From the NCBI GenBank assembly GCA_004764695.1, contig SMSO01000025.1:5558862-5622861 (forward strand): DNA of 64,000 bases. The letters are read 5' to 3'. This document shows, piece after piece, positions 1 through 64,000 of the stretch. A model generated the notes under the pieces. The model was not told where the DNA came from, ran no database searches, and worked only from the letters and a program-made list of their open reading frames with translations. This DNA is from Schizochytrium sp. TIO01 (lineage: Eukaryota; Protista; Bigyra: Labyrinthulomycetes). The position numbers and the translations under genes were made by a program. Positions within the stretch are counted from its first letter, which is position 1; each line of letters begins with the position of its first letter.

Positions 1-1189
1 ACTTTGATTTTTATTCAATGAAGAATTGCGAGCACTGGCCAGCGCTTTGGCGAACCTATCTCTAGAGATTTTGAATCAAAGGGGAGGGAGGAATGCTGGA
101 AGGACCGAATGTAGACGTCACACTGTATCATGAACAACTAATAAATTGTGGCATATGCAGCAAGGTTTTGAACAGACTTATACAAATGCTGAAGGGGGTC
201 GCACGTGCAGAAAACGAAATTATTCACCATATTACTTTTTATTTCCGCATGTATGCATTGATTCATTACCTTCAATATATTTATGCAAACTCGCCTCTAT
301 TGATTTACAAAGAATGTTGCTGGCATGCCATGCATGCATACATACATATATGCCGCGGCTCTCTTGCAAAGTGTTCTCCCTCCTCTTTCTGCTTCTGAGA
401 AAGAGCACCTGCCGACCTAGGCATTGAAGCCTCCTTGTGCGAAACCTGGAGAGCCTGTTTGTTTGCACGTCCATCCTCAGCTAGAAATTTTGCAACGTCT
501 CTTGCTCCACGTTTGGTCGCGAGTAGAACGCCTCGAACCAGCCATTGCACCTGCAACAAATATCAGCAGCCGTCAAGAAGAGTGAAGTCGCCCGCCTGTC
601 TCTACCTGCAGACCAAAAGGACCGGGCATCTCAGGAGGAGGAGGGGCGGAAGCCTTCCCTCCTTCCCTCCTTCCTCCCTTCCTTCCTTCCTTTCGCCACT
701 TCCATGGTGCGATGAATGGATCAATCATCGATGATCAACACCGCCACAACTAACTTCAACAATATAAAAATAGGTACGGCTACCTTGTGCACTCTCTAGA
801 GTAGGGGTTCCCAAGTCGCAGACGTCTCCCCTAGGAGCGCAGAGTGCCACCCGAGGCCCCAACAAAGACTCAAGCGAGGTTCCCGAGCTCGAAACCTCCT
901 TCGCCGCAGCTTCGAATCAACCCCGGCGAGTCTGAACGGCGTAGATTGGTTGTGGAATGTAGCACCAGAGAGCCGAGGAAGCCAACCATTCGTTCCCTTC
1001 CTCGTGGACCCTCAAGTCCTCGCTCTTGAGGCCGATGCCTGAGTCCTCAACGCATTGGCGATAACGAAGACCTCCTCAGCCATGGCTACCGCGCTACTCT
1101 CTACCAGCATCGCGGGAGAACGAACCGCGTCGAAAACGTCGCAGCGGTCGACAGAAGGAACGCCGAGCAGATCAGATCGGGCTGGAGGC

Positions 1190-1220
<31 letters not shown>

Positions 1221-2687
1221 CGCTCTTCTTGCGCAAGCCGAACCGCGAGGTCGAGCTGCATCATCAGCCTGCATGGAAGCGTCCCTGGCCATGGAAGACT
1301 TCTTCGATGTCGAACGGAGAATGAGGAGGTGCGGCGAGAGGCACGCGGAAGCGGGGAGGGGACGAGAGCAGGAGCGAGGCTCCTGAGGAGAAACAGGAGC
1401 AGAGTCAGATGCTCCAGGCCCGGGACCCGAACTGCAGCGCCAAGACTCCCGAGGAGAGGCGGTTTGAGAGCGAAGAAGGAAAGTTGAGAACGCTCAGACT
1501 CTGCAACGATGCAGGCCTGAGTCCACCTACTACCACCCACTGCAGGGCAGGAGGAGAGCGCGCAGCAGCGAAAGAGGAAATGGAGAAGCGCACTCAAGCT
1601 GGTACCGTAGGAGGTGAGCATGCGAGGGAGTGCGTCGCGCGGGGAGCGTAGTTTTGGAAACCCATATGGTGTCAATTGTTGCGAAGGCTTTCCATTTCCT
1701 AAAAGGATCCTTTTATTTAGGGTTTTTGAACTTTGAATCACAAACTTTAAGTTACGATTTGTTCAAAGATAGAGAATTTGAAATTTAAAAAACAAAATGT
1801 TTTCGTATGGACTACTTTAACTAGAACCATCAAATCTACTTTGTTTTAAAAATACATTCTAAAAAATCACTTTTCAATGTAAAAATTAAAAGAAGAACGC
1901 AACGCACACTCTTTTTCACTGTAACTAGATATGATATTATAGATAGAATCATGCGATGGAATGAAAATTAACAAGAAAGGGCGAGCCACCTATAAATCCT
2001 GAATTGCCATGGTACTAATTTTATAGAATAAAAAAGAGAAAAGAAAAGAAAAGGATGATGAAACTCAAGCCAAACAATCAAATGTACTCCGTACATGTAA
2101 CTATATGTTTGATCATGGCTTAAACGCTTCAATTTTTCAAGTCTTTAGTTCATCATCGTTTCCATAGGAGAAGTACAGTTATAAAACTTCGAAACAAGTA
2201 ACTTGTCTCTGTCCTTCTAAAACTCGTTGCTTAGCGAGTCGTATGATATGAGGCAAAGGTTAATAGAACCAATCATTCACAACAAAGAAATAAAGAAATA
2301 ACAGAACACATTCTGCCTGGAGGAAAGGAAATGGAGGAAACAACAGATTAAGTTTGTGGCGATGGCGCGAAATTTATCCCAGCTTTGGTTGCTCTGTGGA
2401 CAACATCACCGTTGAAGGATAGAAAACGGAAACCAAGCATCTAAAAGGTTTTAGAACACACAAAAATTCTGTTGATCAGTAGACAGTGACAATCACATCG
2501 TTCAATGAAAAGGAACACTGTAATGGCTAAAGTTCTGGTGACCTACTTTCAGGAGCCATTATCAAAATCATAGGTACCATGTACAAACAAACAAAACAAA
2601 CAAATAACAAACTAGAATTGGTTCTTTTAAATGAAAGTAGCTCATAAGCTACCGGAGACTTGTTCGTCTCTGTTGCTAACAGAATGT

Positions 2688-4958
2688 TTAGACAAGCTCG
2701 TTGCTCTCTGCATGTGACTCTGTATTGTTGACCCTTGACAAAGTTCGGAAATCGTGCGCAGAATCAATGTTAAATATGCACGCAAGATCGTCAAACTCTT
2801 CTTCGCGGAGGGAGTCGCTACGAGACCTCTCGCTGTTCTGCAGGTCGATAAATTTCACATTGCTAGCACTATCCACAACAATATTGCGCAACGCCACGTC
2901 TCCATGAATGAAGCCAGCCGCATGAATCTTCTCCAGACACAAAGCAGCCTTCCAGTAAAGTTTCCGCACGCCACCGTGCTCTTTGCGTTTACGTGGCTGC
3001 ATCTCACTCATTGATGTACCACACTGCTCTGTCGCAAAGACTGCCAAGTTGAGCATCTCATCGATACCACAAGCTGTAACCCGCGGAATGGCGTCACCCT
3101 GCAGCATGTGCAGTGCTGCGTAGACTTCACCTTCACCCTCAAGTGTATATCTAGCATCATGCGGTGCGTAAGTCGTCTTAACGAAGCTAGAGACGCCGTT
3201 AATCATGATATCTGGATATGCCATGGCTTCATCCTCCAATATAGTTCGCATATTGGAAGTCTCCATGTTAGGTCCCAATCGAAATACAGCCTTAACCGTA
3301 GGATCTCTCGGTGCTCCATGATTTCTAGATTCGCTTGTCCCATTGGAGTTGCCATCCTCCCCTGTACCGCTAGCACTGGCACTATATTGGGGAGGATCTT
3401 CTCTTATATCTGTTGTGACCTCGATTTCGCCATGTATAATCTTATTGATGCGAATATCTGTTAGTGGGCTCGAGTCCCTTAGCCAATCAAAGTCTTTGAA
3501 ACGAGACACTTGGTGATCTTTGAGCGCATGGTAGAGAAAGACGAGCCACGCTTGGCCAAGAGACCAGTTGCCTGGATTTGTATGACCTATACCATCGTCT
3601 CTATTTGAGTAGAAAGCTTCGCTCACTTCGACAGTCCGTGGGTTTCTATGTCGACGAAAAAAGTATGTCTTTAAACCATTCGTCAATGCACCGAATTTGT
3701 TATCTTTGGACATCATGTAAAGACACAGCTCGGCAATGGGACTTTCCACGACACGTTGGTCATCGTCTTTGGAACCCTGCGCAGCGGAAGACTGAATAGA
3801 GCCTGGTACAGCATTTTGAATTGCTGTTTCGAATTTCTTGAATCTATCAGGGTTTGCCTCTCTGGCAACTTCTTGGTTGTTGGGTGCCCACTTCTTACTG
3901 TAATATTCATCAATCAGTTTAATAGGATCGTCATCAAACGTTGCAGGTGTCTTACACTCGACGACGGTCATGAATGCATCTTTTTTTAGCTTGATTCGTG
4001 CCTCTTGCAGACTTTCGAGCTCTGCTCTTTTGGTATCTGTCAATCCAGACTCGCCTGAACAGGTCTTGCATAATTCTTCGATTCTATTAAAGAGTTCACA
4101 ATCCTCGGCCCCATCCATGACAATGATTTGTACATCGGCGTTTCGATGGAAAGTAAACCCTGTAAAATTGATGAACGTTTCCCATTTTGTATCGATAATA
4201 TTCGCTGGTTTCGCTGTTACAACATTCGTTAGAATCTTTTGCGTCTGAAGTTCTGTAACATATGTCAAAACTTTTAGCAAGTAATTCCGGACTTCTGATA
4301 CTGGGAAACAGTCGTAAGAGTGAAATGGTGGATTATAACAATCATTAAGAAACATTTCCCTCTTTTCTGAAAATAGTTCAACTGCAGCTTTAGAATCTGC
4401 TTCCCCACACATATCCCACCTTTCTGCGTAGAGTGGCATGAAGTAGTCCGGTACTTCTAAAGTTTCTTTCGTGAAACTTTGCGACGAAGAAAACTTTGTA
4501 CGCTTGGGTTCCCCGCCTTCTGCAGAACCTTCGGCAGCAGACTGGCTCATAGCCGCCCGCTTTGATCCACTATTGTGTAATTCAGGATCTGTATTTTCTC
4601 TGTTAGGCTCTTCGCCATGTCTCCGATTTTGAGATGACCGTGAAAAAGTGCGCCAGACCTTTGGTGGATCTGGAGCGAAGTGATTCCAGATGGTTGCTGT
4701 TCTTTCGAAATCCATAATATGATTCAATAGTTCTCTTCCAAGCTTTCTGTTTTCATGTAAACTTTTTCCCCGGAAGGAGACGACCTGCTCTCATTAACTT
4801 GGAAATGCATTATAAAGCTCTCCCCTAACCTCGGCGTTTTTAGAGACCTTTACCATACGTTTGTCGTCGTAAACGAGAGCGATGAGCTGCTCTGGAGTCA
4901 TTGCACTTACAGCTTCAACTGTGAGTGAAGCAGCACTGGAAGACGAAGAGGGCATCAT
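2688..4958 (-). CDS. Crinkler (CRN)-like protein: PD-(D/E)xK restriction-endonuclease-like domain + C-terminal atypical kinase; N-terminus interrupted by in-frame TAA-TGA (intron or pseudogene)
   Basis: The 679-aa ORF (2688..4727) carries REase-like motifs NADVQII...VVECKTP...IAELCLYMM...FGALTNGLKTYFFRR. Kinase motifs are FVK, EGEVYAALHMLQGDAIP, IHAAGFIHGDVALRN and KFIDL. The same frame continues upstream to ATG 4958 except for stops at 4791-4796. Confidence 0.75.
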
Positions 4959-5256
4959 GGCTCTTACTGCTGGTATGAGAGCAGATACAGCGTAGCGGAT
5001 TGCTGATTGCCCGTCTCCTCTAGCAGCACTACTGTTCCGTCTTTGGTTATCGTGTTGATTCTGCCTTAGGTAAAGTGTTTCGAGTTTGCTTTTTTTTTTT
5101 TTTAAAGGAGTGGCGAGAACTAAAAAAACAATATATGGTACTTGATTGTTGGCTTTGTTGAAGTGAAGTTATGTAGAAGATTGATAACTCGCTTTAGCCA
5201 ACATAACTTAAGCAGCACTAGGCCTACTATTTGCAAAAAGGTCAAACAGGTGTCTT

Positions 5257-5367
5257 TACACCTATTGAAAAGGGTACTCCTATTGAAAAGTGTACACCTA
5301 TTAAAAAGGGTACACCTACGTAAAGGGTACACCTATTGAAAAGGGTACACCTATTGAAAAGGGTACC
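5257..5367. repeat. 18-bp tandem minisatellite (TACACCTATTGAAAAGGG), 6 copies
   Basis: Units start at 5257, 5275, 5293, 5311 (17 bp), 5328 and 5346, with few substitutions. Confidence 0.95.
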
Positions 5368-6810
5368 TGAGTATATAACAGCGGGCACTATTAGTATGTT
5401 AATAGAAAGAAACCTAGAATACGCTCTCAAAGCACGACAACTTCAATACTCAAGTTACACCGCGACAAGGAAGAAAGCCATCAAATAGCGTTGTAAGCTT
5501 TGAAAAGAGGGTAAATTTTGTATAGGAATGGAATTGTTTATTCATTCCACAAATATATGTTTTATTCTACTAGCTAGAATTTCAAGGGAGACAATCTATT
5601 TGAGATGAGGTTGGTGTGAGAATTCGGCAAGCACTTTACGAATTTTGGAAAATGTGGTGACAGCTATCTATGCTCGCAGATAGCTATACTTCACATAATG
5701 AAGCCAAGCAGCCTTCAGATTTCCTTGGTAGGGTGCGTTGAAAAGTTGGACAAGGTCAGGTTTTGCATCAGAATACAGCTGGAAATCCTTCAAAAGAAAG
5801 GATAACGCTGAAAATGAGTATAAAGGCAGGTTCCAAATTCTAGAAAATAGATTTAGTAATTTACATTGAATTGCTCATTTAAACAATTAATATTCTTTCT
5901 TTTAGAGTCTCAATAGTACTGACTGCTTTCAACTATAAGATAGAGAAATCAGTTAGCTCTTTGCTCCCAAACTATTTCTTCACTACATCGTGACATGGGT
6001 TTGCCCTGCTAAAAATTACGAACGGCATTCCTAGACACAATCGAGAGAACGATGTAGCTTCCGTATAAAATATTTTCTTTTTATACAGTGAAGAATAGTT
6101 TGTCTTCGGAGATGCTTAGAAGGAAATGAAGAGTCCTAATCAAAGTGAGCGGAAAAAAGAAAAGAAAAAAAGAAAAACAAGAAAGAAGAGAAAATAACAG
6201 AGATTACAGACCTTCAAAGCAAAGGTTCTGTATGGTTTTAGTGAAGGAATGTGCTAAAATATAGTTTTCAAGACTGTTCCGCTGCTTTCAAAGCTTGCAT
6301 CGAACGAGAATATCGAGAACTGCAATAGCGAGCAGCAGCCTGCGGCGCGAAGCCGATTTATTAAGAAACACTGATAATTAAGCGATAATAACACATTGCT
6401 TAAATAACAGACGAGCTCCAGAACATATTATTTTCGTCAGCACAATTTCTGCAACAGCCAAACGCTTGAGGAGAATATGATGAATCAGAGAAACAATAAG
6501 CTTTCTGACTAACTTGCTTTTGAGAAAAGAAAAAGAAAAAAGTGGAGCATTAAGAAAAGGTGTAAACATGCTGCTCTGGATGAAACCAAAGTCAAAAGCC
6601 AAAAGCATGCAGACGCCGTGTCGAAAGAAAGATACGAACACAGGCATATGCTCGTTACGCTTTAACCTATCCATCTCTTTCGTCAAGCAAATTGAAATTT
6701 AATTTGCCGAAAAAGTGCAGTAGAATGGTTTTGCATGGTACGATCAGTGACCAATGTTTGTTTGCAATCCTGAGGGAAATTTGTTTTGTTGAGGGCGCAG
6801 TGCTAGACCT

Positions 6811-7830
6811 CTACTTGCGACGAGACGCACGAGAGTACTCCGTAAATTCATCGTCATCCCTCCTTGAGCCCGATAGAGATGGCTGGATGGAGAACTGCCC
6901 GGAAGGCGAGCGCTGCACTGAAAAACGATCTGACGAGTTTATCGTGCTCGAAGAACCCGAGTAAGTTACCACAGGTTGAGCGTATACAGATGTCGGCGAG
7001 CCCATGCTATCTCGTACGACAGTTGCTTCAGGGATGATAGCGGGGCGCAGTAGCAAAAGTACCAATCCACAAATGACGATTAAAACTTGTACAATACCCA
7101 CACCAATCGCACCATAGCCAAAGAAACGGATGTTCGCGAGAAGCCAGCCTGTGACCGCATCAAAAAAGTCCTCAGAAGATCCTCCTCCACAAGTGACGTC
7201 GTTTCCACTTTCGACGGTCCCGACCAGAACTTCTCCTTCATAGTGAATTTCTTCAAAGGCAGTGCATACACCGATATCTACGGCGTTAAACGAATCAGCA
7301 TTCACGCAGTCCTCCCCATCAGCGACGTTGCTGCAGAGCTGTGCCGGAGTGCAAACAGTCGTGTAGTTCACATAGCAATACTCAGTTTCCATGCAGCAAG
7401 TTTGGTAGGAATTATAAATGAAATTATTGATAGCAATCTCTGTTGACCCAGATAACTCGCTCGAGTCTGTAGTTTGCGTGGCCTTGATTACATTTAGGTA
7501 ATCGAGGAAAAGTACTGAAGCAGCAACCTCCACAGCAAGGATGGCCACTACAACAATCAGGTACGTCATGAGCACCCATTTCTTTCCTGTAAAGGCACCG
7601 TATACACCAAACATCGTAATGGCAAAGAGCAAAAAGCCAGCTACCATCACGCCGATGATTGGTCCAGGTGATACAACATTTTCAAACCGGTTGTCATATT
7701 CAATATACAGGTATGCTCCACCAGCGCACAGAAGCAACCCCAATACTGCGGATAACAGGTTAATGCCAATAAGAAACCCTCGGCCAATGCTCATAAACAG
7801 CGTCTCCTCCTCAGCAAGACTCATAGTCAT
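6811..7830 (-). CDS. Tetraspanin-family membrane protein
   Basis: Four TM helices in tetraspanin arrangement, with the TM2/TM3 motif FGVYGAFTGKKWVLMTY and a TM3 Glu (ILAVEVA). The large extracellular loop has QTCC plus 6 more Cys. The C-tail is Ser-rich. Confidence 0.85.
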   Translation of the reverse strand: MTMSLAEEETLFMSIGRGFLIGINLLSAVLGLLLCAGGAYLYIEYDNRFENVVSPGPIIGVMVAGFLLFAITMFGVYGAFTGKKWVLMTYLIVVVAILAVEVAASVLFLDYLNVIKATQTTDSSELSGSTEIAINNFIYNSYQTCCMETEYCYVNYTTVCTPAQLCSNVADGEDCVNADSFNAVDIGVCTAFEEIHYEGEVLVGTVESGNDVTCGGGSSEDFFDAVTGWLLANIRFFGYGAIGVGIVQVLIVICGLVLLLLRPAIIPEATVVRDSMGSPTSVYAQPVVTYSGSSSTINSSDRFSVQRSPSGQFSIQPSLSGSRRDDDEFTEYSRASRRK

Positions 7831-9677
7831 GGCACTTGTGCTTGGGAGTATCTGGATGCTATAATTGAAGGTCTGTAGAGATTTCAGATCCCTTGTCTAC
7901 CTTTATTCTGCATACACTATAAAAGAAGATGCTAAGGCTGATTCCTGCTAGAATGCTCAATCTTCTGCAGGGAACAGTGGAAATAAGTTGCGCCTCACTG
8001 CTTCTTGGCTTCGCGACCACACCCGTACAAAGCCAAGGCCAAGGCCGAAACTCAAACAAAGCAAGTCTTTAATGCAGTTGGTTGGGACTGCCTAGAGAGT
8101 TTGAGCAATCAAGGCCTGTGAGTTAGCACAAAGCTATAAGTTACGGTCAAGCCGCTCCAACGATGAAAACCACACAGAAACTTCACGAAAAACAGAAGCC
8201 CAAAGGCCGTGCCTGACACAAGAATGGGTTTGGACGCACCTTGAGATGATGATTGAGTGCCTCTGTACTGGCGATTATATGCGATTGCAGGACACGTGCA
8301 AACACTCCGAAAGAGTGAATATAATCCTAAAATACACCCCTTTATCCATCTCCGCATACACACGTACTAGGATCCATCATGGAGCTGGTACAGGGTGTGT
8401 ACAAAGAGGGGCTTCGAAATAAGTTTATGCCTGCCACGCACGTGTCGAAAGAAAAGCCCTTTCCTAGGAGTAACCATGATGTTTGACACGTACCTACTTA
8501 CTATCGAAGGTACCTACAATACTTTTGGGAGGCGGTGATGCTGCGTCTCCTCGAGCAATTGACAATATAGTTAACAGTTTTGTTTCAGAAACCGTGAGTA
8601 TCTATGTCGAGAAACTCATCCTTCGCTTCTTTTAGTCACTTGCTTGAATGCACCCAAGCAACCAAGCGAGCAACCAAAAGTCTACATAGAGGTATTACTT
8701 TAATTATTTTCTTTTCCCGTGAAGTACCTACCATATAAGCAATAGTAAGTAATCCGATCAGAAGGAATGTATGTACCTGTGCTGAGCTTTTGCAGACATG
8801 AAGGTTACAGCTGCTATAGACCAGCTCGCCCATCGAGCCTAGTCAATTTCGAATAGCAGCTTCACTAAAGCTAGGTTCCAGGTACTGCGACTTCAAGAAG
8901 GTCTCAAACGAGCTTTGTTTCTAACTCCTGCTATATAACAGTAATAACACCAGCATCAATCAATTAAAATTGATGGCAGCGCAGAGAATAAATACCAATT
9001 CAGTGGAGTATCTTGTTGGTCAATACGTTAAATAGGAGTCTCTCCAACTCCATGAGCAACCTAGTACTACCTGCAGATTGTCTTGAATGAAATGTAGACA
9101 CAAGCAAAGTTGCACAGAGTTCTTCATAAAGGTCCAATTCACCCACCGAATAGACATATAATCTTGCTGGTGAAAGCTGGCCACATATGTATATTTAGAA
9201 AGGGATCAGGCTGCTGCTGACGATCGTCAGCAGGAGTTGAATATAGGTCCCACCCCATCATGCTCCTGAAGTCAGACGAGTCAATTCATCTGTCACATTA
9301 TTTTCGCCTTGGAACCTGAGAAAAAAGCTCAAGCGAAACCAAGGTTACAATAGGATGGCGAGGAATGACCTCTGGGTAATAATCAGCGCGTGGTGTCAAT
9401 ATCGATATTATGTGCCACATGATAATTATATGGGTTACTCATCAATTCATGCAAAAGGAATCTAGCGAAGTGTTCTAGTGGTAGTTCTGTGCTAGGGGTA
9501 AACTAGTAAGACTCTGGGTATTGTAATTCCAATTCTAAAGGACATCGTGAGTACTGCACAGCACTGCGCTGTGCTCTGCCGCCACTGGACCGAGGTAGAA
9601 CCTAAACTACAATTATTTGGTGGCAAAGCACTGGTGCTGAAGTCGGCCTGCATTGTGTGCACGAGGCGTGCGGAAAC

Positions 9678-11096
9678 ATGGCGAGCCAGATGCTGCTGTT
9701 AGCGCTATGCTTCTCTGTGGCGCTTAACGCGGTTCTGCTGGGGAGCAAACTTGGCTCTGCGGCACATAGCAGGGTTCAACAGGCGAGCGAAACACAAGAG
9801 GGATTCATGGACAGAATCACAAACAGGTTTCTCCTCGCGGACAATGAATTGAAATTGAACAAGACAGCAAAAGAAAAGTTCGAAAAGAGCCATGTCAGCA
9901 GACATCTTAGCGCAGATGATGTGTCAGAGGCAGGGTCGGTCTTCTTTTACGAGCAATTGGCGAAAATCGTGAGCAACGACAACGTTCTGCGGAGCTATGG
10001 ATCCATGGAAGCAAAGGAACGGCCCGTAGGCAAACCAGGTCTAGATCTTTTAAGTGTACGATTATCTGAGGAAGAGCTGGAAAGCAAGCAGCTCTCACAG
10101 GACACAATTGAAACCCTTATAGAGCGACTTGATAAACATGGTGTGTTTGTGCTGCCAGAAATTATCAACCAAGAGCTTTGTCGTCGCCTAGCAGAGCTTA
10201 CGCATCAGCAGATCCAGGACCCGGATGAAAACTTTGGCCTTATCAGTCGTGCAGAATGGCGCAAAGACCACCCACTCAAACTCCAAGGCGACGTCCTTAA
10301 TGCCATGCAAACAGTGCTTCAATTGCTTAAACCAGTACTTGAAGGGGCCCTTGGCCCACAGCCGCGACTTCGGGAGCTCTCTACACTGACAGCATACCCA
10401 GGCTCAGCGGCACAACAATTCCACCCGGACACCCTCATGAAACGTCCAGGCGAAAAAGTTACTAAACTTTTTTCTTCTTTCCTTTACCTTGATCACATCG
10501 GCATGGATCAGGCTGCGCTCGATGTCTTTCCTGGAACTCATCGGCATGCATATTTTTTAGGTACTAAAAACCAACTCTGGCTCGACAAGCATGCACCCTT
10601 TTTAAGAGTGGCAGTGCCCCAAGGATCTCTTGTCATGTACGACTCTCGAATTCGTCATCGAGGCTCTGCAAACCTTTCCCCTTTGGTTAGGCCTACTCTC
10701 TACTTTTCGGTGCAAGAAAACTCTAAAGAAGAGGCGGATGGTTCCACCTACTCGATTTATGACGATTATGAAGATTTGACTATCGATGATGTCTTGGCAA
10801 ATCGAATTCCAGAGTTACCCCGATTTTTCAATCTCGATGATCTCTGTTTTCGAAATATGAAGGCTAAGTGCCCTGGCCTTGATCATGAAGATCTATTCAA
10901 ATGCAGCGTCCTTGCTCCTGGACTAGTTGCACAGGAAGGTGATGCTTTTTGGCCGGAGGATATCTCCGGTTTCGATTTGCCAGATCGCTGTATTCTTATC
11001 AGTCGTATTGAAAAGCTCTCCAAAGCACATGTATTCCATCCTACTTTTAAGGCACAGGCATCGTGGGGTCCTCTTCCGAATAGGACCCAACCATGA
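9678..11096 (+). CDS. Phytanoyl-CoA dioxygenase (PhyH)-like Fe(II)/2-oxoglutarate dioxygenase with N-terminal signal/anchor
   Basis: LDKHGVFVLPEII, PGSAAQQFHPD (HxD), LDVFPGTH, GSLVMYDSRIRHRGSAN...R (distal His and 2OG-binding Arg). Hydrophobic N-terminus MASQMLLLALCFSVALNAVLLG. First ATG is at 9678. Confidence 0.88.
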   Translation: MASQMLLLALCFSVALNAVLLGSKLGSAAHSRVQQASETQEGFMDRITNRFLLADNELKLNKTAKEKFEKSHVSRHLSADDVSEAGSVFFYEQLAKIVSNDNVLRSYGSMEAKERPVGKPGLDLLSVRLSEEELESKQLSQDTIETLIERLDKHGVFVLPEIINQELCRRLAELTHQQIQDPDENFGLISRAEWRKDHPLKLQGDVLNAMQTVLQLLKPVLEGALGPQPRLRELSTLTAYPGSAAQQFHPDTLMKRPGEKVTKLFSSFLYLDHIGMDQAALDVFPGTHRHAYFLGTKNQLWLDKHAPFLRVAVPQGSLVMYDSRIRHRGSANLSPLVRPTLYFSVQENSKEEADGSTYSIYDDYEDLTIDDVLANRIPELPRFFNLDDLCFRNMKAKCPGLDHEDLFKCSVLAPGLVAQEGDAFWPEDISGFDLPDRCILISRIEKLSKAHVFHPTFKAQASWGPLPNRTQP

Positions 11097-11530
11097 GAGA
11101 AAAGGTTGATTTTGAGAACCCAAGCTTTAGTCTGCCAAGCGAAACATTGTAAAAGAAAACTAAATGAGTATTGTACATCCAGCATGGGTGGAGTTTGCAC
11201 CTATCACCCTGCTAGTTTATGTTTAAGAAATAATTTTGTGAAGAGGAATGGGCATCAATAACTTTTCAAGCACGGCAACACTAATAAATGTTGTTCTTCG
11301 TAACTCTATTTACAATGTCGACTCCACTATCTGATTGTTAGAGGTAAATTGTAAAAGAAAGGTAGGTTGACATATATGCTGGCATAATAAAGATCTCATG
11401 ATTCGCGATGCAATTGCCTTTTCCTAAAATCTTTCTTTTATAATCTCATTCTTTTCAGTATGGACAGTGCAGATTTAGAAAAGGTCGCCGTATTTACCTT
11501 AGAGCAGTTCATTTGAAAAGCGATTTGCAT

Positions 11531-14020
11531 TTAGAGCTCCTCACTGATGCGCACAAGAAGCGCACATTCGTAGGGACGCTTTGGGTGTCGCAAAATTTCA
11601 TCCTGAATAGAAGATCGAATCAACTGTGGAATCTCGACGTAGCCATAATCGTGCTCACATTGCTGGTCTGCAATGTGCATGGCCATGGCAAGCGCAGCCG
11701 AAGACACATTCATTGTACATACTGGGTTGCAATGAGCGTCGGATAGAAACTGAACAAGCGAGGGTGCAAGCTGAGGCAAAAGAAGAAAGCTGTTGTGATC
11801 CTCATCAAGTACACTATCTACAGCAACAAGAAGATCCTCTGCAGGCCAGTCAAGATGAAAAGAACTTCCATCACAGCGGCCCTCCAGACTTGCATGCACC
11901 AATTCCACTAGCGCGTCAATTGTGGGCTCTGACAGAGCCGGGGCATGAGAAAGACAGCTGAGCGTCAGCGCAGACGTAAGCTTTGCAAATCCAAGCCGCG
12001 GATCATCAGGTAGCGTCGACAAACGGTGTAGGCGAGTAATGAGTTTTCTATCCTGCAACATTTGTTCTGCGTGCGCTTCACAGTGAGCCATTTCATAGAG
12101 AATGAGCAGAGCATACCCTTCAGCAGAGTAGCCGCATGCTTTTGCACTATACCATGCGGAAGGAGGGCGCGAAGCTTTACGAATAAGGTATCCACATGAA
12201 TTTGCAATACGATAGGTCTTAAAGATTGAGGAACATGCAGGACGCGCCTTCATACGCGCAAGACGGTGCAGTAGAGCCATAGCCATCACTTGTCCATCAG
12301 ATGCTTGTGGATCGGGGTGAAGAGCTCCAGAGCGACACAAATTTACACAGATTTCGATCTGCCGCGGGGAGAGTAACAAAGCTGCATCATCAATAGGCAC
12401 GACTCCATGCGAACATCTTCTTGGGGCAAGCATGTTACTCAGTGTAGCCAGGGCGTGGAAACGAGCCTTGCCCGAGTCATGCTGAGCAAAAGATAGGCAC
12501 TTGCTCGGGCAGTCGCGAACAATTAAGGCTTCCCGGCCAACTGGCGATGCTGAGAGATTCTGCATAAGGCGGAGCGCTGCACAGCGACAACTGCTTGGGC
12601 TAGAATGGTCAGAACTGAGTACAGAGAGCGCCGCATCCGCAGCGCCGCAGTCAAGCAACTCAGCGACACAGTTCATGTCTCTCGACAGGTTAGACATGAT
12701 ACCAAGAGTGTGGTCAATAATCGCTGGTGTGGAGGCAGGGCTGACGATAATGTCCACAAACGTTTGACACACATGCGTGCGCTGGAAGGCAGTATGTGAA
12801 GAGTCATAGGCAGCAAGGTTCTGAAGTGTAATCAGTGCCCACCACTCGGCTGTGGACTTGGAAAGCTTTACGGAACACTTATCTTCGCTTGTGACCACTT
12901 TGTTCCAAAGGTCAACAGCAGCCCGTACGGTGACTGTAAAGTCCGTTTTAGCCAGCACGCCGCTGGCACTTGGGTTGGCGGTCATTTCTACAAGCAGCTT
13001 CCAGGGTACATTAGAGGAAGGGTTGCGAGAGAGATGCAGCTGACAGATGTCGAGCATTTCATGCTTCAGGAGACAGGTGGCGGCAGCCTCAGTTTCAGCA
13101 ATAAGCTGTAGGATGCTAAGAGCCTCAGCTCCAGTTGCTTTGTCAGCTTCTAGGCGGCTCAGTACCACGCAGAGCTCCATAACGCCAGATGTGATGTAAT
13201 GCTGCGCAGCTCGGGTTTGCCGCACAATATGATGAAGAATCTCAAGGGCCAAAAGCCTTGCATCTTGGACCTCGTCTTCACGAACAACTACCAGACATGT
13301 TCTTTCGATCGAATCATGCAGGCCCATAAGAGCGGCTTTGCCGGCATTGTATAGAGTTGTGCGCAAGACTTTGAGGGCTTCTTGACGTGTGATTTCGAGC
13401 CTAGTCGTGCCTAGTTCTGCCATGTTGGACACAATAAACTCCAGCACAAGGTTGATGCCGCCCTGGTCGACAACCTCATTGCACAGAGTCTCGTCCTGTG
13501 CCATGACATCAAGCACAGCAAGCACACTCGGGCGGTTTTTCGGCGCTACTTTAGTGCAGCGGGCGATCAATTTAGAGTCCAGGAGCGCTCCTTTAGCTCT
13601 TGAATCAGAGCCCTGCACCAGTGCCTTGGCAATTTGCCACGAAATATAATGTGCCGATGACTGTGTTCTTGTATTCTCGATCTCCAAGACCAGTACCTCG
13701 GCAAGACCTGCGTCGACGAGCTCTTTGACTTCCTCCTCGGAATCTCTCTGACACGCGGCCAGCACTGTTCTCAAGAAACTCAAGGCCGCAGGCGTCCCTG
13801 AGACTGCCACTTGGGCTACTTGAGACGGCAGCGAGGTCTTTTCCTCTTGTGGTTTCTGGTCCTGTGCCTGGACTTGTTCTATTTCTTTGATGCCTTCAAA
13901 AGGCTTCGACAGGGAGAACAGCGTCTCGATGTCCACGAGGCCGCCCTTGGGGAGGGGGCCGCAGGCGCCGCATGAGGAGCACTCCTCAGGGTCCGGCTGA
14001 AAGGAGCCTGCTTTGCACAT
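11531..14020 (-). CDS. Armadillo (ARM)-repeat protein
   Basis: 829-aa helical ORF with ARM-like units (ELVDAGLAEVL, EVVDQGGINLVL, ALITLQNLA, LGIMSNLS, ELLDCGA, ALRLMQNLS, ALATLSNM) and a short N-terminal Cys cluster (CSSCGAC). Confidence 0.8.
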   Translation of the reverse strand: MCKAGSFQPDPEECSSCGACGPLPKGGLVDIETLFSLSKPFEGIKEIEQVQAQDQKPQEEKTSLPSQVAQVAVSGTPAALSFLRTVLAACQRDSEEEVKELVDAGLAEVLVLEIENTRTQSSAHYISWQIAKALVQGSDSRAKGALLDSKLIARCTKVAPKNRPSVLAVLDVMAQDETLCNEVVDQGGINLVLEFIVSNMAELGTTRLEITRQEALKVLRTTLYNAGKAALMGLHDSIERTCLVVVREDEVQDARLLALEILHHIVRQTRAAQHYITSGVMELCVVLSRLEADKATGAEALSILQLIAETEAAATCLLKHEMLDICQLHLSRNPSSNVPWKLLVEMTANPSASGVLAKTDFTVTVRAAVDLWNKVVTSEDKCSVKLSKSTAEWWALITLQNLAAYDSSHTAFQRTHVCQTFVDIIVSPASTPAIIDHTLGIMSNLSRDMNCVAELLDCGAADAALSVLSSDHSSPSSCRCAALRLMQNLSASPVGREALIVRDCPSKCLSFAQHDSGKARFHALATLSNMLAPRRCSHGVVPIDDAALLLSPRQIEICVNLCRSGALHPDPQASDGQVMAMALLHRLARMKARPACSSIFKTYRIANSCGYLIRKASRPPSAWYSAKACGYSAEGYALLILYEMAHCEAHAEQMLQDRKLITRLHRLSTLPDDPRLGFAKLTSALTLSCLSHAPALSEPTIDALVELVHASLEGRCDGSSFHLDWPAEDLLVAVDSVLDEDHNSFLLLPQLAPSLVQFLSDAHCNPVCTMNVSSAALAMAMHIADQQCEHDYGYVEIPQLIRSSIQDEILRHPKRPYECALLVRISEEL

Positions 14021-14073
14021 TATGCCGTCGCTTCTTGCTAGCTAGCCAGCTCGACCGTGGGGTTTGGGGTTTG

Positions 14074-14113
<40 letters not shown>

Positions 14114-15404
14114 GAAGCCCTTTGCCTTCTCAAGGGAACTTTGGCTTCGAGGTCTCTTTCTGTGTTTAGGACTTGGGCAGAAATGGAATTGGAAACGACT
14201 TTTGTTGGAAACGTGTCACGCCCCTCTTACTATAAACGCTAGCCGCCCTTAGACAGGACCCCCAGCACCCGCCTGGGAAAGCCGCCTCGTAGAACCAGCT
14301 TCGTTCTGCAACAAGACCAACCCCGCAGAGCACATCGTCGCAAAAGCAAGCCGTCTTCTTCAGGCTGTGCGAAGCGACGTCGCTTTCTTACCAGCTAGCT
14401 TCGACGTTCTTGAGCTCCTCCCTCGCCTCTCAGGAAAGCGCTCGCAAGCGCATTCTATCGTCTCTTGAGCTCCGTTCTTCTTTGCTTTCACTCTTTTTAT
14501 TCTTTATCACAGCTCTCCTCATTAAATACAAAGAACCCTGGGCCGGCCCTACTGCTACCTTATGCACTAACATCACCCTTAGAGACTCTGCCTATGGGTC
14601 CTCCCCTTCCCTGTGTTTTCTTTCGTGCGTCCGCGGTTCTTTCCTTTTCCTTTTCCTTTTTCTTTTCCCTCTTTTCCCTCTCTTCGTTTCTGTTGAGTTG
14701 TTTCCCTCTTGGAGAGGAGAGGTTCTCTGCGCGTTCTTGGGGTTCTTCGGCCGCAGCGCTGCTGCTGCTGCTGCTTCTTCTCTCGTGGCGCACCGTTTCG
14801 GAGAAGAGCGCTGCGAGCTTTGTGCGGAAACGCCGCTTACTTTGAGCGCTTTCTGGCGGAGATGTGCTACTTCTTCGTTGTTTGCAGTGCTTTGCCTTTG
14901 ACTTTGCCTTTGCTGTAGATTTTGTGATATTTTTATTTTGTTTTATTTTATTTTATCTTTGAAATTGACTAAACTAAAAGGAGAAAGAAAGAAAGAAAGA
15001 AAGAAAGAAAAGTGCAGAAACTCCGTCCATCGCTCTTTTCAAAATGGCGGTCGCTGTAAAGATGGTTCTCGTTGAGAAGACCAAGATTTGGTTCCTGAGC
15101 TCTGCAGAGTTCCCGCGTGGCATGACCGACACATCGTGTGGGGCTCCACCACACTGGAGGCGGGAAGTCCCTCCTTCCTTGACGATGCCTGGCCGCGGCC
15201 TCCTTTTACCAGCTCGAGGCAAGCAGCTAGCTTCTTTGGAGCGACGAATGCAAGAATACCAAGGCTTTACTTCTTTCATCAAAAGCCTTTCAAGGCAGGT
15301 GTGTACCTTAGGCAGGCGCTACCCATCTCACTAGGACTGCCATCATCTTGAAGCCGGAAAAGACCGCCGAATTGCGCCGCTCGAAGAAAGAAAGAGAGAG
15401 AGAG

Positions 15405-15556
15405 AAACAATGCAAACAATGCAAACAATGCAAACAATGCAAACAATGCAAACAATGCAAACAATGCAAACAATGCAAACAATGCAAACAATGCAAACAA
15501 TGCAAACAATGCAAACAATGCAAACAATGCAAACAATGCAAACAATGCAAACAATG
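15405..15556. repeat. 9-bp perfect minisatellite (AAACAATGC), about 17 copies, flanked by GAAA/GAGA tracts
   Basis: Read directly from the sequence; it accounts for the spurious MQT/CKQ ORFs. Confidence 0.97.
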
Positions 15557-15587
15557 GAAAGAGAGAGAGAAAGAGAGAAAGAAAGAG

Positions 15588-15640
<53 letters not shown>

Positions 15641-16039
15641 AAGAGAGAAGCGGTGTCTGCGATCGTGCCTCAAGGCTGGCCGGGAGGAAGGAGCGAGCTT
15701 CCCAAGCGCGGCTCAGGTGCCTGCGTAGGCTGCGGCGGGTGCATATGCATGAGGAGGGAGGGAGGGAGGTAGGGAGGTATCCCCACGCGTCAGCCGAGGG
15801 GCCTTCTGCCACCGCAGAGCGACTAGCTGTGCCTGGGGACAGTTCTTCCTTCCTTTCCTCTTCTCGCTCTCTCTTTCCGCAAACCATCTTTTCATTTAAT
15901 TAACCTTTCTTCTTTCTTTCTTTCTTTCTTTCTTATTTAAGCCAAATTATAGTAAAACAAACTCCCACGAAAAGCAGTGAAACGCGGATATAATGTGTCT
16001 CGTGTGACTTACTCTATCTCCCTTCTATCTATGAGATGC

Positions 16040-16213
16040 CTTCTTTCTTTCTTTCTCTCTTTCTCTCTTTCTTTCTCTCTTTCTTTCTCTCTTTCTTTCT
16101 CTCTTTCTTTCTCTCTTTCTTTCTTTCTTTCTCTCTTTCTTTCTTTCTCTCTTTCTTTCCATTCTTTCTCTCTTTCTTTCCATTCTTTCTTTCCATTCTT
16201 TCTTTCTCTCTTT
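16040..16213. repeat. Compound (CTTT/CTCT) microsatellite
   Basis: Read directly from the sequence. Confidence 0.95.
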
Positions 16214-16805
16214 CTGCGGCTGTTCCCCTCCTTTCCGAGCCAGAGCACTCACTCACTCAGTACCAGGACGCGTCCGCCGCCAGGACTCAGGCCGCAAGAG
16301 CACCCAGCCGCCAAGGCAGCCATGCGGCGGCGACCAGCTCGCGACAAGGCGAGGCGCTCCGCCGCCAGATACGCGCTGCATGAAGGCAGGCAGCAGGCAT
16401 GAAGGCAGGCAGGCAGGCAGGCAGGCATATTATTGTCAAAGCATCGTCTGCGAAGGACTGCTTCGGCGGCTTAATATTCTTATTATTCTTATTCTTATTC
16501 TTATTATTTTATTTTTAATTATTTTTAATCCATTTATTTTTAGGTTAGTCTTCTGTATTTTGTTTGGAGGAGCGAACTTGTGAATTTGTGAATTTGAACC
16601 AGGGGGTGGTCAGAGGGAACCAGGCAGAGCACGGCGGAGAACGCGGCTGAGAGAACGTCTGCGTGGCCATAACCCTTCGTTCTGGGCACAGGCGGGGCAA
16701 GACCTGGCGCGCTAAGCCTCCGCAAAAGGATTGCGCGGTTTGCAGGTTTTGAAGGCCGAGGGAGGACGTGAAATGCAGCGTCGGTGTCTCCACGAATGAG
16801 CGTTA

Positions 16806-16935
16806 CGTATGATGTGACTCGCCCTTCGTATTATGTGACTCGCCCTTCGTATGATGTGACTCGCCCTTCATATGATGTGACTCGCCCTTCGTATGATGTG
16901 ACTCGCCCTTCGTATTATGTGACTCGAAGGGTGAG
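16806..16935. repeat. 21-bp tandem repeat (CGTATGATGTGACTCGCCCTT), about 5.8 copies, ending in an inverted half-copy
   Basis: Units start at 16806, 16827, 16848, 16869, 16890 and 16911 (partial). CGAAGGGTGAG (16925-16935) pairs with CTCGCCCTTCG. Confidence 0.95.
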
Positions 16936-17901
16936 CTTGCAAAGGCTTGCTTTTCTTCGTTTACAATCTTGGAAAGCGATTTGACTGCTCCGTGAACGCA
17001 ACGTCGCGCTCTTGACGATTTTGAAGAAGCACCGTTGCCTTACTAGCCGTGCTTAGCTTGAAATCAAGTACACGTCTGAGTTTCGTACCGAAAAGCCCCC
17101 ACTTTCCCAAGAACGGGGTTGGAGCGCTTGAGAATGGTAACCTCATCGCCCTGCTCTCATACAGTCAACTGACCCGAATTTAAAAGTACCATTCGGCACT
17201 GAGGTAACATACATGGAGAGCCCAGTCAAACTCTAATCGACACGAGCCATTGATGCGCTTAGCCCAAATGTCCCTATGGTTGCAGCCCTGCCTCGAAATA
17301 AATACGGACCTAGCTCCTATCTATGCAAGGAGGACCTCTTCCTCCTTCTAGCTTAAGGTCAGCTCCACTGCCATAGTTCTACTCTTGCACAACCTAGAGT
17401 CCGTGCTTAGGATATAGACTAACTCCCTCGACGAACCCGCTTTCACACTTTTAGGAACCTGTATATGCTCACAAGAACAAATTATATTTGGGGATTCTAC
17501 GAAACTTACACTTTCAGTATCTTTTTATGCACACCTAGGTAAGCAAAAACCTATGGTAAAGTCTAGGATGGGGAAGAGAACCATTTCTGCTAAGTAGGCT
17601 AGTAAGGGATATTATGCCGATCCACACCGAAGTGAGCATCGAAAGGCTTCCCGGGGAACCCGTACGAAAGACTTGGGTTAAAAGTACAGAGAGAAGAATG
17701 AATGCATATGCTTCTGATGGCTGATCAGATAGTTTCGAGTGTAAGGAAAAATATGGAAGGAAGCGATTCATGAATGAGACGAGCAGAACTGTTGGGAAAT
17801 CAAGTTTTTGAGAGGATGGTTGATGTCAAGATTTTTTTTTTTTTTATATTGTGTTTTTAAGCAGAAGAAAACGGTGGGGAAGGAAAGGCGAAGCCAGTTA
17901 T

Positions 17902-20019
17902 TCACTTCTCGTCAATATCTGTGAGGATGTTGGAAAGCAGACTCTGGAAGTGAGCATCATCTACATCATGATGATCATCATCCTCATCTTCAGGTTCCGT
18001 GGTGTATGCAGTTAAGGTCGAAGAGTCGTTTGCGGTCGCAGCCGAGAAAGTAGAAAAGGCCCCTCCTCCAAGAAATAGGGGCGGCGAGCACGATTCCGAA
18101 CGCATGCCAAGAGGCTGATGCTGGTGAGAATGCATAGAATGGTGGTGCTGGTGGAGGTGCTGATGATGCTGGTGGAGGTGCTGGTGCTGGTGGTGTTGAT
18201 GGTGATGGTGCTGCTGCGGGGAATGTTGATGGTGATTCTGCTGGTGCTGGTGCTGATGTTGTACAGGGAGCGGCACCGAATTAGCTCCACTCGAGCCAAA
18301 TGAGGTATAATTGAAAGGAGAAGGGGTTCCGCGGTCCAAATAAGTCGTTGGCTGAGGATGCATCGGTGGGAGTTGTGGGCTAGGAGTCGGAACACTGCCA
18401 CAAATAGAGGGTGTAGATCTCACATGCGGCACAGGAGTCAAAGAAACACCAGGCATGATAGGAGTGTTCGAGGGCGTAATTGCGCGCACTTCTGAGCTAG
18501 AATGAATATTAGCTGTCGGCATTGGAGGGGCAGATGCGGTCTCAAGTTGACGCTTTTGTAAACGCTTCAGCTGTTCCGATACATTGGGGCATTCTCGGGC
18601 GACATGGCCCGCCTCTCCGCATTGAAAGCACTTGCGCGCGTATGGGCAATTCTTGAGACGATGTCCAGATTCATTGCAGTTCAAACACACTTGTTGAGAC
18701 GTGTTGCTAGTATCAGCATCCTTTCCAAGCGCTGGTGAACTACGCGTGGCCTCGGGCGAGCTTGCAAGGCCGCCCACCTCGTCCTTTTCTTCGTCTCGAA
18801 GTGCAGAGAATTGACAGTTCTTAGCGACATGCGTGAACTCACCACAAAGAAAGCAAGCCCGAGGCTTGGTGCAGTCCCGCGAAAGGTGGCCCTCACCATC
18901 GCAGTTGAAGCAGCGTACAGGTCCCTCGACCTCGCTGCCCCCAACGCCACCATCCTGACTCTGGGTCTTCTTCTTCTTCTTCTTCTTCTTTTTCTTCTTC
19001 TTCTGGTCCGAACCAGGGTCCCCCCCGGTAGAACTGGCAATACTGCCAGTAGTGGTATTCAGCGCTGCAGAAGGCGTGGTTGGGGTAGCTGCCGCGGTAG
19101 TGCTAATTGAGCTCGCTCCGCTGCTGCTGCTACTAGAGCTGCTGCTAGAGCTGCTACTGCTACTGGAGCTGCTCCCCTTGGAGTCATTGTTCACAGGCAA
19201 CCCCAGCCCGTTCGGGGTTGTAGCACCGCCGGGAGTGACACTATGGTTGTTTGAGGCGTCCCCGAGCCTACTATTGGTACCAGTGCCGCTGCTAGCGATG
19301 TTCATGTTGCTGCCAGTCTTCCCTCCCGCAACGCTGCCCATATAACCTTGGCCAAATGCCGACTGATAATCCTGTTGTTGGTGCTGGTGCTGATGCTGTT
19401 GGTGCTGGTACTGCTGATGAAGCATATGCTGGTGCTGGTGAAATGCATGCTGCTGCATGTGTTGCTGGTGTTGCATATGCTGCATGTGTTGCATTTGCTG
19501 CTGATGAGAATAAGAATGATACTGTTGCATGCCGTGGCCCATGCTTGGGTCCTGGTGAGCGTACATGTTATTGTGGCTGCTGTTACCGCCGCTGTTGTTG
19601 ATATGTGCCATTCCACGAGCATCCACCTTAAACTCATGTTCGGTGATGGGTTGAAAGGGGCTCGGTTGCTCGCCTCGATGTCCGTGTGCGTAGCCGGAGT
19701 CTACGCTTGATCCGGAAGCGATGCTCCAGCTGCGGACTTTATTTACCAAGTTGCAGTTCTTAGCAATGTGTCCATTGCCTCCACAGGAAAAACAATTCCG
19801 TGTGTCGTTACCGAGGTCAGGCATGTGACAACCATCAACCAGGTGATCAGGCGACTTACAATTTAAGCATAAGCGACCCTGAGGGCAGTCCGAAGAAAGA
19901 TGGTCCGGGCTTGCACAACTAAAGCAGCGGCTGTGTGAGCTGCTACTCATAGAATGCGACGACTGGGGCACTCCGAGGTGCGCGCTTCCCATAGCTGCGC
20001 GAGCATACGTAGGCTCCAT
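17902..20019 (-). CDS. CCHC zinc-knuckle nucleic-acid-binding protein (7 knuckles, CNBP/Gis2-like) with long low-complexity linkers
   Basis: Seven CX2CX4HX4C motifs grouped 3+2+2, with His/Gln-rich tracts, poly-Ser and a poly-Lys run. No retroelement pol domains nearby. Confidence 0.9.
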   Translation of the reverse strand: MEPTYARAAMGSAHLGVPQSSHSMSSSSHSRCFSCASPDHLSSDCPQGRLCLNCKSPDHLVDGCHMPDLGNDTRNCFSCGGNGHIAKNCNLVNKVRSWSIASGSSVDSGYAHGHRGEQPSPFQPITEHEFKVDARGMAHINNSGGNSSHNNMYAHQDPSMGHGMQQYHSYSHQQQMQHMQHMQHQQHMQQHAFHQHQHMLHQQYQHQQHQHQHQQQDYQSAFGQGYMGSVAGGKTGSNMNIASSGTGTNSRLGDASNNHSVTPGGATTPNGLGLPVNNDSKGSSSSSSSSSSSSSSSSSSGASSISTTAAATPTTPSAALNTTTGSIASSTGGDPGSDQKKKKKKKKKKKKTQSQDGGVGGSEVEGPVRCFNCDGEGHLSRDCTKPRACFLCGEFTHVAKNCQFSALRDEEKDEVGGLASSPEATRSSPALGKDADTSNTSQQVCLNCNESGHRLKNCPYARKCFQCGEAGHVARECPNVSEQLKRLQKRQLETASAPPMPTANIHSSSEVRAITPSNTPIMPGVSLTPVPHVRSTPSICGSVPTPSPQLPPMHPQPTTYLDRGTPSPFNYTSFGSSGANSVPLPVQHQHQHQQNHHQHSPQQHHHHQHHQHQHLHQHHQHLHQHHHSMHSHQHQPLGMRSESCSPPLFLGGGAFSTFSAATANDSSTLTAYTTEPEDEDDDHHDVDDAHFQSLLSNILTDIDEK

Positions 20020-22881
20020 GTCGGGTGACTATACAATTCGAGCCAACAACGACCCGAGTCTACTGAGTAGATAGATATAAGGATCCTCTCCTTGGAAAAG
20101 GAGAAGGAAGTAGAGAAATAGAGAATGAAATCCCCCCCCAAAAAAGTAAGAACGCTCTCGAAGACTTTGCCAAATTGTTGAAGTCTAGGAGGATATTCAC
20201 GTGTGCTTGCGGGATTTTTGTCTTATTGTCTTGGTTTTGTTGTTGTTTGTGCTTTGTTGGTATCTGCTTGCTCCGATAATTCTGATAAATGTGATCTATC
20301 TGATTGGCAAACCTGTTTCCTTTCGCCTTCGAAGACAGTTGCTTTATTGATAGCTCCTTTTTAAAAGCTATCCGCCGCTTAGGAAGAAAGCAAAGATATA
20401 ACTAGCTCTTGAGCTAGCAGAGAAAAGAATCCGAATAATATCGATTCAAAAAAATCGACTAGAAGTGGTGGCCCGCTCCACACAGGGCGACCACTCAGAT
20501 GCTTCTCAATGAACTGGCTGGGGTAGAGATATAATGGATAGAATTTACCAGGTGGCTTCTTATTGCAGACGATAAAGTCCACTGAATAGAAACTGTGCAA
20601 TGAACTAGAGCTCGCAGAACTTGATCCCTGCGAGGTTGACCTTGTTCGTTGCTTTAAAACACTTCTTAACCTCGGGGCAATGAGGAGCTTGACGAGGCTG
20701 AAGAATAAACCTGACAAGATTCAGCAGACGGTGTAGTAGTGGGAAACCACAAGCTTTCCAGAAGCAAGTTAGCTATCGTCTGACTGATGGTAGCGTGCTC
20801 AACCCTGCACACCCAACTCTTTCCTGAACAATCTGTTCACCTTCCACGCGTCTCTCCTCGCGTGATTTATTTCTGAAGTACAACCTGCTTTCCCACGTGT
20901 AGCACGCAGCCACCAAAGGAGCTACCCTGCTTAACCTCAAGTCAAGAATCTCGCGCGCTCCAAGATATAGGACGGTTGGGCTGTCTCCAAGCCAACTAGC
21001 TTCGTTAGCTAACTCGCTCTCACTACCTACGCTGTCCTCGATCACTCTCGCGCTCTCGCCAGCTAGAACACGGCACGGCTTACGTAGAAAGAATACCCTC
21101 AACGGCACCACGTCCGCCGGCCCACGCGGTGCCAGGCCCGCGGAGGCCTCCGAGGCTTGTCCTTCGCGTCTCGTTCCACGCAACACAAAGAAAAGGACTC
21201 GCAATCAAACTAGTACTAAAAGGCAGAAGAAGCAGAAGAAGTTGGCGAAGTACAAACAACAAGGGCGAGAAAGACACAGCACAGTCTCCGCTCAATAACA
21301 GGAAAGATAAAGAGAGAATCGCCAAAGAAGAATCGAAAGAAAGTATGAAAGAAAGAGAGAAAGAAAGAAACAGAGAAAAGAACGGAAGCAAGAACAAGAA
21401 CAGGTCTCACTCGAAGAAAACCAAAAAGAGGAAGAACAGCAGCCGCAATCGATCACTCTTGGCTCACTCTTAAGCCGTGGAACCGCGCCAGAACTGCCTG
21501 ACTGGTCTCTTAGGGCTGAGTCTGCGAGAGCACAGCAATGCAGTCCTGCTCTCGTGGCTTGTCAGTCAGGTGTTCTTCTTCGTCTGTTCTTCTTCGCTAT
21601 CTCTTGATAACTTTGTTTGTTCTTCTTGTTGTTCCTTCTCCCCGGATCTGCGACGATGTGCACCGCCTCGGAGGTCCGGTGTGGCGCGACAACGATTCGC
21701 GGGGTGGATCCTACTGCACGAGGTGGCGTGCGAGAGGGTGGGGCGAATGTATCGCGGTTTTGCCTTTGACTGCGGCGGAAGAAGTGGCGTCAGGGATGAT
21801 GCCGCGGGCGGGTTTTTGAAAATCCGGGCGACGATGAACCGAATGAGGGCCCAAGTGACCGAGGCAAGAGCACGCAGCTCACCGTGCCAACGCTGCCGAC
21901 GACGCAGGCAGCGACAAAGGGCCGCCGCACTGCGCCTGCGCTCCAATCGCCTCCGTCGCGCAGCCTCCTCCGCGACGACGACGACGACGACGACTCGGCT
22001 CTGCTGCTTATTGACTAATTACTTTCATACTTGCTCTGTCTCTGCCCAGTCCTTCGTGCTATACTCTACTTGCACCGCATTTGTTCTACTTCGAGTGGAT
22101 CCATAACCCACTTGTTCCCTCTATACCCTACTGTACGCTTGCGCTGCTTGGATTCCCTACTTGTGTGCCAGAATACTTCACTGTAGAGCATTGGATACAC
22201 TAGGTTATAGCAACCCACAATTACCGCCATGGAACCGGATAGCTCATTTACAGCAGACCCTCCCTCGCGCTCACATCGCGCGCTCTCTGTCTCCCTCACT
22301 CTTCGCCCTTTCTTCCCGCAGCCGGAGGGGGCTCTCGAGTGAAGAGAGACGGGCTGGAGGAAGTTGAACAGACTGTCACTGGAGCTGAAGGGAGAAAATA
22401 CTCCCACATCTCCGACCTCGCCTACACAATACCTTTAACCTCTGAGGAAGACCGAACACGGGTGGGGCGAATATCTTCCTCTGAAGGACCCATGTTGTCC
22501 CTGGCAACACTGCTGTACGGCAAAGAAAATTCGCTGTGGGAAATCTTGTCCCTCACCAAGTCAATACAATAACATAAAGATCTCAAATTACACACTGAGC
22601 TTAATCTAGGGAAGATTTTCCTTCATTAAGGAAGGTGCCACTGTAAATTACGCGTGTCTGTACCTTTGATAATTTCCCAGTGCGTCCAGACTGAGATGTG
22701 GAGCAAATCCCGCAGCCCCTCTCTTGCGCGAAGAAGAAGTGGGACGCAAAGCCTTAGCGTCGGTAGCGAGGTCACTAGTAGGCGCCCAGTAGGTAGGGCT
22801 ACCAGCACAGGTTATCTACAGAAGAGTAGACATAGCTACTTCAATCACAAAGAACAGCGGATCCTCTCTAAACAGACAGAC

Positions 22882-22912
<31 letters not shown>

Positions 22913-24465
22913 CAAACCTCATCAGTCTTCTCCCTCGCTAGATAAGAGCAGACTGGCTGCCTAGCTGAGGAGAACTAGTCCAGGCTGTTCTCCATAAGCG
23001 CGGCATGGTCCTCAGAACCCCCTGCCTGTATCTTCCTTCCGTGGCGGCCTCCGTCTGTGAGTGGGCGCGATGGGACCACAATGCCTCGAAACGGCACCTC
23101 ACCAGAACAACAACCTTCGAGCTGACTGGCCTTCTGCTTCTTCCTTTCCCGCCATTTCCTATCTAGTTAGTTATGCCTATTATTTCCATCTATAGAAAGA
23201 AAGGAAGAACTTGAATGAAAAGAATGAAACAATGAAACAATGAAACAATGAAAGAATGAAAGAATGAAAGATTGAAGGTAGGTAATAGGATTAGTAGTAG
23301 TAGGAGTAGTAGTAGCAGGTAGGTAGCTAGTATGCTATTGCAACAGAGAGAGACTTAGCCGGTACTACTGCTGCCTATCTAAGGCACGGCAGTAGGCAGT
23401 CAGTCTCTCTATATTCTCCTCCTTGTCACGTTCAGACCTTGATGAATTTTGGCTTTAATTATACGCTCAATAGCTATGCACAACGAGGTTTCCATTGGTC
23501 CAAACTGCTGGCATTTCTTTGGGCAATCGTCGATGCAATCGGCAATCGGCATTGAGAAAGCTTTTTCTTGGGCACCGTCGATGATCTCAGAGTGAGTGAT
23601 CTTAGCGATGATGATGACTGGACTTGACATCGCTTCACGAGGAAGTTACGCTGCCGGTGTCCGTTCAAGGCCGGTTTATGGACATGCACTTGTCTGAAAG
23701 TAGCCTTGGAAGCAAGCGTGTTGCGACGAGGCTGCAGAACACTGGCTGCACTGGCGTGCGTGGCAGCTTGCAAATGGTGCGTTTGTCCATCAAGAAGATG
23801 CCACCTTTGACAACTACCCGCTTCGAGGTTGTGCCTCGTACTAGCCCTCCCGAAACCAATAGGCACCAAGCTTTAAAAGGCACTTGGAACACATCACATC
23901 ACAATAGCGGGAACAAGGAAAAGCGCTAAAGTAGTAGTCCCACCTAGCAGGATCTCTATCAGTGTCCGTTCGAGAAGTTTGGCCAATCTTCCTCTGAGCG
24001 TAAGCAAACGATTGCTTCGATGCTGTTTTATTTCAAGGCCCATGCTCAGGATATCGGTTTAGATTCTCTGAATGGATAACCAATTCGCAGCTGCGCCCCG
24101 AGCGTGGCAAGAGTGGGAAGCATATGTGGCTTGGGTAATGAACTGATTCATGAGCTTGTGGTTTTCTAGGTGGTCATGACCTAAGGTACTTTAGTTAGTT
24201 AGTGAGTTTGCTGAGGTGGCGGTGATTTATCATCTTGCAAAATAAGAACGACTAGAGTTGGAACTTACAAGGCTGGCGGTTTAGAGAGATGGATGCACAG
24301 TCTACGGGGTGGTCAAGAGTAGTAGTTGATGATTTCCAAGATGGAGACAACTTTATAATGCCAATAGATGGACACACCAAACTGCCGGGAAACAATGATT
24401 GTCTGCACCTTCAAGCAATGTGTCTTGAATAAGATAAAGGCGGGTGTATTTGCTGGTGCTCGTGA

Positions 24466-24500
<35 letters not shown>

Positions 24501-27500
24501 TTGGTAGTGGTGGTAGTGAGTGAATAGTGACACAGGCGATTTTCATGTTAGTAAATGCGCAAAGAAGAAAATCTTAAGAGACTTTACCATGTATCCAAAA
24601 CCTTTCCAAAAATAGGAACACAAGTGCGCCTAGGCTGAGCCCTAGGTTGGTACTTAACCAGGAAGAGCAGAAATAAAGCAGCTCTTGAAGAAAAGAAGTG
24701 CCAACGGAGGGCCGAACCTAAAGCATAAACTTTCTTGCCAGCTCGAATGGAACGCTCCGCGGGCCACCGCTGTAATTACTCTTTGCAAAGTGCTGTGTCG
24801 TATTCTTTTGGGAGAGAATCAAATCCTTGAAAGCCGTCTTGACTAAACTCAGTATGACAACCAAGCTAGGCAAGATGTGACAGCCCCCCCCCTAGCAGTA
24901 ACTAAGTCCTGGCATTAATAACTGCTCCTACAGTAATGACTATAAGGAAGTAAGGGATGTTAGCAGCACTATTTCGGATGGTAACGCTAACTCGCCTTAC
25001 TTCCATTGGAATACTTCTATTAGAAGGGAAGCGATGTTGAGGTTGAAATTAAGAGTGAGAACGAAACAGTATCCGGTACTTTGTAATGAACGTTATGTTC
25101 TGCCCTCCACCTGAGTCTACACCACCCTTCCCGCCTGCAACTGTGTTATATTAATTTCCAGTACATAAGAAGAAGAGTCAAGATCGAGATGGGCAACGTT
25201 CGCGAACCTGCAACAAGTAAAGATGTGTGATGATTGAGGATCATGCACCATTTTATGCAGAATAGCTCTTCTCCTTTTACAAAGATGAGAAGGGAAAATA
25301 GAGAAAGACAACAGACTTGTTCGTTTCGTATCGAAATCTCTCTGTAAATAGTTTACATATATTTCTGCAAATGCGCGCTTTCTTTCCCTCTTCATCGTGC
25401 CTTGTTTGGTGTCAGATCAAATAAAAAGTAAACATCCCTTTAAGGCATGTCTTCATCGAAAATAGGACCTCTTTGATGTACTCGAGAATGCATTTACAGA
25501 TAGCAATCCTCAATAAATCTGCATATTGTGTGTGCTCTAATTAACTATATTATGATTTGTTCCCAGTTTCAAATCAATCGAACAAATTTTGGTTATTGGT
25601 ACCGTGTGTCACTTACTCGCTGCAACTTGTTAGTCTCTCAAGCCTCGAAATTTGAGACAGCCCCTTTGCCTGCAGAAAGAGCTAGAGAGCGGCACCATTA
25701 TCGTTTAATTCTATATTTTTTATGGGTGCTATGTGTCGGCCTTTTATTCTGTAACCTCCAACCTCTAGTTGAATAGATCGTTTTAAGGGTGCGATTGCAA
25801 GCGTACATGTTTAGAAAAATGTATCCGGGTACCACTGCCCACCCTATAAATTTGCCCCAATCTTCATACTGTTGTTCTGAAAACATTCCAGCTCATACTT
25901 TATTTGGTCCCAAGGAACTCTTGCGAAGAAGACACAGAGGAAAATACAAAGTCTATATTTAAAGCAAAACAGTAAGAAGGAAGGAGCTGCATAGTAGAAT
26001 GTGGATATACAATCGTCACATAGCAAAGTAAATCAATGGCGTTAATCAATTTTAATACATGCAATAGTCCAATCTACTGCTATGTGCTGTTCTTCCAGAG
26101 ATTGCGCGTGTTTTAACGTTATAAGTACATGTGATACTAGATGAAGTATAGAAACTCCAAATTCATTCATGTTGTTCTACTACAACCATAATGATATAAA
26201 AAAAGAAAAGAAAAGATTTAATGTTCCCTATGTTCCCCGCTCTCAAAAAAAATCTGAGTAGAAAAAAAAAAAAAAAAACACTCTTAAGGAACTGGTTGAA
26301 GCAACTATTGAGTAGGTGCCCTTATGCCTTCTCAATCTTGCAACCGTGTGCTTTCCAATGCGCCAAACCAACCCAACCCTCTGCTGATATTTTATATCTA
26401 AAGCTCGTGTGTAAAACTTTCGACAATTTGTTTGTAATCAATGGTACCAGAGCCTCCTGGTGAAGGGCAATCCTCTTCTCTGGATTGAATGGTATAAGAA
26501 AATCATTTGTCTCTGCCCTTTAAAATCAGCCCTTTCTCTGACCCTAAATTGAACCCTTTTTTCATGACTACGCAATCGCAACGAGTTTATTGCTACCCAG
26601 TCGGTTAACCTTGCAAAATCTCACGATCTCTTTTAAGTAGAGAAATTGTTAATTTAAAAGCATAGACTCTAAAACCCAAAGAATTCTTGCTTACCGCCGT
26701 CTAGGTCGATCTTTGAGCACTAGAGCTATTCCCGGCTTACTTGTGCAAAACCCGCATTAATGTGTAAGATGGGACTGTTAATTTAGTGCGTACTGTACGG
26801 TCTAGTAAATCTCAAGCATTACATACACCTGGGTTGGATTGCAGAATCTAATTCTGGCTTGCAAGCACGCGATGCGTGGTATGGTATTATCGAAATACAG
26901 ATACCTTAAACGTTGATGATTCTTTTGGCCCGTGTTGATTTATGAATTTTGTTCCATATATCTAGAATATATGGGTAGAAATCATTTGTCGATCAGTAGC
27001 CATGGTACTTGGCGCACAACTTCTGCCTGCCTTTGTCACTTAAAGTCTATAATGAAGTTTATTTTTATGGCCGACCTATGGGCCTTTCCGAAATAAGCAA
27101 CAAGAAAAACGATCGCCAAGCCCTGCAGCCAGCGCTTAACCTTCCTAGTCATGCGTCAAGATATATCCATGAAACCTAAGTTAGAGCATACTTGGTAAGC
27201 TTGGTAAAGGTTATCTTTCACGGGAAACTTTTGAAGTCATATCGTTTGTTTTGAAACGGGCCGGAATCCCCCTTTTCCCATTCAACCCGCGAGAACTTGC
27301 GTGCCGAGATTTAATGTTGCAGAAGTATTTTCACGAACCGCTAATTCGAAGTTTACAATTTTGAAAAGCTGCAGCTAGATCATGATTTCTTTGATCTCAA
27401 ACCTTAATTTTCATTATATCTACTACACCTGGTTGTTGGAGAAGTTTAAATTGTTGTATTCTATCACCTTGACACCAGGTACGTAAGTTTGCATCTTTAA

Positions 27501-28419
27501 ATTTTACAAGCAAAGCACTGCCATCCGAGTTGTCGTCTGCCGCAGGCCTCTTGCATGGTGTCTCTTCGTAGTATGCTCGTATGCTTAAGTTCGGGTGTCG
27601 CGAAGCGTCCATGAGACTGCGCAACGTTCGGTAAAGTGCGGAGAAGACTCTTCGTGGCTCATTTACATCTAGTCTTGCACGCTTACTGCCCTGTGTTGTT
27701 GTTGTTTAGCACCACGAGGTTCATAACCCGAGTGTGCTCATCGAGCCTCTGCTTTCGGCACCTACTACTACGCTCTCTCCGCGTCTGGCTCAGAGTTGTG
27801 GCTTCCTATCTTTCCACTAGAGTGCGGAATCACTCGGATTCATCGCGAGAGACACGGTCTTCAGAGCGCAATTTGTTGTTTGCCTGTCTTTTTCATGTTC
27901 CACATCGATTAATTAATTTTCTAATTAACATTTTATTTATTTATTTTAATTTAAAAAGTCATAGGACCTACAGTACAACATATTTATATACAGGACCAAA
28001 CTAAGCTTTCATTCTATTCCTTCAAGTTCATTGATCCACTTCTCAAAATACGACTTACTTGCTCCTACAAGTTTTGTTGGTTGGTTGGCTTATTTTACTT
28101 CACTTTGATAAGGCTTTGTTCACTCCGTGAGTGGGCGTGTGGTACGGGCATTGGCGCCTAAAGCCTGAGTGCTTAATACACAACAAACATGAACAGTCTT
28201 TCTGCCGGATCAGAAGAGGATTTCGAGTTGGAAGTCTGAAGTTCGTTCAAGAACTTGTCCACCTGGCACAACTATTATTTTTCAGAGAATAGAGCAAATT
28301 GAGTAAAATATGAACGCTAGACTCTAATACCGAATCTATCAGTGGGCAGCTTCCTCACGCAATCGAGGCACCTGCACAGTGCTCTCGAAATGAGCAAACA
28401 TCCAACTAACCAACCAACC

Positions 28420-28490
28420 AATCAATCAATCAATACATCAATCAACACATCAATCAATACATCAATCAATACATCAATCAATACATCAAT
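28420..28490. repeat. 12-bp degenerate repeat (ATCAATCAATAC)
   Basis: Read directly from the sequence; about 6 copies. Confidence 0.85.
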
Positions 28491-29814
28491 CGACACACAA
28501 CATACAAAAATACATAAGAATACATAAAAGGAAAAGTACAAACAAACAAACAAACAAACGAACGAACACATTGAATCAAACGCCCGTGCCCACTTTGAAG
28601 CCTGAAGTTGCTCAGATTTCTTTTGTCGCTAACCAGAACTGGCTGCTGCTGCTACTACTGCTGCTAGTCCTCTCAGCAGCTTCATCAACCAACAAAAGAA
28701 AGAGTCAACTCTACTTGCGCCTCCAATTCACCATCATTCGCCATTCGTCTTTACAGTGCTTCTTTTTACTTCTGAAAAATAAATAAAAATAATATTATTA
28801 TGTCCATTTGTAAGTTCTAATTGTATAATCAAAATTAAAATTAAAAGTTTAGCAGCTTTATACCTTTTTAATAACCAAAATTAAAATTTAAAAACTTCAC
28901 CTCTTCATCTAAAACATAACACGATATGCACTGAGTCGCACATGCCACAGCCTCTCCCATCCTACCCCCCTTGGGAGAATTGAACTGCGTGCGGGGAATG
29001 AAAGAAAGGGGCGAAAGAGGAAGCAGACAGACAGACCTTCGACCCTTCTTTCGCTGTCGTCTGCGCTGCGTCGAGGCCCCATTGCGCCTCGCCGCTCTCG
29101 CCTTAGGAGCCCAGCGCGCAGAGACTGAACGTCGTCGCCGGCATGCCTCGGCCTCTTGAAGAGCAAGCACTCCTTCAAGAATAGGCTCTTCGAGGAAAGA
29201 AGAACTATTTGGCACACCATGAAAGACCTCAGTGGAAGGAGCTTAGTCGGTCGCTAGGCAGTGCTAGTGAGTGAGGGTCAACCTGTCTATGAGGTTTGCC
29301 TGGGCAAGGGGGCAGCCAGGGAGTCCTCGCGTAAGTGAAGAGTATCTAAGAAGTCGCCGCTCAGGCATATATGAAAGAGAGGGAATAGAGAGTAGAGAAT
29401 AAAAGAGAGACAAAAGAGAGGAAAGGCGCCTCTTTTAAAGAAGGCGAAGGCGGCAGTGATAATAGATGGAACACCCTCCACGGATAATGACGACGCCGGA
29501 GAGAAGAAGAGTAAAGAAGGCGCATGCTTCTTACTTAGTTGGCCGCTCGTTAGTTGGTTGGTTGGTTGGTTGGTTTGTTAGTTAGTGAGTGAGTGAGTGA
29601 GTGAGTTGATATTTAGTTGCGGAGGAGATCTTCAATACCCGCAAAGATCGCTCTGACTTTCGAGTGCTTGTTTTGGGGATTGTTGTATTTTCGTTTAACT
29701 TTTTGCGAGTTTTTGGAAATATTGGGGGAAGCGAAGCTTGAAAAGACGGTAGAATGAAAGGAAGGGAAGAGAGAAACGGAGAAATGCGAGTTAGCTCTAA
29801 AGATAGAAGATGCA

Positions 29815-29884
29815 TTGCTTTCTTGCTTTCTTGCTTTCTTGCTTTCTTGCTTTCTTGCTTTCTTGCCTTTTTGCTTTCTTGCTT
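29815..29884. repeat. 9-bp repeat (TTGCTTTCT), about 7 copies
   Basis: Read directly from the sequence. Confidence 0.9.
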
Positions 29885-31933
29885 CTGCAGAGTAGAGTAT
29901 AAAAGGATATAAGATATTATATTAATATGATAAACAGCAAACAAAAATACACAAATTAAGTAGAAACGCTGCCAAACCAAACCTCAGAAAAGGCCAAAGA
30001 CAGTTTGCTCGGAATCGCGGAAGAAGTCATTTCCACCCTTTCCACAGCAATTGCAATCGTCATTGAATCAATCGATGCACATCTGTTTTCATGGTTTCTC
30101 CGTTTCAGCCAGGAGCGCAAGTTTTTGCACATGGCATTGTGGCCACGAGGGCGCCCTCCTTGGTGCATGGATTACTCGCTCCGCCACGAACTGTGAACCA
30201 TCTCAAGGAGTGACAACAGCTACCGGGATCCAAACAGCTGTCTCGTTGGTGTTGATAGCGAGCCGCCTTTTTGAGGCCAACGCAGTAGCTAGGTATACAT
30301 GCATGCAATCACCTCTTTGATCTTGAGGCAGCCGAAGACCTCAGAGCAGAAGAACTCCGCTTCTCCCTCCGCGAACTAGCACCGGGGCAGTACTGGCTGG
30401 CCTCCTAGTACAGGGCTTGACTCGACTGGCCGACCCACCGAAGAACATCTAATGCACGCCATGGCCTCTGCCGGAGCGCTGGCATCGTGGAGGAGAAGAG
30501 GTAGATAAATATGTTTGTTTATTTGCATAGGTATATGCATGGATGTATACGGTGGAAGGCGGAGGAGAGGGAGCTCTCGAGGCAGTGAACTGAGTTTGCT
30601 TGGTCTTCCTACGCTGCGGATGGTGAAGTGGCACCCCGAAAGCTGAGTTTTGGCAACCTGGGCAAAACTCACTGATCATGAAGATTGCATTTTCACCTCC
30701 TGCTGATCAGAGAATCTTTTCCTCCTTTCCTTTCGCCTCTTCTTCTTTTCATGACATTTATTTGACTGATTCATTTAGTTATTTAGCTATTTAGTTATTT
30801 TTAATTAAATTAATTATTTGTTTGTTATTGTAACTTGCTGCTTAGAATATTAAAAATAAACTAAATAAAACAATAATAGTTTAAAAATAAAATTTTAAAA
30901 TAGCCTTGGCAAAACATGGGAACTTCATAATGGGTCATGATTTTGATTATGATGGTCCTACTAAGTGGATGAAAAGGTGGAAATTAGAGACAGAAAGAAA
31001 GCAGAAAGAGAGCAGGTGGGTGGAAAAGGAAGAAAATGAAAAAGAAAGAGAGAGAGAAAGAAAGAGAGAAAGAAAGAAAGAAAGAAAGAAAGAAAATGAA
31101 AAAGAAAGAAAGAGAGAAAGAAAGAAGTCGCTTCTTCTGCTCGAGGCAACTCCAATTCCGATTGGCGTCACGCACGCAGGCGCGGCGGCGCGAGGTCCGA
31201 GGTGGAGCGGTGCTAGAGTTCCTTTGGGCATAGCGCGGCGCCTGCCATCCCGCGGTCAGAAGGAGGAGGCAAGTGTGGACAGCGTGGTGGGTCGTCCTGT
31301 TGGCTCCTGGGCTTCCTTACGCGTAGAATTGATTCTGTCTCAACTTGAGAATCAGCATTTTTGAGGCCATTCATAGATTGGCACAGACAACTTTCTCAAG
31401 CCGTCTGAAGCATCGCGCGAACTCCGATCGCAAGCGACCTTAAGACAGACGGCCTACACGAGCTGGTGGAAAAGGGAGCGGCCTGCTAGCAGCGACGGGA
31501 AAAGCTGCTGCAACGGAGACAAGCGAAGCCTTGTAGCCTTGAGCAAAGAGACTCGGAGCCTGGTGTTGAAAGCACGTCTTACTAGAGTGAAGTAGTGGAC
31601 TTTCCTCTCCGTTAGCTCCAGGGTCTTCCGTTGCTCCTCTACATAGGGTTGGCATCGCAATTGCCTTGACGCTCGGCACAAGCGCGGGGGGTGATCTGGC
31701 CTTGTGGCGAGCACCTTTTAGGGATTGCTTCGCCTTGAGGCACGCTGTACTTTTTTGCTCTGCTCTACTGTACTTTAAGTTTTTGGCTGCAATTTTTGGG
31801 GCCGTGGACCTTGCTCTTCGCACAACGAACCAAGAGTTTCGATAGACAAACTGTCAACGTGGACGTTGGCAGTGGTGGCAAAGTAAATACTTTCACATAT
31901 TCTTAGACGGCCAGAGATAGTCAGTGAAGAGTT

Positions 31934-33793
31934 ATGTTTTCTCAAAGTGGAATGTCAGGAGCGGACGACACTGCAATTTTGCAAGGCGTGAGCCGTGCAG
32001 AGTCTGTCTGGGACCAAGATGCTGTGGCTGATGCGCTCATCTTTGTGGCATATTTTCTGATTCCAGTACAATTAATGGTAGTCTTTAAGTCAGTCAAGAT
32101 ACCCATGGTGGTCCAACGCATCCGTTTGGCATTCTTCTCGTTCATTTTGAGCTGTGGTGTCACTCACCTCTTGGCCACAATGCCGCACTCTTGGACCTGG
32201 CTTCCCAGCATCATGGCTCTCAGCAAGTGGTCTTGCGCTCTTGTCTCCCTCTCCACGGCCGTATTTTTGCACATCCATTTCATTGACGTGCGTGAACTCC
32301 TGCGTCAAGGTTCAGAACTTGAAAAGGAGATTGCACAAAGCCGAGCTGCTCTGATCGACATGCACAAGAGGCACTCCAAGCTCGGCCGTCAACATGAGGA
32401 GGCGCTTCGTCTCGCCAGAGCCAAATCTGATTTCGTCGCCACCATGTCTCATGAAACGCGCACCCCTTTGTGGAGCATTATAGGGTTTGCCGATATTCTT
32501 GACGGCACGAAACTCACAGACTGGCAGAGGGAGCATGTCTCGGGAATCCAAAAGAGTGCTTCGCATTTGCTTTGCCTCATCAACGACGTACTTGACTGCA
32601 CGCGCCTTGAGCATGTCGAGTACACTCTTGAAAAGGCGCCCTTTTCTTTGCCCGCCTGTCTTAACACTGTCAAGTCCATGATGGAAATCCCTGCTAAGGA
32701 AAACGGGGTGCGCCTTTGCATGGATGTTGATAATCCGGGAATCAACCAGGTGGTTCTTTCTGACGAACGTCGTCTCACGCAGGTGCTGACAAACATCACT
32801 TCGAACGCCATAAAGTTCACCCCGCGAAACGGCAAGGTCACATTCAGAGCAAGTGTAGTCTCTGCATCGTATGTACAAGCTCTCCGTAAGGACCCAAGTA
32901 TTCATGCGGCACATCCACACCTCGCAGAGCCCCTACCCTCATCACGCTTTTTTGTTTTTTCTGTGCAAGACTCCGGCGTTGGCATTGAATCAAGTAAGAT
33001 CCCAATCATTTTTGATCGCTTCATGCAAGCAGATAACTCTATTGAACGTAAGTATGGCGGTACAGGCCTCGGACTCTCCATTTGCAAAGTTCTGGTTGAC
33101 AAAATGCTAGGTGGCATTTTTGTGCGCAGTTCCCCACAAGCAGGATCAACCTTTATTGTCTGCATTCCAAGTGATGCTCTTTCTCCAAGTCCGCCCTCCA
33201 CACAAGTTGCTCGCCCTCAAGTCGTTCTAGATAAACGTATAGCAGACGCGCAAGAGAAGGTCAGCCGTCGCAGACAGCTTATCGGGTCGCCAAGACAAAG
33301 CTCTATCTCTGCGCCAGTTTCAACAGCAACAACGCCATCGTCGACCTCTTCAGGTTTATCTAGCTCCAGTTCTACTATTGGCGCGGTCTCCCCACCGAGC
33401 CAGCAACATAGTTCTGTAGAAGAGAACTTGCCCATTCTGGTTGCAGAAGATAATGAAACTAATCAGCTCATCATGAAGCGGATGATGCAGCAGCTCGGGT
33501 ACAAGAATGTTACTTTCGTTGCAAACGGCAAGGAAGCTGTCGAACACGTTATGACGCATCAAGATCTCAAGTGTATCTTTTTGGACATCCACATGCCGGT
33601 CATGGATGGCATCCGCGCTTGCCAGGCCATTCGTTCTATTCCTGGATGCGGTGAGCAATTTTGGATCATGGCTCTCACCGCAGATTCAAGTCAGGAATTT
33701 CTCTCTCTCGGTTTTGATGATCATATCTTGAAACCTTGTAGGAAAGAGCAGCTGCACCAGTCAATTATTCGTCGGCCTGATGCTTACGTCTAA
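31934..33793 (+). CDS. Hybrid sensor histidine kinase with ETR1-type ethylene-binding transmembrane domain (EBD-HisKA-HATPase-REC, no GAF)
   Basis: The N-terminus ADALIFVAYFLIP...FFSFILSCGVTHL...SKWSCALVSLSTA matches the ethylene receptor TM1-3 pattern. Kinase boxes: H-box SHETRTPL, N-box QVLTNITSNAIKFT, G1 VQDSGVGI, F-box FDRFMQAD, G2 GGTGLGL. Receiver: AEDN...LDIHMPVMDG...ALTA...KP. Confidence 0.93.
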   Translation: MFSQSGMSGADDTAILQGVSRAESVWDQDAVADALIFVAYFLIPVQLMVVFKSVKIPMVVQRIRLAFFSFILSCGVTHLLATMPHSWTWLPSIMALSKWSCALVSLSTAVFLHIHFIDVRELLRQGSELEKEIAQSRAALIDMHKRHSKLGRQHEEALRLARAKSDFVATMSHETRTPLWSIIGFADILDGTKLTDWQREHVSGIQKSASHLLCLINDVLDCTRLEHVEYTLEKAPFSLPACLNTVKSMMEIPAKENGVRLCMDVDNPGINQVVLSDERRLTQVLTNITSNAIKFTPRNGKVTFRASVVSASYVQALRKDPSIHAAHPHLAEPLPSSRFFVFSVQDSGVGIESSKIPIIFDRFMQADNSIERKYGGTGLGLSICKVLVDKMLGGIFVRSSPQAGSTFIVCIPSDALSPSPPSTQVARPQVVLDKRIADAQEKVSRRRQLIGSPRQSSISAPVSTATTPSSTSSGLSSSSSTIGAVSPPSQQHSSVEENLPILVAEDNETNQLIMKRMMQQLGYKNVTFVANGKEAVEHVMTHQDLKCIFLDIHMPVMDGIRACQAIRSIPGCGEQFWIMALTADSSQEFLSLGFDDHILKPCRKEQLHQSIIRRPDAYV

Positions 33794-36700
33794 TGAATTG
33801 CATCGTTTTCTGAGCCATTGCTTTTTCCGCATTCTTATTCTCGCTTAAAGGATGAGTACTCGAGGCTGGAACATTAATGCTGGCTGACTCGTTCTCTCCA
33901 TAGTATATTCTTTGACACCGCCCATGCATATGCGTTGAGATTTCGTTCAACATGGTAGTATATGCAGTCGCTATATTCTCAATCTTCAGTATGATAAATT
34001 AACTTTCAAGCCTTTTTCCCCTTTTCCTTGTGTTTGTCTTGCAGTCCTTTAGCTGGTAGCTCTTATCCTTGGGTAGCAGCGATCACCGCCTTCCTTCACT
34101 TGCCCCAGCTATATCTAGAATATAGAACATACACAAAACTGTCAGGATGCCGAAGCACTTTCGTTTTTCGAAACAGAAAAAACTATAATATCTTTTGAAA
34201 GAACTTCTGTTTCTGTTCGTTTCTTTCTCTTTGTCTTTTCTAACAATTGATTGTTTCAGAGCAAGCGGGCGAAGAAAGAGAGGGGGGTACCGCAGATGAC
34301 AAGGGGAATAAGGCCATATGAGCGAGTAATTTCGATAGCGAAATGAACTCTATGACCATCTGCTTTGACCGACCCCGTATGCGTCAAATGTATACTTGCT
34401 TACTGTAACTAGCTTGGCTTCTCCCTTTTTTTCCTTCTTTTTCCTCTTTTTCTCTTTTCCCGTATTTATTTGCAGTCAAAAGCTTTTTTCTTTCTTCTTT
34501 TTACAATATAATTTTATCTCTATGAATTTAATTCCTTATTTTTATTTTTATTTTTTAAAGAGATAATTTAAAATATTTAAAAATAAATTGAATATTAATA
34601 AACATTACCTTTAATTAAAATATATATAGAATATAATATATATAGATATATATTATTACTTGTTGCTATTGTTGCTGTTGATGTTATCATACTTTTTATT
34701 TACATAAAATGAAGAGGACCAAAATCTACATCAAAACGCGTATGGAGGGTTTGACGTTTAGGCAGAACTCTTTTGTGTCATTCGGACAAACTCCATAACA
34801 GCGATGCACCCGCTTCAGTAAACCTTGAACGGCAGACGCTCTGGCAGCGCCATCATCGTTATCCTTTATTACTCTGTCGGCGCGTGCTTCCCGTACGCAA
34901 AGCACCGTAGTTTCACCTACTTTCTTGCGAGCACTCACTAACTAACTTGTGCAAACGAACCACAACGAGTCAGATCGCCTCCCCGCAAAGCGAGCTCTCT
35001 CGAGAAGGCCTCGAAGAAACCTGCGCGACCTCCGCCACGGCAGCACGCAGCACGCAGCTCTTCGTTTCACGAGTTCTAACTCAGGCGCACCAGCGCCACA
35101 TTGATCGAGGCAAACCCGTGGTCTCAGTCCAACCCATCGTTTCACAACAGACGCGACGCGGGTTCTATGGCGATTCACCTAGCTACAAAGTCGTCAAGCC
35201 CACGCCCAAGAAGCCTCTCGCCTCCAGCCGTCGCCCTCTGCCCACGAATCGCACGAATCGTGTCCTCGAGGCCAAGGGTCCGGAAAGCGTGCGCGACGAG
35301 CAGAAACTCATTGCGAGCAGATGGGTTTTGAGATTTTGCCATAACTCATTACCGTGGCAGAGGGAGGCTTCAGCAGGCGCTGCGTGGGTCCTTAGCGATT
35401 CCTCTATGTAGGCGGTAGGATCTCTCTTCGAAGTACCAATGTCGCAGCGCGTGCCGTCTCGAGGCCAACGGAATAGCGGCCAGCTAGCGTAAACTGTAAG
35501 GACCGGCGGCGGCCTCGCACAAGTTCCAGGATTGCAGAATCAGCGCGTACATACATACATACGCAGACTCTTCAGGAACGAGACCGGAGAGGAAAGCAAT
35601 GATGACCAAGGCCGCTCAGGCTGAAGCAAAGCGCTCCGGAGGACGCGGAGGGCAGCGACGGAGAGCTCACAACGCCTGGGTGCTTCATTTGCAGTATTTG
35701 CCCGTGTCCGTTTATTGCGTTTGCACTGCATTACACGAATAAAATTGCATTGCATTGCATTGCATAGCTGCCTGATCAATACGGAAAGCAATGCACGAGA
35801 CGACCCAATCACAGCTCACAAGACAACGACCGCTAGGTACTCACTCTGCCATCGTGGTGAACAACAAGACCGTGGACCTGCACGTGCACCTTCGAGTCTC
35901 TGCGATTGGGCACTTGAAGGCGTGAAGCCAGGCATGAGCAATGACTGATGGATGCTCGACTCCGATGGCAACGAATTGGATTGAGTGCTGCGGACTCTGA
36001 GATGAGCTGCATCTCAGAGGCGACCAAGTGCTCGTCTCCAGCGCAGGATTGCAGAGATCTGACTGAGGCTTAAAGTCAGGTCTTTGCCCAAGCTGCGAAA
36101 GTATTGAGCGAATCGAGAGTGACGCAGAGGCGCAGTTCTTCAGGAGTGCCAAAATGGACTCGTGAACGAAGCAATATCACCTACCTCCACTGCGTAAGGC
36201 CGGTCTTCAACGTTGGCTTGGCGCTTTGGCTTTGCACGGTGGTGGGCGAGAGGGTGGGTGAGACGCATCGGAAGCAGCGTCGAGGACGAGAGCGGGTGCT
36301 CGTGGTGAGTGGTGTCGTCGGCTGTGATCACTGGCAGAAGCAAAGTAGCAGGCATTCATCTCAGCTTTACACCACGCCATGCATGCCTAGCAATACCTAT
36401 CCGCCACTAGTACTACTCAAAAGAACATGCAGTGCTTAGTTTATTGACTTCCTGTGTTTCTTTTCTTTGCTGTGTTTCTTCTCTTTGATGAAGAGTTTGT
36501 TTTTAATTTGAGGACGGAGGAAGAAGAAATAAAAATAAAAATAAAAATAAAAATAAGAATAAAAGGGTATACACTATTGGGCACCTACTAGCAGGTAGTT
36601 GGCAATGGTGAGTGGGTACCTAATCTGCATCCTTAGAAAACCAACGAAACAAAATCGTGAACTCGCCTCCTGCAAATTGTGCAAGAGGCGGAGGCGGAGG

Positions 36701-36840
36701 GGGCCTCGAAGAAGGACGCAGGCAACATAATAAGAGCTAGCTTGCTTGGGCGGGACTAGCTCGGAGGGACTAAGAAATACGGGCTGAGACAGCCTTCTCA
36801 CTGGTTGCTGCGTGCAAAAGCACTTTGGAAGTTTGACAGA

Positions 36841-39201
36841 ATGGCGCCGCGGCGAGACAGCTCATATAGTCAAGACGGGGACAGCCGAGCTCTTGGTGAG
36901 CATGTGAGTGACGATGCAGAAGAGGATCACGATGACTTAGATGAAGGCGAAGTTCTTATGGCGAGTGCGTTGCCAAACTGGAAAGTCTGCGAAGGACATT
37001 ATCGAGATGGAGGTGAGATGGGTGTTCTCAATGTACGGGGAATCAGTCTGCAAGCTTTGATCCGGCTGCATGAAGACATTCTGTGCGGCGACATTGCTCC
37101 TGAGGAAAGGTTGTTCCAGACTACACGTGACATTGGCTACGACGTTCTCGAAGGCACCACCATTAAACTTGATACAATTCGGCGCGACGGGTCGATGCTA
37201 GGCACGACGTTATTCTCAAACATAACAGTACATTTTTACCCGGGTCGAGACGCTCTAGAAAAGAGTCGCGAGCATTGGACAATCGAAGATGTAGCCAATT
37301 ACGCCGTCATGCCCATGAGCCGTCACCTTCCCTATCAGCGACAAATATATCTTAATCTATTAGATCAGACAGATATAGGTGAGCCTTTTCAAGGTTCGTT
37401 TATAATGCATGCGCGTCAAACAAAGTTTAGTGACCTAGTACTAGCCCTTGAGTCACACTCAGCTGACAGCGACCCATCCGAAACTTTCTTTTGGATTGAT
37501 ATTCTTTGTGCCAACCCGGCCTTGTTTTCGATGCCTGCAAAAGAGCGGGAGGAAAGTAGAGACATCTCTCTCTTTCAACAAAAATTTGCCAGGATAGAGA
37601 GTCTTGGAAATCAGGTTCATGAGCTCATCGCAGATTTTAGCGAGGTCCTGATCTTCGTTGACTCGTGGGAGCGACCAACTACGTTACGGCGTACGTGGTG
37701 CGCCTGGGAGCTCCTTGGTTGCCTCAAGTATAAGCGCCCTTCCCGAATTGTGCTTGCACCTCGTCAAGTCTTAAGCTTTCTCGATCAGCTTGTCTTTGAT
37801 GCTGCAAATCTCGTGGAACTTAGCACCCGCCCATTCGACTTGGGCCTATCGCAGGCTCTAAGTAGCGACGAAAAGAAAACCTTTGATGAGCTTATTGAGC
37901 GATCTCTAGGTGGGTATACCCAACTCAATAACTACCTCGCTGCACAGATGTCAAATTGGTTAGTGCAACTCGTGCACCTTAGTGTAAAGTATGCGCAGGA
38001 GACATGCAGTGGCCACGATATTGGCAGTGTCTTTGCTAGCGCCGCGCACATTTTTAAAGCTAAGCATTTCTTTGACGATGCGGTACACTATTACACGCTA
38101 GCTCTGGATTCGTTCAGAGCCTCACGGGGACCAGCTGATCCCTCCACTGCTAGCGTTTTGAATAATCTTGCATCTGCAGTCAAAGCGCAAGGAAAATTTG
38201 ATGAAGCTCTACAAATGTATGAGGAGGCGCTAGATATATTCAAGTCATCTTTTGGCGAGACCAGTCCCAAGACTGCTCTCGCACTCAACAATATCGCCAG
38301 CATTTATGACATGAGAGGTCAATACGAAAAGGCCCTTCATTATTATAAAATTGTGCTTTCAATTTTCAAAGAGGGCCTTGGTTCGGAGCACATGTCTACG
38401 GCAATTACCCACAACAAAATCGCAGATATTTATAAGATCCAAGGGGACCTTGACCAGGCTCTGTTTCATTATGAAAAGGTCTTGGAGACTACTCGAATAA
38501 CGCTCGGCACCCAGCACCCGTATGTTGCAAGCGCTCTTACCAGTATCACCGAAGTATATAGAGTTCAAGGTCGATATGATGACGCGCTTGAGGTTTACGA
38601 AAAGCTTCTTCCAGTCTTACGCGCTTCTTGTGGGACGCGCCACCCGTATGTTGCAGCGACTCTTCATAACATAGCTCTGCTTCACAAAACTCAGGGCCGC
38701 CTTGATGACGCCCTAACTCTTTATGAAGAAGCCCTGTCGATTCGCATAGAAACGCTTGGTAATCACCATCCTGATGTCGCAACTACCTTAAGCAATATCG
38801 GCGGCGTCTATAATTCTCTGCAACAGTATAAAGTTGCGCTAGGCTACTTTGAGCAGGCTTTGATTATGCGGAAGAAGATTTTTGGTCCGAAACACTCTGC
38901 TGTAGCTTTCAGCCTCCTCAACATCGCAAGTGTACATACATCTCGAGGGAATTATGAAGTTGCCTTGCGTTACTATGAGGAGGGTTTGGCAGTGATGTCT
39001 TCTGCACTGGGTAAGGATCACCCCCAGGTAGCTAATGCGCTGACTAGCATCGCATCGGTTTACTTTGCCCAACGCAAGTGGCTCCAGGCCCTTCACTACT
39101 TCGAAGATGCCGAGCGTCTTCGTCGCGAGAGCTTGGGCTCACAACACGAATCCACCAAATCTGCAAGAATCTGGGTTCAACACTGCCGCAGTTTTCTGTA
39201 A
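36841..39201 (+). CDS. HET/TIR-like domain + nine 42-aa TPR repeats (kinesin-light-chain/NPHP3-type TPR)
   Basis: N-terminal motifs FIMHARQTKFSDLV, FFWIDILCAN and RRTWCAWEL. The C-terminal half has nine 42-aa repeats such as ASVLNNLASAVKAQGKFDEALQMYEEALDIFKSSFGETSPKT. First ATG is at 36841. Confidence 0.85.
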   Translation: MAPRRDSSYSQDGDSRALGEHVSDDAEEDHDDLDEGEVLMASALPNWKVCEGHYRDGGEMGVLNVRGISLQALIRLHEDILCGDIAPEERLFQTTRDIGYDVLEGTTIKLDTIRRDGSMLGTTLFSNITVHFYPGRDALEKSREHWTIEDVANYAVMPMSRHLPYQRQIYLNLLDQTDIGEPFQGSFIMHARQTKFSDLVLALESHSADSDPSETFFWIDILCANPALFSMPAKEREESRDISLFQQKFARIESLGNQVHELIADFSEVLIFVDSWERPTTLRRTWCAWELLGCLKYKRPSRIVLAPRQVLSFLDQLVFDAANLVELSTRPFDLGLSQALSSDEKKTFDELIERSLGGYTQLNNYLAAQMSNWLVQLVHLSVKYAQETCSGHDIGSVFASAAHIFKAKHFFDDAVHYYTLALDSFRASRGPADPSTASVLNNLASAVKAQGKFDEALQMYEEALDIFKSSFGETSPKTALALNNIASIYDMRGQYEKALHYYKIVLSIFKEGLGSEHMSTAITHNKIADIYKIQGDLDQALFHYEKVLETTRITLGTQHPYVASALTSITEVYRVQGRYDDALEVYEKLLPVLRASCGTRHPYVAATLHNIALLHKTQGRLDDALTLYEEALSIRIETLGNHHPDVATTLSNIGGVYNSLQQYKVALGYFEQALIMRKKIFGPKHSAVAFSLLNIASVHTSRGNYEVALRYYEEGLAVMSSALGKDHPQVANALTSIASVYFAQRKWLQALHYFEDAERLRRESLGSQHESTKSARIWVQHCRSFL

Positions 39202-39722
39202 ATAACACTCTTGTAAAATACACAAAAGCAATTACTTTGTTTGTTAATAACATAACAATCTAATCACCATGCCTCCCCAGGCAGACACAAGCTCATGACT
39301 AATCGTTTTACTTATTCCTGACTATTATGATAATCTTTGTGGAGCAGTGATGACCATCGCCCTGGCTGGTCACGCTTGATCTACCATCATCTCTCACTAT
39401 GCAAATTTAATTACCTCTTGTTACACCGTCCTCACAATGAAAGATTCATTGCATCACATGGCATCGGCAGGCCTCAGATGGGATTTCTAATTCAAAGAAG
39501 AGAGCAACCCGAATTCCCAGGTAGAGACTGATTTATTATGTCCCCGTCCCCCTTAATCTTCCTTTTAATTACCCTATATTTGTGGCGATGCGACCGTGAA
39601 CCTGTGCAGTTGATAGCCCTTTAAATAGGGCTGCGGCGGAGTGGCCGCGGCAGAGGCAGCGTAAGCTGCGCATTGCTAGAAGAGCGCAAAGGTCGCGCTT
39701 TTGAGGTTCAAAGTCTGGAAGA

Positions 39723-40097
39723 ATGCTCGCCAGAGTTGCGTGCGCTGCTCGCAGCAGTGCTGGGCGCCCCGCTGTGGCTCGCCCAGTTTCTGCACCCCGG
39801 GCGATGACCCCTGTGGCGGCCCAGGATGGCGGCATGGCTGAGCTCATGTCTCTCCTGCCGTCGTGGAGCGTGGTGTCTTCGCGCTCGATGGGACACTACA
39901 GGCCCCCCAAGACCCACTCTGGCGCCAAGAAGCGCTTGATTCGCAAGTCCGACGGCTCATACAAATTCCTCGGCGCTGGTCGCAGGCACAAGATGAACAA
40001 AAACTCCCGCGCACTTAACAGAGACAAGGGCAAGCCCATCGTTATGGACCACACCAAGCCCGACTGGACCCACGCACGCAGATTGCTCAAAGACTGA
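39723..40097 (+). CDS. MRPL35: Organellar (mitochondrial) ribosomal protein bL35 with N-terminal targeting peptide
   Basis: PKTHSGAKKRLIRKSDGSYKFLGAGRRHKMNKNS fits the L35 pattern (KT..GAKKR...G......RH). The presequence is Arg/Ala/Ser-rich. Confidence 0.85.
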   Translation: MLARVACAARSSAGRPAVARPVSAPRAMTPVAAQDGGMAELMSLLPSWSVVSSRSMGHYRPPKTHSGAKKRLIRKSDGSYKFLGAGRRHKMNKNSRALNRDKGKPIVMDHTKPDWTHARRLLKD

Positions 40098-40145
40098 AAC
40101 CATTAGCGATATTACATACCTTACCTTACCTCGCTTCACTTGCTT

Positions 40146-40316
40146 TGATTTGCTCATTTGATCTCCTTTGATTTGCTCGTTCGATCTCATTTGGTCCCGT
40201 GTGTGGTGACATCTGATCTCCTTTGATCCCACGTGATCTCTTTTTTGTCACATTCGATCGATCTAGTCTAATTTGATCTCATTCAATTTGCTTTTATTTG
40301 ATCCAATTTTGGTCCA
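40146..40316. repeat. Degenerate ~10-bp repeat (ATTTGATCTC-like) downstream of bL35
   Basis: Recurring ATTTGATCTC/CTTTGATTTG/ATCTGATCTC/ATTTGATCCA units. Confidence 0.6.
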
Positions 40317-41103
40317 CCTCGTTTTGGGTGACTCAGATTGTATGCGCTGTTTGCGAGGAGACCCAATTTGCTTAGCATGGGTAGCTTGGGTAGCTTGGGT
40401 AGCTTGTGGAGGTGATGTTAGGTACAAGGTCTCTTATAGACATAATACAACATACAATTTAGACAGCATGAAGAGGTTTATAGTATTCACAGTAAAGAGT
40501 GCCCGGCTGAAGATTATAGCATAGCACAATACACTCTGCATCTTGTAGAGAACACGGTCACTGTGTTCATGTTTTATTTGGTAGTAGTAATTTCACTTGT
40601 TTAGAAGAAAGGACTTCGTACACTAACTTTCTATATTTTACCATGGTCTCTACATGTCTTGCGGGCTTTGGCACATCAGTTTACCGATACACCTGCAGAT
40701 ACTTGCCTAGCTTCTTGCCTAAAACCACCGATGTATAGATATTTGACTTGCCAAACTATGACTTCATTATCTCAAATGTCCCTTTTCTTTTATGTATACT
40801 CTGTTCCCCTATGCGTTTAAAATCCTCCTCCCTGGAGGCGGGATTTTAAGTTTTCATTGCAAAGTGTTTATCCTCGATGATCAATATTCTTTAACTCAAA
40901 CTCTTGTCCAATATTTCAAATTACAGACTGCTGTGCATTGATACGTCCTAATGAATTCTCATTTTTAGAATGATTGTTTTCGCTTTCAGGATAGGAAGAT
41001 TACAAGAGACATATCTGTCACTATTGAGATAAGCACAGTTAATCTCACAATGTTTTGTTTTATTTTTAGTAATTATAATATACATTTACTGTTGCAAGCC
41101 TTT

Positions 41104-42360
41104 TCAGCTGAGCTGAAGCATCTTTCCATCAAGTGTAGGAATAGATACAGAAGGCATACTCAGAGCGGGGATGATAAACTTGTTAGGCGCAATTGGCTCA
41201 CGCGCAGCAAGGAATCCATCCTTATTCATTTCTAAATGTGCGGATTTGTTTGTTGAGGCAGCTGCTTTCGCCGAAGCCATCTTGACAACTTCGTCCGTCT
41301 CGGTTCCGAGTTCGAGCTCCTCGATATCATGGGAGGCTTCGTCGACCTCATCATCCTTTGACTCCTCAACAGTCTGATCTGATGTGTCGATAATAGACGA
41401 AAGGGACTCACTGCGGTTTAAACCTGCCTTCTTGGATGACTTCACTGCAGTACCAGAGCGTTTCACTATAGGATGCTGCTCTAAAAACCATTTTGGCAGA
41501 TCACCCTCATTAGCTGTAACGAAAGGACCAATAACATCAAGTTTAGATACAAACGAATTGATCGCATTTTCAACTTGGTCATTCCATGCCTGAGCACTTC
41601 GCTTACCGAACTCAATCATGAATGGGCGCCAGTAAATAGGCTCCATGGAGTGCTCGCAATGGCCAAACGGGAGACCAATACCCACGTGCTGCACAGAATG
41701 ACCCAGCTCTCCATATGAGAAATGAAAGTCCTTGATCAAGTCAGCAAGGCTCTCGAATTGGAGTTTGCGATGCATCAAGGTCTCCTTGCGGCTCAGACCG
41801 ATCGCACCCCAGCGGCCCTTATGACCTACCGCAAGCACAATATGCTTAAATACAAAGCGGCCATTTTGTTCCACAGATGATTGGAAGCGCAATGGAATCC
41901 GCACAATATCAGTCATCCCCAACGTGAGATAAAAGCCTAGGAAGACGGCCTCGATGCACTTGATTGGTAGACTTTCACGAATAATTTCACGAGCTGTGCC
42001 AGCAAGGCGCTTGGCGCCTCGATCCTTTCGAATCTTGAAGTAATTCTTTCCTGTGTGATTGTACTCGAGACACCCAATATACTTTTGAATGCGGTCCAAG
42101 CGCCAGCTTGCACTAGCTGCAGGTGCAAAGTTTGTGGGGGCGCGAGGGCGGGGCACGTCGGGAAGCAAGTCTGGGTCAAGGTCTTCAAGAGCCTTGAGCG
42201 CACGTTCGAGGTCCTCGTTGAGAGTCGATGCTGGAATACTATGCTGCTGCTGCTTCTGCGACTTCAAATTATCTCGTGCCTTTTCACCGGACATGTCCCA
42301 GGATTCATCACGGAATCCTTGAGATTGGTCATCGTTGGGTAACATCGTAGCAGGCTCCAT
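41104..42360 (-). CDS. VASH: Vasohibin (tubulinyl-Tyr carboxypeptidase, transglutaminase-like cysteine protease)
   Basis: IQKYIGCLEYNHTG, AREIIRESLPIKCIEAV (catalytic Cys), FKHIVLAV (catalytic His), WGAIGLSR (Ser). First ATG is at 42360. The frame is open to 42417 and an upstream exon is possible. Confidence 0.92.
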   Translation of the reverse strand: MEPATMLPNDDQSQGFRDESWDMSGEKARDNLKSQKQQQHSIPASTLNEDLERALKALEDLDPDLLPDVPRPRAPTNFAPAASASWRLDRIQKYIGCLEYNHTGKNYFKIRKDRGAKRLAGTAREIIRESLPIKCIEAVFLGFYLTLGMTDIVRIPLRFQSSVEQNGRFVFKHIVLAVGHKGRWGAIGLSRKETLMHRKLQFESLADLIKDFHFSYGELGHSVQHVGIGLPFGHCEHSMEPIYWRPFMIEFGKRSAQAWNDQVENAINSFVSKLDVIGPFVTANEGDLPKWFLEQHPIVKRSGTAVKSSKKAGLNRSESLSSIIDTSDQTVEESKDDEVDEASHDIEELELGTETDEVVKMASAKAAASTNKSAHLEMNKDGFLAAREPIAPNKFIIPALSMPSVSIPTLDGKMLQLS

Positions 42361-45300
42361 TTTCGTGACTTCTTGATGAATTGTCTCGGTACCAGCCCTC
42401 CTTCGTTTTGTAACCAAGCTTGGAAATTAGCTAGCTCAACGACGCGTCTGCGCTGGCGCTCCTCTGTTTTCGCGTAAGGTTGCCTGTCAGTAAGGAGTAT
42501 GACCGAAATACCCTTTACAGATGCCTGCCTACCTATCAGCTTGTGTATTTGTTCTTTTGATGAAAGGTTTGATGTGCAAAAATTGCAATCTAGACTTGAC
42601 AAACGCACTGACTGGTAGTTTAGAAAGTGACCAATGTTTGATGCCTCTCAGGCCCGAGAGCTCAGTTCAACTAGTGTCGAAGCTTGATGTCTAATTTCAG
42701 GTTTGCTGTAAACGATGCGCCTTGTTTATGCAGTCTCCTATATTTAACACCCCTTTATGCTGGCGCGTGCCCAACAAAAGCTATTGAAGCAAACTCCTTT
42801 CTTTCTCTACAGGTCAATAACCATTGAAAATATTTTCTTCATGTTAAGCTGATAGAATATTTGCTAACGTAGAAAGAATGCCCACCCTCAGATTTTTATC
42901 TATCCTTTTTCTTTTCTTTTTCTTAAGTTAATGTGTGTGCCGCGCGGACTTTCAACAATAATGCACGAATTAGCTCACAAATCAGAGCGCAACCAAGAAA
43001 ATAGATAGGCCCTCGTGTCGAAAAATCTTTCGACTGTCCAGTCAATCGATACTAATTGACCATCAAGGCCCGAAATTAGAAGATCAATCGCCTTGCATAG
43101 GGACCCCTGATCAACGTTGGCTTGTTTACCCAGTATACCTCCGCGCTGTACCATTTCAATAGTTTGATACACTTCCAAGGCCCTGTCTGTGTACCAATGA
43201 ATTTTACAGTGCCCAACGGATCTCTTTGAAATGATCAAAGATATGGAATGCGGTATAAGAGGCAACAGAAAAGGACCTCCTGAATCTAAGGAATATTGCT
43301 TTCGCATTAAAGCCTAGCGTCGGAGCGAAGCTAGTAGCTCGACCTGGACGACAGGGGGGCACCCTGTATACGAGAAAATCAAACTCTATAAAATCTCACC
43401 AGCGAGTCTAAGTTTTTTGGTTCTACTATTTTTATTTACTTTCTTTTTCTTCTTTAACACTTTTACCGTGGCTAAATAATGATAACAACAATTTAATTTT
43501 AATTAAAATAATAACCAGAATCAAAATCAAAATCATAGTTGTATGAAAACCTCTATGAAAACCTCTCCGAACTCCTTGACAGATGCAGTCTCTCCTAATA
43601 TAGAAGAAACTACAACAGTTTTTAAAGCCCGGCAGCCGGAACGAGATCTCATCACAGCGATGCATTAGTTAGTTGCCTCAGCGAAAGAGCAACAAAATGA
43701 ACAAATATGCAGGATAGCTCAAATTAAATGTACCCACATTTACATACCAAAGCTACGAAGCTTTGAGCCTGTGCTGTGACCATCACAACATACGACTGGT
43801 TTGTAGCCAGTTTCATTTGAAGATTTTGAAGTTGCTGCTCGCATGGCCGCCTTGCTGAGACACCATGTAAACATGTGAGATCGTCATATTGCTGCGCGGA
43901 GAATCCTGACGGCGTATCCTATTCCACTGCCTTCCTTCCATATTCGTTGTCGCTCTGGGGCAGAGAAAAAGTGGTATCCAAATTGGGAAATCCACTCACT
44001 CGCATGCGTTTCCAAGCAATTCATTAAGCTGTGAGTCTCAGGAAAAGTTTTCATCGCGCCTCAAAACAGGTGTGCTGCAGAACTGAAGTAGCGTCCTTTG
44101 CGCCACAATGAATTCATTTCTGTTGTTTGTTTCCCCAAACTTGCGGTAACCAAATCAAAACGAGTGATTCCCGTTTCGTTATTCCCCGAGCTTCTTCTCG
44201 TGTTCCTGTCAAAGGCACCAGTGGAACCTTTCCAACGCTGGTATAACCGCGACCTCGTGCGTGTGAGCTCTTTCTACAACCCCTCATCCGCTCATCATCC
44301 CCCAAACCAGACTCCATCGCATCGCGTATCCACAACCCACAATGCTCTGATCCTCAAAATCTCCGGAGCCTCCATCAAACTAACACCAAACCACACATAC
44401 CCTTTGGTACTTAAATACACATCTTTGTTTCTTTGTTTCTTTGCTCCTTTGCTTTGCATGTATGCTGCATATGCATCCATGCATGCATGCATGCATAAGT
44501 AGAGCAACCTGAACGAACGAGAGACGCCTGCTTCTGCTGCTCCCTACACAACAGCACTGTGGCGGTCCATAAAATAGGTCTACAAAACTTCTCAGCAAGC
44601 ACGGTCTCAAATCGAAGCGGGTTCTATAGATCCTCAGTTCGCCAGGGATTTATTTATCTGCCCAGCCTTAAGCTCGTCGAGGCCCCCACAAGCAAACGCT
44701 TGGCCACGGCTCGTTACAGGTTTAGCTAGAAGGCACCTGCGTTCTCTCCATCGAAATGAGCGCCAGAGCCTCACCGCGTCTACTTACTTGTTTATTGGTG
44801 GTAGCAGTGCTGCTCAAGTTATATCGCAAAAAGGCGAACTTTGTGGGCCTTATTGGCAGGTGCCTACGGCATTCGCTATCTATCAGGCTAGGCAAGGGAG
44901 CGTAAGGGTGTATAAATGCATGCATGAATGAGCACACTCATGAAAATGCGCTCGTTTTGGATGCGAAGACCCGTTTTATAGAATAATAATTGAAGAAACA
45001 CCCCTGGGCCGAGCCGCCGATGCTGTTGATTGGGCACGCACCTTCGGGGAAGTTGCCTGCTCGTCGGTATCGCCATATATCCGCAGCTCTTTGGAGTTCT
45101 TTGCGCTGGACATTTGCTTCATGCCAAGTTTTAGTTTATGTTGAATTTACAATTAGAAGTATAATAATACGCACGATAAAATAATAATAAGGAAATGCAA
45201 ATCTTCACCTCAAAAGGAGAGCTTACGACTTGGGCCACGGAAAATACAGGCAAAACGAACCTGCCGCGTCAACAAGAGAACCCTCAAGGGACCTGCCTTG

Positions 45301-45769
45301 TGCCTCGCAGGATCACGCCATGATTTTGAGGTCGTCGTAGAATCGCGTATGCGGCAATTAGCACTTTGGCGGCCTCAAATAGAAAGTCCCGAAAGGATGT
45401 TCTTTGGTTGAGCTAGGAACGTTCTTTAGAGTGAAGATTCGGATACGAGATTAGGATACGCGATCATGCAAGTGAATCTCTGACTCGAGCCCAGTGCTCG
45501 ACGCAGCAAACCGCCTCGGCTGCCGCTCGCTCTCGCACGCAGACGAGCGTCGCGAACAGCGAGCGCGCCTCTACACCTTTAGTTCGCTTGGACACTCGCT
45601 GCATTTTTCCTTTGTCGGCCCACTGAGACTGTGCGTCGGTTCTGACCGAGGTCGGTATCCTGGTCTCGAAGGCAATTTTGACACAAACTGCGTTAAATCA
45701 GGATCCAGAGACGAAAGCTGAGCTTGACTTTAGGTCTCCCTGCTGACAGCGAAAGAAACGGCGTGCAAG

Positions 45770-47683
45770 ATGCAGAAAGGGCAAGCGAGTGGTCCATTCA
45801 AAAAGGCCTGCGAGGCCTGCACGAGAGCCAAAAGCAAATGCAATGGCAAGCGACCGTGCCAGCTTTGCGAGAAGCGAGGAATTGTATGCGTGTATGCCTT
45901 TCGCAGGAAAAGAGGTCCTACGCGGGCAAGGAACACCGTGCGCAGCACAGAGCCTTTGACATCTTCGGAACAGCGAGACAGGATTGAGGTGAGCGCAAAG
46001 CAGACGAAAGACGGGAAAACCAACTGTGTGGACAGTGTAGCTGTAGATATAAGCCCCTACGAACGCCGTCTGTGGACGGTATTTTTCACGATCTTCAAAC
46101 ACCAGGAGAACAGCTATGTAGACGACGATAAGCGCGGCATTGCATGGTGTTGGTTTGCAAGGCAGCTTGAGCTGTTGAGGGGGCACTGTAAGCATACACA
46201 AAACAAGGAACTGAGCAAGATGATTGAGTCGTTCTTGGAAACCATGAATGTGAGGATGAAGAATGTGCTAGAAAAGGTAAAGGACCAGTGCCCATTTAAG
46301 CCTAGCTCGTGTGCAGAGTGCTCCACAACGATCATGATGCACCCGAAGAAGGAACCCAGATTTCCAGAAGATGGAGTCCACCATCATGGAACAACGGAGC
46401 TCCTAAAGGCGGAACAAGAGTCCCTGCAAGCAGTTCCACCCAGCCGACGCTTTCTCAATCTTCTAGAGGCACACAAAGATAACTCTCAAGCGTCCCTTGA
46501 GTTCCTACAATATGACTTTCCAGCCGAGTATGAGATTCGCGTTAATGATGCATTTGTGCGCATGTTTAACTTGACCCAAGAAGGCCTTCAAAACCTTATT
46601 GCTTGGAGTGGTACGGGCTTCTTGCCTTGGGGTGGGGACCTCGTTGCGAAAATCATTGTGTCTGAGGAAGACCTTGTTACTTTCTTGCAGATAATGTCTT
46701 TGAAGTTTCAAAGTCTCGGGATGAAGATAGACTCGGAACATGGTTACGTTCGAGAGGTGCCGAGTGTTCATTCATTCAAGTTATGGGTCTACAGCGAAAG
46801 TGAGCGGCTTTGGCGACAGCGTCAGTGCCTTATGGACTGCTCTCACCGCGTCTATAAAAAAAAGAAGCACATTGAAAGCCATGCCATCTTCAACTTTGAG
46901 AATCTTGGCGAGCCAATAGACTATGACGAAGATGAGACAGCACCTGTGTCGGAGGAGAGACACTCTGACCATGTTGCTGATCAGGCTCAAAACCACCACA
47001 ACAACGATAATAACAATACGTCAGAAAGTACAAATGGAAGTAACAGTAGTAGCGTCTCTCAGCAAACCAGCGATGACTCTACAAATGCTACCCCCAGTGT
47101 TGGACCTACCCTGGCTAAGAGCGTTTCACCTCCGACATATCCTCCTATTCCACGTGCTGCAAGCTTTGGCCAACCGAACTCTATCGACGTTGTGCCAACT
47201 GATATTGCCCCATATTATCAGAACTGGGAAATTTTCGAACCTGGTATGGCCATGCCTTCAGTTATGAATAATGACCAACAACAACAGCAACAACAACAAC
47301 AGCAACAGCAGCAGTATGATGACCAAAATAGCTCGCACTATCAGCGGCAGCAACAGGGTGATAACCAAAATGATGAATATTCTGGCCAGGACGCGCAGAA
47401 CGAGGAAAGCGATGGTGCGGAGGAGGGCGAAGAGCAAGAAGAAGGCCCTCAAAAGAAAAAATACAAGTACACTGCTGCTAATATGCAAGATGCCATTCGT
47501 GCTCGTGCAAACAAGAAGAGGGCTGAGTCATCTTCATCTAACACTAACCTAAGGCCATCCGATGTGTTGTCGGAGATGATGTCTTCTACTAACGGTCCTA
47601 ACAATAGCATGGGTGCCTTTGATGATGACGCTCTCAACGACACCGACTGGCTCACTGCCCTCATTAACTGGCAAAGCACCTAA
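45770..47683 (+). CDS. Zn(II)2Cys6 (GAL4-type) transcription factor with possible PAS-like middle domain
   Basis: ACEACTRAKSKCNGKRPCQLCEKRGIVC is the canonical CX2CX6CX5CX2CX6C, followed by a basic RRKRGP. It also has poly-Gln and an acidic/aromatic C-terminus. Confidence 0.92.
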   Translation: MQKGQASGPFKKACEACTRAKSKCNGKRPCQLCEKRGIVCVYAFRRKRGPTRARNTVRSTEPLTSSEQRDRIEVSAKQTKDGKTNCVDSVAVDISPYERRLWTVFFTIFKHQENSYVDDDKRGIAWCWFARQLELLRGHCKHTQNKELSKMIESFLETMNVRMKNVLEKVKDQCPFKPSSCAECSTTIMMHPKKEPRFPEDGVHHHGTTELLKAEQESLQAVPPSRRFLNLLEAHKDNSQASLEFLQYDFPAEYEIRVNDAFVRMFNLTQEGLQNLIAWSGTGFLPWGGDLVAKIIVSEEDLVTFLQIMSLKFQSLGMKIDSEHGYVREVPSVHSFKLWVYSESERLWRQRQCLMDCSHRVYKKKKHIESHAIFNFENLGEPIDYDEDETAPVSEERHSDHVADQAQNHHNNDNNNTSESTNGSNSSSVSQQTSDDSTNATPSVGPTLAKSVSPPTYPPIPRAASFGQPNSIDVVPTDIAPYYQNWEIFEPGMAMPSVMNNDQQQQQQQQQQQQQYDDQNSSHYQRQQQGDNQNDEYSGQDAQNEESDGAEEGEEQEEGPQKKKYKYTAANMQDAIRARANKKRAESSSSNTNLRPSDVLSEMMSSTNGPNNSMGAFDDDALNDTDWLTALINWQST

Positions 47684-49001
47684 GCGTTGTTGGAAATCTG
47701 CACACTTTTAATTGTAGAACATTAGGTTTGCCCAACTTTATAAACTTTGTATTCGAATCTTACTTTTGCCTTTTGTATTCTTCCACGTTTCCTTGTTGTT
47801 TTATTGGATGGCACATTCCTGAAAATATCATTCCTGGTTGTTTAGGCCTCCCGAAGAACCTGATTTGAACAGATCGCAAACGTCGATGCAGATTTAAAAG
47901 GAACCATAGAATGCCCCCAGTATGGTCGTGCACCTCTAGGAGCCCCAAGTTTCAAATTGTATTCATACTAGTTGCTTAGCCTTCTTTTTAAGGATGCGTT
48001 TCAGGTTAAGACTGCAAACACCTCTCTTTTGGCCTTTTGTATTTTGCTGCTCCTGACCATCATTCATCTCTCTATCTTTCTCTCTGAAAATTCGTAATAT
48101 CTAGAAATGTGTATAGACTCTGAAACAACAAAACATTTTTGGTTGCCTCATTTGCCAAGGACACCTGTCAGGAATATGAGTGATGGTTTTCACTTGAGTT
48201 TCTGCTCAAGTCAAAGGATCGAGAGGATCAGTGAAAGTGGACACATGAACGAAGTCTTCATCTCAGAACTACCCACTACTAACAATAAAAGATAGCTAGT
48301 ATTGGTAGATAGTAGTAGATAGTACCTGCTTGCCTACCTAATATAATGATTAGTAGTGCACCTTTTGTAGTTAGCTGATCCGTTAAAGAATTGCACGCGC
48401 TGAGTATTAGTTACAGGGCTATTGAGATAGCGCGGTGATGGATTCCATTGATTGTTCTAAGACATTGTGAGGGTGTCTTACTAGGCTCGATAGACTTTCA
48501 TAGCGGCGCGGAGCCCTCAAAGGACTTGCGTAGGTTAAATCATGGTCCATATTGGATTGATTGTCCACGCGTTGGTTCTAGTTGTTCAATATGAACTGCT
48601 AAATGGAAACAATTTCCGAACATAATTCTGCGCTATAAGATGCGAACTTAATTGTCTCGTATGTGATGCAGCTTGTAAAGGGCCCGGCTGGGGAGACTTT
48701 CTAAAAAGGCCGCTGGCAGACAGTTAATATTTAGATGTTGCTGTCTGAAGAGAGCGACTTTATAACTCAAAGTGCAGCTACATACTGGTGTGCTTCTTGC
48801 GGTGGACGTCATAGCAGAGAAAGCAGGCAGGCAGGCAGGCTGGCCTGGCTGGCTGGCTGGCTGGATTTGGGGGTCGCAACTTTCAAGGAGAGGCTTTCTT
48901 GACCAGGCGATCAGTGTCCAAGTAAAATATAAAAGGAAACAGGTTCAAGTATCTACCTACGAGCAAGAGAAATAGCGTCTACCAAGGCACGTTCAGGAGA
49001 C

Positions 49002-49775
49002 ATGCAGCACCGAAAGAAGAAGCAAACTACCTTACGCAAGCTTGCAGCAGGACAAGCAGAAATTTTGCAGCGGCAAGCTAACGATCAAGCAGAATTACAA
49101 TTTCGTCTTCGGCAAGCACTTGCTCGAGTGCAAGAATTAGAGTTGCAGGTAGGCGATCAGGACTCTAGTAAACAGGAGATCCAAGCTTGCAAACTTGCTG
49201 ATCTCGATGCTGAGCTTTCCCATGCCAGGCGTCGCATCGATCTTCTTGACGCAGAACGTGCATTATTCCTCGAGCAGAAGGAAAAAGCAGACTTGATTGC
49301 TGCCCAGATGAAACTTGAGCGTGCTGAGGCATTTGCACAGGCTACTGCATGGCAAGATCGCTTCAATGTAGCAAATAGGCAAGTGAGGCAACTGGAAGAG
49401 TTCTTACAAGTAAGTCGTGAGGAAAATGCGTCCTTACGGCTGGAGCTGGCGCTCTCGCCATCTACGTCAACAAAATCATTAGATGAAAACGTGGTAAACG
49501 TATCAAGATCATGTCGAGACACGAAGGTGAAGTCGTCATTGTCTGCCATCCATAATCTTTCATCAAACCTGACAAGTACATCGCATGTGCACTGTGAGGC
49601 TATTGACTTTGATCTTGATGACCTTGAGCGAAGCCAGGAGATAGAATCAAAGAAGATACATCTTCTCATGGAAGCTGCATCAACCTCTTCATCAGTAGCC
49701 ACCTCAGTGAGGCCTCCATCATCACCACTACACAATCCAAAGTTCATGACCACCGCCACAACAAAAGTCAATTAG
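49002..49775 (+). CDS. Hypothetical coiled-coil protein
   Basis: 257-aa ATG-started ORF; heptad-rich N-terminal half and Ser/Thr-rich tail; no family motif recognised. Confidence 0.7.
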   Translation: MQHRKKKQTTLRKLAAGQAEILQRQANDQAELQFRLRQALARVQELELQVGDQDSSKQEIQACKLADLDAELSHARRRIDLLDAERALFLEQKEKADLIAAQMKLERAEAFAQATAWQDRFNVANRQVRQLEEFLQVSREENASLRLELALSPSTSTKSLDENVVNVSRSCRDTKVKSSLSAIHNLSSNLTSTSHVHCEAIDFDLDDLERSQEIESKKIHLLMEAASTSSSVATSVRPPSSPLHNPKFMTTATTKVN

Positions 49776-50777
49776 AGAAAGCCATCATGAGCAGATGACA
49801 TAAAGCAAGAGCGCCATCTAACCCTTCTCTCCCAGGTAAGAGTTCTTGCAATGACACCCACAGGTTAAGCCATTGGAGCGTGACCAAAGGATAGTATAAA
49901 TACAAAACCCTTTGTGGATGCTTGCTCTCATCATGCAGACGTGATAAATATGAAGAGTAAACAAAGGTCCGACTGCTCTTATGCAGCATTTAATCTCGCG
50001 AGACGTAGACTGGCACACAGAAAGGACACCATGTGGGTGGTCCAAGTGTGGAACCCGTTGTGGACCTGCTTGCGCTCCCGGATCGCGCGAGGTGGTTCAT
50101 CTCCATTGCCACTTTTCCCTCCTTCACAGGTACTCTTGGCCAGATAATCGCCTCTCGACAATGCGCCTTTGGTCCCCAAGTACAATCTGGTAGGAATCTG
50201 GATTCTTGTCTTGTCATACTACACCCTTGTTGCCCGTCACGATGGCATACGACAGCCTCTAGAGATTGGAAAGACATCATCATCACTCCACGAATAGAGT
50301 TCGCGTCATTTTTGCATCACCAGCGTGTTCTGCACCACGCCCGGACCCTCTACTGGTGCTTTCGGATCTTGCCCGAAGCACCCTCGCCGACAGTTTTGGC
50401 CCAGATTACTCGCTAGCTAGATATCGTCTCCTCATGAGATTCATGATCAATCAATCATACCTCCTACATTAATTACTTTAAGCCCCAAAATCTCAATCTT
50501 CAACACCACTAGCTTTAGTTTGCTTGCTCTCATTGCTTTCGTGACGGCGACGACGATGACGGCAAAGGTGACGATGGTGCTTTCGCACGGTCTAACCAAA
50601 GCGCCTTCGCCTTTCTGTTTGTTTGACGACAGGTGTACTACCACCTTTCAAGATCGACAACTTTCCGAAAGGGAGACAAAGGGACCTCAGAGAGATGAGA
50701 TTCAACAGAGTCGGAGGAAGATGAAGAACCAAGTCATCGTAACAATGCTTCGTGGATCTTTTCGCTGATCTTTTCAC

Positions 50778-50988
<211 letters not shown>

Positions 50989-51639
50989 ACAGGATCCTGA
51001 TTACTTTGAGGTGTCTTCTCAGCAGAAGAAAACCAACAATAACAAACACAACAACAGCCTAACCTAATCGCAACAAAGGTTATATTATATACGGTCGTCG
51101 TGAGTAACAACAATCGAAGAGACCCGAGATAAAAGTTTTAGTGCGCATCCCGGAAGGCCTGAAAAGGGAATCAACGCCTTGCGAAAAAGCACGCAAAAGC
51201 AAGGCGAGCAGAGCGACCCTCGAGCTCTCTGCGCCTCAGGCTCCAAGGAAACGGCAAGCAGGATCAAAGGAGGCGGCGTCTTCTCCCTCCTTCTTGACCC
51301 CCTCCCGCATTGCTGTTCTCCAAGCTCGCTTTCCTTTGCTTCAATTATAGGGCTTTTCACAACTCAAGAACTTTGAGAAAGAAAACTTTTCTCTTTTCCA
51401 TTTCTTCTTCGCTAAAAAAAGTATTTCAATTTAATTAATAATAAGAATAAGAATAAGAATAATAAAATAACTAACAAATCAATGATCGAGCAGAGTCTCT
51501 TTTATGGGATAAAAAACAAAATATTTTTTATTTCAGGATTCCAGACCTAGGGATAGCGACGCGTAGCCGACTCTTAGCCGTTCTTTCAGTGTTAAAGTCC
51601 GCTCCGTCTCTTTAGGAGGCTCAGCGACGACGACGAACC

Positions 51640-51700
51640 GCGGTAGGAGTTACCTACCCGCAGTAGGCACTCTCGCACTTATTGCCTCAGCCAATCAGAA
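51640..51700 (+). promoter_or_regulatory. Putative promoter: inverted repeat plus full-consensus CCAAT box
   Basis: GCGGTAGG-agtta-CCTACCCGC (51640-51661) and CAGCCAATCAGA (51688-51699) in a CpG-rich patch. Confidence 0.3.
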
Positions 51701-52143
51701 ACGAAACTCCGTCGAGTCTCTCTCACGAGCGAGCGAGCAGAGCCGTCAAGGATTGATTGTCTGAGTGCTCAGACAGACATGCAGACGTACAGACAGACAT
51801 ACAGAAAGACGCACAGCCGGACGCCAGCTGGCTTGTTCCCCGCTTGCTGCACAAGGTCATCAACCCGCAGACGAAGGCTCAGCGGAGTCTCGAGGACCAG
51901 AATAGCAAAAAAAACTGCGAACAGCATAAAAGACGATGATGATAAATAAATAACAATAACAACAACAAAGAGAACGGAGAGAGAACGGCAAAGGAAAGAA
52001 CGAAAGACACCTAACATAGAAACTAACTAGTGATCCTTTCCTACTATTAGTGGTTTATTTCGAAATTTAATTAACAATTTCTATTTATTTTTAAATGATA
52101 GCCTATTTTCCCTTCAGCTGTTCCAAAACGGCCAATCGTGAGA

Positions 52144-52306
52144 GGGTAAGTACGAAAGGGCTCTAACGCAGTTCGCCCTTTTTCAGGAGTGAGACAGAAA
52201 AGGAGGTCTCTCTGCACCCCAAGGACCTACAGCTTTGCCAGTTTGGGCGGGAAGGTGGATAAGCTGCCTATAGTGTACAAAATGGGTTCAATTCCCATTT
52301 TACCCT
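52144..52306 (+). other. Enlarged tRNA-like structure overlapping a 41-nt intron-like element
   Basis: T-arm ATGGG-TTCAATT-CCCAT; acceptor-like pairing GGGTAAG/TTTACCC; also GTAAGT...CTAAC...TTTTTCAG (52146-52186). Confidence 0.25.
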
Positions 52307-52664
52307 GAGGCAGAGTAATCTGAGTTCAAGGCGGAAAGAACGAGAGAACACCTCCATTAACAACAAGCAGTACTGTTCAAGGCAGTACATACTGCATACT
52401 ACAAACGAAGTGAGTTTCTTTTCTTTTCTTTTCTTTTCTTTTCATTTCACATTTTACATTTTACATTTTACATTCGGAAGTTAACATTGGCCTGCAGTAG
52501 TAGCGGTATTAGGTAGGTACGCCTAGGGGCGAGATGAAGAGGGAAGAACAGGAGGGTGGCGCGAGGATACCAGACGCGGAGAGGAAGGGCGCAGGACTGA
52601 GGTGGGTGGGTTGACGAGAGAAGGGGAATGAATTGAAGGAGAAGGCGGATGGATGTCTCAGACG

Positions 52665-52696
<32 letters not shown>

Positions 52697-53214
52697 CGTG
52701 GCTTGGAACGTGAAGGCGATGCACGTTTGGCTCTCTTATGTGGCTTTGGTAAGGTTTTGGGCCAACTGCAGAGGCGAGCGCAGGTAGGTAGGTAGGTACC
52801 TTCGCGATGCCTCAAACACATTCTTCACTGCAGTTCTCAGTTCTCAGTTCTCAGTTCTCAATTCTTTCTTCTTCATAGTTTTATTTTTTATTCCAGCTCT
52901 TCGTAGGCTCCTTCTCTGCTAGCGTTTCCAGTAGTCAGTTAGATAGCCAAATAGATTAGGTAGCTTTCTTTTTGCCTTTCCCTGAAAAGTTCCTCCCTCG
53001 CCCTTTTTGGAGGCGGAGTTGCTCGCACAATTTTCCAGCTACGGAACTGCATGCGCCCCTCTCACTGCACTGTACTTTTTCCCAATATTACCCCTAATTA
53101 AATTCAGGTCCTTCCATGAATTTTCCTTGAGACCCCCTCTCCTTCCACTGCGTTTACCCATCACAAAACCCCTAGTGGGGATCCCCCACCCTCTCTATCT
53201 TCCTCCGCAGGGAA

Positions 53215-53348
<134 letters not shown>

Positions 53349-54023
53349 GCAGAGAAGAAGAGAAATAAGCTGAGTCCAGATCTCCTACAACGCTCGCCGC
53401 CACCGCCGGACCTGCAGCCTTGGTTGGCTGTGGCCGGCCCAGGCCTGCTCCCGCCCATCCTCCGGGTGGCGCAACAGCCGGCTCCGCGGTCCTCCAGCCC
53501 GCAGCGGCCTCCGCCTCGCCGGAGCCGTGCGTTTCTCGCCCCGGGTTGACCGCCTGGGGTCCTCCTGAGCCCTTTTCACTCCTTCTATGATATTATGGTT
53601 CTCTTCTGAAAGATCATTCATTATCAACGATGATTGCTATTGACTTTTAATTTTAATTTTAATTCTAATTTTAATTTTAATTTTAAATTAAGCAATTAAA
53701 TTAAGCAATCTTCTGTGTTTTTAATTGGTCAATTTGATTCTCCGCTTTCGTTATTGTTGTTATTGTTGGTGATGTTATTATGATGAAGATCAATTACACG
53801 AATAAAGATTGCTAAATGAAAGCGGACATTGACTGTTCATAAAGTAGCTTTGTGAGATCGTGGCATTGGATACCGTGGCCGTTCGTTGAGGATGATCGAT
53901 CGCAATAGCCGCAATCTCGCCGCAGCTGTCGCTGAGCTCCGTTGCGATTGCCGCATTCGCATTCAAGATGTCTTCATCGCCGTCGCTATTGCCATTGCTG
54001 CAGGTTCTAAAGAGCGCAATTCT

Positions 54024-54532
54024 CAAGCAAAGCAAAGCAAAGCAAAGCAAAGCAAAGCAAAGCAAAGCAAAGCAAAGCAAAGCAAAGCAAAGCAAAGCAA
54101 GGCAAGGTAAGTGAATTTATCCTGGAAACTCGATGGACTCTTCACGACGGATGCATGAATGAACAAACAAACAAACAAACAAACAAACAAACAAACAAAC
54201 AAACAAACAAACAAACAAACAAACAAACAAACAAACAAACAAACAAATACAATAAATAAAGAAATAAAGAAATAAGCCAACTCGCAGTTCGGATAAGAGG
54301 GAAGAATATGCAGATGGATGGATGGATGTCTATGATGCCTACGCTTCATTGATTGATGAAACCCAAAGATACGCGTTGACTTCGGCACAGGAAGCACATG
54401 ATATACACATGTACATCCATATACATACATACATACATACATACATACATACATACATACATACATACATAGTAGTAAATAGCAGGTGTTGACAGGCCTG
54501 TTCTGTTCTGTTCTGTTCTGTTCTGTTCTGTT
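54024..54532. repeat. Microsatellite cluster: (AAAGC)~15, (AAAC)~21, (ATAC)~12, (TTCTG)~7
   Basis: Tracts at 54024-54100, 54162-54247, 54421-54471 and 54498-54532. Confidence 0.95.
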
Positions 54533-55796
54533 TTGCTGATACGTGTGGGTCCCATTCATATTATTGGGAATGGGACTGAGCATCCCCAAAGATCCAGGCA
54601 GCACGTCAGACGGGGAACCCAATACACGACTTGTATGAAGTGCCCAGAAGCAAAAGTTTTATGTGTGCGCGGCGTCCGGTAAGATGAAATGTGGTCATAT
54701 CGTTGAGAGTGGCTTTTTCTATTTTATTTTCTGAAAGATAAAATTAATCATGTTTTTGTTTTTGTTTTTCTGTTTTGTTTTTGATTAAATTAAAAGTTGG
54801 TTGTTTTGGGGCAAAAAAGAAGAGATGGAATGAGGAGTGAATTCTGAACGAAGATTGACGGAAGGTTCGAAGAAGCCGCTGAGAGAGCTGAGGCGTGTTG
54901 CCAAAGGGGATATTTGAGACCCAGTGTGTGGTCCACAACGCATATGGAGCGGGAGGAGGAGGAGGAGGCCAGGGTAAGTTCCTAAGACAGAAGAAGAAGA
55001 CTGAAAGTTGCTTTGCTCTTTTTTTGTGCTTTGTTTTCTGTTTGTTTCCTTGTTAATTGTTTATTTTTTAGTTTAATATTTTTAATAATAGTAATAATAA
55101 TGATACTAAAATAGTTAGTTTTCCATTCATTTTTTCTTTCTTCTTTGCAATCGATCGACGATCGATCAAAATTGAATCAGAGCAAATTGAAGTAAAGTCA
55201 GTCAATTGCAATCAATCAAACGATCTATCGAACGACACTCGCTGGCAAACTAAGAAAGCAGCGAAGCCCGCTCGCTCGAGAAAACCCCTGAGGCTCCCTC
55301 GCCTCGGAATAGTCGTACTTGCTGCTTTCCGGACTGGTGGGATAGCTGGAGAAGCCTGTTAAGGTCTGGGCCGCGAAGGTGAACCTCCTCAAGCAATCTC
55401 GCCGAAGAGGCAACAGGATCTTCGTGGCGCTTGCAGCAAGAAATAAATACAAAATCCGAGAAGCAGTGAGCGAGGATATCTTCACGCAAGCTAGAGCAAA
55501 GCCGAGAGTGGCCTGAGCTACTACTACACTAGGGCTGACTGGTTTGTTTGGGCGTGTAAAGCATAAACTCTCGCACTCGCTATCTCGAAAGAAGAAGAAG
55601 CCCGTGCCACACATCCCTAATAATAAGACGCACACAACAAGACATACGTTCATTTATTCATTGCGACCAACTCACATCTTGAAAAGCTTGGGCAACTGTT
55701 TGTTGAATTGATTGACTCACAGACACGCACAGACACACAGGCTTACTAAATTAGATCAGAGTTAGCAAGTCAATTGTTTTGGGCAATCAAGAAGAC

Positions 55797-58700
55797 ATGA
55801 GGCTGGGCGCCAAGGCATTTCGGGACTGGACCCACAAAGGCCCAGCACCAAAGAAAATTGGAGCGAACGGCAAGCTTGTGGATGAAAATGAACATGATAA
55901 TGGTCAGACCCCATCATCACCTGCTTCAAAAGCAGCACCTCCCATGCCGCCAAAGCCCCAACAGCAGGACACTACCAGCTATGTTCCAAAGCCAAGGGTG
56001 CAACATGGGTCTGAAGTGCTCACACTGAGCAATGGAGCTACGCTTGAGGTGTTCCCAGATGGACGCAAAATCCAGCGCTCACCGGATGGCACTGTCATTG
56101 AGATCTTCAACGATGGCACCAAGGTCCAGACCTCCCCCTCCGGAACAAAAATCGAAGTCCGTCCCAATGGCTCCAAAGTCCAAACAAATCCTGACGGCAG
56201 CGTGCTCGAAATCCAACCTGATGGTTTCACGCGCCAGACTTCGCCTGATGGCACTGTTGTTGAAACCCGAACGGACGGCAGCCGTTACCAGCGTAACCCG
56301 AATGGCGTCACAATCACTGTGTATAAGGATGGATCCCGCAAGCAAGCCTTCCCAGATGGCACCTTAATCGAAGTCAAGCCGAATGGAGAAAAGCTGCAAA
56401 CCAACCCGGATGGTACCCGCCTCGAAATTAACGTTGACGGAGTCATCAGGCCCAGGTCGGCAAGTCCAAACCACCCTGTGGCCAAGGCGACGCCCACAAA
56501 GACGGCCCCGTACCCCATCAAGAGTGGGCCCAGTGCGCCAATGCCTTCTCGCCCAAGTTTGCCCACAGCTACTGCAACTCCTGTGGGCTCGAGCTCCTCC
56601 AACATGCACAGTAAGCAAACCTCAACCTCGGCCAAGAACATTGCTGCTGCCTTTGAGTCGAAGTCCAGGTCCTCCAAGTCTACATCATCTTCTTCTACAA
56701 CATCATCCTCGTCTAGTTCTTTAACCAAGAACAGCAACTCCAAAATACAGCAGGAGACCAAGGAACCTAGCCGCGCTGGAGCATTGCCTCGGCTTATGAC
56801 TCGCCGCAACTCAGCGGATGTGCCAAGCGCTAATGAACTCGAACTTCAAAAGGAAAATGTGCGGCTCAAGGACACCCTCAAGATGATTGAAGCTAAGGCA
56901 GCTGAGGATATGGCAAGTCTACGAGCTCAAACGCAGAAAGACGTGCAAAAGTTAATGCAAGAGGTCGAAGAATCGCGCTCTAAGGTACAGCAAGCAAGCA
57001 AACTGGAAACGGCACTCTTGGAAACTACCTCAGACCTTGAGCGCACAAAGAAGGATCTCGACAGTGTTATAAATGCTAATTCTGAGGAACTTGCTGAGCT
57101 TAAGCTTAAGCTGATGAAGGCTGAAGCTGATACTGCGAATATTCAAGCGAGCTTTGATCGCCGACTCCGTGAAGAAACAGAATCGCTGCAAGCACAGATC
57201 CGCGATCTCGAAGAAGCGAACAAGCGCAGCGTCGAACAGCTACAAAGCACGGGTCAGGATTCTTCAGCTGAACTCGCAAGCATCAGCAGTAAGTTGGCTG
57301 CGGCTGAAGGCCGCAACAGAGAACTTGAAGCTAGTGTGGAACAACTGAAAGAGGCACTCCAAAGGCAGGAAGCTTCGGCAAAGGAGGCCAAGGAAGAGGT
57401 CGAGTCGCACAGGCAGACAGTCGCCAAATTTCGTGAGACACTCCAAGCAGCTGACAGTGAGCAGCAAGCGCTCCACGCCCAAATTGAGGACCTCATCTTT
57501 AAGGGTGGCTCGTGTGCAGAGCAGCTTACCGACTTGCGCAAAGAACGCGATTCTGCTGTCGCGGAGCGTGAAAGTGCGTTTGTGAAGCTCGCAGAACTGA
57601 CCAAGAAGACCGTCGAAACTGTTTCTCTGCTTACAGAGCGTGAGAACGAGTTGGCCGATGCCTTCACAGAGATTCGCCAGCTTCGTGAAAACGCAGACTC
57701 CAAGAGCGTGGATAAGGCACTCGCCATTGAGCGTGACCGCGTCCAGGAGTTGGAGACTAAGCTCAGAGCCGCCCGTGCTAGCACCGCCTCCAGTAAATCG
57801 AGCCCGGAAACCACCGAACAACTCGAAGCTGCCCGCCGAAAGCATCAGGAGCAAGAGCGTGTGATTGCAAGCTTGGAGCAACGTGTGGAGACCTTCGATG
57901 TCGCTCTCAACAAGGCCAAGGAAATGAATGCCAACTCTATGGAGCACCTTCGTCATCGTCTGCAACATGCAGAACTTCAGTGCAACGAACTTCAAGCTGA
58001 GCTCGATGAGGCTAATGACGAACGAGACAAGCTTCAGGCAAAGAATGCAGCGATGGCCTCTGAAGCCGCTGCCGCCACTCGCCCAACATCCCCGGAACCA
58101 ACCTCGGATGCAGACAATAATGCAGAGATTTCCAAGCTTCGAACCTCGATTGAAGACCTGCAAGTGCAGCTCGCAAAGAGGGATCGTGAGATCTCTGCAC
58201 AAAAGACCCAGATAGAGAAGTTGGAGAAATTCCAAGCCGGGACATCTTTCGAAGCCCTAGAGCCCATTGCACCCCCGGCACCTGCGATAAGCCCCCCGCG
58301 TCCTCCCATGAATGCACTTTTGGGGCAGATTCAGGCCGGCAAGGAACTCAAATCGGTGGAGATTGAGCCAGAAGTATCTATGAAGCCTGCTGGAATGCCT
58401 GGCGGAGGAGTTCCAGGAGGTCTTTTAGCCCAAATTCAGCTAGGTGCCAAACTTAAAAAGACCGACGGGCCCAGCACACCTTCGACAAACCCTGGGGCCT
58501 CTACTACGACAAAGACTAGCCCTTCTTCGCCCAATGCAGCTCCCTCTTTTGCAGAGTTGTGCCAATTAAAGGCTAAACAGCGTGCGGACAAGTCTCAACG
58601 TATCGATGATCTCTTGGCAAAGAAGAAGCCTGCTGCGTCTGGTGCAGGTGCCAACTCTGAACTTCAAGCCGCGTTGGCGCGCCGTAAACAACAGTCTTAA
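55797..58700 (+). CDS. TCP10/CENPJ-like beta-hairpin repeat + long coiled coil + C-terminal WH2-like motifs
   Basis: 16 (P/N/T/K/S/V)-(D/N/S)-G turns at 9-aa spacing. Coiled coil of about 450 aa. Then a Pro-rich segment followed by MNALLGQIQAGKELKSV and GLLAQIQLGAKLKKT. First ATG is at 55797. Confidence 0.85.
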   Translation: MRLGAKAFRDWTHKGPAPKKIGANGKLVDENEHDNGQTPSSPASKAAPPMPPKPQQQDTTSYVPKPRVQHGSEVLTLSNGATLEVFPDGRKIQRSPDGTVIEIFNDGTKVQTSPSGTKIEVRPNGSKVQTNPDGSVLEIQPDGFTRQTSPDGTVVETRTDGSRYQRNPNGVTITVYKDGSRKQAFPDGTLIEVKPNGEKLQTNPDGTRLEINVDGVIRPRSASPNHPVAKATPTKTAPYPIKSGPSAPMPSRPSLPTATATPVGSSSSNMHSKQTSTSAKNIAAAFESKSRSSKSTSSSSTTSSSSSSLTKNSNSKIQQETKEPSRAGALPRLMTRRNSADVPSANELELQKENVRLKDTLKMIEAKAAEDMASLRAQTQKDVQKLMQEVEESRSKVQQASKLETALLETTSDLERTKKDLDSVINANSEELAELKLKLMKAEADTANIQASFDRRLREETESLQAQIRDLEEANKRSVEQLQSTGQDSSAELASISSKLAAAEGRNRELEASVEQLKEALQRQEASAKEAKEEVESHRQTVAKFRETLQAADSEQQALHAQIEDLIFKGGSCAEQLTDLRKERDSAVAERESAFVKLAELTKKTVETVSLLTERENELADAFTEIRQLRENADSKSVDKALAIERDRVQELETKLRAARASTASSKSSPETTEQLEAARRKHQEQERVIASLEQRVETFDVALNKAKEMNANSMEHLRHRLQHAELQCNELQAELDEANDERDKLQAKNAAMASEAAAATRPTSPEPTSDADNNAEISKLRTSIEDLQVQLAKRDREISAQKTQIEKLEKFQAGTSFEALEPIAPPAPAISPPRPPMNALLGQIQAGKELKSVEIEPEVSMKPAGMPGGGVPGGLLAQIQLGAKLKKTDGPSTPSTNPGASTTTKTSPSSPNAAPSFAELCQLKAKQRADKSQRIDDLLAKKKPAASGAGANSELQAALARRKQQS

Positions 58701-60561
58701 ATTTCTTTTCCCCGTTTGCAATTGCAATGAAGCTACTTTCTTTCGCGCCTTAACTTTTAAAGCCATCATTGCCCTGCAAACCTGTCATAACATAACGAAC
58801 ATCAGGATCAACAGTAACAAGCATAAACCTGAATTACAGCAATTACAAAAATGTGAATTTAATCACCCACGCAACTGTGCGCCATACATCGCACATGTGT
58901 ATCTGCTTCTCAAAAGAACATAAGAAAAGTTTGAGTTAAGCAGGTACACATCTACAATCCCCAAGCGCAGTAACCCCTGACATACAAATGAAGTACAGCA
59001 TGGGACATGATTTCCCATTCTACAATAGCATAGATAACAGAATCTATTTCATTCTACATCTGAGGTCAGTTACCTGACAAGAATCTACATTTTTTTCTTC
59101 ATATCCTTAGTCCCAAAGACAATGCCATTCAGATCTAGCATTACTGTGATTTACCTTTGTTCAAAATATTCTTCTCCCAACCGAAGTAGAATCTTTCAAT
59201 GACTGACTCAGGAAAAGGGCTTGTGCGAACTGCTAAATATACAGAGAAAAGAGGGCTGTAAAGAAGACTCAAACTCCTATATTTCCTCATAGTTGCAAAA
59301 CCGCTCAAACTAAATTTTCGGAGCATACAGTATTGTTTATTTGATTTTTTTTTAACATAACCTGGCAGGCTTGCTAGAGCCACTCGCGCTTCACAAAGCC
59401 ATACATCTTTGTGCCAGTCCCTTCTGGCGTCTGCAGGGAGGGGTTGCTCGACAAGAAGATTTACAAAACACAACCTGGCAGCTGAATTTGGTACCTTCCC
59501 AATATGGACAGTAGGAGGTATTACCTAATCCTTTCCCTGAATCGTTGTCGTGAGGGACTGTATTTTATTTTTTTTGAAATTGTTTCTTGTTGTAAGCTTC
59601 TAAAAAAAGGTATCCTCCCTGGCTTGCAGCAAAGGTGGTGTCAGTCAAGCACAGCCTAAAAGTTAGGCGGAAAAGAACCCCCAATCATTTTCATTTTATA
59701 TTTTACAATCTGACTTGGTTAGCCTAGCTAGCTTGCTTCTGACCCTTACTTTTTTTCTTATCTTTTTTCTGAGTTGATCTTCCCTTTTAATTTCAAGTTC
59801 CTCTTTTTTAAGTTCAAGAAAGGGGTTGGTTTTTATGATGTCCTCTTACATGAATTTCTGAACTGTCTGATCCAAAACACACATATTTGAACATGGTGCA
59901 TACATGACTCACAGTAACCAAAAATTACACTGTTACCAACCTTGTGTGCTCTATAAAAATGTCCCGCGCAAGCAAAAAAAAAAAAAAAAAAAAAAAAATC
60001 CGTTGAAATGTCACAGTAATGAACAACAATTTGGCCAAAGAAGGACTCTTTATGTGAGTATTGCTACGATCAAAAGTACTATAGTCTTTTCCCCGATTAG
60101 GCATGAGTGAGTGCTACCTCTAAGAGGAAAATAATCCTACTCAAAGACTTTAGTAGAAGGCAGATGGAACTTCGGCACGTAAGCTGCGCTATCACTCTGA
60201 CCCTTTTTTAAATTTTTGAATAGAAGTACCAGAGTACACACTTCGAATCACCAATTAACTCATTGAAGTACAGTTTGGAACTTCGAACAACCTTAGCCTT
60301 CTAGTTTATGTTTGCAGAAGAGAGATGGAAGCTTTTGCGTTTCATGTAGAAAAGGTACAGTCAGTTCAACATTTAGATGAACACATTGGAATTTGCACAT
60401 CAGATATATACCCAAACCTATTATAGCTGCCGATAGCGAAAGTGCAGCCTCACGAGCAAGGAGAGGTAGGCAGCCATACGTTGCACTTGTTGCCTCAATT
60501 GCCCGTCGTGGGGAGCAAGTTAACATAAAAACCATACATCACATTTCAACAACCCTGCGAG

Positions 60562-63500
60562 ATGTGGTCTACGAAGCGCTCTTCAGCAAATAGCACGCGA
60601 TCAAGGAGCGGAGGAGATATTTTGCAGCCTCCGAAATCAATACATGGAGATCGTTCCTCATTTAAGAAAGATGGAAGCATGCGAATGGGTAGATCTGTAT
60701 CAAGTAGTACTCAAGCTACTATTATAAGAACAACTGAGCGAAGACTTAGCTACAGTAAAGTTACCAAAGAAGACAATGAGCAGGATAATGAAAGAATACG
60801 ACTCCTCAAGTCCAGACACTTTGCTGAAGTACCTTCCCCTCGACGAGTTTCTACACATAAAACTACCGCTGATGTCTTTGTCCCTGAATATGACGATGAT
60901 CAAGGGTATCGTTATCCTGTCATTCGTCACTTGAATTGGCTGCGCAATAACTCTTTGACCAATGAGTTAACCTTACGCACGCTGATTCGCGGACTATCAC
61001 CATCGGAGACCGAGGATCTGATTCTCCACCTCGACAGGGAGTGTATTACCTTAGAAAAACTAGTCACATTAATGGTGGAGAGTGGTACAAATTCAGGCTA
61101 TCTATTAAATGGGATTGGAGGTAGCAGTGGGCGCACCCCTCGAACCGCATCGCTCCGAATCTTGGACATCGAACCTAATTCAAACCAGACAATGAAAAAA
61201 TCAAGCAGTTTTACTCAGAAGAGGGAAGTAAAAAGTCCAACATCACGTCAAAGTATACAACCAGGAATTTCCATTGACCTGTCCTCCACGCTGAATCAGG
61301 CTCGAAATGCGCTTCCCGTGCAGAGAATCCGGGTTTTACAGGTTGATGAAGAGCTTGATGCTACATGGAATCTACTGACTCAGTCTTTAGTGTTTGACAA
61401 CTGTCTTGCGAAACATTGCGTCTTCTTAGGGAAACCTCATCTTCTTAACCAAATTGGTTACTCGCAACCTTTCATCAATGACCATTTGGAAAAAAATATA
61501 AAATCAATTATCTCTGTCCCTATAGAGATGAACCAGCCAAGGCGAAAATGTCACACAGTAGTTCAATTTATTAACCGTCTGAAATTCCCCCAAAGTTCGG
61601 CACTTAGTTCGCATGGATTTTCTCGAGAAGATGAGGTTACGGCAGTGCGCATATCTCAGCACATTCGCCACATTTCTCGCTTATTGAGGCATGAAGAAAA
61701 GATGGCAGAAAATAAGGTTCAAATGGAACAATTTTCTCAGGTTGCTCTAGCAGTATGCAGTCAACAGGACTCAAAATCTCTTATTGAAGACAACCTTCGC
61801 TTGTTGCAGAAAGTAACGAACTCTGAGCGCGTTATGTTGTATCTCTGTGACCATGCACGAAAGAACCTTTACTGTATATACTCGTCCGTGCCAAGTCAGC
61901 AAGGTCGCCTTGAATCATATAATGATAGCATTGCTGGTTGGGTGGCAGAACACCCGGAGCCTATTAACCTTCGTGACGTATATCGGGATCCTCGTTTCGA
62001 GCCGACATGGGATCTCAACAGAGAGTCAACGCCAACCCGGTCTGTACTAGGTATACCAATCTTTTCGAAAAGCGTCATTTTTGGAGTCTTACAATTAGTC
62101 AATAAAATTGCAACTACTAAAGCTGAGCGAAGACTGCCGGCACTATCAGCACAACTCTCGCTTGCTTTCAACAAGAAAAACCATGGTGCAAATAATAACG
62201 ATGCTAATGTGCGCTCGGCACGCTTACGGTTGCATCGTGTGCACACTGTAACCCGTATGGGTCATACTCGAAGTGCTTCAGCTGCAGCCGCTGTCCCTGA
62301 TAATGAACCGTTCGATGAAACGGAAACCCCAGTAAATTCACCAATATCACCTTCCTCTGCTCTTAAGCCGGATGTGCCGCAGATACAGTGTCATCATTGT
62401 ATGGGTCAGCTACCTTGTCGTAAGTGCGTGAAGAGGAAGGAGGCTGAAGAAAAAGAAAATCATCGCCGCTCTACCTCTGTTACATTCTATACTGAGTTTG
62501 ATCTGAAAGTATGCAATCTTGTATGTGCCCGAATTACACAGTCCATGAGCACTCGAGCAGTGAATTTTCAGTATGACAAAGCAATTGCAGAGAGTAGTGA
62601 TTCGTCTGGAGTGCTCCGTTCACTTCTCCAAGATCAGACAAATATGAACGAAGAAGATACTGTGGCTGAATTATTAACTGCAGAAGCTGAGGACTATAAA
62701 GTTGCATTCAAAGCCATCGGAAAGTTCATGCGCGTAATCCAATCTAAACGTGACAGCAATGGATCAAGTTACAGAGGTCGCTCGCGTCGCTGGTCACTAA
62801 GTAGTGTCGGAGGCGCCTTAAATGTGGTCCTTGATGAAACATTCCGTGACCTTCTTCACTCACAGGCCTTACCATCTCGCGAACTACTTTGCTCCTTAAA
62901 CTCCAGGCATGCAAAGATCTGTGGGGAATCAGACGAATCTACCTTTGGGAATTGGCATGTAGACATTCTTGGTTACCAAAATAAAGAGCTTGTGGAAGAA
63001 ATCACTTCCGCCATCTATCGTCTGGGTTTATGTCAGAAGTTTAATTTAGATCAGTCAAAAGTACACCCTTTTGTTGAGGCCATTCGGAGACGATACCTAG
63101 ACAATCCCTACCATAATTGGTTTCACGGAGCCCATGTCTTCCAGCAGGCCTATGCATTTTTGCTCAATACATCTGCGGCAGACGGGCTACACTACCATGA
63201 TATTCTTGCTTTAATGATTGCTTCTTTGTGTCATGATGTAGGCCATACGGGTCGCACAAACGACTTTGAGTGTAAGTCACTCTCTCCTCTTTCACTTCGT
63301 TATAACGATACATCAGTGCTTGAGAACTATCACGCAGCTCTCACCTTTGAAGTTCTTTTTAGCGAGGGTACAAATATCTTAAGCGCTGTGGCTCCCCCGA
63401 AAGTAAAAGAGATTCGACGAATCATCATCACCCTTATCCTTGCTACAGATATGAAAAACCATGCTAGTGTAGTCACAGCAATGAATTCATTAATCCTGGA

Positions 63501-63882
63501 TGATGAAACGATTCAAACTGTTCGGAATCAGGGTCCAATGCGACAAACACTTACCACCTTTATTCTTCATGCGTGTGATATCGGGGCTCAAACAGCACCA
63601 GTGCCAATTGCCATGAAATGGGCAGAGCTAGTCTTGAAAGAATTTCGAGAGCAAAATGAGGATGAGGTTAAGCAGAATTTGCCATTAACACCACATATGC
63701 AAAATTTGGATGACCCAAGCGTAGAAGCCAGGGTTCAAATAGGTTTCATTGATTACATTGTAGAACCCACATGGAAACTAATGGCAAGTTTTTTTCCCGA
63801 AATGCATTCATCATTATTGGAAAACATTGCAGCGAATCGTGCAGCATACGAAGAGAAATTGGAAAACTCAAAACAATCATGA
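60562..63882 (+). CDS. Class I 3',5'-cyclic nucleotide phosphodiesterase with GAF domain(s)
   Basis: Catalytic motifs NPYHNWFHG, LCHDVGHTGRTN, VLENYH, ILATDM, LHACDIG, QIGFIDYIV. GAF motifs SIAGWVA...INLRDVYRDPRF...TRSVLGIPI...GVLQLVNK, plus an upstream degenerate GAF (IKSIISVPI...VVQFINR...FSREDE). Confidence 0.95.
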   Translation: MWSTKRSSANSTRSRSGGDILQPPKSIHGDRSSFKKDGSMRMGRSVSSSTQATIIRTTERRLSYSKVTKEDNEQDNERIRLLKSRHFAEVPSPRRVSTHKTTADVFVPEYDDDQGYRYPVIRHLNWLRNNSLTNELTLRTLIRGLSPSETEDLILHLDRECITLEKLVTLMVESGTNSGYLLNGIGGSSGRTPRTASLRILDIEPNSNQTMKKSSSFTQKREVKSPTSRQSIQPGISIDLSSTLNQARNALPVQRIRVLQVDEELDATWNLLTQSLVFDNCLAKHCVFLGKPHLLNQIGYSQPFINDHLEKNIKSIISVPIEMNQPRRKCHTVVQFINRLKFPQSSALSSHGFSREDEVTAVRISQHIRHISRLLRHEEKMAENKVQMEQFSQVALAVCSQQDSKSLIEDNLRLLQKVTNSERVMLYLCDHARKNLYCIYSSVPSQQGRLESYNDSIAGWVAEHPEPINLRDVYRDPRFEPTWDLNRESTPTRSVLGIPIFSKSVIFGVLQLVNKIATTKAERRLPALSAQLSLAFNKKNHGANNNDANVRSARLRLHRVHTVTRMGHTRSASAAAAVPDNEPFDETETPVNSPISPSSALKPDVPQIQCHHCMGQLPCRKCVKRKEAEEKENHRRSTSVTFYTEFDLKVCNLVCARITQSMSTRAVNFQYDKAIAESSDSSGVLRSLLQDQTNMNEEDTVAELLTAEAEDYKVAFKAIGKFMRVIQSKRDSNGSSYRGRSRRWSLSSVGGALNVVLDETFRDLLHSQALPSRELLCSLNSRHAKICGESDESTFGNWHVDILGYQNKELVEEITSAIYRLGLCQKFNLDQSKVHPFVEAIRRRYLDNPYHNWFHGAHVFQQAYAFLLNTSAADGLHYHDILALMIASLCHDVGHTGRTNDFECKSLSPLSLRYNDTSVLENYHAALTFEVLFSEGTNILSAVAPPKVKEIRRIIITLILATDMKNHASVVTAMNSLILDDETIQTVRNQGPMRQTLTTFILHACDIGAQTAPVPIAMKWAELVLKEFREQNEDEVKQNLPLTPHMQNLDDPSVEARVQIGFIDYIVEPTWKLMASFFPEMHSSLLENIAANRAAYEEKLENSKQS

Positions 63883-64000
63883 GTGCAAGAACGCATAATA
63901 CAAGAGGCAAGTTATGATGAGAATGTTGTTTTGCAAAGTAATAGCAAAGAAACAAGAGAATAGTTTCAGCAAATACATTCTTCAAATCTCTAGTGTACAA

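What the first reader, a model, noticed from the sequence alone, without database searches (positions are those of the whole stretch)
31934..33793. Ethylene-receptor-type hybrid histidine kinase without GAF in a non-plant eukaryote
Seen: D33, Y40, I43, P44, F67, F70, I71, C74, H78, K98 and S105 correspond to Arabidopsis ETR1 D25, Y32, I35, P36, F58, F61, I62, C65, H69, K91 and S98, including the Cu(I)-binding CxxxH. The sensor joins through a short coiled coil directly to an intact HisKA/HATPase/REC. The GAF domain and the N-terminal disulfide Cys are absent. Known: ethylene-binding-domain homologs occur in plants and cyanobacteria and have been noted in some fungi and protists, mostly without functional tests. 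Inference: a copper-dependent ethylene or small-gas sensing phosphorelay, plausibly for detecting plant or algal substrate.
Basis: partly seen in the sequence, partly recalled or inferred. Interest (0 to 1): 0.85.

Follow-up and report, generated by a model that had tools for sequence, protein, structure and literature searches.

The report
Ethylene-receptor-like kinase in a thraustochytrid
A marine thraustochytrid protist has an intact, transcribed sensor kinase whose membrane part keeps every residue plants use to bind ethylene through copper, but reviews already list such homologues for this protist group, so it is a well-documented new member, not a new kind.

Summary
Window 31934-33793 (+) is an intronless 619-aa ORF. 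Pfam finds ETR1_N (52.6 bits, cut-off 27), HisKA, HATPase_c and REC, and no GAF. AlphaFold2 predicts three membrane helices, with helix 3 running unbroken into the phospho-His helix.

The gene is native and in use:
- It lies on a multi-megabase contig.
- It has an 81%-identical orthologue in Hondaea fermentalgiana (Thraustochytrida).
- Transcript-like contigs from four studies cover it, one with a poly(A) tail.
- Six of six strain differences in the CDS are synonymous.

The genome also holds a paralogue, which this scan had already noted on other DNA (s1-831183). It also holds one HPt, about ten further receiver proteins and Cu-ATPases. No CTR1 or EIN3 hits were found.

The nearest relatives (Tetraselmis, MMETSP and metagenome proteins) share the GAF-less layout and form a strongly supported clade. 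Many bacteria have the same layout.

Novelty is modest. Reviews (PMC6944256, PMC7700396) already list ethylene-receptor homologues in Labyrinthulomycetes and other SAR groups, with no functional tests. Ethylene as the ligand remains an inference. Verdict: real, a new member of a known kind, moderate interest.

The parts
31166..31933 (+). 5' leader of the mRNA. Transcript-like contigs start at 31166, 31206 or 31307. It contains no ATG. An in-frame TGA lies at 31925.
31934..33793 (+). Intronless CDS of 619 aa plus stop: ETR1_N-HisKA-HATPase_c-REC hybrid histidine kinase
   Evidence: no joints
32018..32272 (+). ETR1_N ethylene-binding-type domain (aa 29-113). It carries D33, Y40, I43, P44 (helix 1), I71, C74, H78 (helix 2) and K98, S105 (helix 3).
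31997..32086 (+). Predicted membrane helix 1 (aa 22-51)
   Evidence: (pLDDT about 90), hydropathy
32105..32179 (+). Predicted membrane helix 2 (aa 58-82) with the C74-x3-H78 copper-ligand pair
32201..32278 (+). Predicted membrane helix 3 (aa 90 to about 115), the start of a single helix spanning aa 90-190
32279..32419 (+). Helical (coiled-coil-type) linker aa 116-162, which takes the place of the plant GAF domain. The S105-to-H173 spacing of 68 residues is identical in both thraustochytrid paralogue lineages. It differs from the spacing in the Tetraselmis group (61) and in P0029 (82) by whole heptads.
32420..32614 (+). HisKA/DHp domain (aa 163-227) with phospho-acceptor H173 in the S-H-E-x-R-T-P box
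32762..33172 (+). HATPase_c catalytic domain (aa 277-413). The N box (N291), G1 (D346-G350), F (F360/F363) and G2 (G376-G380) are present, with a roughly 25-aa insertion.
33182..33412 (+). Ser/Thr/Pro-rich linker predicted to be disordered (aa 417-493)
   Evidence: pLDDT <50
33434..33766 (+). Receiver domain (aa 501-611) with E505/D506, phospho-acceptor D551, T582 and K600
33794..34019 (+). 3' UTR. Contigs end at 34018/34019, and one carries a poly(A) loose end at 34019.

Best explanation
This is a native, expressed thraustochytrid gene for a membrane-bound hybrid histidine kinase. Its sensor is a true member of the ETR1_N ethylene-binding domain family. The proposed mechanism has five steps, and all of them are inferred. 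(1) The three-helix bundle, probably as a dimer held by the DHp four-helix bundle rather than by N-terminal disulfides, holds Cu(I) on C74/H78. The copper is loaded in the secretory pathway by one of the genome's P1B Cu-ATPases. (2) Ethylene, or a closely similar small unsaturated molecule, binds the Cu(I). D33 and K98 couple binding to helix 3. (3) Helix 3 continues as one uninterrupted helix through a 47-residue coiled-coil linker into the H173 helix. Ligand binding therefore changes the register or rotation of the DHp and hence autophosphorylation, without a GAF relay. (4) The phosphate moves from H173 to D551, then to the single HPt protein (G000:C24:326104), then to one of about ten receiver proteins. 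This is a classical His-Asp phosphorelay, not the plant CTR1/EIN2/EIN3 route. (5) A plausible biological role is sensing algal, plant-detritus or photochemically produced ethylene in sea water. What is shown here: domain membership, conserved residues, intact catalytic motifs, predicted topology, transcription, purifying selection, and the presence of the relay parts. What is not shown: copper loading, the ligand, the sign of regulation and the output.
For: ETR1_N scores above the Pfam cut-off and the HK and REC domains are intact. All seven residues reported as necessary for ethylene binding in AtETR1, plus K91/S98 and others, are conserved. Their roles are described in PMC11819568 and PMC6944256. 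Related domains bind ethylene in Azospirillum AzoEtr1, and the transmembrane helices of Agaricus AbETR1/2, which the authors liken to plant ethylene receptors, bind it too. The AF2 model has pLDDT 81.5, three TM helices and a continuous helix aa 90-190 into the DHp. Linker lengths differ by whole heptads across the GAF-less clade: 61, 68 and 82. Transcript-like contigs in 4 runs from 4 studies cover the gene, with a poly(A) end and no introns. Six of six strain variants in the CDS are synonymous. The TM domain is 89% identical to Hondaea against 81% for the whole protein. The genome has one HPt, 18 REC hits of which 8 are in hybrid HKs, and Cu P1B ATPases above the TIGR01511 cut-off. No CTR1-type EDR1 or EIN3 domain was found.
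Against: No binding or genetic data exist for any SAR homologue (PMC7700396). Conserved residues do not prove that ethylene is the physiological ligand. The structure prediction is a monomer without copper. The REC-HPt complex prediction gave no verdict. The CTR1/EIN3 negatives had no positive control. The runs used for expression are only guessed to be RNA, although the poly(A) end and the discrete contig ends argue for RNA.
Confidence: 0.6

Rival explanations
1. The sensor fold and copper site are as above, but the physiological ligand is not ethylene. It could be another Cu(I)-binding small molecule common in sea water or detritus (other alkenes such as propene or isoprene, CO, isocyanides). 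Alternatively the domain could report copper or redox status itself.
For: Only the residues are conserved. The GAF-less clade sits on a long stem (0.77 changes per column), so specificity could have drifted. No SAR homologue has been tested.
Against: Every ETR1_N-type domain tested so far that I could find binds ethylene: plant ETR1, SynEtr1, AzoEtr1. The Agaricus AbETR1/2 transmembrane helices bind it too, though their Pfam family was not checked here. All seven binding residues are unchanged.
Confidence: 0.2
2. The membrane domain is only a conserved anchor or dimerisation module with no ligand, and the kinase is regulated otherwise or is constitutive.
For: There is no direct evidence of ligand binding. 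The N-terminal tail is variable.
Against: The polar and ligand residues buried in the membrane (D33, C74, H78, K98) are retained across plants, fungi, algae and bacteria and in both paralogues, with Glu for Asp25 in the paralogue lineage. The TM domain is the best-conserved part relative to Hondaea. Strain variants are all synonymous.
Confidence: 0.1
3. The gene is a contaminant or a recent bacterial transfer, not a real protist gene.
For: GAF-less ETR1_N hybrid kinases are abundant in Limnobacter and other bacteria.
Against: The window lies at 5.56-5.62 Mb of contig C24 in a 37-contig, 64-Mb assembly. The orthologue sits on a 475-kb Hondaea contig. The mRNA is polyadenylated with long UTRs. 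The ETR1_N tree puts the gene in a 99/93-supported clade with plants, fungi, Capsaspora, Nannochloropsis and Tetraselmis, apart from the sampled bacteria. The duplication into two paralogues predates the split from Hondaea.
Confidence: 0.02

Closest known systems
Arabidopsis ETR1 (plant subfamily 1 ethylene receptor)
   Same: It shares the three-helix ETR1_N domain with the same D25/Y32/I35/P36/I62/C65/H69 set plus F58, F61, K91 and S98. It also has a histidine kinase and a C-terminal receiver.
   Different: The window protein has no GAF domain between sensor and kinase and no Cys4/Cys6 disulfide pair. Plant signalling runs through CTR1/EIN2/EIN3, and no CTR1 or EIN3 hits were found here. The N-terminal tail is 8 residues longer.
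Tetraselmis chuii 'Ethylene receptor' A0A7S1X1L1 (P0008) and relatives P0006-P0011, P0010/P0013, P0029
   Same: They have the same GAF-less ETR1_N-HisKA-HATPase_c-REC order. They form one clade with both thraustochytrid paralogues, with support 99/98.
   Different: They are 24-35% identical overall. The linker is one heptad shorter in the Tetraselmis group (61 against 68) and two heptads longer in P0029. Tetraselmis is photosynthetic.
Hondaea fermentalgiana 'Hybrid signal transduction histidine kinase A' (P0002)
   Same: It is the orthologue: 81% identical, 615 aa, with the same four Pfam domains.
   Different: It comes from another genus. Its N-terminal tail and its CA-REC linker diverge. It is named generically in NCBI.
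Azospirillum brasilense AzoEtr1 and Synechocystis SynEtr1 (bacterial ethylene receptors with binding shown)
   Same: They share the ETR1_N domain with the seven binding residues and give two-component output to a response regulator.
   Different: They are bacterial. SynEtr1 carries a light-sensing GAF. They sit outside the eukaryotic clade as far as it was sampled here.
ETR homologues of early-diverging fungi, Capsaspora, Acanthamoeba, diatoms and Labyrinthulomycetes listed in reviews (PMC5285503, PMC6324907, PMC6944256, PMC7700396)
   Same: They are the same kind of finding: non-plant eukaryotic hybrid HKs with a complete ethylene-binding domain and no functional tests in SAR.
   Different: Rozella (P0028) keeps a weak, sub-threshold GAF match and a sensor-to-kinase spacing of GAF length. 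The texts I could read do not describe the specific thraustochytrid genes or the GAF-less clade.

Membership tests
ETR1_N ethylene-binding domain (Pfam PF25487) | Profile match above the curated cut-off | tested here: met
   52.6 bits against a cut-off of 27, E 5.9e-14. The six-frame genome search gives 56.6 bits.
ETR1_N ethylene-binding domain (Pfam PF25487) | Three transmembrane helices at the N-terminus | tested here: met
   AF2 helices 22-51, 58-82 and 90 onward with pLDDT about 90. There are three hydrophobic segments.
ETR1_N ethylene-binding domain (Pfam PF25487) | Seven residues needed for ethylene binding in AtETR1 (D25, Y32, I35, P36, I62, C65, H69), including the Cu(I) ligands Cys65/His69 | tested here: met
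   They correspond to D33, Y40, I43, P44, I71, C74 and H78. All are invariant or at least 90% conserved in 32 sequences. The full list of seven is from my own knowledge of Wang et al. 2006, which was not readable here.
ETR1_N ethylene-binding domain (Pfam PF25487) | Saturable Cu-dependent ethylene binding | not testable with these tools
   This needs a 14C-ethylene binding assay on aa 1-130.
Plant-type ethylene receptor (ETR1/ERS1 subfamily 1) | GAF domain between sensor and kinase | tested here: not met
   No GAF hit at E<=1. Only 47 residues separate TM3 from HisKA, and they are modelled as one helix.
Plant-type ethylene receptor (ETR1/ERS1 subfamily 1) | N-terminal Cys pair forming the inter-subunit disulfides | tested here: not met
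   The only Cys in aa 1-140 are C74 and C101.
Plant-type ethylene receptor (ETR1/ERS1 subfamily 1) | Downstream CTR1 (EDR1 domain) and EIN3 in the genome | tested here: inconclusive
   No PF14381 or PF04873 hit in G000, but the searches had no positive control.
Hybrid histidine kinase (HisKA family) feeding a His-Asp phosphorelay | H box His, and N, G1, F and G2 boxes | tested here: met
   H173, N291, D346/G348/G350, F360/F363 and G376/G378/G380 are conserved. HisKA scores 57.5 bits and HATPase_c 81.6 bits.
Hybrid histidine kinase (HisKA family) feeding a His-Asp phosphorelay | Receiver with the acidic pair, phospho-Asp, Thr and Lys | tested here: met
   E505/D506, D551, T582 and K600 are present. 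Response_reg scores 73.8 bits.
Hybrid histidine kinase (HisKA family) feeding a His-Asp phosphorelay | HPt protein and separate response regulators in the genome | tested here: met
   One HPt ORF of 186 aa (L004:1426-1986, minus strand) scores 37 bits and carries an H-x-x-K-G motif. Ten REC hits lie outside HisKA genes.
Hybrid histidine kinase (HisKA family) feeding a His-Asp phosphorelay | Physical REC-HPt interaction | tested here: inconclusive
   The complex prediction scored 0.01, which is no verdict.

The most novel reading that the evidence does not exclude
Thraustochytrids and chlorodendrophyte algae share a distinct GAF-less clade of eukaryotic ethylene receptors. In this clade the copper and ethylene site is wired through a rigid coiled coil, quantised in heptads, straight to an active kinase and a bona fide His-Asp phosphorelay. 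On this reading, a heterotrophic marine decomposer uses dissolved ethylene (or a similar alkene) as a cue, for example for zoospore settlement or chemotaxis, to find algal or plant material. That would be the first eukaryotic ethylene pathway shown to work by phosphorelay and not by CTR1/EIN2.
Probability: 0.3. Interest if true: 0.6.

Novelty: new member of a known kind. Interest (0 to 1): 0.35.

Why it matters
If the protein does bind ethylene, it would extend ethylene sensing to heterotrophic marine stramenopiles that decompose algal and mangrove detritus. It would also offer a simple, intronless, GAF-less receptor in a culturable, transformable group. In such a system the still-debated coupling between the copper and ethylene site and kinase output could be studied without the plant-specific CTR1/EIN2 layer. 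As it stands, it mainly confirms and documents in detail what reviews already state in one line: ETR homologues exist in Labyrinthulomycetes. The new details are a paralogue pair, the relay parts, evidence of expression, and the observation that the nearest relatives form a GAF-less clade.

Tried and rejected
- **The look-up of encoding contigs was closed.** No DNA of the Hondaea orthologue or of the metagenome relatives could be fetched. That ruled out dN/dS between species and any check of the taxonomic origin of P0010, P0013 and P0029.
- **Word-index search with aa 1-140.** It found only the protein itself and the Hondaea orthologue. The exhaustive HMMER profile search was needed to reach the family (2624 representatives at E<=1e-3).
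- **Search from the Limnobacter-like P0012.** It returned only bacteria and no Arabidopsis ETR1. ETR1 numbering was therefore taken from P0019, a plant-type fragment whose Cys4/Cys6, D25 and so on match the ETR1 numbering I know. The Arabidopsis sequence itself was never in hand.
- **Wang et al. 2006 (PMC1785413) is not held.**
- **No solved structure matches the membrane domain,** so no fold comparison was attempted.
- **REC-HPt complex prediction.** No verdict, so it is no evidence either way.
- **CTR1-EDR1 and EIN3 searches.** Both were negative but uncontrolled.
- **Contamination and bacterial-transfer readings.** Both were considered and rejected.
- **Literature searches for thraustochytrid or Tetraselmis ethylene-receptor studies.** They found nothing specific.
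Full report
**What is there.** Window 31934..33793 (+) is a single open reading frame of 619 aa. Pfam finds four domains in order:
- ETR1_N (PF25487), aa 29-113, 52.6 bits against a cut-off of 27
- HisKA, aa 163-227
- HATPase_c, aa 277-413
- Response_reg, aa 501-611

No GAF match appears even at E<=1. The first start codon follows an in-frame TGA 9 nt upstream. The 768 nt before it, which are covered by transcript contigs, contain no ATG at all. The only cysteines in the first 140 residues are C74 and C101. The protein therefore starts at M1 and lacks the N-terminal disulfide cysteines of plant ETR1.

**Residue check.** No tool returned Arabidopsis ETR1 itself. I used P0019 instead. It is a 147-aa protein that JGI names 'ethylene receptor', it came from the exhaustive HMMER search, and it has Cys4/Cys6 and the ETR1 register.
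- These columns are identical in a plant subfamily-2 protein, Rozella, Catenaria, Tetraselmis and a Limnobacter-type protein. The in-genome paralogue P0003, Hondaea P0004 and P0005 have Glu for Asp25.
- In a 32-sequence alignment of eukaryotic and bacterial members, I36, Y40, I43, P44, F67, F70, I71, C74, G75, H78 and S105 are invariant. D33 and K98 are at least 90% conserved.
- Published work states that seven conserved residues are required for ethylene binding, that C65 coordinates the copper, and that D25 positions H69 and pairs with K91 (PMC11819568; PMC6944256).

**Kinase and receiver are intact.** The following are conserved between the window protein, its Hondaea orthologue and its paralogue, and mostly across the wider alignment:
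- H173 in the S-H-E-x-R-T-P box
- N291
- the D346-x-G-x-G350 box
- F360/F363
- the G376-x-G-x-G380 box
- receiver residues E505/D506, D551, T582 and K600

**Predicted architecture.** AlphaFold2 with that alignment gives mean pLDDT 81.5.
- There are three helices in the membrane part (22-51, 58-82, 90 onward), at pLDDT about 90.
- Helix 3 continues without a break to residue 190. It runs through the 47-residue linker into the helix that carries H173.
- Next come the second DHp helix (196-226), the ATP-binding domain, a disordered Ser/Thr/Pro-rich stretch (417-493) and a normal receiver fold.

The spacing from S105 to H173 is 68 residues in both thraustochytrid paralogue lineages. It is 61 in the Tetraselmis group and 82 in P0029. 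These differ by whole heptads, as expected for a coiled coil whose register matters. P0010 and P0013 (58) do not fit the series.

**Whose gene it is, and whether it is used.**
- The window is G000:C24:5558862-5622861 of a 64-Mb, 37-contig assembly.
- The best relative is an 81%-identical, 615-aa protein of Hondaea fermentalgiana on a 475-kb contig. Hondaea is a thraustochytrid (Stramenopiles, Labyrinthulomycetes).
- An earlier follow-up in this scan also took the genome for a thraustochytrid.
- Twenty-four public runs from ten studies hold at least 85% of the locus words.
- In four assemblies of transcriptome size from four studies, single contigs cover 31166/31206/31307 to 34018/34019/34370. 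The contigs on either side are separate, there are no joints, and one has a poly(A) loose end at 34019. The 'RNA' label of these runs is only a guess by the tool, but the pattern is that of a polyadenylated, intronless mRNA.
- All six strain differences inside the CDS are synonymous third-position changes. The leader carries eight substitutions and an indel.
- The membrane domain is 89% identical to Hondaea, against 81% for the whole protein.

Contamination is excluded.

**Rest of the pathway in the genome.**
- ETR1_N occurs twice. The second copy (G000:C31, L003:5024-7183, 719 aa, 31% identical) has the same four domains and no GAF. The scan had already noted it separately (s1-831183).
- There are at least eight HisKA kinases.
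- There is one HPt ORF of 186 aa.
- There are 18 receiver hits, eight of them inside the hybrid kinases.
- Cu-transporting P1B ATPases score above the TIGR01511 cut-off.
- CTR1-type EDR1 and EIN3 domains were not found, but those searches had no positive control.

**Relatives.** The profile search of 1.84 billion representatives found 2624 proteins at E<=1e-3. Of the top 150, 142 carry the D/E-x6-Y-x2-[IVL]-P ... C-x3-H pattern.
- The nearest relatives, after the Hondaea and paralogue lineages, are proteins of Tetraselmis chuii (UniRef name 'Ethylene receptor') and T. striata, an MMETSP transcript, and marine metagenome proteins.
- All of those examined have the same GAF-less order. HisKA itself fell below threshold in P0007 and P0009, and P0011 (663 aa) shows no receiver, although its cluster holds 791-aa forms.
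- A plant-like protein (P0067) has a GAF domain. Rozella (P0028) has a weak, sub-threshold GAF match and a GAF-length gap before HisKA.
- A careful IQ-TREE of the domain (43 rows, 107 columns) gives a 99/98-supported 13-member GAF-less clade on a long stem. The clade holds both thraustochytrid lineages, each with its own Hondaea orthologue, so the duplication is older than that split.
- This clade lies inside a 99/93-supported group whose named members are all eukaryotes: plants, Rozella, Catenaria, Neoconidiobolus, Capsaspora, Nannochloropsis and Tetraselmis. The twelve outgroup rows, whose named members are Limnobacter and a planctomycete, fall apart from that group. Most rows are unnamed, so 'eukaryotic clade' rests on the named ones.
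- Direct ETR1_N-to-HisKA fusions are also common in bacteria. Examples are hundreds of Limnobacter-type proteins and 33 of the 57 representatives in which both motifs could be located.

**How it most likely works.** See Best explanation. In short, a Cu(I) site on C74/H78 in the membrane binds ethylene or a similar small unsaturated molecule. The change is passed by helix 3 and the continuous coiled coil to the DHp. The phosphate then goes from H173 to D551, to the single HPt, and on to a response regulator.
- Shown here: family membership, residue conservation, intact motifs, predicted topology, transcription, constraint, and the presence of the relay parts.
- Inferred: copper loading, ligand identity, the sign of regulation and the output.

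Precedents for ethylene binding by related domains outside plants exist: SynEtr1 and AzoEtr1 and Agaricus AbETR1/2.

**Comparison with what is known, and novelty.**
- Kabbara et al. (PMC6324907) reported ETR homologues in a diatom, Acanthamoeba and Capsaspora.
- Hérivaux et al. (PMC5285503) reported them in early-diverging fungi.
- The review PMC6944256 explicitly lists 'filamentous marine protists (Labyrinthulomycetes)' among lineages with ETR homologues.
- PMC7700396 repeats this for SAR and notes that no functional study exists.
- Pfam already tags the Hondaea orthologue as ETR1_N.

The finding is therefore a real and cleanly documented new member of a known kind, not a new kind. Three things are possibly new, and I found none of them in the searchable literature:
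- the well-supported GAF-less clade shared with Tetraselmis
- the heptad-quantised linker
- the paired paralogues

**Limits.**
- The REC-HPt complex job gave no verdict.
- Arabidopsis ETR1 itself was never retrieved by a tool.

Noticed in passing
G000:C31:7410023-7412182 (L003:5024-7183, +): A second ETR1_N-HisKA-HATPase_c-REC gene lies elsewhere in the genome: 719 aa, 31% identical, with Glu in place of Asp25 and a roughly 70-aa insertion in the ATP-binding domain. It has its own Hondaea orthologue (P0004). The scan already noted it as s1-831183.
   Followed up: partly
window 31166-31933: The roughly 630-770-nt 5' leader of the mRNA has no ATG at all in 768 nt. That is unusually clean for such a long leader and suggests selection against upstream starts.
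   Followed up: partly
window 30947-31231: A purine-rich low-complexity repeat lies just upstream of the transcript start. It reads as Lys/Glu/Arg runs on the plus strand and Ser/Phe/Leu runs on the minus strand. The reads tool skipped 31021-31130 as a repeat. It may be a promoter-proximal element or only a simple repeat.
   Followed up: no
G000:C24:326104-326328 (L004:1426-1986, -): This is the only HPt gene detected in the 64-Mb genome (186 aa, with an acidic N-terminal half). All eight or more hybrid kinases would have to share it.
   Followed up: partly
window 22107-31933: No ORF of 180 aa or more lies on either strand for almost 10 kb upstream of the gene, in an otherwise ORF-rich, intron-poor window. 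The content was not examined.
   Followed up: no
window 34747-35500: A separate low-depth transcript contig downstream of the gene shows many strain differences and small indels (17 substitutions and 11 gap letters in about 750 nt in run X1). It is much more variable than the kinase CDS.
   Followed up: no
P0006-P0011, P0010/P0013, P0029: In the GAF-less clade, the spacing from the Ser98-equivalent to the phospho-His is 61, 68 or 82 residues, which are heptad steps. P0010 and P0013 are the exception at 58.
   Followed up: partly
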